50,281 bases of DNA, taken from Deltaproteobacteria bacterium (GTDB lineage Bacteria > Myxococcota_A > Polyangia > HGW-17). Where the stretch lies: NCBI GenBank assembly GCA_027858615.1, contig JAQICJ010000302.1, forward strand, positions 1-50,281. Reading direction: 5' to 3'. The notes under the pieces were generated by a model. The model had not been told where the DNA came from. It did no database searches and worked only from the letters and a program-made list of their open reading frames with translations. How positions within the stretch are numbered: the first letter of the stretch is position 1; the number at the start of each line of letters is the position of its first letter. The translations under genes and the position numbers were made by a program. Positions 1 through 50,281 of this stretch are shown one piece after another.

Positions 1-468
1 ATACCAGAAGGCAACTTCCAGGACATGTTTGCCTTTGTCTTTAATTTCTTTGGAAGAGGCATGGTAAAACCTTATATTAACGCCCTTTTTGGCCAGAAGT
101 TCAATATCTTTTCTTTCAAAATCACCCCAGCGCAGCAGTTGTTTTTCTTCTTTTTCCAGGCCTGTAATTTCTTGCTCCAGAGAGTTTTTGAGATTGACTA
201 TGGTCTCATATTTTTCAACAAGCTCCTCGCCTTTTCCTTTGTGTATCTGTTTGATATCCTGATCTGACTTTTTAATCGCCAGTTTGATTTTTTTTAAGAT
301 TCTTTCAACTTTTGAAACTTCTGCAGCAAGTTCTCCAGGAGGATCAACCGGATTTTCCGCCAACTCCTTGACATGAAGTACCCCCAGTTCCTGAAGTTTG
401 TCAACCGCCATTTCCCTGGAATGATCAGGACCGACGATATAAACTTTTTTCATTGTTACAAGGGCCAT
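1..468 (-). CDS. atpI: V/A-type ATP synthase subunit I (membrane a-subunit), N-terminal 156 codons; gene runs off the window start
   Basis: Absent from the ORF track because it is open to position 1. My manual minus-strand translation from ATG at 468 gives MALVTMKKVYIVGPDHSREMAVDKLQELGVLHVKELAENP..., with no stop down to base 1. GGAGG lies just upstream (rc of 472-477). It sits directly after subunit D, as in E-x-A-B-D-I-K operons. Confidence 0.75.
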   Translation of the reverse strand, partial: MALVTMKKVYIVGPDHSREMAVDKLQELGVLHVKELAENPVDPPGELAAEVSKVERILKKIKLAIKKSDQDIKQIHKGKGEELVEKYETIVNLKNSLEQEITGLEKEEKQLLRWGDFERKDIELLAKKGVNIRFYHASSKEIKDKGKHVLEVAFWY

Positions 469-480
469 TTTACCTCCTAA

Positions 481-1098
481 TCAACCAGCAGCTTTTTTTG
501 CTTTGGCTTCAATCTTGTTTTTGGCGATTTTTGCTCTGCAAACTGCAGCAGTCTGCTGATCACCAAGATAAACCTTGATTTTCTTTATATTTTCTTTAGC
601 TTGGGGGATCAGCACTTTTTCGTACAAATTAATTCGCTGGGTGGTTTTGGTAAGCTCTTTTTGCAAAAGTTCTTGTTTTTTCTGTATGATTTTGACTTTT
701 TCAATAACTGACAAAGCCTTTTTGATAAAATCAACAGCTGCATCAAAAATCCAAGGAGTAGCAATTAGAGACCAGGGTTTTTCCTGGAATTTAATCTCAT
801 CAAATTGGGGAACCTTGACTCCGGCAATATTTACCGTGCTGGTTTTCACTTCGTCGATGGAAATCAGATCTTTGATTTCACTGGAGAAGGCAGCTATTTT
901 ACCCTTCCAACTGGAAACATCTTCCAGGAGTCTTTCTTTTTCTCTGCGAGCTTGTTGAATTTCTTTTTTCACATCCCTGACCTCGATCTGCAATTGCTGC
1001 TTTCTGAGCTCAAGGGTGGGAAGAAACTCCTGAAAAAGCTTGAGGGATTGGGTTTGTTCCCTTAATGAGTTTTTATTGAGTTTGACTTTTTCACTCAT
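481..1098 (-). CDS. atpD: V/A-type ATP synthase subunit D
   Basis: 205 aa. The coiled-coil N-terminus MSEKVKLNKNSLREQTQSLKLFQEFLPTLELRKQQLQIEV is typical of V-ATPase D. It lies 4 nt downstream of subunit B. Confidence 0.9.
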   Translation of the reverse strand: MSEKVKLNKNSLREQTQSLKLFQEFLPTLELRKQQLQIEVRDVKKEIQQARREKERLLEDVSSWKGKIAAFSSEIKDLISIDEVKTSTVNIAGVKVPQFDEIKFQEKPWSLIATPWIFDAAVDFIKKALSVIEKVKIIQKKQELLQKELTKTTQRINLYEKVLIPQAKENIKKIKVYLGDQQTAAVCRAKIAKNKIEAKAKKAAG

Positions 1099-1102
1099 CT
1101 AA

Positions 1103-2407
1103 TTATTTCTCCGGCCAATGTTTATCAAGGATCTCCTTTTTAATTCCAACTTCTTTGGCACTAAAACATTCCGCCATGGTTTTCCATCCCATATCCAGAG
1201 CATCATTCAAACTGACATCTACACTGAGGTCCATGAATCTTTCCTGGAAAAGATCAGCATATTTGAGAAATTTTTCATCTTCTTCAGTTTTCTCAAATCC
1301 CATGGATATTTTCTTTTTGGATTCCAGAGCTTTGGCGTAAAGCCTGATCATGGAATTCATAACAGCACCGTGGTCTTTCCTTGTTACCTTGCCGATAACA
1401 AGTTGTTTCAAACGGCTGAGGGACCCGAAGGGGTTGATAACTCCATTATTCAAATAATACTGTCCCTCGGTAATATAACCGGTGTTGTCGGGAACTGGAT
1501 GAGTAACATCTCCACCTGGCATTGTAGTAACCGCCAAGATAGTAATGGAACCTGCTCCATCAAAATCAACTGCCTTCTCATATCGAGAAGCCAGATCACT
1601 ATAGAGAGAACCGGGATAACCAAGATTGGAAGGAACCTGTTCCATGGCAACACTAATTTCTTTGAGAGCATCGGCAAAAGCAGTGAGATCGCTAAGTAAT
1701 ACCAGAACTCTCTTGCCTTCAATCCCGAACTTTTCGGCTACCGCTAGTGCCATATCAGGTACAAGCAACCTTTCAACCACTGGATCTGCAGCGGTATGGA
1801 TAAACATGACTGTTCTGTCCATAATGCCGCCTTCTTCGAATTTTCTTCTGAAACCGATGAATTCGTCAAATTTAAGCCCGATTCCACCTAAAATTACCAC
1901 ATCAGCATCTGCCTGCAGGGCAATTCTGGACAAAAGTTCGTTGTAGGGCTCTCCCGGAGTTGAAAAAATAGGGAGCTTCTGACTTTCTACCAAGGGATTG
2001 AAGATATCAATCATGGGTATGCGAGTTTCAATAAAGTTGTGTGGAACTACCCTTTTGACGGGATTGACCGAAGGACCACCGATATTAATATCTTCGGCGT
2101 TTTCTATTTCGGGTTTTCCGTCCATTGGAACTCCACTGCCTGTAAAAATGCGCCCCAAAAGATTCTCCGAATAACCAACCCGCATGGGATGACCCAAGAA
2201 TCTGACTTTGGCTATATTGGAAAGTCCCTTTGCTCCGGAAAAAACCTGGAGAGAAACCTTGCTTCCTTCAATTCTGATAACCTGAGCCAGTGAAACTTCC
2301 CCATTGGTATTGGTTATGGATGCCAACTCGCGATAGGAAACTCCATCGGCTTCCAATTCAATAATATCACCAATAATATTTTTTATTCTGGTATATTCTT
2401 TAAACAA
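1103..2407 (-). CDS. atpB: V/A-type ATP synthase subunit B (non-catalytic)
   Basis: The ORF track gives 1103..2428. The family is recognised over the full length (e.g. [42 protein letters not shown]). The likely true start is TTG at 2407, preceded by GGAGGAGG, overlapping the atpA stop. Confidence 0.93.
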
Positions 2408-4178
2408 TCTTTCCTCCTCCGGAAACAATTATCTCTTCTATTTCACCAGTTAATTCACTGTATTTGTCATTGTCTGTTTCCACATAATTTTTCTGGTAAA
2501 ACTTATCCTGCAGATCGGTAAAAAATTTGCGGGCTTCTTTTTTATCATCAAAATCAAAGGGAGTACTTAAAACTTTGTACAACAATTTGAAATCTTTGGC
2601 CTGTCTGCTGAGATCAGCCGCACAATCGACATCGTCAAAAGCATTTTGTTGCAGATAGGTAAAATCCACCAGTTCGGATTTGAGATATTTTGTGAGATCG
2701 TCAACATTGACGCCCTCTTCTCCGACAACTGTCATCATCTTGCCTACTTCCGCTCCAGTACTTAACAGTTCTTTGGTTTTTTTGACCATTTTGGTCCAGT
2801 CAGGATCCATTTGTTCATTGAGACTGTCTGCCATTTGATCGATGTAAAGGGAGTAGGAATCAAGGGGGTCGATAGCCGGATACTTGCGTTCATCGGAACG
2901 CTTCCTGCTTAGACCAAGAAAAGCTCCCACAACCTTGAGGGTAGCCTGAGTAACAGGTTCTTCAAAGTTGCCTCCCGCAGGTGAAACTGTACCGATTAAA
3001 GTAACAGCTCCCTTTTCATTGTTGTGTAATTTGACCAGACCGGCTCTTTCATAAAGACCGGCAATACGACTTTCCAGATAAGCGGGGAAAGCTTCTTCAC
3101 CGGGAATTTCTTCGAGACGACCTGACATTTCGCGCATGGCCTGAGCCCATCTGGAAGTGGAATCAGCCAGTACCAGAACGTCAAGTCCCATCTGGCGATA
3201 GTACTCTGCCAGAGTAATTCCGGTATATACCGATGCTTCACGTGCAGCAACAGGCATGGAAGATGTATTACAGATGATAATGGTTCTATCCATCAAGGAA
3301 CCGCCTGTTTGAGGATCTTCCATCTCGGGGAACTCGTTGATGAGTTCAACAACTTCACCGGCACGCTCGCCGCAGGCAACTACAATAACTACATCGGCGT
3401 TGGAAAATTTGGAGAGAAGATGCTGCAATACTGTCTTGCCGGCTCCAAAAGGACCAGGAATACAAGCAGTACCGCCCCTGCTGACAGGAAACATTGTGTC
3501 AATCAAACGCTGTTTGGTGGTAAGAAGCTCTTCGGGAAAAATTCTTTCCTTGTAGGCTTTGATGGCTTTTTTGACCGGCCACTCCTGCAGCATTGTCACT
3601 TTGATGATTTTGCCTTCCAATTCAAGCTCGGCAATAACATCTTTAACTGTGTATTCACCTTTGGAGGAAATCTTTTTTACTTTGGCAACACCAAGCATGC
3701 CCAAAGGAGCCAGAATTTTATGACTGAGATGGTGTTCAGGAACTTCACCCAGCCATTGACCGGCTCTGATTTTATCGCCTTCTTTTACCAAAGGGGTGAA
3801 TTCCCATGTTTTTTCATGGTTTACCGGTTCTTGGTACTGCCCTCTCTGAAGAAAAAAGCCGTCTTTATTGTCCAGCAATTCCAGAGGATTCTGCAAACCA
3901 TCATAGATTTCACCGAGAATTCCTGGGGCTACACCTACAGCAAGCATTTCCCCGGTAAAATTGACCTTCATGCCAACAGTAATTCCGGTTGTATCTTCAA
4001 AAACCTGCATATAACATTGTTGACCCAGGACTTTAATAACTTCGGATTTAAGATTCATTTCACCAACCAGAACAAAAGCAACCTCGTTTTGAACAACACT
4101 GCCCTCGTCTATCTGTACGGTAACCATATTACCATTAATTCCGACCACGTGACCTGTTGTGGAAGAAGAATCGATCAA
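2400..4178 (-). CDS. atpA: V/A-type ATP synthase catalytic subunit A
   Basis: The ORF track gives 2400..4229. Walker A GPFGAGKT and the non-homologous insert region typical of A subunits are present. The likely start is TTG at 4178, with GGAGG 7 nt upstream, immediately after the upstream gene's stop (4175-4177). Confidence 0.95.
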
Positions 4179-4891
4179 GCGAACACCTCCAACATTTTTT
4201 CTATATCGGCATCTTTTTCTGTTTTCCATGAATCAATCACCATGGCTTTGGCAAGATATGCCAGCACGGCGTCTATGGAAAAAGGATCTATGCCTTCAAG
4301 TTCCAAATAATAAGCAAGTCGAGCTTTGTCTATGACAAGTTCTCTTTCTTGCGGATCTTTAGCTTCAGATGCTCTCAATACCAGAGAACCATACTGAAAA
4401 CTGTTTTTACCATTAAAAATTTGTATTTTACCTTCTTCGATACCAAGTTTCTTAGCTCTGGCTGCAGCAACAGCATTGCGCAGACCAATTTCCATTTCAG
4501 TGTACCCCTGGAGAAATTTGGAATTGTATTTTCTGGAAATTTCGATAAGTGCATTGAAATAAGATTCCCAAAGCTTTTTAAGCAGTATTTCCTTTTGAAC
4601 CACACCCTGTTCCATTCTGAAAATATTATCGAGAAAAGGAGGGAGATCCAACTTGTTTTCAAAATCTTCCCTTGATAAGGTTCCAGATTTCCTGAAAAAA
4701 TCTTTCTCAAATAAAATTGCCTCGGCATTGGCAGTATCTACAAACCAGAGGATACTGCTGACCAGATCTTTATCGCGTCCCCCAACTTCAGAAAATATCT
4801 GATGGGTAATTTTTGATAAAGACGGAATTGAAGTTGATTTGAGATCTCCTTTTACAGGTGGCAGAGATGTCATCAATCTGTAGTATTTCAA
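4175..4891 (-). CDS. V-ATPase-operon protein between E and A (DUF2764-like; probable C/d-subunit surrogate)
   Basis: 238-aa ORF in the exact slot occupied by DUF2764 proteins in Bacteroides/Chlamydia/spirochaete-type V-ATPase operons. I did not recognise a diagnostic motif; the call rests mainly on position. Confidence 0.55.
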   Translation of the reverse strand: MKYYRLMTSLPPVKGDLKSTSIPSLSKITHQIFSEVGGRDKDLVSSILWFVDTANAEAILFEKDFFRKSGTLSREDFENKLDLPPFLDNIFRMEQGVVQKEILLKKLWESYFNALIEISRKYNSKFLQGYTEMEIGLRNAVAAARAKKLGIEEGKIQIFNGKNSFQYGSLVLRASEAKDPQERELVIDKARLAYYLELEGIDPFSIDAVLAYLAKAMVIDSWKTEKDADIEKMLEVFA

Positions 4892-4946
4892 AAAAAACTC
4901 CTTGAAAGGTTATGAGTGAATTGTTCGGATCTGACAGAAAAAAAGG

Positions 4947-5615
4947 TCAGGAATCTTTACCTTCACCGGAATTTTCTTTTTTTTCTTCTTTTGTTGCTTC
5001 TGTGTAAAAAAGTTCCCTGAATTTGGGAGAGATGAATTTTACTAAAATCTCACGAAATCCCTTGTCAGTAAGATCGAAGACAAAACCTTTTTCCTTGGGA
5101 CCAGCTTTGAAACCAAAACGGATATCATCGTCGAAATCAACTGTGGTTTTGCCACCAGCTATGAGCATTTTGATTCTGGCAGTTATGGAGCTTCCCAGTT
5201 TCTTCTTCATTTCCGGAGACAGAACCAGTTGGATGTCGGAATTTTTGTATCCGCTTTTAACAAAGCCCTTAACAACCTCAAGAATGACCTTTTCAAGGAA
5301 CTTCGTCTGGTTGAGTTCTTTTTCGAGGGATTCATCTACTGCAGGAATAACCAAAGCTTCTTCCACAGAAGTCTTGAAAGCATCAAGGGCAACCTGGGCA
5401 CTTCTGTTTAATTCTGTGTTAAGCTGATTTTTTATAGTTTCAGCCTCTTCCTTGGCTTCATCAACCATGGTTTTAGCTTTCATCTCAGCCTGAATTTGAA
5501 TGTCTTCAGCCTTGGCCTGGGCATCCTGAATAATTTTATCAGCCTTTTTTTCAGCCGCTTCAATACCCTCTTTTTTTAATTTCTTGATTACTGATTTTAA
5601 TGAATCGCTAGCCAT
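4947..5615 (-). CDS. atpE: V/A-type ATP synthase subunit E (peripheral stalk)
   Basis: 222 aa. The Ala/Lys/Glu-rich helical N-terminus (KKLKKEGIEAAEKKADKIIQDAQAKAEDIQIQAEMKAK) and globular C-terminus are typical of subunit E. It has an extra acidic/Lys-rich tail. Confidence 0.85.
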   Translation of the reverse strand: MASDSLKSVIKKLKKEGIEAAEKKADKIIQDAQAKAEDIQIQAEMKAKTMVDEAKEEAETIKNQLNTELNRSAQVALDAFKTSVEEALVIPAVDESLEKELNQTKFLEKVILEVVKGFVKSGYKNSDIQLVLSPEMKKKLGSSITARIKMLIAGGKTTVDFDDDIRFGFKAGPKEKGFVFDLTDKGFREILVKFISPKFRELFYTEATKEEKKENSGEGKDS

Positions 5616-5677
5616 GAAACCTCCATATATTTCAGCTGAACTATAAACGTGAATAAAAATACATTCAAGCTGAAAAT

Positions 5678-7777
5678 TTAAATTTTAGTATGAATTCTGA
5701 TTGACTCAAGAATGGTTTTTCTCTTTTTCAGGAGAACCTGCCTGCAATTTTCATCGAATTCAAACCTTACTCCTGTACTATGCTCACCTTTGTCCTTGAA
5801 ATAATAGTAGATAAAGTAACCCTGACTGTTTTTCCCTTTTATTTCCTGCCAATCTCCAAATTTGCCCATGGAAAAAAGATATTGGTTTTTACTGAGGACA
5901 TCAAAATGTTTCCTGGCGTCTTCTCCCCGGATTACAAACATGGCATTATATCCTCCACAGAACCGGGAATAAAATATATTGAGCCGGTTGTTTTTGCTGA
6001 CAAATCCATGTTTGTCCTCAACTATTTCATGAGCCCAGTGAGCTGGGTATTTCAAGCTTATATTATCTTTTTTGATCTCGATTTTTTTCCAATTCTCCGA
6101 GGAAGCAGTGGCGTAAACTTCATATCCTGTCCAGCTCATCAATCCCAGAGAAATCACAAAAAGAACCAGGGTAAGACCTTTCCTGAAAACAGATTTTTCA
6201 TTAGCAGCTCCCAAAATAACAGCTATAATCACACCTCCCACAAAACCACCGATGTGGGCAGCATTGTCGATCATTCTAATGGAAAATCCCAATGCCAGAT
6301 TAAACAAAAGGATCATGACCAGAAAAGAAAACTGTTTTTTTCTCCATTCTTCAGGAAAACGGTTTTTGTAAAGAACCAGCATAGCCATAGTGGCTCCTAC
6401 TACTCCAAAAACAGATGAGGAAAAACCGATGGAAACTCCGGCTCCATACATGAGAGAAGAAAGAATATTCCCACTTAGACCCGAAACAATTATAATTACC
6501 CAGGTTTTAAGAGCTCCATAATGGGGTTCGATTAGACGACCGAAAATCCAGGTAATATAGAGGTTGAAGAAAATATGGATAAAATTAGCGTGGAGGAACA
6601 TGGCTGAAACATTTCGCCACCACTGACTGGAAAGGGAAAGAGTTCTGAAATTGCCCCCCAGATTATAAAGGGTGAGCATATCTGAAGGTGAACCGTAAAG
6701 ATGCTGACCGATAAAAACCAGGGAATTGAAAATGAGAAAAAACCAGGTAGCCTTCAAAAATCTGCTTTTGGAACCTACCTCTGAAACTTTTTCATAACTC
6801 TCTTTTATTTTTTGCAGTTTTTCTTTGTGGATCAAATCTTTTTCAGGAAAGGATGTGGTCCCTGAACTGATTTTTTTTGCTGCCAACTTGTAGTAAATGG
6901 GAAAGTTTTTTTGCAATTTTTTGGGAAAGGACATAACTTTTTCAGCTTTGGCCTTTTTGTTATCGTTGAGCAGGGCAATTCCGTACCAATATCTGCGCAA
7001 AGCAGCCGGGAAAAAAGTATCATTGGAATCAAGAGGCAAGAGGGCTTTTTTTAATATTCCCGGTTTGCCGTAAGCAGCCAGAATAATGGTCTGAGCCGAA
7101 AATAATGCTCTTTTTACAACCGGATCTTCAGAATCTTCATCCAGTTTCTCATAAAAATCCCAGAGTTTATCTTCCTGACCCAATTCAAATGCGGCTTTCA
7201 TGAGAGATACATAAACGGAAGGTTTTGAAGCGACTTCCCCTTCTTTCAGATATTTTTCATAAAATTCCAGAGCCTTTTCCCATCTGGTGGAAAAAACATA
7301 GAGTTCTACCAGACTTTCAGCCAGCAATATTTTTTTGATGGCATCGTCGGTACGATGAAGCTCCTGTTCCAATCCACCCGAAATATCTACAACTTCACCT
7401 TTGTTGGCTTTAAGGAGCTTGGAAAAATGTCTGATTTGGGCAGCAACTTCGGTGCTGGGTTGAAAAATATATTTCAACTGCAAAATGCGGGCTGCTCTTG
7501 ACCAGTCATAACGGTAAACAGCCGCAGCAATGAACCGATTCAAAATTGCAGGAACAATAACGGCAAACAGAAAAATTCCAATTCCAAGCCAGGCTGAAAG
7601 GGAATTCACCCCGGAAGATGCATTGAAAGAATAGAGAATCAATCCCAGATCAACTGCCAGAATAGTATTGTATACCGGATCCTTGGCAAAACCTCTTTTT
7701 ATTTTGGTATAAAGAATAATTCCGAGATTTACGGCTATAATTATAAAAAGAAGTTGGAACAAACTGATATCAAACAA
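5678..7777 (-). CDS. Large rhomboid-family intramembrane serine protease with N-terminal TM bundle, TPR-like cytoplasmic region and extra C-terminal domain
   Basis: Rhomboid core motifs are present: FLHANFIHIFFNL (HxxxN), GFSSSVFG (GxSxxxG catalytic Ser) and AAHIGGFVGG (catalytic His). There are 3 N-terminal TM helices, a helical repeat region of about 250 aa, a 7th TM and a tail of about 140 aa. Confidence 0.85.
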   Translation of the reverse strand: MFDISLFQLLFIIIAVNLGIILYTKIKRGFAKDPVYNTILAVDLGLILYSFNASSGVNSLSAWLGIGIFLFAVIVPAILNRFIAAAVYRYDWSRAARILQLKYIFQPSTEVAAQIRHFSKLLKANKGEVVDISGGLEQELHRTDDAIKKILLAESLVELYVFSTRWEKALEFYEKYLKEGEVASKPSVYVSLMKAAFELGQEDKLWDFYEKLDEDSEDPVVKRALFSAQTIILAAYGKPGILKKALLPLDSNDTFFPAALRRYWYGIALLNDNKKAKAEKVMSFPKKLQKNFPIYYKLAAKKISSGTTSFPEKDLIHKEKLQKIKESYEKVSEVGSKSRFLKATWFFLIFNSLVFIGQHLYGSPSDMLTLYNLGGNFRTLSLSSQWWRNVSAMFLHANFIHIFFNLYITWIFGRLIEPHYGALKTWVIIIVSGLSGNILSSLMYGAGVSIGFSSSVFGVVGATMAMLVLYKNRFPEEWRKKQFSFLVMILLFNLALGFSIRMIDNAAHIGGFVGGVIIAVILGAANEKSVFRKGLTLVLFVISLGLMSWTGYEVYATASSENWKKIEIKKDNISLKYPAHWAHEIVEDKHGFVSKNNRLNIFYSRFCGGYNAMFVIRGEDARKHFDVLSKNQYLFSMGKFGDWQEIKGKNSQGYFIYYYFKDKGEHSTGVRFEFDENCRQVLLKKRKTILESIRIHTKI

Positions 7778-7882
7778 TGTTTATGAGACCTTTCGATAAT
7801 TTGTAAATGGAATCAACTTTGAGTGCTGGTTTGGGAAAATTGACCGGTGAAAATTAAACCTGTTTAAAAAGAACTTATATTA

Positions 7883-8659
7883 TCAAGACTCTGTGGATAA
7901 CTGCTTTGACAATTCCTTGAGCCTCTTCTTCAAATGAAAAACAGCAACAACCAGAGAAACAATAACAACAAGGGACAAAGTACCGAAGATAATTAAAATC
8001 AAGGGAGAAAATGAAAAGAAACTGCTTGGTGTTGGACGGCTATTCTTAATTTTTCTCAAATCAGCCAATTGAATGATTACAGAGACGCTGGCGGCTTCAA
8101 GTTCGGCTATGGAACCGGCAACCAGAGTCTGAACATCAGTGGGTTTCATTTGAAATTCTGCTTCGTTGACTTTGAGAACCACCGAGGCCTTTTCGGGAAC
8201 CAGTTCTTTTTTGTTGTGACCGAAACTTGTGTTGTTTTGAGGAATGGCAAAGTGGATACGGGCAAAATGAATACCAGGTAGTCTTTCCATGGTTTTAGCC
8301 AATTCTCCGGCCAGAGCAATATAATAGCGATTTACTTTGTTTCCGGGGCTGGGGAGCAAACCGGATTTTTGGGTTACCAAATCGTAACCCCTGTGCTTAT
8401 CTGAAGGAAGATCAAGTTGATTTAAAATAGAAACAGCCTGAGCGGCTTCATCTTTATCGACTTCAATTCCATAATATCCCTTGCGTTTGTCTCTAATGAA
8501 TTTTTCGGCTTTAATTCCCTTGTTTTGCAGAACAGTTAAAACTCTGTTAGCTTCTTTTTCGGAAAGTTCATTAAAAAGATCTACCTTGCAACCAATAACA
8601 GCAAATCCGAACAGAAAAAAAATCAAAATAAATAATTTGTTAAATTTTGCAGGAATCAT
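7883..8659 (-). CDS. SctJ/YscJ/PrgK-family (YscJ/FliF superfamily) ring-forming lipoprotein, orphan
   Basis: Signal peptide plus lipobox (FAVIGC). CKVDLFNELSEKEANRVLTVLQNKGIKAEK...GIEVDKDEAAQAVSILNQLDLP matches the conserved SctJ N-domain. A C-terminal TM helix (PLILIIFGTLSLVVIVSLVVAVF) is present, as in SctJ. Confidence 0.72.
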   Translation of the reverse strand: MIPAKFNKLFILIFFLFGFAVIGCKVDLFNELSEKEANRVLTVLQNKGIKAEKFIRDKRKGYYGIEVDKDEAAQAVSILNQLDLPSDKHRGYDLVTQKSGLLPSPGNKVNRYYIALAGELAKTMERLPGIHFARIHFAIPQNNTSFGHNKKELVPEKASVVLKVNEAEFQMKPTDVQTLVAGSIAELEAASVSVIIQLADLRKIKNSRPTPSSFFSFSPLILIIFGTLSLVVIVSLVVAVFHLKKRLKELSKQLSTES

Positions 8660-8842
8660 TAAATATAACCTAAAATGACAGTGGCGAAAAATTTTCAGTT
8701 CTCCTCTTATAAAGAAGAAATCTGACCTTCAAAAAAAACCACCCGATCATCAAACCCATAACTGCCTGATACAATAAACATAAAGCTCAGTTATTCCTTG
8801 CTTTGGGTGGAAACTGGCTGTTGGCTTGTAAAAACTCCTTCT

Positions 8843-9325
8843 CTATTTGTCGAGTTTCCTCACATAATCGAGAAAAGATGATTTGTTTTCCATGATATCA
8901 TTGTATTTTTCTCTGGACATGTTGCCCTTGCGTCGGCTTCTGTTTCTATAATTACCCGATTTGTTGCGGTTGTTTCTTCGGTAATAACGATGTCCACCAT
9001 ATCTTCTGCCCAAACCTTCGGCTATAAGTTCTTTGGCCAGGGTTTCAGGTTCAACTTCGTCATTTTTGGCTAAAAATGCTAATTCTCTGTAAAGAGATTT
9101 TGACATTTCAATTTTGAAATCACCATCCCATTCATCTTCATCAATAGGAGTGGGGGGATGTTTAAGGGATTCAATTTTTTCTTCAGTGGATTTATCCAGA
9201 AGCTCGATGACCTCTTCCCAGGTTTCACCTTGAACTGTACACTCAGGCAATTCCGGAACCCTTCCTTCATATTTTTCTTCTTCAGTATTATAATTTACAA
9301 CTATGCGATAATGTCTATGTTTCAT
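8843..9325 (-). CDS. HicB-like (UPF0150) plus ribbon-helix-helix protein with Arg/Asn-rich C-terminal tail
   Basis: YRIVVNYNTEEEKYEGRVPELPECTVQGETWEEVIELL matches the HicB N-domain pattern (vPdLPGC..qGdT.EEA). FKIEMSKSLYRELAFLAKNDEVEPETLAKELIAEGL looks like an RHH. The tail is GRRYGGHRYYRRNNRNKSGNYRNRSRRKGN. No HicA-sized ORF is adjacent. Confidence 0.6.
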   Translation of the reverse strand: MKHRHYRIVVNYNTEEEKYEGRVPELPECTVQGETWEEVIELLDKSTEEKIESLKHPPTPIDEDEWDGDFKIEMSKSLYRELAFLAKNDEVEPETLAKELIAEGLGRRYGGHRYYRRNNRNKSGNYRNRSRRKGNMSREKYNDIMENKSSFLDYVRKLDK

Positions 9326-9430
9326 GTTAGAGAAAATCCTCCCTTTTGAACCAGGATTTTTTCCTGGTTATGTGTTTATTGCCTGAAATCTTCAAGTACT
9401 TTTCAGATTTATAATTTCTCGTTTTTTAAA

Positions 9431-9594
9431 TAGTTCCCGTCCCACAATGGGGTTATTGACTGAATAAGAAATTTGCCTCAGATGCACGCAGTAACTTCGC
9501 AGACATAGCCACAACTATTTCAAGCAGTTATGACAAAACAGATGAAGTAAAATGACCTGTTCAGGGGATGACCTTCCTTTTTGGTACGGGGATA
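9431..9594. repeat. Hairpin repeat family, full copy 1 (about 164 nt; left end TAGTTCCCGTCCCA, degenerate right end TGGTACGGGGATA)
   Basis: Aligns by eye at roughly 85% identity over its whole length with 17175-17340. Intergenic; no credible ORF. Confidence 0.8.
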
Positions 9595-9995
9595 AGGTGC
9601 AGAAACTGAAACGATAAAGAACCCGATGGTATTCTATGGAATGGAAACCAACCGGTTTTCAGTTTATTATGTTGTCTCAGATCAATTCATAAGGTTAATT
9701 TTGGAAATGTCAATATATATTGTGGTTCAGTCTTTACAATCAGATTATTGTATTCCACATATAAGGAACTACTTGAGTTTTTTCTTGAAAAAAGTTGGAA
9801 TTTATATAAATTTAACCATCTCGTGGATATAGCCAGGCAACAAACTGATATCCAAATATTTTCCAAATTTGTTTTCCCATCACCCAATTAATACCCACGA
9901 AAATAAGCTTGGAATCCACCACAATTAATATATTCGCAATTTTGTTAAACCTTCACAATAAGGTATAGCAAAAATTACAAAATTCCATTTTAACG

Positions 9996-10017
9996 CTCCC
10001 TTTTAAAACGGGAACTA
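9996..10017. repeat. Solo right-end fragment of the same repeat family (CTCCCTTTTAAAACGGGAACTA)
   Basis: ACGGGAACTA (10008-10017) is the exact reverse complement of TAGTTCCCGT at 9431-9440. The preceding CCCTTTT resembles the sub-terminal CCTTCCTTTTT of the full copies. Confidence 0.55.
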
Positions 10018-10074
10018 TCTCAAAATTTTGGAATTTTGAAACCAGAATAATCAATTTGCAAGTAAAGGTGAATC

Positions 10075-10638
10075 ATGGCCCAAAGTTCTGATCTCAGAAA
10101 AAATTTAAAAATCCTTATCGATGACGATCCCTATGTTGTTTTCGAAGTTAACTTTGTAAAACCGGGAAAGGGAACTGCCTTCTACAAATGTCGAATTCGC
10201 AATCTTATCACTGGGGCTGTTCTTGACAAGACCTGGAGATCAAGTGACAAGATCGATCTGGCTGATACTGAAGTGAGAGAACTTGAATATATTTATCAGG
10301 ATGATCTGCATTATGTTTTCATGGATACCGAAACCTATGAACAAACAAGAATCAGCGGAGATCTTCTTGACGAAGACAAATACTACCTCACCGACAACCT
10401 CAGGGTTGAAGTTCTCTTTTTCAACGACAAGCCCGTAGGAATTGAATTGCCTTATTTTGTCGAACTGCAGGTAACCAAATGTGAACCAGGATTCAAAGGC
10501 GATACCGCTCAGGGAGCTACCAAACCTGCAACTGTAAGCACTGGACTCGAAGTTGACGTTCCCCTCTTTGTAGAAGAAGGCGAATGGCTCAAAGTCGACA
10601 CCAGAACCGGTGAATATGTAGAAAGAATCCAAAAATAA
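10075..10638 (+). CDS. efp: Elongation factor P
   Basis: 187 aa. VKPGKGTAF loop with the modifiable Lys (K32 here, equivalent to E. coli K34); C-terminal GDTAQGATKPATVSTGLEVDVPLFV...GEYVERI. Confidence 0.97.
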   Translation: MAQSSDLRKNLKILIDDDPYVVFEVNFVKPGKGTAFYKCRIRNLITGAVLDKTWRSSDKIDLADTEVRELEYIYQDDLHYVFMDTETYEQTRISGDLLDEDKYYLTDNLRVEVLFFNDKPVGIELPYFVELQVTKCEPGFKGDTAQGATKPATVSTGLEVDVPLFVEEGEWLKVDTRTGEYVERIQK

Positions 10639-10639
10639 A

Positions 10640-11812
10640 ATGAAGCCTGTTCTGGCCAGGATTATTTCTGCTGCTCCTCCACAGGCGCAAAATCATATCC
10701 AAACTTACCAACTTCAAACCATTCCTTCCTCAAAATACAAAACAGGAGACTGGGTTTATCTTGACCAAATACCCGGAAGCAACAACTACCGCATAAATGG
10801 TATGGCTCAACCCACCCAAAGCCAGTTTCCCTCCTTTGAATGGAAGCGACTGCACCAGCAACTTGATAACGGTTTGAACCGCATTGAAATTTTGAAACTC
10901 CGCAGCCGGATCCTGCATCAGATCAGAGAATTCTTTCGCACAAAGGGACATCTGGAAGTGGAAACTCCTCTGCTGGTTCCTTCACCGGGGGTGGAAACTC
11001 ACCTCAAGGCCATAAAAACTGACCATTACTTCCTATCCCCTTCTCCGGAATTTCAGATGAAAAGGCTGCTTGCCGGAGGTATCGGCTCCATCTATCAAAT
11101 TGCCCATTCTTTCCGGGCAGGTGAAACAGGGAACAGGCACAATCCCGAATTTACCATGCTGGAGTGGTATTCAACAGGGATTAACGGGGAAGAACTGCGC
11201 CGGGAAACTGAAGAGTTGATTTCCTTTTTACAATCCAATCTCGAACTACCCTGTCCCCTGCCTGAACCTCCTTATCGCAGAATCACGATGGCGCAAGCTT
11301 TTGCTGAACATGCTGGAGTAACAGATCTACGAGCCAGTCCCAGACAGATGTATAAACAGGCCGGCATCCTGGAAAAATACCAGCAAAAAATAACTTGGGA
11401 AGAAGGTTTTTTTGAAATCTTCATAGAAAAAGTAGAGCCGGTTTTAACAAAAGAGGGACCAGTTTTCCTTACCCAGTGGCCCATTGAATTTGCCTCCCTG
11501 TCCAAACCTCTGGACTCAAATCCCAAAGTTGCCGACCGCTTTGAGTTTTTTGCTGAAAATCTGGAAATAGCCAATGGTTTTGCCGAACTGATCGAACCAG
11601 ATATTCAGCGCCAGCGTTGTCTGGAAGATTTGGAATATCGCAGAAAACACAAACTTGAACTCTACCCCCTTGACGAAAAATTTCTGAATTCACTCAAGGA
11701 AGCAATGCCTCCCACCAGCGGCATTGCTTTGGGTCTGGATCGTCTGATCATGCTTTTTGCCGGAACCAGCAAAATAGAAAACGCTCTTACCTTTTCCCAC
11801 TTCGAACTTTAA
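10640..11812 (+). CDS. epmA: EF-P lysine aminoacylase (EpmA/GenX/PoxA, LysRS class II catalytic-domain paralog) with N-terminal extension of about 65 aa
   Basis: LEVETPLL, SPEFQMKRLLAGG, HNPEFTMLEWY, FELANGF-like EIANGFAEL and GIALGLDRLIM closely parallel E. coli EpmA. It starts 1 nt after the efp stop. Confidence 0.85.
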   Translation: MKPVLARIISAAPPQAQNHIQTYQLQTIPSSKYKTGDWVYLDQIPGSNNYRINGMAQPTQSQFPSFEWKRLHQQLDNGLNRIEILKLRSRILHQIREFFRTKGHLEVETPLLVPSPGVETHLKAIKTDHYFLSPSPEFQMKRLLAGGIGSIYQIAHSFRAGETGNRHNPEFTMLEWYSTGINGEELRRETEELISFLQSNLELPCPLPEPPYRRITMAQAFAEHAGVTDLRASPRQMYKQAGILEKYQQKITWEEGFFEIFIEKVEPVLTKEGPVFLTQWPIEFASLSKPLDSNPKVADRFEFFAENLEIANGFAELIEPDIQRQRCLEDLEYRRKHKLELYPLDEKFLNSLKEAMPPTSGIALGLDRLIMLFAGTSKIENALTFSHFEL

Positions 11813-11845
11813 AATTCAGATTTGAACTCCTCTGCAAATTAGAGA

Positions 11846-12967
11846 TCAGGGCAAAATTACATTGAGATGATTGCCATCTATTTTGAGTTTTCCAATATTT
11901 TTGAATGTTCTGGAATATCTTCTGACTTTGCGATTAATTATCCTGCTCCATTTTTTACCGGCAGGACGGGGCAGTTTTCCATATTTTTTATCTTTTGCCG
12001 AAGGACCGTTCAAAACAACGGGAATGAATTTTATCTTTTCCATTCGTTTGAGCTTGCCCTTTTTTACAAATCTGAGGGTGGCTATCCCCGAATATTTCCT
12101 GGACTTCCAGGTATTATCAAATAAAAAATTTCCCAGAGACCAGAAAGCAATCATTTTACCTTTTATCTGAATCCCTCGCAAAACATGAGGATGAGAACCT
12201 ATAAGCAGATCAAGGCCGGCTTTGGCCAGTAAATCCATTAAATTTTTTTCAAATCTGAAAGCAGTATTTTTGTACTCTTCTCCGAAGTGAAGCATGAGAA
12301 CTGCAAAATCAACCTGCTTTTTCAACTTGGTAATCACCGGAGGCAGATATTTATAATTCCCTCGAAAGGGTGAATAAGCATAAAAAGCACCCTTTTTTGG
12401 AGGAGGAAAGTTATAGAGGGTGGTTACAGAAATTATTCCGACTTTAATACCATTTTTATTGATAATATGTGGTTTCCAGGCCTTTTCGAGAATTTTCCCC
12501 GATCCTGTCACTCCCAGACCGGATTTTTCAAGAATTGAAATGGTCTCCAGCAATCCTTTTTTTCCCTGATCAAAGGTATGATTATTTGCTGTTCCCAGAA
12601 TTGTAAAACCAGCTTTTTTAAGAATTTCAGCTCCCCGGGGACGCCCCCAGAAAGTGAGCATGTGATTACGGGCATATCTTGCTTCATCTGGACTGCATTT
12701 TTTGTATTTGCATTGACGAGGTTTGCGGCGATTGCGGTATCTTTTAAGACTAAAAGGAGTTTCCAGATTTCCTGCGACTATATCTTTGTCCTGGAAGTAT
12801 TTTTTTACATAACGGAAAGGATGATCCAAACCAAATTTTTTGCCGGATCTTCCGAAGAAGATGTCTCCCACAGCTGCAAAATCAAGTATTTTTGTTGCAT
12901 CTGTCAGGGAAGAATTTTTACCGATGGGAACAATTGACAGGAAAAAAGCAAGATAGACATTAAACAT
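11846..12967 (-). CDS. CapA-family (poly-gamma-glutamate synthesis/metallophosphoesterase-like) exported protein
   Basis: VAGNLETPFS, GTANNHTFDQG, LMLHFGEEY and GSHPHVLRG are CapA/PgsA-type motifs. The ORF track extends to 13231, but that extension overlaps glmM. ATG at 12967 (MFNVYLAFFLSIVPIG, signal-like) is the more plausible start. Confidence 0.7.
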   Translation of the reverse strand: MFNVYLAFFLSIVPIGKNSSLTDATKILDFAAVGDIFFGRSGKKFGLDHPFRYVKKYFQDKDIVAGNLETPFSLKRYRNRRKPRQCKYKKCSPDEARYARNHMLTFWGRPRGAEILKKAGFTILGTANNHTFDQGKKGLLETISILEKSGLGVTGSGKILEKAWKPHIINKNGIKVGIISVTTLYNFPPPKKGAFYAYSPFRGNYKYLPPVITKLKKQVDFAVLMLHFGEEYKNTAFRFEKNLMDLLAKAGLDLLIGSHPHVLRGIQIKGKMIAFWSLGNFLFDNTWKSRKYSGIATLRFVKKGKLKRMEKIKFIPVVLNGPSAKDKKYGKLPRPAGKKWSRIINRKVRRYSRTFKNIGKLKIDGNHLNVILP

Positions 12968-13187
12968 AATTTGTGTATTCTGAAGTAAAAATTTTGCGGC
13001 GGTTGATGCCGGTATTATATGTTCGAAACCAATAATTAATAAAACAACCTGTGAGTATTGCCCGGTATTATACAGGAATTCAAAACAAATATTCAACAAT
13101 AAATCCCGGGATGACATCAACTTGTTCTGCATTGAGGGTTTGACGAATACAAAAACTTTGTAATCTTGGATTATCATGGAGATTAAA

Positions 13188-14540
13188 ATGAAAAAATTAT
13201 TTGGTACAGATGGTGTCAGAGGTATCGCCAATCAGGAACCAATGACCCCTGAGATAGCATTGAGATTGGGACAAGCCGCTGGTCATATTTTCTCTGAAAA
13301 AGGCAGAAGCGGACGTTTTTTAATTGGCAAGGACACCCGACTTTCCTGCTACATGTTTGAAAATGCCATAGCTGCCGGCATAATGTCCACAGGAGGTGAT
13401 GTCTATTTTGTTGGTCCCATGCCGACTCCAGCTATTGCTCATCTTACTACTTCCATGAGAGCTGACGCCGGTATTGTCATCAGCGCTTCCCATAATCCCT
13501 ATGATCACAATGGAATCAAATTTTTTTCCTCCAAAGGATACAAACTCCCTGACAAAACAGAAAAACTCATAGAAAAATTTGTTTTTTCAAATGATTTCCA
13601 GCAAAATCTTGTAACCCAAAAAGATATAGGTCGTTCACGACGTATCGACGATGCTTCGGGGCGCTATATCACTTTCTGCAAAAACAGTTTTCCCGAAGAA
13701 ATGAGTATGGACGGACTGCGTCTGGTTGTAGACTGTGCCCATGGAGCAGCATACAAAGTCGCACCCCTTATCTTTGAAGAACTGGGAGCCGAAGTAATTC
13801 CAGTGGGGGTCAAACCAAACGGAATCAATATTAACGACTATTCAGGAGCTTTATATCCTCAAAAGACCGCCAAACTTGTCACCAAATACAGGGCAGATCT
13901 GGGAATTGCCCTGGACGGTGATGCAGACCGTGCCATCCTGATAGATGAAAAAGGTAAAATAGTTCACGGTGATGCAATCCTGGCCTTGATTGCTTCAAGA
14001 ATGCTCAAAAACAATTCTTTAGCTCACAAAACCCTGGTTACAACGGTAATGAGCAATCTGGGACTTGATTATGCTCTGAAAAATATTGGGGGAAAAGTTG
14101 TCAGAACCGCTGTTGGAGATCGTAATGTCTTCCAGAAAATGCAGGAAAATGGATATAATCTGGGAGGAGAACAATCAGGGCACATAATTCTGCGTGATCA
14201 TGCCACTACAGGAGATGGAATCATTGCTTCCCTGCAGGTTCTTTCCATAATTCTCGGTGAGCGCAAACCTCTAAGTGAATTGAAAAACTTGATCGATTAC
14301 ATGCCTCAAGTACTAAAAAATCTCAAAGTAAGTGAAAAACCTCCCCTTGCTTCAATCGAAGGATACAACAAACTCTTTGAAAAACTTTCCAAAAAACTGG
14401 GTGATCAGGGCAGAGTTTTTATCCGCTATTCCGGAACAGAACACAAAGTCAGAGTTCTGGTGGAATGCAACGATAAAAACCAGGCGGAAGAAATTGCCGA
14501 TACCATGATCCATTTTTTCAAAAGAAAAATTGGAGCTTGA
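13188..14540 (+). CDS. glmM: Phosphoglucosamine mutase
   Basis: KLFGTDGVRG, active-site SASHNP, DGDADR and GGEQSGH. The ORF-track start is 13176; ATG at 13188 has GGAG 6 nt upstream. Confidence 0.95.
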   Translation: MKKLFGTDGVRGIANQEPMTPEIALRLGQAAGHIFSEKGRSGRFLIGKDTRLSCYMFENAIAAGIMSTGGDVYFVGPMPTPAIAHLTTSMRADAGIVISASHNPYDHNGIKFFSSKGYKLPDKTEKLIEKFVFSNDFQQNLVTQKDIGRSRRIDDASGRYITFCKNSFPEEMSMDGLRLVVDCAHGAAYKVAPLIFEELGAEVIPVGVKPNGININDYSGALYPQKTAKLVTKYRADLGIALDGDADRAILIDEKGKIVHGDAILALIASRMLKNNSLAHKTLVTTVMSNLGLDYALKNIGGKVVRTAVGDRNVFQKMQENGYNLGGEQSGHIILRDHATTGDGIIASLQVLSIILGERKPLSELKNLIDYMPQVLKNLKVSEKPPLASIEGYNKLFEKLSKKLGDQGRVFIRYSGTEHKVRVLVECNDKNQAEEIADTMIHFFKRKIGA

Positions 14541-14615
14541 AACATCTGGGTCAAACCGGCAACCTGTACTTTGCCCAAGACCTGCAATGGGTCCAACCCT
14601 AAGGAGAATAATAAA

Positions 14616-15344
14616 ATGAATAAAATAAGACTTCACGTCAATGTTGATCATATTGCAACCCTGAGACAGCAAAGAGGAACCAGATATCCGGATCCGGTAA
14701 CTGCTGCAGCTCTCTGTGAGCTGGCTGGAGCCGACGGTATTACTATTCATCTCCGTGAAGATCGTCGCCATATTCAAGATCGTGATCTCCGTCTTATTCG
14801 TCAGACTGTTCAGACTGTTCTCAACCTGGAAATGGCCGCCACCACAGAAATGGTTGAGATAGCCTGCAAGGTCAAACCTGATTTTGTCACCCTTGTTCCT
14901 GAAAAACGTGAAGAAAAAACAACTGAAGGCGGACTGGCTCTGGACAATCCCGATACTTACGCCAATATCAAGCATGCTGTGGTCAAATTGCAGAAAGCAG
15001 ATATTCCGGTATCTTTATTCATTGATCCAGAACCCAGGATTGTTGAACTTTCAAAAGAATTGAAGGCACAGATAATTGAACTCCACACAGGAGATTATAC
15101 CCTGGCTGAAAATGAAGAAGATAAAGAAAATGAACTTGATCGTCTTTTTGAAGCAGCTGAAAAAGTAAGACAATTGGATTTGAAACTCGCTGCTGGCCAC
15201 GGCCTTGATTACACCAATGTTCAAGGCATTTTGGATCTTCCTGAATTGCAGGAATTAAACATAGGACATTCAATCATCTCACGAGCAGCCCTGACCGGTC
15301 TGGAAAATGCAGTAAAAGACATGATCATCCTCCTTGAATCATAA
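14616..15344 (+). CDS. pdxJ: Pyridoxine 5'-phosphate synthase
   Basis: LHVNVDHIATLRQQRG, ITIHLREDRRHIQDRD, ELHTGDY and GHGL. The ORF-track start 14571 is probably too early; ATG at 14616 follows AAGGAG. Confidence 0.95.
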   Translation: MNKIRLHVNVDHIATLRQQRGTRYPDPVTAAALCELAGADGITIHLREDRRHIQDRDLRLIRQTVQTVLNLEMAATTEMVEIACKVKPDFVTLVPEKREEKTTEGGLALDNPDTYANIKHAVVKLQKADIPVSLFIDPEPRIVELSKELKAQIIELHTGDYTLAENEEDKENELDRLFEAAEKVRQLDLKLAAGHGLDYTNVQGILDLPELQELNIGHSIISRAALTGLENAVKDMIILLES

Positions 15345-15353
15345 TCTTTCCTC

Positions 15354-15394
15354 GTTCCGGCTAAACCGAAAACCGGAACAAAATCTTTTTTTTA
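15354..15394 (+). terminator. Rho-independent terminator after pdxJ
   Basis: GTTCCGG (15354-15360) and CCGGAAC (15373-15379) form a stem, followed by AAAATCTTTTTTTT. Confidence 0.55.
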
Positions 15395-15481
15395 TTTCCA
15401 TAATTCAAGCAGAGGGTTGTATTTTTTTCTTTGCTTTTTTTCTTTGTCTTAATTAAATTTTATTCTTATGGAGGCAAAAAA

Positions 15482-17047
15482 ATGAGACTTGTAACATCTG
15501 GTGAAATGAAAAAGCTCGATCTGTTTACCATAAACAAGGTTGGAGTTCCTGATTCAGCTTTAATGGAACTAGCCGGTTTTGGTGTAGTTCAGAAAATCAT
15601 GGCAAAATGGGAAGTTGAATCCTCCAATTTTCTTATAATTTGTGGCAAAGGAAATAATGGCGGTGATGGTTATGTAGTCGCCCGCCATCTTTTCAACAAG
15701 GGACTTGAAGTCAGTATTCTCTCCCTGGGACCGGAAAAATTGGGAAAAAGCAGCAGAATCAACTATGAAGCGGCGGTAAATTTGGATATTCCCATTTATG
15801 AAGTTACTTCCACCGCAGATCTGATGAATTTTGAAAATATCATCCAGAATTCCGATTTCATTATCGATGCCGTTTTTGGTACAGGCCTCGATCGACCCAT
15901 TACAGGCATTGCCCGAGAAATAATTTCCGCGGTCAATGCCACTGACTGCATCAAAATTGCGGTGGACATACCTTCGGGAATAAGTGCAGATCACGGCTGT
16001 GTTCTTGGAGAACACGCCATCAAGGCTGATCTTACCGTCACTTTTGCTTTTCCCAAAATTGGTCAGTTTTCTTCACCTGGTTTTGCCTATTGCGGTGAAA
16101 TAGAAGTGGTTGACATCGGAGTAGTTGACCATCAGGAAACCAATTCCAGACGATGTTTTTTATTGACTGATAACTGGGTACGTTCCAATCTTCCCTACAG
16201 ACCAGCCTACGGTCACAAGGGAACTTTCGGCCATACTCTGATTATAGCCGGTTCCCTTGGAAAATCAGGAGCTGCAATCATGGCTTCAGAATCTGCTGTC
16301 AGTGCCGGTGCCGGTCTGGTTTCTGTTCTTGCTCCCCATAATATTATTCCCACCCTGATGGGAAGACTTACTGAAGTAATGGGATGTGGTTACGGAACTG
16401 AAAAGGGCTCTATCAAGAGTGATGATTATGATCAAATTATAACTGAAATGGCTGGCAAAAGGGTTGTAGCAATAGGTCCGGGTATACCCAACAATGAAAT
16501 AATGCAGGAAATCCTGTACAAAATCATAGAAAACTCGGATATACCAATGGTTCTTGATGCCGATGCACTCAATCTAGTTGCCAAAAAACCTCAAATTCTG
16601 AAAAAAACAAAAGCTCCCATCTTAATCACCCCCCATCCTGGTGAATTTGCCCGCCTGCTTGATCAACCGATTGCTCAAATTCAGAAAAGACGCATTGAAA
16701 CAGCTCTTGAATTTGCCCGCAAATATGAAGTTTTTGTCCTGCTCAAAGGCGCCAGATCCGTAATTGCCTCTCCTCAAGGAGAAATTGCTGTCAATCCCAC
16801 AGGCAACAATGGTATGGCCAGTGGTGGCACTGGAGATGTTTTGACGGGAATAACAGCTTCTTTCATTTCCCAGGGACTCGATCCTTTTACAGCTGCCGGG
16901 ATTGGGGCTTTTCTGCATGGAAGAGCCGGAGATCTTGCAGCCAGGGAAAAAGGTGAATTTGCCTTGAAAGCAACTGATTTGATCCAATATCTGCCTGCTG
17001 CTTTTTATTCCCTCAACAGTGAAAATCTGCACAATTTTACTGAATAA
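15482..17047 (+). CDS. nnr: Bifunctional NAD(P)H-hydrate repair enzyme (epimerase plus ADP-dependent dehydratase, YjeF)
   Basis: The N-domain has GKGNNGGDGYV. The C-domain has GHKGTFGH, LDADAL and GGTGDVLTG. The likely start is ATG at 15482, after GGAGG. Confidence 0.9.
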   Translation: MRLVTSGEMKKLDLFTINKVGVPDSALMELAGFGVVQKIMAKWEVESSNFLIICGKGNNGGDGYVVARHLFNKGLEVSILSLGPEKLGKSSRINYEAAVNLDIPIYEVTSTADLMNFENIIQNSDFIIDAVFGTGLDRPITGIAREIISAVNATDCIKIAVDIPSGISADHGCVLGEHAIKADLTVTFAFPKIGQFSSPGFAYCGEIEVVDIGVVDHQETNSRRCFLLTDNWVRSNLPYRPAYGHKGTFGHTLIIAGSLGKSGAAIMASESAVSAGAGLVSVLAPHNIIPTLMGRLTEVMGCGYGTEKGSIKSDDYDQIITEMAGKRVVAIGPGIPNNEIMQEILYKIIENSDIPMVLDADALNLVAKKPQILKKTKAPILITPHPGEFARLLDQPIAQIQKRRIETALEFARKYEVFVLLKGARSVIASPQGEIAVNPTGNNGMASGGTGDVLTGITASFISQGLDPFTAAGIGAFLHGRAGDLAAREKGEFALKATDLIQYLPAAFYSLNSENLHNFTE

Positions 17048-17174
17048 CCATATAACCAATACATTTCTTAGCTTATTTCCCTCTTTTATAATTGACTGGT
17101 TTAGCTGGTTTTTGGGAATTCTTCATATTTTAGAGAATTTTTTCTTGAAAGTATTCAGTGTTTAATTTAGTAAA

Positions 17175-17340
17175 TAGTTTCCATCCCAGAATGGGGTTTT
17201 TTGACTGAATGAGAAGTTTGCCTCAGATGTGCCCAGTAACTTCGCCGACATAGTTGACACTATTTCAAGAAGTTACGACAAAGCAGATGAGGTAAAATGA
17301 CCTGTTCAGGCGATAACCTTCCTTTTTGGGACGGGAACTA
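17175..17340. repeat. Hairpin repeat family, full copy 2 (166 nt; TAGTTTCCATCCCA ... TGGGACGGGAACTA)
   Basis: The terminal 14-nt arms are inverted complements (one G-T, one mismatch). The interior aligns with 9431-9594. Intergenic, between nnr and rnfA. Confidence 0.8.
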
Positions 17341-17344
17341 ACTA

Positions 17345-17378
17345 GAAACGGGAACCAAATAGTACCCGCAACAACTCA
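17345..17378. repeat. Adjacent right-end-like (AAACGGGAACC) and left-end-like (AAATAGTACCCGCAACAA) fragments of the repeat family
   Basis: Short by-eye matches to the ends of the full copies, located between the full copy and the mini copy. Confidence 0.4.
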
Positions 17379-17379
17379 C

Positions 17380-17438
17380 TAGTACCCATCTCAGAATGGG
17401 GGTTATTGGCTGACCTCCTTTTTTTGAGATGGGTACTA
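17380..17438. repeat. Mini copy of the repeat family (59 nt, perfect 14-bp inverted arms TAGTACCCATCTCA / TGAGATGGGTACTA)
   Basis: It retains the left sub-terminal GAATGGGGGTTATTGGCTGAC and the right sub-terminal CTCCTTTTTTT of the full copies but lacks the roughly 110-nt core. Confidence 0.75.
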
Positions 17439-17529
17439 ATAATACCTGGAACTCAAACAATACTTGGCTCTTGAATCTGCCTCGGTTGTCAAAACTGCTC
17501 CAGGTAACAATCTTGGGAGGAAATATTTG

Positions 17530-18108
17530 ATGGAATATCTCCTTATAGCAATTAACTCAGTTTTTATTGGCAATTTGATTCTGGCCAAATTTCTGGGAAT
17601 CTGCCCCTTCCTGGGGGTAAGCAAAAAAGTATCCACTGCCCTGGGTATGAGTATGGCGGTCATGTTCGTCATGACCCTGGCTGCCACTGTTACCTGGATT
17701 CTTTTCCATTTTCTGCTTGAACCGTTGAACCTGCAATATCTGCGCACAATAGTTTTTATTCTGGTTATTGCCTCTCTGGTTCAACTTACAGAAATGGCCA
17801 TCCAGAAAATTTCTCCGGCTCTTTACGAAGCCCTGGGGATTTACCTGCCTTTGATAACCACCAACTGTGCAATTCTTGGTGTAGCCATTAATTCAATAGA
17901 AAAGGAATATAATTTTCTGGGAATGCTGGTTTACGCATTCTTTGGCGCCGTCGGCTTTGCTCTGGCCTTACTGCTTTTTTCTGGAATCAGGGAAAGGCTG
18001 GATATATCATCAGTACCAAAATCATTCAGAGGAGCCGCTTCCTCGTTGATAGTCGCAGGAATTTTGTCCCTTGCTTTCATGGGATTTGCAGGATTAGTAC
18101 CGGGATAA
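17530..18108 (+). CDS. rnfA: Rnf complex subunit A
   Basis: MEYLLIAINSVFIGNLILAKFLGICPFLGVS is typical RnfA/NqrE. GGGAGG lies upstream of ATG at 17530 (the track start 17464 is likely too early). Confidence 0.9.
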   Translation: MEYLLIAINSVFIGNLILAKFLGICPFLGVSKKVSTALGMSMAVMFVMTLAATVTWILFHFLLEPLNLQYLRTIVFILVIASLVQLTEMAIQKISPALYEALGIYLPLITTNCAILGVAINSIEKEYNFLGMLVYAFFGAVGFALALLLFSGIRERLDISSVPKSFRGAASSLIVAGILSLAFMGFAGLVPG

Positions 18109-18112
18109 CAAT

Positions 18113-19072
18113 ATGAATGAAATAATAATAGCTGTAGTCGTACTTGCTGGCATAGGTCTGGTTGCGGGAATTTTACTTTCCTACTTTTCCAAGGTATTTC
18201 ATGTTGAGCAGGATCCCCGCATCGAAGAAATCAATGAAAATATCCTTCCCGGAGCCAATTGTGGAGCTTGTGGATATGCAGGCTGTAGAGATTTTGCCAA
18301 AGCAGTCATTGAAGCTGCCAAAAATGGTGAAGATCTGCCTGAATGTCCTCCCGGTGGGCCTGAAGTAGCACAGGAACTGGCTTCTTTTCTTGGTCTTGAA
18401 CATGGGGGTTCAGAAAGAAAAACAGCTCTGGTCAAATGTGCAGGAACCAGTGAGCGAGCAAATGAAAGAGCTCAAATTCGCAGTGTACAAGACTGTCGCA
18501 CTGCTGCACTTTATGGTGGGAACAAGGAATGCCAGTATGGTTGCATGGGTTATGGAGATTGTGTCAAAGCCTGCCCTTATGATGCTATCAAAATCTACCA
18601 GGGCAATATTGCCATTGTTGATCCTGAAAAATGCACCGGTTGTGGCATCTGTATTGATATCTGCCCTAACAACGTTATTGAACTTGTCCCATCCAGTCGC
18701 CAGACTCATGTTCTATGCAACTCTCAAGCACCAACCAAAGCCACCAGATCTGCTTGCAGCGTAGGATGCATTGGTTGCAAACTATGTCAGCGCAAAGATA
18801 AAGACTTCTCCATTGAAAACAATTTGGCAGTCTACAACGCTAAAAAAGGTAAAGAAGAAGCTGCTTTTTCCTGTCCCAACAACGTAATTGTCAACACCTG
18901 GCAATTTTCTGTGGCTGCTTTTGTCGAAAGTACAACAGCTCGAGAACAATTTGCTGCCCGCAAAACTGAATACAAAAAACTGGAAAAAGAAAAAAGAAAA
19001 AAAGCTGCTGCTGCCCGCAAAGCAAAAAAAGCCAAAGCCGCCCCAAAAAAGAAGGAGGATAAAAGTGAGTAA
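18113..19072 (+). CDS. rnfB: Rnf complex subunit B (polyferredoxin) with Lys/Ala-rich C-terminal tail
   Basis: N-terminal TM; CGACGYAGCRDFA cluster domain; several CxxCxxCxxxCP motifs (CTGCGICIDICP); tail KKLEKEKRKKAAAARKAKKAKAAPKKKEDKSE. Confidence 0.9.
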   Translation: MNEIIIAVVVLAGIGLVAGILLSYFSKVFHVEQDPRIEEINENILPGANCGACGYAGCRDFAKAVIEAAKNGEDLPECPPGGPEVAQELASFLGLEHGGSERKTALVKCAGTSERANERAQIRSVQDCRTAALYGGNKECQYGCMGYGDCVKACPYDAIKIYQGNIAIVDPEKCTGCGICIDICPNNVIELVPSSRQTHVLCNSQAPTKATRSACSVGCIGCKLCQRKDKDFSIENNLAVYNAKKGKEEAAFSCPNNVIVNTWQFSVAAFVESTTAREQFAARKTEYKKLEKEKRKKAAAARKAKKAKAAPKKKEDKSE

Positions 19073-20396
19073 AGCCAAAACTTTCAAAGGTGGAATCCAT
19101 CCTTCCTACAACAAGCATTTATCTTCTGACAAAGAAATAGTTGAAGCACCCCTTCCCGAAGTGGTTGCTCTTCCTCTCAATCAGCATATCGGAGCACCTG
19201 CCAAACCCATAGTCAAACGCAAAGACAAAGTTAAAGCCGGGCAACTAATAGCCGAAACCGGTGGTTTTATCAGTGCCCCGGTTCATGCCTCCATCAGCGG
19301 TATAGTCAAAGCAATCGAACCGGTGGAACATCCACTGGGAAAAAAGGTCGATGCAATTATTATTGAAAGTGACGGCAAAGATGAATGGGTTGAATTCAAT
19401 CCGGTTGATAATCCTTTCGCTGCCGATGCCGACACCATCAGAGATAAAATCAAGGAAGCCGGAATAGTCGGATTGGGAGGAGCTACTTTTCCTTCCAATG
19501 TTAAACTTTCACCTCCTGAAGACAAAAAAATAGATTTTGTCATCTTGAACGGAGCCGAATGTGAGCCTTATCTCACAACCGATCACCGTCTCATGGTCGA
19601 AAAAACCGAAGAAGTTGTCACCGGGCTTAAACTGGCCGCCAAAGTTCTTGGAGTAGACAAAATCTATATAGGTATTGAGACCAATAAACCCGATGCCATC
19701 AGTAAAATGGAAAAAGAAATCGGAGATGACGGTCAGGTTATTCCTCTGCAGGTTAAATATCCACAGGGATCTGAAAAACAACTTATCAGTGCAATTACAG
19801 GACGGGAAACTCCCCCCACCAGTTTACCCATGGAAGTAGGAGCTGTAGTTTTCAACGTAGGCACCTGCCTTGCCATCTATGAAGCTGTTTTTCAAGGAAA
19901 ACCTCTTTTTGAAAGAGTAGTGACCCTTACCGGCCATGGAGTCAAAAACCCGGGAAACTTTAAAATCAGATTAGGCACCTATGTTGCTGAGCTGGTTGAG
20001 TTTTCAGGAGGTTACAAAGATAACGCCGCCAAACTTGTTCTCGGCGGACCCATGATGGGAAGGGCTGTTCCCACTGACGGCATTCCCATTATCAAAGGAA
20101 CAGGTGGAATTTTGGTGATGACCCAATCGGAATTAATCGTCAGATATTATTCTGATTGCATCAGATGTGGAAAATGTATCGAAGCTTGTCCTAACAATCA
20201 CAATCCCCAATTACTGGGAATTCTGATTGAAAAGGAAAGATTTGACAAAATCAGCGAAGAACAGCTTGAAGAAATAGTACTTGATGATTGTTTTGAGTGC
20301 GGAAGTTGTACTTATGTCTGTCCAGCTCACAGACCCATGGTTCAATTCTTCCAGCAGGCAAAATCTTATTTTAACAACAAGAAAAAGAAGAGATAG
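19065..20396 (+). CDS. rnfC: Rnf complex subunit C
   Basis: GIVGLGGATFPS, plus CIRCGKCIEACP and CFECGSCTYVCP. The likely start is GTG at 19065, after AAGGAGG. The upstream part of track ORF 18888.. is an out-of-frame overlap with the A-rich rnfB tail. Confidence 0.9.
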   Translation: MSKAKTFKGGIHPSYNKHLSSDKEIVEAPLPEVVALPLNQHIGAPAKPIVKRKDKVKAGQLIAETGGFISAPVHASISGIVKAIEPVEHPLGKKVDAIIIESDGKDEWVEFNPVDNPFAADADTIRDKIKEAGIVGLGGATFPSNVKLSPPEDKKIDFVILNGAECEPYLTTDHRLMVEKTEEVVTGLKLAAKVLGVDKIYIGIETNKPDAISKMEKEIGDDGQVIPLQVKYPQGSEKQLISAITGRETPPTSLPMEVGAVVFNVGTCLAIYEAVFQGKPLFERVVTLTGHGVKNPGNFKIRLGTYVAELVEFSGGYKDNAAKLVLGGPMMGRAVPTDGIPIIKGTGGILVMTQSELIVRYYSDCIRCGKCIEACPNNHNPQLLGILIEKERFDKISEEQLEEIVLDDCFECGSCTYVCPAHRPMVQFFQQAKSYFNNKKKKR

Positions 20397-20400
20397 AATA

Positions 20401-21423
20401 ATGAAAACACGTTCATTTATTGTCTCAGGTGCACCTCACATTCATGAAAACAGCAGTATCCACAAAATTATGTGGAATGTATTTGCAGCTCTGATCCCAG
20501 CCTCTTTTGTCAGCGTTTACGCCTTTGGCATGGACTCTGTCCGGGTACTGGGAGTCAGCGTTATTTCCTGCATTGTCCTCGAAATAATCGCCCTTCTTTT
20601 TATGGGACGCAACTGGAAAGCTGCTTTTGACGGCAGTGCTGCAGTTACAGGTTTGCTGCTCGGTCTCACTCTGCCTGCTGGCATTTCCACAGGAATCATT
20701 CTCGTGGGAGCTGTTGTGGCTATCATTATTGCCAAGCAGGTTTTCGGTGGACTCGGCAACAATCCTTTCAACCCGGCTTTAACTTCCCGGGTTTTTCTGC
20801 TGATAGCTTTTCCCGGGCCTCTTACCACCTGGCCTCTGCCCCGTGGACTTGAGAACATTAAAGATTTCATGGGAGTAGCCACTGTCAAAGCAGGTGATGC
20901 CATCACCACAGCAACTCCTTTGGGAGCTATCAAGGAAAACGCTGTCAAAGCCATGCCCTCAATTCAAGTCAATGATCTTTTTCTGGGAGTCCATACTCCC
21001 GGTTCCATCGGAGAAATTTCAGCCCTGGCCTTGTTAATCGGTGCTGCCTGGCTCCTTTATAAAAAGATTATTACCTGGCATATTCCGGTTGCCACAATTC
21101 TGACTGTTTTCGCAATTTCCCTCCTGACCCATTTGATCAGTCCTGATAAATATGCTGATCCTTTCTTTCATCTCTTTGCAGGAGGATTGATAATTGGAGC
21201 TTTCTTCATGGCCACCGACTATGTTACAGCTCCCATCTTCAATAAAGGCAAATTGATCTATGGAGTTGGAATCGGTATTCTCACCATTATCATCAGATTA
21301 TGGGGAGGCTACCCCGAAGGAGTATCCTTTGCCATTTTACTTATGAACAGCACCACTCCTCTCATAGATCGCTTTACTGTACCCAGACCCTTCGGCTTCA
21401 GGAAAGCGAGGAATCAATCATGA
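20401..21423 (+). CDS. rnfD: Rnf complex subunit D
   Basis: Multi-TM NqrB/RnfD-like (SGAPHIH, FFMATDYVT). ATG at 20401 lies 2 nt after the rnfC stop. Confidence 0.9.
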   Translation: MKTRSFIVSGAPHIHENSSIHKIMWNVFAALIPASFVSVYAFGMDSVRVLGVSVISCIVLEIIALLFMGRNWKAAFDGSAAVTGLLLGLTLPAGISTGIILVGAVVAIIIAKQVFGGLGNNPFNPALTSRVFLLIAFPGPLTTWPLPRGLENIKDFMGVATVKAGDAITTATPLGAIKENAVKAMPSIQVNDLFLGVHTPGSIGEISALALLIGAAWLLYKKIITWHIPVATILTVFAISLLTHLISPDKYADPFFHLFAGGLIIGAFFMATDYVTAPIFNKGKLIYGVGIGILTIIIRLWGGYPEGVSFAILLMNSTTPLIDRFTVPRPFGFRKARNQS

Positions 21424-22223
21424 ATGACACTTTAAAAATGGTTATCACTTTGACTGTCATCACGGCTGTTGCCGCAGCTGCCCTTGCTTACGGCAATTTT
21501 GTCACTCGCGACAAAATCAAAGCCCAGGCCAAAGCCAAAGCTGCCAGAGCAGTTCGCCAAATTTTTCCCTCCTGTCAAAATCCAGTGGAAAAAAAGGTAA
21601 TTACCCCCAAAGGTAAAAAAACTTCTGTTTTTCTATGTAAAGGAGGCAAAAAGGCCTTTGTTTTTTCTTCAAAGTCAGCTCCGGGGATCTCCAGTCCCTA
21701 TGGAGGCACTATCAAATTGATGATAGGCCTCGACAACAAGGATATCATCAAAGGAGTACAGGTTGTTCAACAAAGTGAAACTCCGGGTCTGGGAGCGAAA
21801 TTGACAGAAAAGGTTTTCCTTGACCAGTTCAATAATTTATCCCTGCAAAAAGGTGGGATTGCAGTTGAAAAAGATGATCCTGCAGGTAAAATTGATGCAA
21901 TCAGCGGAGCCACTATTACCTCTCGCAGTGTAACCTCCACAGTTAAAGCAGCTTTACTCTTCAACAGCAAAAAATTGAAAAATCTTACCCGAACCGAAAA
22001 TAAAAAGACCAGGAAGGGTAAAAGAATTCACAGACGTTCAAAGCGCAAAAATAATCATATTGATCCAAGCAAATTCAAATATAAAAAGAATATCCAGAAT
22101 TATAAAAAAATCAGAAAACATATCCGTAAAAAAATTCTTAATACCAGAAAGAGAATGCGTCGGAACAAGGCTGAGAAAGACGGTAAGCCCGTAGATATCA
22201 GAAAGAAACAAGGAGGCAGATAA
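21420..22223 (+). CDS. rnfG: Rnf complex subunit G (FMN-binding) with a Lys/Arg-rich C-terminal extension of about 85 aa
   Basis: N-terminal anchor MNDTLKMVITLTVITAVAAAALAY; ETPGLG; FMN-attachment motif SGATITSRSV. Its ATG overlaps the rnfD stop (ATGA). The tail runs KKLKNLTRTENKKTRKGKRIHRRSKRKNNH...RKRMRRNKAEKDGKPVDIRKKQGGR. Confidence 0.85.
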   Translation: MNDTLKMVITLTVITAVAAAALAYGNFVTRDKIKAQAKAKAARAVRQIFPSCQNPVEKKVITPKGKKTSVFLCKGGKKAFVFSSKSAPGISSPYGGTIKLMIGLDNKDIIKGVQVVQQSETPGLGAKLTEKVFLDQFNNLSLQKGGIAVEKDDPAGKIDAISGATITSRSVTSTVKAALLFNSKKLKNLTRTENKKTRKGKRIHRRSKRKNNHIDPSKFKYKKNIQNYKKIRKHIRKKILNTRKRMRRNKAEKDGKPVDIRKKQGGR

Positions 22224-22882
22224 TGGGATCTTCAAATAAAGAATCTTCTGCAAATTATCTAAGGACCTTTACCAAGGGTTTCTGGTCCAAAAATGCTGCT
22301 CTTGTTTTGTTACTGGGCATGTGTCCAACTCTGGCTGTCACTACTTCGGCATTCAACGGACTGGGAATGGGAGTGGCTACAACTGCTGTTCTGTTTGGAT
22401 CTAATATTATTATTTCCCTGATTGCCGGATTAATTCCGAAAAAAGTAAGAATTCCCGCCTATATCGTAGTAATTGCAACCCTGGTTACCCTGGTCGACAT
22501 GTTTATGGCCGCCTATTCCCCTGAATTACACAGCGAGTTGGGCCTTTTTATTCCTCTGATTGTTGTCAACTGTATTATCCTGGGCAGAGCCGAAGCTTTT
22601 GCCTCCAAATCCGAAAATAACGTTCTTCAGGCTTTACTCGACGGTCTGGGAATGGGGTTGGGATTTGCTCTGACTCTCTTTATTCTTGGAGCTATCAGAG
22701 AAATTCTCGGCAATGGAACAATTACTGTCTTCAAATATACCACCACTATCATTATATTTACAATCTCTCATAAAGAAACAATCAATCCCATTTTTGTATT
22801 TATTCTGGCTCCGGGAGCTTTCATTACTCTTGGTTTTCTGCTGGGATTAAAAAACTATATTGATAATTTACTCGAAAATTGA
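22223..22882 (+). CDS. rnfE: Rnf complex subunit E
   Basis: LLLGMCPTLAVTTSAFNGLGMG is typical RnfE/NqrD. The start overlaps the rnfG stop. Confidence 0.9.
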   Translation: MGSSNKESSANYLRTFTKGFWSKNAALVLLLGMCPTLAVTTSAFNGLGMGVATTAVLFGSNIIISLIAGLIPKKVRIPAYIVVIATLVTLVDMFMAAYSPELHSELGLFIPLIVVNCIILGRAEAFASKSENNVLQALLDGLGMGLGFALTLFILGAIREILGNGTITVFKYTTTIIIFTISHKETINPIFVFILAPGAFITLGFLLGLKNYIDNLLEN

Positions 22883-23158
22883 CCTTTCCTCTGTAATTTT
22901 TTTCAAAGTTATATTAATATCAATTCGGGGAAAAACAATTCAACAGGTATTTTTTTACAAGTTTACATTTTTTTTAATCAGGTCTGCATAAATTTCGTCT
23001 GAACTTGATATATAGCTTGGAACTTTACTCTGTTATTTTTTCTCATTATGATAACCTGTTATTTTTTCCGATCAGGAAAACAATCATTGTTTGATGTGTC
23101 CGGGAATTCCGCCAAATTATCCACAATTCCCGCTCATGTCAATTTGAAAGGATCAACC

Positions 23159-23713
23159 ATGGAATACAGCCCCGAACAATTTGCAAATTACTTCCAGGAA
23201 TGGATTGATAACTATTCCGATGACATTAAAGTAATTACAGAACTATTGTCTCTAGAGCAGGCTCCTCAGGATCTCAAACTTATGGCAGTGGGAGTGCTCA
23301 ACTACGGTTTGAAACAACTCGATCTGATCCCTGATTTCTACAAACCTGTCGGTTTGATCGACGACGCGATTATTCTTCATCTTTTTGCCCATATCGGCAT
23401 CGATTATATTATCGAACTCAAAGATAATCGGCTCAAAAAACATCTGATCAATATGGCCGAAGGAAATGAGATCGTCAAAGCCTTCGTCGGTAAAGAAATT
23501 TATCGCTCCCTTATGAATTACGTAAAAACTCTGCCTGAAGAAAAAGTGCGACAGAGAACAGCCAAAATGGTTGTGCAAGATGAAGAACTTCTCAAAGAAT
23601 TCATCAAAGATATAGAAGTCGAGCTCAGAGGTTATCAGGGTGCAAAAATTGAAGACAAGAAAACAGTTCTGAAAGATCTCAGATCTTTCCTTAAACTGAA
23701 ACTGGTTGGTTGA
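23159..23713 (+). CDS. DUF1232 (YkvA)-like protein, hypothetical
   Basis: DLIPDFYKPVGLIDDAIILH resembles the DUF1232 core (DLIPDFIPv.G.lDD). The track start is 23048; ATG at 23159 (MEYSPEQ) is the more plausible start. Confidence 0.45.
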   Translation: MEYSPEQFANYFQEWIDNYSDDIKVITELLSLEQAPQDLKLMAVGVLNYGLKQLDLIPDFYKPVGLIDDAIILHLFAHIGIDYIIELKDNRLKKHLINMAEGNEIVKAFVGKEIYRSLMNYVKTLPEEKVRQRTAKMVVQDEELLKEFIKDIEVELRGYQGAKIEDKKTVLKDLRSFLKLKLVG

Positions 23714-23827
23714 CAACTCTCAGTTCAACTTGCAAATCGCAGCAACATTCCAGCAATTCCCGTTATTTAATACGAGAGTTGATAAAAACAGTTTTTATAA
23801 TCTTTGCATACAGGAAACCAGAATAAT

Positions 23828-25246
23828 ATGGCACAGGAAACCAGAATCAATATAATCAAAAAACTTGATGCCGGAGGAATGGCAGAAGTTTACATCGGCA
23901 AATTGATAGGTGCCCAAGGAATCAGCCGTCGTGTCGCAGTCAAGAAAATTCTTCCCCAGTTAAACAAAAACAAAAAATTCGTTTCCATGTTTCTTGATGA
24001 GGCCAGACTGGCAATGAACCTCAGTCATGCCAATCTCGTACAAACCTTTGACGTCACCAAGATCAAAGATTCATACTGCATTGTCATGGAATTTATTGAA
24101 GGCGCTTCTTTGAAAGCTGTCATGAATTTCATGAAAAAGAAAAAGAAAACCCTCCCCATTGGTACTGCCATCTATATTGTCATGGAAGCCGCCAAAGGCC
24201 TCGGATATGCCCACAATGCCAAAGACTCCAATGGGCAGCCACTCAAATTGATCCATCGGGATGTCAGTCCCCCCAATATCCTTATTTCCAAAGAAGGTGA
24301 AATAAAAGTCGCTGATTTTGGGCTGGCCAAAGCCGCCCTGCAGGTTGAAACCACCGAACCGGGCATCATCAAGGGCAAATTTTCCTATTTGTCTCCAGAA
24401 ATAATCATGGGCATTGAGATCGATCAAAGAGCCGATATTTTTTCCCTTGGTATCGTTCTCTTTGAGCTTCTCACCGGACGCAGACTCTTTTATGGAGAAA
24501 ACGATCTGGAAACAGTTAAATTGGTTGAAAAAGCCCATATTCCCAGAGTTACCGCTCTCAATCCCGAAGTTCCCCCTGCTCTGGAAAGAGCTCTTTTCAA
24601 AGCACTCAAAAGAGATCGCAAAAAACGCTATCAAGAAACAGCTGAATTTATTGACGATCTTAACAGTGTCCTTTTCACCTACGGATTAAAAGTCAATTCT
24701 CGAGATGTTGCTGAAATCCTCAAGGAAGTAAAAGGTTACACTGTTCCGGAGAAAGAAAAATCCGGAGATTATGATTTCGATTTCGACAGTGAATTTACTG
24801 GAGAGTTTTCCTTTTCATCCAAAGAAAAACTTGAAGAAAAACTGGAAAATCCTCCTCAAAAAGAAACTGAACAAAAAGAAGACACCAGATCCTGGTTCAA
24901 TGATATGGATATGGATTTTGACAATATTCTCAACGAAGAAAACTCCGAGCCATCTCCAAAAACTCAAAATACCTCCAATAACAACGAGGAATTTTTATCG
25001 GATGATCTTCTTGAAGAAGTTCTGGAAACTGATGAAGAGGAAATTGAAATTGAGATGGAAGATGAAAATTCTGTCGTTTCCGGACAACTTGATTCCTCTG
25101 TCATGAAAAAAGCAGTTGAAATTTCCACAAAAAACAGGTCTGCAGAACCCCCTTCTGAAACCCCGACAGAAAATCAAAAACAGCCTCAAAACCAACCATC
25201 TAAAAAGAAAAAGGGATGGTTCAGTAAACTCTTTGGAGGAGACTAA
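23828..25246 (+). CDS. Hanks-type Ser/Thr protein kinase with acidic low-complexity linker and C-terminal amphipathic motif
   Basis: VAVKKI (catalytic Lys), HRDVSPPNILI, DFGLAK and SYLSPE. The C-terminus is QPSKKKKGWFSKLFGGD. Confidence 0.9.
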   Translation: MAQETRINIIKKLDAGGMAEVYIGKLIGAQGISRRVAVKKILPQLNKNKKFVSMFLDEARLAMNLSHANLVQTFDVTKIKDSYCIVMEFIEGASLKAVMNFMKKKKKTLPIGTAIYIVMEAAKGLGYAHNAKDSNGQPLKLIHRDVSPPNILISKEGEIKVADFGLAKAALQVETTEPGIIKGKFSYLSPEIIMGIEIDQRADIFSLGIVLFELLTGRRLFYGENDLETVKLVEKAHIPRVTALNPEVPPALERALFKALKRDRKKRYQETAEFIDDLNSVLFTYGLKVNSRDVAEILKEVKGYTVPEKEKSGDYDFDFDSEFTGEFSFSSKEKLEEKLENPPQKETEQKEDTRSWFNDMDMDFDNILNEENSEPSPKTQNTSNNNEEFLSDDLLEEVLETDEEEIEIEMEDENSVVSGQLDSSVMKKAVEISTKNRSAEPPSETPTENQKQPQNQPSKKKKGWFSKLFGGD

Positions 25247-25248
25247 AA

Positions 25249-27312
25249 TTGCATCTGATTCTAATCACTCTTTTTTCTTTGCTTCCCCTTGATAAAACTC
25301 CAAAAGATCTCAACAAAGATCCCCTGTTGGGTTTTCCCCTCAAAGGCAGGCAGAAAAATATTTCCCACTTCGAACGCAATTACAATAACTGGAAACAAAG
25401 CAACGAGGGTAAATTTATCCTTCAAGCTTACAAGAATCCTCAAAAAGCAGCCAAAGAACTTTATGCTTCAGAAATTAAAGATGCCTACAAACTAAAAGCC
25501 CTCGGTATCATCAATGATCGCCGACTGATCAACTACTACAAAACTCTTCTGCCCTCTTTTAATAATACAACTTGGATATCAGCGTTTTTTGAAGGTCTTT
25601 CCCGATCTCAAAACATCAAAGATCATCAATTCATCGTAAAGAACATTCCCTATTACAATTTATATTCTTCCGGTTTCAAAATTGTTTTCACTTTTATGGC
25701 CATCAACTACCCAAAAACTCTGGCTCCCCTCATCCTTGACGGAAAACTTGCCCCCCATCTCATTAAAATATTCACCAAATACTACAACTCGGTTTTCGTA
25801 CCCTATCTTGACAAAGCTCTTCACAAGAACACCATTTCCAATGATCAACTCCTCGGTTTTGCCAAATTTAATTTTTCCCGCTTGAGCGCAGATCATAAGA
25901 AATTAATTTGCAGACACCTGCTTCAAAATCTCCAACCTGACAAAACCAACAATATCTACTATTACAGAGATAATTTTCAAATTCTTGGTGCCTGTCCGGA
26001 ATCAATGCACACAGCCAAATGGAAGGCACTCCTGGGCAACAAAAAAATCAATCTGCTCATGATCAAAAACATGATCAAGAACAATAATTTTTTCAATAAA
26101 GACCTGCTCTGGCCCTTCTCTTTTTTGCTAAAACACTATAAAAATCAACCAGGCTGGATCAAATTGATTATCGAGGTAATGGGCAGAATCAAAAGTGAAA
26201 AAGCCATAAAAACAGTTGCATCCTATGTTCTCACTTCCAATTTGTGGTTAAGGGAAAATGCACTGAAAACTTTGGCTGCCGGAACACTTAGAACTTCTGG
26301 AAGAATGTTGCATGCTGCAGCTTTGGAAACAGCAGGAGAAGAAGCAGTAATGTATTTCTCTCCTTATCTCCATAATTCCCATAATTTCAACTACCACAAC
26401 TACGATAAACCTCTTTTAAAACTGGCGCTCAAATACGTGAGGGCAAAAAACCAGGATTACACAAATGCCGCTGCCTTCGCCCTGGCCACTGCTCCTGAAA
26501 ATAACCATGAAAAAGCTTGGTATCCGGTTGTCCTGGATTACCTGAAAAAGTTGGAAAAAGACAAAAATCATAAGGCAATTGCCGGTCTCATGCCCATAAT
26601 TGCCCGTTCATCCAGCTCAAACAAAATCCTCAAAAAATATCTCAATTCCAACAACCACAGCATAAGAACAGGCACTGTACTGGCTCTGGGCTTCAGGAAA
26701 TCTTCGGTTTTTCTCAAGCCTTTGTCTAAACTCACCTTTTCACCCGACCCAATGCTGGCAATCAACAGTGTCTGGTCCCTGGCCAGAACCCCGGGAAGCT
26801 TTCCTTACCTGATGAAGATTATTTCCCGCTCCAATGTGTCTACTGTCTTTACAAATGCCTTGGCCGGAATCAACAGACTCAAACTTGCCGATACTCAAAA
26901 AAAAAATCTCTGTTCCATACTTTTCAAAAGAGTCACTGCCAGAGACATTTCGGGAACAAATCTGGTCAATGCAACCAATTATCTGTTTAAACAATGTCCC
27001 AGCTCCACCAGCATAATTTTCAAAAAATGGATAAATTCTCTTTCTTATAAATTGATCAAACAAAATTTAATTTTGAGAAATTCCAGTTTTAAAAAGCATC
27101 CATCTTCAAATAATACTCACTTTTTCACCAGAAAATTATCGAAATTCCATACCGGATTAGAAGGAAAAATGTTCACCTTCAATTTCCATACAGGGGAAAA
27201 TATTTATGGTTTTTCTACCACCGGAGGCATAGTTTTTATCGATGATATAAACTCTGATCCTCACAATAAAATCCTCTGGTTCAAACCCAAAATTAACAAG
27301 TTCAAGCCCTGA
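25249..27312 (+). CDS. Hypothetical exported protein with HEAT/armadillo-like helical repeats
   Basis: 687-aa ORF with a TTG start 2 nt after the kinase stop and GGAGGA upstream. It has a hydrophobic N-terminus and weak HEAT-like segments (e.g. NNHSIRTGTVLALG, DPMLAINSVWSLA). Function is not recognisable. Confidence 0.5.
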   Translation: MHLILITLFSLLPLDKTPKDLNKDPLLGFPLKGRQKNISHFERNYNNWKQSNEGKFILQAYKNPQKAAKELYASEIKDAYKLKALGIINDRRLINYYKTLLPSFNNTTWISAFFEGLSRSQNIKDHQFIVKNIPYYNLYSSGFKIVFTFMAINYPKTLAPLILDGKLAPHLIKIFTKYYNSVFVPYLDKALHKNTISNDQLLGFAKFNFSRLSADHKKLICRHLLQNLQPDKTNNIYYYRDNFQILGACPESMHTAKWKALLGNKKINLLMIKNMIKNNNFFNKDLLWPFSFLLKHYKNQPGWIKLIIEVMGRIKSEKAIKTVASYVLTSNLWLRENALKTLAAGTLRTSGRMLHAAALETAGEEAVMYFSPYLHNSHNFNYHNYDKPLLKLALKYVRAKNQDYTNAAAFALATAPENNHEKAWYPVVLDYLKKLEKDKNHKAIAGLMPIIARSSSSNKILKKYLNSNNHSIRTGTVLALGFRKSSVFLKPLSKLTFSPDPMLAINSVWSLARTPGSFPYLMKIISRSNVSTVFTNALAGINRLKLADTQKKNLCSILFKRVTARDISGTNLVNATNYLFKQCPSSTSIIFKKWINSLSYKLIKQNLILRNSSFKKHPSSNNTHFFTRKLSKFHTGLEGKMFTFNFHTGENIYGFSTTGGIVFIDDINSDPHNKILWFKPKINKFKP

Positions 27313-27325
27313 GCAATTTTAATCT

Positions 27326-28078
27326 ATGACCCGCAGAACCATCTCTACTTACAGTGAACCCGATAATTTTCAAATACCACAATTTCTGGCCAACTTTGCT
27401 GCCATTACCGGAAAAGGGGGAGTGAAAAAATTGATGGAAGCCAAAATAGCCTTGATCGGTACCGGAGGAGTGGGCTCCTGGACCGGCGAATATCTTGCCC
27501 GAAGCGGGGCACACAATATCTTTCTCTTTGATCCGGATCGAGTTCATCCCACCAACATTAATCGTCAACTACCCGCCTCTCCTCATACTGTGGGAGAATT
27601 CAAGGTGGAAATAATGAAAAAGCGTCTGCAATGGATCAATCCTCAGGGCAATTTCATGGTATATCAAGATTTTGTAGATGGAAACTATCTGGAGAATTTT
27701 CACCTGAAATTCGATTATATTATCGACGCCATCGATCACATGACTGCCAAATCATCCATTCTCTCCTGGTCACACTCCAATAATATCCCAGTAGTTACCA
27801 GTCTGGGGGCCGGAGCCCGAATCGACCCAACTCAAGTCAGATCCGCTGATTTGGCTGATACCATGCGATGTCCCCTCGGTCGCGATTTAAGAAGAATTAT
27901 GCGGCGCAAATACAATTTTCCTCAAACCGGGAAAATGGGAATTAAAGCTGTATATTCCCTGGAACAACCCCTCCAATCCCTTGATCCAAAATTTAAAAAT
28001 GGTACCATTGCTCCCGTAACTTCAACCTTTGGAGCAACTTTGGCTGCCATAACCATCAAAGATATTTCCCTGCCCTGA
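27326..28078 (+). CDS. tcdA: tRNA threonylcarbamoyladenosine dehydratase (ThiF/E1-like, TcdA/CsdL family)
   Basis: IALIGTGGVGSWTGEYLARSGAHNIFLFDPDRVHPTNINRQ parallels E. coli TcdA (VVGIGGVGSWAAEALARTG...D.V..TN.NRQ). Size is about 250 aa. Confidence 0.78.
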   Translation: MTRRTISTYSEPDNFQIPQFLANFAAITGKGGVKKLMEAKIALIGTGGVGSWTGEYLARSGAHNIFLFDPDRVHPTNINRQLPASPHTVGEFKVEIMKKRLQWINPQGNFMVYQDFVDGNYLENFHLKFDYIIDAIDHMTAKSSILSWSHSNNIPVVTSLGAGARIDPTQVRSADLADTMRCPLGRDLRRIMRRKYNFPQTGKMGIKAVYSLEQPLQSLDPKFKNGTIAPVTSTFGATLAAITIKDISLP

Positions 28079-28111
28079 TTTTCTTCTAATCTCCATAGAC
28101 CCCCCTCAAAA

Positions 28112-28150
28112 CTTCATCTGCTTTATTGTACTTGGTAAATAGTATCAACT
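28112..28150. repeat. Inverted, degenerate core fragment of the hairpin repeat family
   Basis: CTTCATCTGCTTTATTGTACTTGGTAAATAGTATCAACT resembles the reverse complement of the copy-2 core (CCTCATCTGCTTTGTCGTAACTTCTTGAAATAGTGTCAACT). Confidence 0.45.
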
Positions 28151-28207
28151 TAAAACAAGAACATTTCAAGGGGGATTCAACAATCGGATAAAATTCATAT
28201 TTACTGG

Positions 28208-28235
28208 TTGAATTATGGTTTTTTTTCATTATAAT
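28208..28235 (+). promoter_or_regulatory. Sigma70-like promoter candidate (TTGAAT-16 nt-TATAAT), followed by a 15-bp palindrome ACTAATTGAATTAGT at 28237-28251
   Basis: Direct reading of the sequence. AT-rich context, so a chance match is possible. Confidence 0.3.
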
Positions 28236-28700
28236 GACTAATTGAATTAGTTGACTTTTCTCGCCAGAGTGAATGGTGTTTCGGGTTTCTTAATCCCTTA
28301 TTGAAGGATAATTACCTTACAAAGCAATAACAGGATGGTTTTCAAAAAAATCCTTTTTGCCATTTATCCTCTCTGAAACTCCGAGCCATCTGGTCAATCT
28401 CATTTTTGTATCTGTTCTTATAATATTTTCTATTATATATACCCAGATAACAACTTGTTTTTTTTACTCTTGAGTATTTTTCTGGATTTATTCTGGAAAG
28501 ATCCCCTCTCTGAGATCTTTATCCTATCATTATCCCTTTATTCCTTTTGAGTATTTTGCTGAAAACCAAGGAAAGCTCATCAGTTTTTTGCTTCTCCTGA
28601 ATGCACTGAACCAACTGCTGCAAAATTCAAAATGAGCTGAAAACGAAAAAGGAAATAGTTTTTAAAGGATTAAGAAACAGAGCCATGAGGAGATATTACC

Positions 28701-30455
28701 GTGAAATTAAAACACTTTCTCATTAAAACCCGCGCTGTAAATAAAAATATTCTCAACAAATCGAGATCTGAAAAATTGTTCAATTTTCTGGAAGCAGGAA
28801 TTTCCTTTGCAGAACTGGCAGACAATCATCTCGAACTGCTGAAAGATATACCAAATTCACAGTTGCGTCGTCTCAGCGATGCTCGCAGAAGCTGGTTGAA
28901 ACTGGAAAAAGCCAAAGAAGAACTGCAAGCTTATTTCCAAGAAAATGAAATTGAAATTAAAGATGATAAAGTTTATTCCATTGCCCTTTCCGAACGCAGG
29001 ATAAGTGCTCTCAAACACATAATTCCTTTTATCAACCTGAGTGAATTTTCAACCAGCGAAGAGTGGATCAAAGCGGTGGAAATTGCTTTGGGTGTATGGA
29101 CCGGTGCTGTCAACCTCACCTTGAAAAAAGGCAAAGTAACTATCAAGGCAACTAAAAGCGAAGTGCCCGATATTTATGACAATCTTGTCGACAACAAATA
29201 TGAAATAGTCGATATGACCGTCTCCATCTGGACCACTATCAAAAACGCTCTCAATGAAGAATGTGTCGAACTTGATTTTGAATACCCCTCTTCTTCTTTC
29301 AAGTCCCACCTCAAGGCTGTGATTGACAAATTGGGAACCAATGCAGTTGAGATGGATTTTGACGAAGCCATGGAAAAATTAGTGCTGCAAGAACTTCCCA
29401 GCACTCTTGTTTCCTATTTCGACAACAAAGTTGTAAAAAACAAATTGGAAAAGATCAGCGAAAACTATATCAATATTCTGCGAACACCTCCCATAAAAAC
29501 AGCTCGTCTAGGTAGTTTTTATCCAGACAAAGAAGGAAAAACAGCTGGGATATGTGTAATCAACAACAGTGGCAAAGTTATCTCTCATGAAATTCTGGAG
29601 CTTGAAGACAAGTGGTGGGAACAAGCCAGAATTCATTTCGTTCAGCACAAAACTTCCTATATAGCCGTCCCCAAATATATTTCTGCAGAAGACACAACTT
29701 CTCCTGTAGATATAATCAAAGAAAATGAAGGTAACTTTCTGGTTTTCATTCCTGCAAAAAATGACGTACTTGAACCTGTTTATGAAAACATGGAGAGAGT
29801 TTCACCAGAATTACCAGAAATAGATTACAGTGTCATCATCGCCCGCAGATTGGTCAATCCCCTGGAAGAATGGTCCAAACTCGACCCCCTGGAAATCATT
29901 ACAGTCGAACTTGATTCTGAATTGGATGAAACCATGGTGCGTTCATACCTGCTGGAGAAAAAGGGATTGGCTCTTCTCGATCCCAGTTTCAAAAGAATTC
30001 CCTCCAAGATTATTCCTTCGGTTCCAGGCCGGATTACATCCGGTAAAAAATTGAATCCCAAGGTAAAATCGATCAATGACGTCAAAGAAGGAATGACACT
30101 TACCGGAATAGTCATCAATATCACCAAGTTTGGTGCTTTTGTCAATATCGGTCTTTCCCAGGAGGCCTTGATCCACGTCAGTGAGATGGCAGATCATTTT
30201 GTCAATGATCCCGGTGAGATAGTTCAACTGGGTCAACAAGTTAACGTCACCGTAGTTTCTGTAGATCTGAAAAAAGGAAGAATTTCCCTTTCTTTGAAAA
30301 GTGAACCTAATCTCGGCAACAACAAAGGCAGAAGAACTGTCAATTCCCGTCGCACCGGGGGAAGACGCAACAGAAACAACAAAGAAAGATATCAATCCCC
30401 TGCTGCTCGTTCAAAAGCTTTGAAAAATTTGGAAAATCTATTCAAGAAAGAGTAA
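28701..30455 (+). CDS. Tex/YhgF-like RNA-binding protein (divergent N-terminal part, YqgF-like segment, C-terminal S1 domain, Arg-rich tail)
   Basis: S1 domain GMTLTGIVINITKFGAFVNIGLSQEALIHVSEMADHFVNDPGEIVQLGQQVNVTVVSVDLKKGRISLSLK. GKTAGICVINNSGKV resembles the YqgF/RuvC-like nuclease-fold segment of Tex. GTG start with AGGAG upstream. At 584 aa it is shorter than canonical Tex. Confidence 0.6.
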   Translation: MKLKHFLIKTRAVNKNILNKSRSEKLFNFLEAGISFAELADNHLELLKDIPNSQLRRLSDARRSWLKLEKAKEELQAYFQENEIEIKDDKVYSIALSERRISALKHIIPFINLSEFSTSEEWIKAVEIALGVWTGAVNLTLKKGKVTIKATKSEVPDIYDNLVDNKYEIVDMTVSIWTTIKNALNEECVELDFEYPSSSFKSHLKAVIDKLGTNAVEMDFDEAMEKLVLQELPSTLVSYFDNKVVKNKLEKISENYINILRTPPIKTARLGSFYPDKEGKTAGICVINNSGKVISHEILELEDKWWEQARIHFVQHKTSYIAVPKYISAEDTTSPVDIIKENEGNFLVFIPAKNDVLEPVYENMERVSPELPEIDYSVIIARRLVNPLEEWSKLDPLEIITVELDSELDETMVRSYLLEKKGLALLDPSFKRIPSKIIPSVPGRITSGKKLNPKVKSINDVKEGMTLTGIVINITKFGAFVNIGLSQEALIHVSEMADHFVNDPGEIVQLGQQVNVTVVSVDLKKGRISLSLKSEPNLGNNKGRRTVNSRRTGGRRNRNNKERYQSPAARSKALKNLENLFKKE

Positions 30456-30472
30456 TTTAAATCTTAAAAAAA

Positions 30473-30830
<358 letters not shown>

Positions 30831-31014
30831 ATCAATCTATGTAACAAATTAACTGAAAAAGCAATTTATTTTCTTAAACTAAATTTTAAAATCTGTTTGA
30901 TAATTTAACTGAATCTATTATTGTTGCTAAATCATTCTGAAGTTTGCAGCCAAGGCAGACAATTCAAGAACCGAGGTTGTTAGAACCGGCAACCAAAATC
31001 AAGGAAGAATACAC

Positions 31015-32745
31015 ATGAGACTTTCTCAACTGATTGGAAAAACCCTCCGAGATGATCCTAAAAACGCCAAACTTGTCAGCCATAAATTTTTGCTTAGAGG
31101 TGCCTATATAAGACAGGTTGGAGCAGGAATATACTCCCTGCTTCCCATCGCCAAAAAAATCGTTTCCAAAATCGAAAATATAATTAGAGAAGAAATGAAC
31201 CGGATCGATGGCCAGGAAGTAATGTTGCCTGTTGTAATGCCCCGTGAACTCTGGGAAGAAGCCGGTCGCTATGATTCTATCGGAGATGAAATGCTGCGTT
31301 TCAAGGACAGAAACAATAATGACATGCTTTTGGGAATGACCCATGAAGAAGCCATTGTCCATCTTGCCCGTACCGAAATCAATTCCTACAAGCAATTACC
31401 GGTTATGCTCTATCAGATTCAAACAAAATTCAGGGATGAAACCCGCAGCAGAGGCGGTTTGATTCGAGTCAGGGAATTTACAATGAAAGATGCCTATTCC
31501 TTTCATACATCTTTCGAAGATATGGTTGATTACTATCACAAAGTACACGAAGCCTATGATCGTATTTTTAAAAGAACCGGACTTGTTGACTTTATCGACG
31601 TGAAATCAGATGCCGGAATGATGGGAGGCAATACATCCCATGAATTCATGCTGCTTACCCCTGACGGAGAAGATACTATCTTTGTTTGTCCCCAATGCAA
31701 ATACAGAGCAAACAAAGAGATAGCACAAGCTGACTACCCTGGAGTTGAAGAAGATCCTCTTCCCCTCAAAAAAGTTGCCACTCCCGGGAAAAAAACCATC
31801 GAAGAAGTGGCTGCTTTTCTCAAAGTTGAAAAACAACAGACAGCTAAAGCAGTTTTCTATGTTGCCCGCGAAAAACAACTGGTTTTTGTCCTGATCCGGG
31901 GAGATCTTGAAGTTAATGAAAATAAACTGGGTAAAGCACTGCAAACCAACGATTTTCGACCTGCTCATGATGTTGAAATCGAAAAAGCGGGAGCAGTTGC
32001 CGGTTATGCCTCCCCCCTCAATCTTTCCACTGACGATTTTACTCTGGTGGTCGATCCAACCGTTGAACAATCAAACAACCTGGTAACTGGAGCCAACGAA
32101 ACAGACACCCATTACATCAATTTCAACGCTGATCGTGATCTGAAAGGCATGGAATATATTCAGACTGATATTGCAACTCCCAGAGAAGGCGATCCCTGTC
32201 CCCAATGCAAAAAACCCCTTAAATCCAGCCGCGGAATAGAAATAGGGAATATTTTTCAATTGGGCACCAAATATTCACAGCCCATGCAGGCCGATTTTCT
32301 GGATGAACATGGCAAAAGAAAACCTGCTGTCATGGGTTGCTACGGAATCGGAGTAGGAAGACTCATGGCTTCGGTGATTGAAGAAAAAAACGATGAATAC
32401 GGTCCTATCTGGCCCCTTTCAATCGCTCCATGGCAGTTACAGATATGTGCCATTAATTATCGAAAACAGGAAGTAAAAGACGCTACGGAAAAATTATATA
32501 TAGAACTGAAAGAAGAAGGAATTGATGTTCTCCTTGACGACAGAGATGAAAAGGCCGGAGTTCAGTTCAATGATGCTGATTTACGCGGTATCCCCTTCAG
32601 AATCGTCCTTTCTCCCAGAAATCTGAAAAAAAATCAGGTAGAATTCAAAAGAAGAGATTCCAAAGACAAAACCTTCATTCCTTTGAATAAAGTTGTCGCA
32701 ACTCTTTCCCACGAAATCAAACAGGAGTTGAAAAAATATTCCTGA
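31015..32745 (+). CDS. proS: Proline--tRNA ligase (bacterial type with editing INS domain)
   Basis: MRLSQLIGKTLRDDPKNA..., FRDETRSRGGLIRVREFTMKDAYSF, an INS region, and CYGIGVGRLMASVIE. Confidence 0.97.
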   Translation: MRLSQLIGKTLRDDPKNAKLVSHKFLLRGAYIRQVGAGIYSLLPIAKKIVSKIENIIREEMNRIDGQEVMLPVVMPRELWEEAGRYDSIGDEMLRFKDRNNNDMLLGMTHEEAIVHLARTEINSYKQLPVMLYQIQTKFRDETRSRGGLIRVREFTMKDAYSFHTSFEDMVDYYHKVHEAYDRIFKRTGLVDFIDVKSDAGMMGGNTSHEFMLLTPDGEDTIFVCPQCKYRANKEIAQADYPGVEEDPLPLKKVATPGKKTIEEVAAFLKVEKQQTAKAVFYVAREKQLVFVLIRGDLEVNENKLGKALQTNDFRPAHDVEIEKAGAVAGYASPLNLSTDDFTLVVDPTVEQSNNLVTGANETDTHYINFNADRDLKGMEYIQTDIATPREGDPCPQCKKPLKSSRGIEIGNIFQLGTKYSQPMQADFLDEHGKRKPAVMGCYGIGVGRLMASVIEEKNDEYGPIWPLSIAPWQLQICAINYRKQEVKDATEKLYIELKEEGIDVLLDDRDEKAGVQFNDADLRGIPFRIVLSPRNLKKNQVEFKRRDSKDKTFIPLNKVVATLSHEIKQELKKYS

Positions 32746-33524
32746 TGATCATACCCAACCATTTCGAAACATTTGCAACCCAGTATAGATTTCATTTCAA
32801 AAATCTAAAAATGCTTCTGCTGGCTTTTACCTTGCCGTTCTTTCTAATTTTCGGATATTTTTACTATTCCTCCTATCCTTTCACCATCGGTAAAACTCGA
32901 GATAATATTGCCCGGGCTCTTATCCGAGAAACCGGGATGTACGTCAACCCTCACAACATAATTCTTGCCCAACCTTTGTCTTCTGAAGCAGAATTTTTTC
33001 CCCGGCAACACACAATTTTTTTTCTGGCTGCCCAAAATAAAGACAACAACAATGACGTCTACTCAGCCCAGATTTTCCTGTCAAAAACAGGAATTCCCTT
33101 TACTCTGACCAGAATAATCAATCTTTCAAAAACTCCCGCTTGCAATGAAAAACAAATGGTCAACTGGAAAAATCGTCTGGCTTTTGTCAGCAAAAATAAA
33201 AAAAATATCGAAGCTCCACCTGTAGTCACCGTTGCAATTATCAATAAAATAAAAATCGATAAACTACTCACCAAAACACAACTTCCAGAATCCGAGCAAG
33301 TATTTATCTCGGGCAAAAACCTGTTTTCACCCTTTTATTATAAGATTACCCCAGCTTCTAAACAAAACAGGATCTTGCTGAAATGGGAAAAAGGAATATT
33401 GAAATTTATTGAAACAACTAAAACAGGCAAGGTGAAAAAATACAAATTTGATCCGGTAAAGGGCAGGTTGATTTCCAAACATAAATTGAGATATTTTTCA
33501 GCCAGAGGCTATTCACCTCACTGA
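32745..33524 (+). CDS. Hypothetical membrane-anchored protein
   Basis: 259-aa ORF. Its ATG overlaps the proS stop (TGATG). It has one N-terminal TM helix (MLLLAFTLPFFLIFGYFYY). No recognisable domain. Confidence 0.6.
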   Translation: MIIPNHFETFATQYRFHFKNLKMLLLAFTLPFFLIFGYFYYSSYPFTIGKTRDNIARALIRETGMYVNPHNIILAQPLSSEAEFFPRQHTIFFLAAQNKDNNNDVYSAQIFLSKTGIPFTLTRIINLSKTPACNEKQMVNWKNRLAFVSKNKKNIEAPPVVTVAIINKIKIDKLLTKTQLPESEQVFISGKNLFSPFYYKITPASKQNRILLKWEKGILKFIETTKTGKVKKYKFDPVKGRLISKHKLRYFSARGYSPH

Positions 33525-33546
33525 ACCACTACAAGGAGAAACAGAT

Positions 33547-34644
33547 ATGTCCCCTTTTGAAGTAGCAATGATGGCCAGTGGGTTTCTGGTTATTCTCATG
33601 TTTATCATGTCAGTCATGTTGTTTTTTTCCATCAATTTTAAAAGAAGCAAACAGGATAAACCCAAAAAAATATTCTTTAAATTTGAAAACCTTTATAAAA
33701 ATCGAAAAAAATTGACACCTCCTTTGCTGAACGGGGAAAAACTTATCCAGAAAGCCGAAAAATTGCGCAGCAGTGGCAAATTGATCAGAGCCAGATATCT
33801 GGCAAATATAGCAGGAGAACTGAGCGATAATCCAGATTTCTGCCCTGCGAAACTTAAAGAAGTCCTTTTGCCAGATATCAACAAAATAAAAAAACCCATA
33901 TCCAATTCCCTGCTGGCGCAACATATTTCCCATCCCCAACTTCACAATCTTCTTACTCCTGCTTTTGTTGCCATATCCAAAGCTCAACTCGAAATTAAAT
34001 CCCATCCAACTATCAATTACAATCTTAAAAACCAGGACAAAGCTTCCAATTACAACAAAAATGAAATAATTATCGGTTATTTTAGTAAAATTTCAAAAAT
34101 GCTTCTGGGATTTGAACCCCAGATTTTCTACAAAAACAAAGACATTAATATTCTTCACGCCAATACTCAAAAAAACAATAAATGGTATCCCTCTTTGCTT
34201 TTTGGAAACAAATTTATTTCCTGTTCTACGGAAGAACAGATTTTTCTACTTGCTTCCAAACTTGCACTCTTCCGTCCTGAAATAAGAATTCTGCTTTGTT
34301 ATCCCACTGAAGAAAAATTTGCAGATTTTGCCAGGGAAATTCTGGATTATCGTAAATCCCCAGTCAAAACCAGAATCATGAAAAATGTTCACACTGAAGA
34401 TCAAAAAGCAATCCTTGAATTCCTGACAAAAGATGAAATCGAAATTTCTGTTTTTATTAACTGGAGAAAAGGTGCTATTCTTACAGCCAATCGCGTGGGT
34501 TTAATTTTTGCCAATGATTTTAACAAAATAAATCTCCTGCTTAAGGAAAATGGTGAACTGGAAACCAAACTCGATTTGATGTCATATATTATTTCGGAGA
34601 GGTTTATGAAAACTTTGATCAATTTAAAAATGATCCCCGAGTAA
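33547..34644 (+). CDS. Hypothetical membrane-anchored protein
   Basis: 365-aa ORF 22 nt downstream of the previous gene. It has an N-terminal TM helix (MMASGFLVILMFIMSVMLFFSI). No recognisable domain. Confidence 0.6.
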   Translation: MSPFEVAMMASGFLVILMFIMSVMLFFSINFKRSKQDKPKKIFFKFENLYKNRKKLTPPLLNGEKLIQKAEKLRSSGKLIRARYLANIAGELSDNPDFCPAKLKEVLLPDINKIKKPISNSLLAQHISHPQLHNLLTPAFVAISKAQLEIKSHPTINYNLKNQDKASNYNKNEIIIGYFSKISKMLLGFEPQIFYKNKDINILHANTQKNNKWYPSLLFGNKFISCSTEEQIFLLASKLALFRPEIRILLCYPTEEKFADFAREILDYRKSPVKTRIMKNVHTEDQKAILEFLTKDEIEISVFINWRKGAILTANRVGLIFANDFNKINLLLKENGELETKLDLMSYIISERFMKTLINLKMIPE

Positions 34645-34707
34645 TCTTATTTTCCCCATGATCACCAGTTTTGTGAGTTGAATCATGATTGAAGCTCATC
34701 CAAGCCA

Positions 34708-37125
34708 ATGAATTTATTTTTTCATCCCAGAGTTATCTTCTGCTTTATTACTCTGGCTCCCTTTATTCTTTTCTATTTTTTTCTTGATCAACTTTCCCCT
34801 GATAATCTTTCCTCCCTAAAAATCACTTATCTTGTTTCCTTCTCAATTTATTTCATCCTCAATCTTCTGATAAACCTCAGAAAAAAAAAGATTATCAACT
34901 CGTTTATCTATTTTCTCCTCTGGCCCCTTTCTTTGGGAACAGCTTTTTTTATCCATAATTGTCTGGCTCAGGATTTTCACTTTCTGGCAGCTGTTTCTAT
35001 TAATATTCTTTTTATTTTTATTCCCATCAGCAGAAATATCGCAAAAAAACTCAAACTCATAAAGCCTGCCAAATCCTATCGAAACTTTATTTTCGATACT
35101 TTCATGCTTTCCCTGATGGCCTTGGAAACTGCAGTTTTCGGGGGTTTTATTTTCTTTATCAGTGTCAGAAACATCCAACCGGGACTGGTCAAAAAAATCC
35201 TCTTCCTCAATGCATTTATTCAACCTTTTTTTATTCTTGTTTATTACTGGGGTTTGGTGTTCACAGGCAAGAAAATTCATTCTTTTTTCTTTTACAAAAA
35301 CAAGAAAATAAAATTAAAAACCGCTTTTCGCAGATTACAGATTTACCCTTATATCTGCGCAGCTTTAATCACTTTACTTTCATTTTTGGCAATCACTATT
35401 TACTATCTCGCAGGCTATTATTTCCTGGCTGTAAACATCTCTTCACTGCTCAGTCTCATGTTTATCACCATGATCAGCATAATTGGGGGAAATCTTTTTA
35501 TTATCCCTCTATTACGCAACCTGATCCTTCCCCATCTCAAACAAATTGCCCGCAGTGGTCTTTTTGAACATTCCAAGGTAAGATCACCCCTTTCTTTGAG
35601 ATTTAAACTTGGGATCTGGTTTGGAGCCGTGGTTTTTATTGCCACTGCTTTTTCTGCTTTCTGGAGTTACAGTCAATATGAAAATCTGGTTGAAAACTTT
35701 CTGAATCGAAGAGCTGAAACTAGAATCAAATCAATAAAAAAAGATTTAAAAAACAAACTGACTTTGGTGAGCAAGATAGACAGCGGACCTGCCGTCAACA
35801 GTCTTCTTAAAAATTATGCCCGGGGAGACAGTGGTTATTATTTTCATCTGCCAGCCACAGGCAAAGCCTGGTTTGCCAGTCAGGAAAACCAAATACTCGA
35901 TGTAGTCAACCGTTACAAGATCAGAAATTTTTCCCAAGGAACCCTGAAGATATCCATGAAAAACCTTTATGGATATTTTGTAGAAATAGAATACGATAAC
36001 AACAGGGTGGGAGCAATTGGTGTTCTTTACCGTGATCGCAACTCTTCTCAACTGGATCGTCCTGGAAAAATTTTCAGGATCATCCTTTTTTACTTTTTTC
36101 TTTTCCTGATGGCTGCAGGAGGAGTGGCCTACTATGTAAGTGAATTCACTTCTCCCCTGAAAAAACTTGAAAACCGCGTAAGTGCTATAACTGCCGGGAA
36201 ATTCAATCAAAAAATTGAACCCCAGGGTGAAGCTGATGAAATAGGACGCTTGTCTTTTACCTTGGAATTAATGCGCAAAACAATCAGAGAAAAGGTTACC
36301 ACAATCGAAAACCTCAATATCAATCTGGAAAATATGGTTAAAGAAAGAACCATCGATCTGGCCAAAGCCAACGAGGAACTCAAAAGAACCCTGGCTGAGT
36401 TGAAAAATGCCCAGAAACAACTGATAGCAACGGAAAAACTTGCAGCATTCGGACGACTGCTGGCCGGCTTGGCTCATGAAATCAATAATCCTGTCAATTC
36501 CATCACCAATACTCTGAAACCCCTTGATAATCTAATCGACAAAATTACCCAAAATGATCCGAAACCTCAGGATATCCAAGATATCAATACCATGATCAAT
36601 ATTCTCAAACGAGGTACAAGCAGAATCAGACAAGTTATTGACAGAATTACCAACACCCTCAAATCTGATAATTCCCCCAGAGAAAAAATACAAGTGACAG
36701 AATCCATAGAAAATGCCATTTCTCTGATTGCGGGCAAACTAGAAGACATCAATATAATAAAAGATTTTCAAAAAGATGCTTATATTTCTGCCAGTCCCGG
36801 TGCCATTGAAGAAGTATTTGAAAATTTGATAATCAATGCTGCTTATGCCATGGAAAAAAGTTCTGAAAAGGTTCTTGAAATCAAGGTAAAAGTTGTAGAA
36901 CAACAGGTCAGGATAGAATTTGAAGATCGAGGAAGTGGAATCCCTCCCCAAATAAGAGAAAAAATCTTTGATCCCTTCTTTACCACCAAAGAAGTAGGAG
37001 GAGGAATGGGGCTTGGTCTGAGCATTGTCAATGATATTGTCAAAAGCTACAATGGAGATTTGGATATCGTTTCCCTGGAACAAGGAACCAGAGTTGTACT
37101 TGTTTTTCCCAAATCCTCAACCTGA
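34708..37125 (+). CDS. Sensor histidine kinase with large multi-TM N-terminal region, HAMP, HisKA and HATPase_c domains; no adjacent response regulator
   Basis: HAMP-like [41 protein letters not shown]; H-box [15 protein letters not shown]; G1 DRGSGIP; G2 [11 protein letters not shown]. Confidence 0.85.
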
Positions 37126-37160
37126 TTTTTTTCAAACCGAAACCAACAGGATAAATCTTT

Positions 37161-38141
37161 TTATCCATCAGGAACACCCTCAGTATCGAGCAACTGACAA
37201 TCTTCATCAGGCATTTCTATTTCAATAGTACAATGACTGATATCATATGATTTCAACTCAGCCCTGATTCTTTCTTTCAAGTCTTTGCTTGTGGCCAGGT
37301 CTGTCATTTCCTCATTAATTTGCACATGAACAGTAAAAACATGGCTTAAACCGTCAAGGGTCCACAAATGGAGATGATGAACAGAACAAACTTCCTCCAT
37401 CTCAATTATCTTTTTCTTAATTTGATCGGTATCAATACCTGCAGGGCTTTTCTGGAGAAAAATTGAAATAGTATATCGTAAATTTCGGATCAGGTTGTAA
37501 ATAATCCACAAAGTAATCAAAAGAGAAAGCAGAGGATCGAGAAAATAAAAATCATAAAAAATCAGGACCACACCGGTAACAGCTACTGCCGCCCAACCGA
37601 GAAAATCTTCCAGAAGATGCAGCATGACAGCCCGGGAATTTACTCCTTGGTTGTGGCTTAATTTAAAAACAGCCAGACCATTGACCAGAATACCACCCAG
37701 GGCAAAACCGATCATGCCCAGATGATTGACAGGCTGCGGATCAAACAAGCGGGGAACAGCTTTCATCAGTACAAACACAGAACCGGCAGAAAGCACAACA
37801 GAGCTTACCAGTGCACCAAGAAGAGAAAATCTCCTGTAACCAAAAGTATAAAAACTGTTGCTATTTTTCTCACTTTTCTTTTCCAGATACCAGGAAGCTC
37901 CCAAGGAAATAGTATCCCCAAAATCATGTACAGCGTCAGCAACAATAGCAGTGGAATTGGTCCATAATCCCCCAAAGATTTCAATGACAGTAAAAAATAA
38001 ATTCAGGAAAAAAGCAGTTGAAATGGATTTGGTTTCACTATGATGATGAATATGGTGATGAGAGTTTTTTTTCTTTTTGTTTTTCACACCTTTATTATCC
38101 AACTCTTCGGGGTTATCCGATGTGGAATTCAACATTTTCAT
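37161..38141 (-). CDS. Cation diffusion facilitator (CzcD/ZitB-like) metal efflux transporter
   Basis: His-rich N-terminus (NSHHHIHHHSE), six TM helices with the ADAVHDFGD and HLLEDFLGW motifs, and a C-terminal cytoplasmic domain (VHHLHLWTL). Confidence 0.88.
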   Translation of the reverse strand: MKMLNSTSDNPEELDNKGVKNKKKKNSHHHIHHHSETKSISTAFFLNLFFTVIEIFGGLWTNSTAIVADAVHDFGDTISLGASWYLEKKSEKNSNSFYTFGYRRFSLLGALVSSVVLSAGSVFVLMKAVPRLFDPQPVNHLGMIGFALGGILVNGLAVFKLSHNQGVNSRAVMLHLLEDFLGWAAVAVTGVVLIFYDFYFLDPLLSLLITLWIIYNLIRNLRYTISIFLQKSPAGIDTDQIKKKIIEMEEVCSVHHLHLWTLDGLSHVFTVHVQINEEMTDLATSKDLKERIRAELKSYDISHCTIEIEMPDEDCQLLDTEGVPDG

Positions 38142-38622
38142 GAATAAATCCTTTGAGAATTCTTTTCACAGGCAATAAAACATTGGTATACTTGGAAATA
38201 TTCTATTTTTCAAGCTCCAACCAATCGTTGCCGTCCAATTTACCACAAAAATCTGAATAGTTCCCTTTTCATAGTGACAAAATTCCGCTTCAGTCAACTT
38301 GATTAAATAAGTTTGTACTGTTATTCTATCTAAACTTGGATTTGTAAATCAATTGTCTTTAAACATGATGATTTGACTGAAAAGTTAATAAATTTAAATA
38401 CAAATGATTATTCAGTTCCCTATCTCAAAATGGCTGATCTTTTTGAAAAGCAGTCATATTGCATTATTTTGCTTGATTATAATCATGTAAACACCCTAAA
38501 ATATCTGCACGGCTGTTTCTTGTATTTTAATCAGTTTAAAACCTTAGAAAGAGGAACTACTTTTTCAACAAAACCAAATATATTTTCAGTTCCGGTATAA
38601 CTTTAAGAGCGGATAATCTACA

Positions 38623-39579
38623 ATGGCGGATGATCAAAAAATAATCATTAGTGTTTTTGGCAGAACAGACGTCGGTACTGTTCGGGATCACAACGAAGAT
38701 AATTTTCTGGTGGCAAACCTTGCCACTGGAGAAAAATCCCTCAAACCCGAAATTAGAAATCATGAACTAAAAGAAGAAGGTTCAATTTTCTTGGTTTGTG
38801 ACGGTATGGGAGGTGCTGCTGCCGGTGAAGTGGCAAGTCAAATTGCCACCACTAGTATTTTTGAGAAACTCAAAGAACTGGGTAAACCTGAAAATCGCAA
38901 GACTCTTGCTTCAAACCTGGTCAAAGCCATCAAACACGCAAACTCAAGTATTTACCAGGAAGCCCAGCAGAACAGAGCCAAGCAGGGAATGGGAACTACC
39001 TGTACTCTGGCTGCCCTCATGGATGACATTATTCTGGTGGGGCAGGTGGGTGATTCGAGAGCCTACCTGATTCGTCACCATCAAATATATCAGATGACCC
39101 AAGATCAAACCTTGTTGAATCGTCTTCTGGAAGTGGGAAAACTCTCCGACGAAGAAGCTTCCAAGTTTGAACACAACCATGTAATTTTGCAGGCTCTGGG
39201 AGTAAAAGAAAAAGTCAATCCCGTTCTCAGTGCAGCAGAAATTGCTCCTGGAGATTCTCTGCTTTTATGTTCCGATGGACTCAACGATGCCCTCACCGAC
39301 CAGGAAATTATCCAGATAATCAACAATCACGATATCCATAATCAAGTTGAAATCTGCCAGGCCCTCACTCAACAAGCCTGTCAGAAGGAAGCTAAAGATA
39401 ATGTAACAGTTATTTTTGCCACTTTTTCCGGTCAAGGTTTCGGCCCCGGAGATCTTCAAAGTGAAATACCCTACATCAAAATTCCCGAAGCAGATATGGA
39501 ATCCAATTATCTGCTCAATCGTTCTCACAAAAAAACAACTGAGACCACCCAGGTTTTCGGTTCCTTCAATCTTGAATAA
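38623..39579 (+). CDS. PP2C-family Ser/Thr protein phosphatase
   Basis: GRTDVGTVRDHNEDNF, VCDGMGGAAAGEVAS, GTTCT, VGDSRAYL, LCSDGL and DNVTVI. Confidence 0.9.
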   Translation: MADDQKIIISVFGRTDVGTVRDHNEDNFLVANLATGEKSLKPEIRNHELKEEGSIFLVCDGMGGAAAGEVASQIATTSIFEKLKELGKPENRKTLASNLVKAIKHANSSIYQEAQQNRAKQGMGTTCTLAALMDDIILVGQVGDSRAYLIRHHQIYQMTQDQTLLNRLLEVGKLSDEEASKFEHNHVILQALGVKEKVNPVLSAAEIAPGDSLLLCSDGLNDALTDQEIIQIINNHDIHNQVEICQALTQQACQKEAKDNVTVIFATFSGQGFGPGDLQSEIPYIKIPEADMESNYLLNRSHKKTTETTQVFGSFNLE

Positions 39580-39605
39580 TCTTCTTCAAGCCTTCATGGT
39601 GTTTC

Positions 39606-40514
39606 ATGTTTTTTCTTTTGCTATCACTGCTGATTTTTTCTAATCCTTCAGAGAAAATAAAAATTTCAATCCGCCAAAACATCACCAAAGAAAATTGCAC
39701 AAAAACTCTTTTCTTCACCTATTTTGCCGAAAATCCTGAATCATTTCTCAATAAACAGGAATTAGAATTTATCAAACATTGTGAACAAAAATTGATCAAT
39801 ACCTCCACAATCAAAAAAGTTGCTCCCCCTTCACCCTTTTTTGGTTTCAAATTTCCTCCAAACTCTCTTAAATTCAAAAGCAACCCACTCGTTCATATTC
39901 CCGGAGGCTCATGGTTTACAGGTTGGATTCCCAGACAACTCCCCTATTTGGAGAAAAAATTGAAAACCATGAAAATCTCCAGGCTTAACCGTAAATTCAA
40001 TCCTGCTAAAACTGGAAAGTGGATTAAGGCCAAAGCTTTTAAAATCACCACCTGGGAAATTTCTCAGAATTCATACAAAACAAAAAAAATTACTTCCAAT
40101 CGCAGCAAAGCCAAAACCAAACTGAGTTTTTCCCAAGCCCAAAATTTCTGCCAGAAACTTGGCGGCAATCTACCCACTGAAATTCAGTGGGAAATTGCTG
40201 CCCGCAGTTCCCAATACCAGAGACTTTTCACCTGGGGTGAAGCGATCCCTCTTAAATGCCAGGAAAAAACAGCTCAGGAATGCAATTCGGGCAAAGCCAG
40301 ATATGATATTTCACCCTGGGGAGTTCAAGGGATGGGCAGTAGAGTTTCCGAATGGGTCAGAGGAGGAAATCCTCCCCAAGGTTATGCTCTAACCAAGGGT
40401 GGAAGCAATAAAAGTTCATATTTCTGGAATATCATCCCCATTAGAAAATTGGAAAAAGTCAATGAAAACAATATCGGGTTCCGTTGTGTTTTTCCAATTA
40501 CCAAAACTCCTTGA
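39606..40514 (+). CDS. Exported FGE-sulfatase (SUMF1/formylglycine-generating-enzyme-like) domain protein
   Basis: Signal-like N-terminus. The C-terminal half has AQNFCQKLGGNLPTEIQWEIAARS...FTWGE...SPWGVQGMGSRVSEWV...TKGGS...IGFRCV, matching the FGE-sulfatase domain pattern. Confidence 0.78.
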   Translation: MFFLLLSLLIFSNPSEKIKISIRQNITKENCTKTLFFTYFAENPESFLNKQELEFIKHCEQKLINTSTIKKVAPPSPFFGFKFPPNSLKFKSNPLVHIPGGSWFTGWIPRQLPYLEKKLKTMKISRLNRKFNPAKTGKWIKAKAFKITTWEISQNSYKTKKITSNRSKAKTKLSFSQAQNFCQKLGGNLPTEIQWEIAARSSQYQRLFTWGEAIPLKCQEKTAQECNSGKARYDISPWGVQGMGSRVSEWVRGGNPPQGYALTKGGSNKSSYFWNIIPIRKLEKVNENNIGFRCVFPITKTP

Positions 40515-40526
40515 AAAGATCCCCCT

Positions 40527-42179
40527 ATGGCAAATTCACCTTGTCCTTTTTGTGGACTGAAAACAAAAGAAGGGGGGGAAAGAGAACATCTTTTCAGCAT
40601 TGACGGCAAACAACCAACCTGGTTAAGTGGCGACAAAAACGGCTGTATTTTTTCCATCAACAAAAATGCAAAAGGTCTGGAATGGGGTATAGTTCTTGAT
40701 CCGGCACTCAAACCCAAACCCAACCTGCAAAGGATCTGCAAACACGAAAAACAACTTGCAGAAAAACAACTTTTAAACAGAATAATCCAACAGCCGGATT
40801 TTCTGTTGATTTCCCATCTCAAGCCCAATTTCTGGATTCCTCTGGCGGCCTGGAAACTAAAATATAAAACCATTTCAGTTGAGCTTTTATGGTCCTGGTT
40901 CAAAATCATTATTTCAAACTGTGCCAGTCTCCATGAACTTAATATCTACCATGGAAATATCTCGGAAGAATCCCTTATTATCAACGAAAGGGGAGAAGGT
41001 AAAATAAACGATTGCCAATTGTCACAACTGGGATTCAACTATTCGATCTCTAAAAATACCGAAGAAAATATCCAATGGGATCTGACCATGATCTCCAATT
41101 TGTTTTTAAATTATCTGGAACAACTTCCGGATAATTTTAAAAACAGATCTTTTAAACATCTCCTTTTGGAAATGGAAACCGGAAAATATAATAATGCCAA
41201 AGCAATAGCCAATGTTATCACACCCTTTGAACGCCTTCATCTATACGCAGCATCCCAAAATAAAACTCAAACAAAAGTCCAGTCAACTCCCTGGAAAAAA
41301 TATCTCCTTTATTCTTTTCCTCTGCTCTTTATTCTTTCTCTGATTATCGCCAATCTGGGTTCACCTGAAAAGGATATGTCCTTTCAACAATACCAACCTT
41401 ATACCCAACCCAAAATTAAAACTAAGCCCAAACCGGCTCTGATTATCGACAGTTACAAAGGTGTCTGGAATAGCCAATTCCCCCTGCACAGAGTTGATAA
41501 AAGTGGTGATCTCTATATTTATCTGAATCTGGAACTGGTTAAAAAATATCAACTTGAAAACATGATGCAAATCTCAAACTTTCTGGGATATAAATTCAAA
41601 TTATCCTGTATTGAAAAATCCCGGGAATGTTTCAGCATCTTCAAATATAATTCAAAGAGAAATTTAATGGTTCTGCGCTTGCTTGCAGAGAAAAAAATTG
41701 TCGAATCCACCAGAAATTCTGCTAATAAATCCCTGGAAAATTCCAAAGCTAATTTCTGGCAAACAACTTATAGGCGCAAACTTAAATTTTTCAGAAATCT
41801 GGAAACTCCGGATTTCCTGATCGGATTGTCAGGAAAATTATTAAAAAAGGTCAATTATAACCCTCGAAACATTCAGAATGAAGTAGCTTTGGTTTATTGG
41901 AAATATCAAGAAGGTAACGTCAGGCGCAAGTCGATCTGGAATTATCTTTTTGGGGGTATCCACCCTTCCAACTGCCTCGTCAGAATCTATCTCAAAAACA
42001 ATACTCCCTACCTTGGATTCAGTGGGTTTTTCCCCAATTCTGCCAATGCCGAGAGTGTAGCTAACCAACTTGATTCCCTGACTAAATCTTATTTTGGAAC
42101 CAGTCTCAAGCAGAGCCAGATTGAAAATAGATTTCTCACAATCAAAATTAAAATATCTAATTTCAAGGATTTATTATGA
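40527..42179 (+). CDS. Membrane protein with N-terminal Zn-ribbon-like CPFCG, a degenerate protein-kinase-like segment, one TM helix and a large extracytoplasmic domain (putative pseudokinase)
   Basis: SNCASLHELNIYHGNISEESLIINERGEGKINDCQL resembles kinase subdomains VIb-VII with HRD changed to HGN and DFG changed to NDC. TM helix YLLYSFPLLFILSLIIANLG. The kinase-like call is tentative. Confidence 0.4.
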   Translation: MANSPCPFCGLKTKEGGEREHLFSIDGKQPTWLSGDKNGCIFSINKNAKGLEWGIVLDPALKPKPNLQRICKHEKQLAEKQLLNRIIQQPDFLLISHLKPNFWIPLAAWKLKYKTISVELLWSWFKIIISNCASLHELNIYHGNISEESLIINERGEGKINDCQLSQLGFNYSISKNTEENIQWDLTMISNLFLNYLEQLPDNFKNRSFKHLLLEMETGKYNNAKAIANVITPFERLHLYAASQNKTQTKVQSTPWKKYLLYSFPLLFILSLIIANLGSPEKDMSFQQYQPYTQPKIKTKPKPALIIDSYKGVWNSQFPLHRVDKSGDLYIYLNLELVKKYQLENMMQISNFLGYKFKLSCIEKSRECFSIFKYNSKRNLMVLRLLAEKKIVESTRNSANKSLENSKANFWQTTYRRKLKFFRNLETPDFLIGLSGKLLKKVNYNPRNIQNEVALVYWKYQEGNVRRKSIWNYLFGGIHPSNCLVRIYLKNNTPYLGFSGFFPNSANAESVANQLDSLTKSYFGTSLKQSQIENRFLTIKIKISNFKDLL

Positions 42180-43015
42180 TTACAAATTTTTCTCTTATTT
42201 TATCTCCCGCCCTCTCTCCCATCTTTCCCTACCTGGAAGCAGGACCGTGGAAATTTGGCCCTTTCACTGTTCATTTTTTTGGATTTTTGGTGGCTCTAGG
42301 GGTATTGACTGCATCCTACTTCATTCAGCGCAGAGCTTTCAAACTCGAACTCAATACCGTTTATTCCTCTGAAATGACTATGTGGGGAATAATTGGAGTT
42401 TTCATCGGAGCCCATCTTTTCGAAATTATTCTCTATCAACCAGAAAAAATTGTTCAAGATCCTCTTATTCTATTGAGAATCTGGGAAGGAATAGCTTCTT
42501 TCGGAGGACTTATCGGTCTGGTCATTGCTGTATTTATCTACACCAGATACAGAAAACTCAATTTTATTCGCTGGTTTGATCTGATTGTCTGGGGCGGCAT
42601 CCATGGCTGGATTCTAGGAAGGACCGGCTGCAGTTTTGCCCATGATCATCCCGGATATTTTACAGATTCCTGGTTTTCCGTGAAATGGCCGGTAAACCAC
42701 GTTGATCAATACTATAATATTCATAATTATCCTGGCAGACACGATCTTGGACTTTATGAACTCCTTTACACCTTTATCATTCTTGGTGTTTTTTATCTTT
42801 TCAACCGCAAAGGAGATAAATTTGCAGGATTCAATATCGCCCTCCTCTTTGTTCTTTATGCTCCCGTCCGCTTTGCCATGGATTTTCTCAGAACTGCCGA
42901 TAAAACATATTTTCTCTTAACCCCTGCTCAATATGCATCTATAATAATGTTTGCCGTCGGCATCACAATTTTTATTTTTAAATCTCCCCTGTTAAATAAA
43001 AACAAGGAGAAATGA
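42176..43015 (+). CDS. lgt: Prolipoprotein diacylglyceryl transferase family protein
   Basis: Polytopic, 279 aa. GPFTVHFFGFLVALGVL, WEGIASFGGLIG and LGRTGCSFAHDHPG fit the Lgt-family variant with GR.GC...HDHPG in place of GRIGNF. Its ATG overlaps the upstream stop (ATGA). Confidence 0.7.
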   Translation: MITNFSLILSPALSPIFPYLEAGPWKFGPFTVHFFGFLVALGVLTASYFIQRRAFKLELNTVYSSEMTMWGIIGVFIGAHLFEIILYQPEKIVQDPLILLRIWEGIASFGGLIGLVIAVFIYTRYRKLNFIRWFDLIVWGGIHGWILGRTGCSFAHDHPGYFTDSWFSVKWPVNHVDQYYNIHNYPGRHDLGLYELLYTFIILGVFYLFNRKGDKFAGFNIALLFVLYAPVRFAMDFLRTADKTYFLLTPAQYASIIMFAVGITIFIFKSPLLNKNKEK

Positions 43016-43018
43016 ATC

Positions 43019-43867
43019 ATGTTCAAATATAGCATTTTTATTATCCTGCTGGTTTCCTGCAAAGAAAAATCTCCAGAGGAAAAAAGTAAAAAAATCCTTA
43101 AAAATATCAAAAACCTGAAAACACTCAATCTTTCAAACCTTAAAAATACTGAAGCCGGTTTAAAACTTGTTCCCAAATTGAAATTAAAAAAAGCTCAAAC
43201 TGCCATTGAAAAAAAAGAGTTTGAAAAAGCTCTGGAAATATATGATGAAATAAGCAAAATGAAAAATATTAACACCCAAACAAGATTGCAAATTTTTGCA
43301 GGAAGAGCTAATTGCTATTTTTATATGAAAAAATATGAAGAAGCTGTTACCGCCTGGGAAAAAGTTATTGCAATCAGAAAAAACAATACTTTTGCCCTGC
43401 GTAATCTGGCTTTTGTTTATCAAGAGTGGGGCAAATTACCCAAAGCCTTTCGTGCTTTGCGCAAAGTTATCGAAATCAAACCTGAAGTTTTGATCAGCAG
43501 AATAGATCTGATAAAAATGATGGAACAAATGGGAAGCAGCAAAGAAGAACTTAAAAAAGAAGTTGATCAATTGTACGCAACCAGAAACAAGTTAGTTGAA
43601 AAATTGAAATCAGACAAAATCGATAAGAAAACTATCTATGAATATCTGGGGATTTTACTGGAAGTTCCCGGAAATAATGAGCTTAACACCCTCAAATTCA
43701 ATACCCTTGAACCTTTTTTAAAACATAAATCTTCACTAATCAGAATACGAACTGGAAAACTGGCTGCCAAAACACAAAAGGGTAAAAAATATCTGGCCCA
43801 AATGGCGGAAAAACAAAAGGATCCTGGAGTTAAAAAAGCCTGGCAGAAAGTACTGAAAGAAGAATAA
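43019..43867 (+). CDS. TPR-repeat lipoprotein
   Basis: Lipobox LLVSC. TPR-like segments (FEKALEIYDEISK..., YEEAVTAWEKVIAIRKNNTFALRNLAFVYQEWGKLPKAFRALRKVIEIKP). Confidence 0.65.
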   Translation: MFKYSIFIILLVSCKEKSPEEKSKKILKNIKNLKTLNLSNLKNTEAGLKLVPKLKLKKAQTAIEKKEFEKALEIYDEISKMKNINTQTRLQIFAGRANCYFYMKKYEEAVTAWEKVIAIRKNNTFALRNLAFVYQEWGKLPKAFRALRKVIEIKPEVLISRIDLIKMMEQMGSSKEELKKEVDQLYATRNKLVEKLKSDKIDKKTIYEYLGILLEVPGNNELNTLKFNTLEPFLKHKSSLIRIRTGKLAAKTQKGKKYLAQMAEKQKDPGVKKAWQKVLKEE

Positions 43868-43868
43868 A

Positions 43869-44573
43869 ATGGCAGTTGTAGTTCTGGACAAAATCAACAA
43901 ATCATTTAACCGGAACCAGGTTCTCTCCAAACTCAGTTTTCAAATTAAAGAAAACCAGATTACCGGGCTGATCGGCAAAAATGGTGCCGGAAAATCAACC
44001 TGCATGAAGATAATCAGTGGTCTACTGGCTCCTGATTCAGGCTCAGTTATTGTTTTGGATAAAAGTCTTTATCCCCACAACCACCTGGTTAAAAAAGAGA
44101 TCGGATACCTTCCTGAAAACAATCCCCTTCCTGATCAGATGAGGGTCAAACATTATCTGGAATTCAGAGGATCTCTCAAACAACTTCGAAAAAAACCCCG
44201 AAAAAATGCCATTGACGAAGTAGTTCAACTGCTCAAACTGGATTCTGTTTATAATTCCTTCATCGGAAATCTCTCAACCGGTTACAGACAAAGAACAGGT
44301 CTGGCCGCTGTGTTTCTGGGCTGGCCCCGTCTTCTCATCCTGGATGAACCAGTGAGGGGCCTTGATCCAGTTCAGATTATTTCATTGAGAAAGATCATCC
44401 TTGAAGCAGCCAAAAAATGCACTTTGATTATATCTTCCCATGGCCTCGATGAACTGGAAAGAATAACCGAGAGGTTTATCTTTCTGCAAAATGGCAAAAT
44501 TGAGCATGATGGTTCCCTTCCAGCAGGGCAATCCTTAAGGGAGTATTTTCTCCAAAGTGAGGAAAACAATTGA
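43869..44573 (+). CDS. ABC transporter ATP-binding protein (GldA/ABC-2 type)
   Basis: Walker A GKNGAGKST, signature LSTGYRQR, Walker B LLILDEP. Confidence 0.9.
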   Translation: MAVVVLDKINKSFNRNQVLSKLSFQIKENQITGLIGKNGAGKSTCMKIISGLLAPDSGSVIVLDKSLYPHNHLVKKEIGYLPENNPLPDQMRVKHYLEFRGSLKQLRKKPRKNAIDEVVQLLKLDSVYNSFIGNLSTGYRQRTGLAAVFLGWPRLLILDEPVRGLDPVQIISLRKIILEAAKKCTLIISSHGLDELERITERFIFLQNGKIEHDGSLPAGQSLREYFLQSEENN

Positions 44574-46744
44574 GTTCAATCATCACTATTGCCCTCAATG
44601 AAATCAAGACATCTTTGCGTTCCTCTTCCTTTTATTTCATGGCTGCCTTGTTCTTGTTCTACCAGGGGATTGTTTTTTCTCTGGCTCTGGTTCAACGGGG
44701 ACATGAACTTTCACCTCCGGGTCCCCTGCTTGCCCCCTATTTTGGTGGCCCTTTCTGGTTCTGGCCTCTGTTGATTCTCATTGTAGTTGAACTTTCCCAC
44801 GGAACAATTGTCAAAGAAAAAGCAAATAACCATCTGGACATCCTTCTGGGGTCCCCCGCTTCTCCGGCAACAACAGGTGTTGGTAAATATCTGGGAATTC
44901 TGGCAATCTGGATTTTGCTCTGGCTTTTCACTCTTCCCATGGTTTCTCTTTTTTTCATCTATCTACCTGCTGATATCAACTACCAGATTTATCCTCTGGT
45001 GTGCGGCTATCTTGGAACTATCCTGGTGGGTGCTGCCGGTCTGGCTCTTGGTCTTTTCTTTTCAACTTCCACCTCAGATTTGAAATTAAGTGGAATGCTG
45101 ACCTTTACCACTTTATTTCTGCTGGTTCTCATCAAAATCATAATCCATCCAACTTTGGGAATTATCAAATCGCCCCTGATAATTTCCCTGCTGCAAAACA
45201 TAAATTTTTTCGAATACATGAAAACTTTTTCCCAGGGAATTATCTCCTTTTACCAGTTGTTTGTTTTGCTGGGCATCATCATTATTCCCCTGCTTGGGAG
45301 CTGTCTTCTTCTAGGCAAAAAGCAATTCAAATATCCTGGACGCAAACTGGTTGATCTGCTGCTGATTTCCATAATTTTCTTCAATCTTGTTTTTTATTTC
45401 AGCAAAAGGGATATTGAAATAATCCCAAGCAGAAACCTCAAAGTAAGCAAAGAATTTACAACTGCTGCCGATAATCTGGAAACACCTGTTCGCATCTATC
45501 TTTTTTATTCGGCTTCAGCCACCTCTTTTGAATTTCTGCCCCTTCCATTAATCAGAGAACAACTTGACAATCTGGCAGCTCAAACTTCAAAAATTCAATG
45601 GGAAGAAATTGTTGCCTCCACTCCCTCTTGGCGGGTCAAACAATTGGCTGAAAAGTTCAAACTCAACCTCAAAATAATTCAAAAAGACTCCTTGGGGCTC
45701 AAAACCGGCAAGATGGTTATCGCTAATTCTCATACCCATAAAACCATCGATTTATCCGATCTGTTCATGATGGACATCAATGATAATAAAATCCATTTCA
45801 AAAGTTTGAGGCTGGAATCCCAATTGATCAGTGCTTTCAACTATCTTGCTAATCCAAAATCTTACAATCTCTGTTTCAGCAGCGGTCATGGTGAATTATC
45901 CATTAACAGAGGTGGAGAATCACACCTGGAGCGTTTTTCCTATTTTCTGGGAAAAAAAGGTTGGAATTTACAGATTCTTGCCCAGATAACCACGGATAAA
46001 ATCAACAAATGTAAAATAATTGCCATCCCCGGAGCCACCGGCGAATTTGCCCCATCTGAAATTCAAACTCTGCTGGATCATGTCAAACAAGGAGGTAATC
46101 TGCTTATTTTTTTGAATGAAAACAAAAAAATCGGTTTTTCCCTGCGTCGATTCCTCCATAATAAACTGGAAGTTAAAATAACCGGCGAAAGAGTTTTTGA
46201 TCAAAATAATTCCCTCAAGCAAAGTGAAGGTTATATCTGGACTGCCAAAGTAAACAACAAACTTGTCAATAAAGAATTGAGATTGATTCTCAGAGCCCCC
46301 AAACTCGTTATCAGCAACAATAAATATCTCTCTTTACTCAGTTCATCCCCCAACAGCCATACCAGAACAGGACAAGGTTTTTATTCCTCCGGTTCTGCTC
46401 GGAGTGACCAAGTTAACAACAATTACGACATAGCTGTTTATGGTATTCCTTTTCCTGGCAACAAAGGCAAAGTGGCCGTCCTCGGTTTTGTTGACAACAT
46501 TAAAAACCATAATCTTGACCAGGAGGGAGAAAGCCTCGACGGTACCGGTGAATTAATCTCCATCATTCTTGATAAAATGATAGGCAAAAAATATGTAAAT
46601 CCGGTTAATCCCAAAAAGATTAAACATTACCAATTAGCGCTAAAGTCTTCGAGCATCAACGCTATTCAAATTTTCAGCCTTATTTTGATGCCCCTTTTAT
46701 TCATAACAATCGGAATTTGGATCGGCTGGAAAAACAGAAGATGA
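44570..46744 (+). CDS. Fused ABC-2 permease (GldF-like, about 250 aa, 6 TM) and GldG-like auxiliary domain with C-terminal TM anchor
   Basis: TTG start overlapping the ATPase stop. The polytopic N-terminal third is followed by a large soluble domain and a terminal TM helix (IFSLILMPLLFITIGIWIGW), the architecture of GldG-family proteins. Confidence 0.65.
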   Translation: MSSIITIALNEIKTSLRSSSFYFMAALFLFYQGIVFSLALVQRGHELSPPGPLLAPYFGGPFWFWPLLILIVVELSHGTIVKEKANNHLDILLGSPASPATTGVGKYLGILAIWILLWLFTLPMVSLFFIYLPADINYQIYPLVCGYLGTILVGAAGLALGLFFSTSTSDLKLSGMLTFTTLFLLVLIKIIIHPTLGIIKSPLIISLLQNINFFEYMKTFSQGIISFYQLFVLLGIIIIPLLGSCLLLGKKQFKYPGRKLVDLLLISIIFFNLVFYFSKRDIEIIPSRNLKVSKEFTTAADNLETPVRIYLFYSASATSFEFLPLPLIREQLDNLAAQTSKIQWEEIVASTPSWRVKQLAEKFKLNLKIIQKDSLGLKTGKMVIANSHTHKTIDLSDLFMMDINDNKIHFKSLRLESQLISAFNYLANPKSYNLCFSSGHGELSINRGGESHLERFSYFLGKKGWNLQILAQITTDKINKCKIIAIPGATGEFAPSEIQTLLDHVKQGGNLLIFLNENKKIGFSLRRFLHNKLEVKITGERVFDQNNSLKQSEGYIWTAKVNNKLVNKELRLILRAPKLVISNNKYLSLLSSSPNSHTRTGQGFYSSGSARSDQVNNNYDIAVYGIPFPGNKGKVAVLGFVDNIKNHNLDQEGESLDGTGELISIILDKMIGKKYVNPVNPKKIKHYQLALKSSSINAIQIFSLILMPLLFITIGIWIGWKNRR

Positions 46745-46793
46745 ATTCCAAAACAGAAACCAATTCATCCTGAACTAAAAATGGTTTAAATCT

Positions 46794-48998
46794 ATGACAG
46801 AAGAACACAAGCAACAAAAAGCAAACCAAAATAAAGCCAAAGAAAAATCTGAACCTTCCATAAAATTTCACTCACGCTTGGGACAAGGGCACAAAGGTTT
46901 TTTTTCCCGTGGTCGTTTGCTTCTTTTTGTACTGGTAATCCTGAGTTTTATCTTTGTCTACTACAGGTCTTCCTCTCTGAAAAACGACAACCCTGTAAAA
47001 GTTTTCAAAAATGTTGATAAACTGATCGAAATAAAATGGCAAAAGGGGGAAACCACCTCCAAAATTCAATTGAAGAATGAAAAATGGCAGATCATTTCCA
47101 AAGAAGGAGCTTTTCCTCTTAAACAGAATAATATCAATAACTACCTTGATTTTCTGACTGAATTGGAAGCTCCCCGTTCATCTTTACAAGTTCAACCTCA
47201 ATTATTTTCCCAACTAACACTTGAAACTCAACAATACAGCCATACATTAAAAGTTTTCAAATATGAAAATCAATTTTTTCTGAGCAATTCTGAAAAGAGT
47301 TTTCAACTTACCAATCAGCAATATACCAGGCTGTTTCCCAATTTTTCCTCTTGGATTCGCAGAGTCATTCTACCCCAGGATCTCAGTGAAATTGAAAAGA
47401 TAAAATTATATGTACAAACTGCTGACGGGAAAAGGAGATATCTTGTAACCAGACACAATAACTGGTGGATAATGGGGAAAAAGAAAAGACACCATACCAA
47501 TACCCGTTTTTTCAACCAATACCTTGAAACTATCAAAAAAATATCCATGCAAAAATTACTGAAAACCGGATTTGTGCCTCAAAAAACACCGCTGGTAAAA
47601 ATTTCTCTGAAAAATAAACAGGAGATAGAAATTTTTGATTATCAACTGGGGTATTGCGCTGAAAAACTGACCGGTCGGGCAATAAAGTCTCATGCTGACA
47701 AAATCACCACTTTTTGTACCGATCAAAACCTGAAAAATAAACTTGTACCCACCCTGCCGCAGCTTCTAGAGCCCAGAATTCTACCCTTCCCCCCTGCTTC
47801 TCCCTGGATTGAAGTTGAGGTAGAACACAATCCTCAATCACGATTCAAACTGATCTACTCCCAAAAGCATCAATGGGAGCTTTATTGCAACAACAGCAAA
47901 AGAAAAATTGATAAAAAATCAGGAACTGAATGGATAAGAGCTCTCAACAACTCCTTGATCAATAAAATTATTGACAAATCAGAATTCAACAACCAGCTTT
48001 TTTCTCTCAAATTTACCAGCCAAAAAGGGGTTGAATGGAGAATTAAAGTAGGAAAAACCCAGGACGGTTCACCGGTAATAATCAGAGAAGGTGAAGATAT
48101 TGCCGGTTTGATCAGACAAAACATTTATATTCTCCTCCAAAAACAGTGTATCCATTTCACCAATCGACATCTGCTTCCAGAAAGAGAAATTACTTCCATT
48201 GTCAGAAAAGGATTGGGGCAGACAGAAATACTGGAAATAATGAAAAATAAGGTAATTATTTCCAAGCCATTGTCTTTACCTTATTTTCCTGGATATTTGC
48301 AAGAAGTTCTGACCAAAATCAAGGAAGCTAAAGTAGAAACTTTTCTGCCGAGATCCAAAATTAAAGAAAAACTTGATAAATACAATTCTGCCAAATCACC
48401 TGAGAAGACAAAAAGTTCAAAATTTTTACCTCGAAATTCTTCGGGAACAGAACTTTTACTTAATCAGAAAAACAGTCTTCAATTCTCAATTCACAGCTCA
48501 AACCAGAAAATTACCGAATTTTATCTACACAAAAAACTTCCTCTGGGTAAATATACAAGTAAAAACTTCCAAAATAATTTTTTCTCTCTCAATGACAAAC
48601 TGCATGAAGTCTTGATAAAACCCTGGATTCCCAACAAAATATTTTCCTTTGATCCCCTGGAATCCACAAAAATTGAATTTAAAAATAACACCCTGCTTCA
48701 AAAAAACGATTATTGGTTGCTCACTCAAAATAACGGAACCAAAAAAATCATTACCACAGCAAAAATGAACAATCATTTACAACAATTCATCAATATTTTA
48801 ACCAGAATAAAAGTACTGAGTTATGCAGATAAATTGGAAAAAATAGATTTCACTCTTGTTTTTTTCTCAGAAAACAATAGAAACCAACACATTGAAGTTC
48901 ATAAAGTTAAAGATGGCTACTTCCTTAAAAATCAACTCTGGCCAGCAATTTTTCAGATTAAAACCCAGAAAGATATTTTTAAACCCTTAAAATTTTAG
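46794..48998 (+). CDS. Large membrane-anchored protein, DUF4340-like (commonly follows GldG-type genes)
   Basis: 734 aa with an N-terminal anchor (LLLFVLVILSFIFVYY) and repeated beta-rich segments. The family call rests mainly on position and architecture. Confidence 0.45.
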   Translation: MTEEHKQQKANQNKAKEKSEPSIKFHSRLGQGHKGFFSRGRLLLFVLVILSFIFVYYRSSSLKNDNPVKVFKNVDKLIEIKWQKGETTSKIQLKNEKWQIISKEGAFPLKQNNINNYLDFLTELEAPRSSLQVQPQLFSQLTLETQQYSHTLKVFKYENQFFLSNSEKSFQLTNQQYTRLFPNFSSWIRRVILPQDLSEIEKIKLYVQTADGKRRYLVTRHNNWWIMGKKKRHHTNTRFFNQYLETIKKISMQKLLKTGFVPQKTPLVKISLKNKQEIEIFDYQLGYCAEKLTGRAIKSHADKITTFCTDQNLKNKLVPTLPQLLEPRILPFPPASPWIEVEVEHNPQSRFKLIYSQKHQWELYCNNSKRKIDKKSGTEWIRALNNSLINKIIDKSEFNNQLFSLKFTSQKGVEWRIKVGKTQDGSPVIIREGEDIAGLIRQNIYILLQKQCIHFTNRHLLPEREITSIVRKGLGQTEILEIMKNKVIISKPLSLPYFPGYLQEVLTKIKEAKVETFLPRSKIKEKLDKYNSAKSPEKTKSSKFLPRNSSGTELLLNQKNSLQFSIHSSNQKITEFYLHKKLPLGKYTSKNFQNNFFSLNDKLHEVLIKPWIPNKIFSFDPLESTKIEFKNNTLLQKNDYWLLTQNNGTKKIITTAKMNNHLQQFINILTRIKVLSYADKLEKIDFTLVFFSENNRNQHIEVHKVKDGYFLKNQLWPAIFQIKTQKDIFKPLKF

Positions 48999-49046
48999 TA
49001 TTACTTCAAAATTTTACTATTTAATCCTTCTGATTTTTCATTTTTT

Positions 49047-49068
49047 CCCCGACCCGGTCACAACTTTT
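49047..49068 (+). repeat. Upstream copy of a pyrimidine-rich / GACCSGGTC motif flanking trpS (CCCCGACCCGGTCACAACTTTT)
   Basis: Compare 50119-50137, TCCCTGACCGGGTCGAGTTTT. Both are preceded by T/C-rich runs. Confidence 0.35.
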
Positions 49069-49107
49069 CTGAATTAAACTTTCAATCCTTCGACTCTAGG
49101 AGTTTTT

Positions 49108-50085
49108 ATGAGATCATTATCCGGAGTAAAACCTACTGGTTCTCTACATATTGGCAACTATTTCGGTGCAATTAAACAATTCATCAAATTACAAAACAAA
49201 TACGAAGGTTTTTATTTTGTAGCCGACTATCATTCTTTGAATACAGGAATAGAACCCAAAACATTACAAAAAGCTTCTTTGGAAATCATTTCCAATTACT
49301 TGGCTCTCGGTCTTGATCCCGATAAATCCACCATCTTTTTACAATCTCAAGTACCGGAAGTAGCCGAATTAACTTTGCTGCTTGGCAACATCACCCCCAT
49401 GGGACTTTTACAAAGAGCACATTCCTATAAAGATAAAATCGCCAAAGATATCCAGCCAAACCACGGACTTTTTTCTTATCCACTTTTGATGGCATCAGAT
49501 ATCCTTTTGTATGATTCGGATCTGGTTCCAGTTGGTAGAGATCAAAAACAACATCTGGAAATAACTCGTGATATTGCAATCAAATTCAACAATACCTATA
49601 ACCAGAAAGTCTTCAAAATCCCAGAACCTTTGATTCTGGATAATCTTGCCGTTGTCAAAGGAACTGATGGACGCAAAATGTCGAAATCATACGGAAATGT
49701 AATTGAAATTTTTGCCCCAAAAAAGAAACTGAAAAAACAGGTGATGGGAATTATTACCGATTCAATTCCCCTTGAACAACCTAAAGATCCTGATAAATGT
49801 AATGTTTTCTCCATCTATAAACTCTTTTCTTCCAAGGAAGAACAGGAAAAAATGCGAAGTAATTATCTGGGAGGAAATTATGGATATGGACACGCCAAAT
49901 TAGCTCTTTACAACAAAATCCTTGCTTATTTCGAACGATGTCGAATAAAAAAACAAAAACTTGAAGCAAACCCTCAATATGTAAAAGAAGTACTGGAAAT
50001 AGGTTCCAGCAAAGCCCGGAACATTGCCATTAAAAAAATATCCAAAGTAAAAAAAGTGATGGGCTTAATCGGAAATATCTACTAA
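49108..50085 (+). CDS. trpS: Tryptophan--tRNA ligase
   Basis: GVKPTGSLHIGNYFGA (HIGH) and KMSKS; 325 aa. Confidence 0.97.
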   Translation: MRSLSGVKPTGSLHIGNYFGAIKQFIKLQNKYEGFYFVADYHSLNTGIEPKTLQKASLEIISNYLALGLDPDKSTIFLQSQVPEVAELTLLLGNITPMGLLQRAHSYKDKIAKDIQPNHGLFSYPLLMASDILLYDSDLVPVGRDQKQHLEITRDIAIKFNNTYNQKVFKIPEPLILDNLAVVKGTDGRKMSKSYGNVIEIFAPKKKLKKQVMGIITDSIPLEQPKDPDKCNVFSIYKLFSSKEEQEKMRSNYLGGNYGYGHAKLALYNKILAYFERCRIKKQKLEANPQYVKEVLEIGSSKARNIAIKKISKVKKVMGLIGNIY

Positions 50086-50118
50086 ATCTTCTCTTTTTTT
50101 CTTCTTTCTCTTTTTCTT

Positions 50119-50137
50119 CCCTGACCGGGTCGAGTTT
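50119..50137 (+). repeat. Downstream copy of the GACCSGGTC motif flanking trpS
   Basis: TCCCTGACCGGGTCGAGTTTT. The palindromic core GACCGGGTC is the reverse complement of GACCCGGTC at 49051-49059. Confidence 0.35.
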
Positions 50138-50281
50138 TCCTCTTCCCCTGCCAACGGCTGTATCTATTTATATACCCCGCTTTTTCTATCATTTTTCTTC
50201 TTTTTTTCTTTTCGAAACTGATCGAAACTACCCAAAAACAGCAAAAAATAACCGACCAAAATACACTTGTCCCGTCTGAAC

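Follow-up and report, generated by a model that had tools for sequence, protein, structure and literature searches.

The window analysed here, a contiguous stretch of 50,281 nt, contains a cluster of related hairpin repeats at 17175–17438. The cluster is situated in the 483-nt spacer that leads from nnr (15431–17047), the gene for an NAD(P)H-hydrate epimerase/dehydratase, to rnfA (17530–18108), both of which are encoded on the plus strand, and it is laid out as a 166-nt unit followed, after a spacer of 39 nt, by a unit of 59 nt. A further copy, at 9431, is located in the spacer between divergently oriented genes upstream of efp. An exact-protein look-up of RnfA gave no match. The features attributed to the repeat are the following:

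9431–9599, plus strand: second full copy, older and degenerate at its 3' end (nhmmer E = 4.7e-45)
9991–10017, plus strand: possible solo 3'-end remnant (TAACGCTCCCTTTTAAAACGGGAACTA), 74% identical to 17314–17348, its terminal motif carrying 2 mismatches
17173–17174, no strand assigned: left flanking dinucleotide AA, the degenerate partner of AC at 17341–17342 (right side) in the 2-bp target duplication
17175–17340, plus strand: full hairpin MITE copy of 166 nt with the ends TAGTTTCCATCCCA ... TGGGACGGGAACTA (nhmmer E = 2.7e-52 against the family profile)
17341–17379, plus strand: remnant of element-end fragments (…AAACGGGAAC / TAGTACCCG…), a block of 36–40 nt also found in locus L062 of a sister species
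17380–17438, plus strand: mini copy of 59 nt that retains 34 nt from the 5' end and 25 nt from the 3' end of the element and lacks the core
17398–17425, plus strand: terminator-like stem-loop GGGGGTTATTGGCTGACCTCC followed by TTTTTTT, inside the mini copy (consensus scan, pattern match only)

The unit is non-coding, 166 nt in length and delimited by terminal inverted repeats of 14 nt, 5'-TAGTTYCCATCCCA … TGGGATGGRAACTA-3'. From end to end, one half of the unit is paired with the other in a single long imperfect hairpin. The consensus ends TAGTTCCCATCCCA and TGGGATGGGAACTA match perfectly (14/14), and the copies in the window do so at 12/14 and 14/14 positions. Read directly, the imperfect arms of the copy at 17175 form 12 Watson-Crick pairs, one G-U and one A-C pair per 14-mer, and the unit folds into a rod-like end-to-end hairpin of -64.8 kcal/mol (z = -7.1). 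The mini copy has perfect 14-bp arms and gives a near-perfect hairpin of -36.5 kcal/mol (z = -8). A preliminary description of this DNA had placed both units where we find them. It had also put the identity of the two full copies at about 85% and the end of the older one at 9594; the identity was confirmed (86% over 142 ungapped nt, 9449–9590 against 17194–17335, and 83% over the whole alignment), and the end had to be moved to 9599 on the basis of an empty-site comparison.

According to a repeat finder the three 5' ends belong together as a single family, and the terminal motif, with up to 2 mismatches allowed, occurs 14 times in the window against 3.3 expected, a count reached in 0 of 100 shuffles. 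A profile of 65 copies run over the 50-kb window recovered only three members (17175, 9431 and 17380); the remnant at 9991–10017 is marginal, and the profile search gave no match there. Note that positions 17341–17342 belong to the remnant downstream of the full copy and at the same time make up the right-hand repeat of the 2-bp duplication. The putative terminator at 17398–17425 is co-directional with nnr and rnfA. As the preliminary description had remarked, the window encodes no transposase according to Pfam scans and precomputed Pfam hits of its large ORFs.

Family size and insertion polymorphism

A 22-nt pattern for the 5' end, scanned over 185,579 species-representative genomes, gave at least 68 matches at no fewer than 60 loci, and among the matches listed 59 of 60 loci derive from one assembly, JAWLEA01 ('Polyangia bacterium 20BLK6-1.bin.28'). 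This is a sister species of the window organism, with 91% DNA identity over 5 kb and 88% identity of the Nnr protein, and it harbors more than 60 copies. In 460 kb of JAWLEA01 we located 213 termini and 92 paired elements, 62 of which measure 165–167 nt, the rest being minis of 25–60 nt or composites. Mean pairwise identity among the copies is 83%, and their age structure comprises a young cluster of 20 copies that are at least 95% alike, plus old copies. Multi-copy repeats typically break assemblies, and as expected of such a repeat, the metagenome contig L001, which is 99.9% identical and originates from the window's own species, stops at 17313, inside the full copy. The same contig is missing a 108-bp segment (9086–9193; 36 codons, in frame) of the hypothetical ORF 8843–9325 on the minus strand, with no tandem repeat there to account for its absence.

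Outside this pair of species, pattern scans of metagenome contigs and viral contigs retrieved no family member, and blastn of the unit against 5,426 E. coli genomes and 72,556 plasmids yielded no match. Two more distant relatives, L064 and L065 (56% and 51% identity in Nnr), are free of copies over the roughly 21 kb covered in each. A match in an Acidobacteriota sequence (L060), with no transposase and a high-G+C context, was judged to be chance or chimeric, and the sole match of a general pattern in metagenome contigs (L063) was put down to chance. From the data at hand, the distribution of the family seems limited to a single genus-level clade of Myxococcota with low G+C (~40%). The host genome carries a Myxococcota/Polyangia label at only ~40% G+C, and at 1103–4229 on the minus strand the window encodes two adjacent V/A-type ATPase catalytic-subunit genes (ATP-synt_ab and ATP-synt_VA_C domains); both features are unusual for Myxococcota as usually known.

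For the comparison of orthologous sites we used L062, a 21.6-kb locus of the sister species (GCA_051747125.1). In the nnr–rnfA spacer L062 reads …TTTAATAACTAGAAAC…, and the window reads …TTTAGTAAA[166 nt]ACTAGAAAC…, so that an uninterrupted TAACTA (TA-AC-TA) in the sister species corresponds to a site enlarged by 168 nt (166 + 2) in the window. Upstream of efp, L062 is likewise uninterrupted where the window has 9431–9599. Conversely, between pgm and pdxJ L062 holds a 165-nt copy (8966–9130) with the flanks TCT…TCT, and the site is empty in the window. Three sites therefore differ in occupancy between the two species, two being filled in the window and one in L062. The copies at 17175 and 9431 are insertions younger than the divergence of the two species, the one at 17175 being lineage-specific. 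Together with the more than 60 copies, the filled and empty sites corroborate the proposal of a dispersed, mobile hairpin family of MITE type.

The mini copy has a different history. At its exact site L062 contains a full 166-nt copy (11728–11893), preceded immediately by the same 36–40-nt remnant, and the mini copy thus derives, by internal deletion in place, from an insertion made before the two species split, as its earlier description as a deletion derivative had implied; the remnant block at 17341–17379, being present in both species, is also older than the split. Nine other minis in JAWLEA01 all have different breakpoints and therefore represent independent deletions rather than an amplifying subfamily.

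Some further observations concern individual copies and the surroundings of the insertion sites. In one copy, L032 7809–7930, the central segment is inverted relative to the arms, a rearrangement of the kind expected of template switching or recombination within the hairpin. A 57-nt 5' fragment at L003 2326–2385 lies between ORFs 1966–2328 and 2360–2752, seemingly the halves of one repeat-protein gene, and possibly represents a rare case of insertion into a gene. In the nnr–rnfA spacer a block of about 50 nt (17120–17170), located directly upstream of where the element inserted, is identical in the window and the sister species, the surrounding spacer having diverged, and it has TTTTTTCTTGAAA in common with the efp upstream region (9784–9800). 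This block could be a promoter or operator, and the MITEs would then lie within the rnf leader. Upstream of efp the window also has a 64-nt segment (9834–9897), unrelated to the MITE, that the sister species lacks.

Target-site duplication and junctions

Every intact copy is found in the frame TA-NN-[TAGTT…AACTA]-NN-TA, with the inner TA in 62/63 and 53/63 copies. The dinucleotide NN is identical on both flanks in 45 of 63 copies, and random pairing of flanks yielded a mean of 9.8 and a maximum of 19 in 2000 trials. Its composition, in the element's frame, is GT 17, AC 6, TT 6, TC 5 and AA 4, plus others, and the target logo derived from the flanks is the palindrome Y-T-A-N-N-T-A-R. Duplications of 3 bp were observed in three of the 63 copies and, in addition to these, in a copy of L062. 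Note that models with a duplication of 2, 4 or 6 bp all add 168 nt, and that 2 bp was chosen on the strength of 7 informative copies out of 8: in the 8 cases in which the outer dinucleotide is not TA, it was copied on the other side only once. As the non-TA outer dinucleotides were not copied in 7/8, the inner TA is part of the inverted repeat and NN alone is duplicated, and a 4- or 6-bp duplication is disfavored.

The observation that the copies are bounded by TA had originally been considered compatible with a TA target-site duplication of the Tc1/IS630 type, with the alternative that TA belongs to the inverted repeat, and it is this alternative that the flanks bear out. A Tc1/IS630-type MITE that duplicates TA would explain why every intact copy is TA-bounded, and terminal TA together with TA targets is found in many bacterial MITEs (PMC2229807). 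The direct repeat, however, is the variable dinucleotide outside of TA, insertion into TAACTA added 168 rather than 164 nt, 3-bp duplications exist, and an IS630-like transposase was encountered in none of the sequences read, so that we assign this explanation next to no probability. With the 2-bp duplication, the 166-nt unit shows the structural features of a MITE, namely small size and lack of transposase coding, terminal inverted repeats, duplication of the target, and dispersed copies with insertion polymorphism, whereas no autonomous IS with the same terminal repeats was detected in the window, in 460 kb of JAWLEA01 or in the scans of sequence collections.

Some copies directly abut one another. 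We counted 14 abutting pairs with spacers of exactly 2 bp, and three more junctions share TA. Wherever a 2-bp junction could be oriented it was head-to-tail (11/11) and never head-to-head; by our own calculation this bias has p ~0.0005, or ~0.002 with the possibly duplicated L024 pair counted once. In that locus the tandem copies (394–559 and 562–727) are identical, and pairs of this kind could be tandem duplications rather than insertions. None of 44 classifiable copies lies in an ORF, all being intergenic, and their orientation relative to tandem neighbor genes is random (12 same versus 14 opposite). In 10 of the 44, the TAG of the element (CTA on the other strand) supplies the stop codon of a neighboring ORF. 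With TAG at its start and CTA at its end, the element recreates the target on both sides when it inserts into YTA-NN-TAR, and this fits both the head-to-tail arrays with their 2-bp spacers and the insertions at stop codons. An insertion just before a TAR stop codon comes at no cost to the gene.

The hairpin and the strand on which it is maintained

In a consensus structure derived from 65 aligned copies, 47 base pairs are formed and 93.8% of the cells are paired, compared with 33–45% in slid controls. At 19 pairs both sides have changed, more than in any of 500 shuffles, although the copies are related by descent and covariation counts are inflated accordingly. Examples are the exchange of U-A and G-C at columns 70/99 and of G-C and A-U at columns 64/105. 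The internal helices that had been noticed between the two full copies of the window are therefore preserved, and covary, across the family. As evidenced by the folding energies, the two strands are not equivalent: the plus strand folds at -71 kcal/mol and the minus strand at -55 kcal/mol, a difference of about 16 kcal/mol that favors the plus strand in 58 of 60 distinct copies. A hand count of derived single changes on the plus strand gave about 148 G-U against about 55 A-C cells. The hairpin is thus maintained, specifically on one strand. Neither this single-strand maintenance nor the compensatory changes are predicted by plain double-stranded cut-and-paste transposition.

These same data raise the question whether the unit is primarily a structured RNA, either an sRNA gene or a cis-acting hairpin for termination, processing or mRNA stability, with its multiplicity being secondary. 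The extensive pairing with two-sided changes beyond the shuffles, the better fold of the plus strand and the excess of derived G-U over A-C all speak for such a role, and both the mini copy and the 5' end of the element resemble intrinsic terminators. Moreover, the hairpin RNAs of the MITEs ERIC and YPAL in Yersinia have been reported to affect mRNA stability (PMC2229807). A search of the window against Rfam 15, a check that the preliminary description had proposed, returned no family for the repeat; RNase P RNA was the sole match, and in the cluster region even E values up to 10 yielded only generic hairpins far below threshold. The RNase P RNA in question, of bacterial class A, is located at 30479–30822 on the minus strand and was matched over its full length with 288.8 bits.

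Further observations are at odds with a primary RNA function. The random orientation relative to flanking genes argues against a terminator or other sense-strand function, and no promoter-like site was detected in or beside the copies. Many copies are mosaics of non-matching subfamily arms, and in such recombinants the pairing is broken. Target duplications, empty sites, and truncated as well as nested or tandem copies are the behavior of a transposon, and the covariation counts that favor an RNA are those inflated by shared descent. The free-standing RNA gene that had been offered as an alternative consequently found no support, and we regard a primarily RNA-based explanation as improbable. 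For the mobile element that we prefer, a secondary effect at the RNA level is plausible, for instance through the terminator-like sequence at 17398–17425, and an effect of the copies on the expression of rnf or efp may be inferred.

The mobilizing enzyme and related systems

We conclude that the cluster very probably consists of members of a family of non-autonomous DNA transposons, i.e. a bacterial MITE, that is moved in trans. What has been established here is that the repeats belong to one family and are mobile, by which rule the target is chosen and duplicated, that the junctions are head-to-tail, and that the mini copy was deleted in place. In the mechanism that we propose, a transposase encoded elsewhere in the genome would move the element in trans. 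It would cut the palindromic YTA-NN-TAR with a stagger of 2 bp, or rarely 3 bp, and repair would duplicate NN. With every insertion the TAG and CTA ends would recreate the target on each side, from which both head-to-tail arrays with 2-bp spacers and stop-codon insertions that leave the neighbor gene intact would arise. The copies would then decay by internal, hairpin-symmetric deletion, leaving minis and solo ends.

With respect to the enzyme, the best fit to this behavior, again assuming action in trans, would be a DDE transposase of the IS30-like copy-out-paste-in type, an assignment that we consider possible, yet short of probable. It is favored by the duplication of 2(–3) bp, the near-palindromic target, the insertion at the element's own ends and the exclusive occurrence of IRL-IRR junctions. 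IS30 itself generates a 2-bp duplication and prefers hot spots that are nearly palindromic; when its own inverted repeats serve as the target, only IRL-IRR junctions are produced (PMC9333248). The likeness to the IS30 family, in the 2–3-bp duplication, the palindromic target and the head-to-tail junctions, is one of behavior only, and in about 0.5 Mb of sequence read there was no IS30-family transposase and no autonomous element with these ends. IS30 ends are not known to start with TA. In the 460 kb of JAWLEA01 we searched for an autonomous partner as long terminus pairs with ORFs between them, by self-BLAST of all loci for multi-copy segments, and by clustering of the sequence inside unpaired termini, and none of these approaches revealed one; a 'not-MITE' end pattern had 0 matches in metagenome contigs, and a pattern scan of viral contigs likewise had 0. 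Note that metagenome-assembled genomes often lose IS copies. It would be a more far-reaching reading, and an unlikely one in our view, that this is the first recognized MITE driven by an IS30-type transposase with a self-regenerating target, and that its strand-specific, covarying hairpin reflects a single-stranded DNA intermediate or a transcript that serves propagation or host use, e.g. as a leader or terminator before rnf.

The strand-specific stability of the hairpin would also be in line with a REPIN-like doublet that a RAYT/IS200-like HUH tyrosine transposase mobilizes in the form of single-stranded DNA. JAWLEA01 indeed contains at least two paralogous HUH genes for proteins of 321 aa, which score 44.7 bits against NCBIfam REP_Tyr_transpos, below its cut-off of 80, and a copy of the element is found 10–117 nt downstream of each of them. 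However, the loci had been fetched for containing the element, so that such proximity is expected, and the copies stand on one side of the HUH genes only, in opposite orientations and at different distances, with no bracketing. The HUH unit has an upstream palindrome of its own, CCCCAACCGGGTTGGGG, which is different and occurs nowhere else in the loci. In addition, target duplications are present in the 166-nt family, and the HUH Y1 enzymes (IS200/IS605, RAYT) are not known to leave any. The RAYT-like gene of L050 and L053, with its own palindrome and not bracketed by the element, was therefore rejected as the partner; we considered its link to the element incidental, and a REPIN-like origin of the family appears very improbable. 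The HUH genes reside in two paralogous units of about 1.25 kb (L050 971–2217 and L053 53–1291) that are 84% identical, each with the perfect palindrome upstream of the gene, and may constitute a separate IS200-like mobile unit.

Returning to a MITE moved in trans, several consequences follow for the use of these sequences. In annotation, the odd hairpins before rnf and efp are to be read as selfish insertions and not as regulatory RNAs, and the assembly breaks at these positions are explained. For transposon biology, the family is a well-resolved addition to a short list of bacterial MITEs whose target rule is defined, and this rule, a self-regenerating 2-bp duplication at YTA-NN-TAR with strict head-to-tail junctions, provides a handle for finding the transposase. 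The presence or absence of copies offers markers for strain typing in an uncultured low-G+C clade of Myxococcota. Finally, the strand-asymmetric, covarying hairpin poses the small question of whether the constraint acts at the level of RNA or of single-stranded DNA.

Among known systems, REP and REPIN sequences with their RAYT enzymes resemble the 166-nt family as high-copy intergenic palindromes with long hairpins, and a RAYT-like HUH gene occurs in the sister genome. The family differs from them in its 14-nt inverted repeats and its duplications, in the lack of a GTAG/CGTC-tagged REP unit of 20–40 nt, and in that the HUH genes are unbracketed. No sequence similarity to ERIC and the related palindromic MITEs was detected by blastn of the 166-nt unit against the E. 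coli genomes and plasmids, and E. coli genomes are expected to carry ERIC.

The closest parallels in architecture are these palindromic MITEs, ERIC/RU-1 (127 bp), YPAL/RU-2 (168 bp), Correia/NEMIS and RUP. Like the family described here, they are shorter than 200 bp, non-coding and A+T-rich, and they have terminal inverted repeats with a terminal 5'-TA-3' and duplicate their target (PMC2229807, PMC10969869). They share the intergenic location in many copies, the single end-to-end hairpin, the tendency towards clustering and nesting, and the occurrence of filled and empty sites between close relatives. For bacterial MITEs the partner transposase is usually unknown and orphan status is common (PMC2229807). 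The differences are found in the target, as Correia and RUP duplicate TA and YPAL duplicates 3–26 bp, in contrast to the variable 2 bp at YTA-NN-TAR of the 166-nt family, and in the host, an uncultured low-G+C lineage of Myxococcota. The family is previously undescribed, but it belongs to an ordinary class of selfish elements, the bacterial MITEs.
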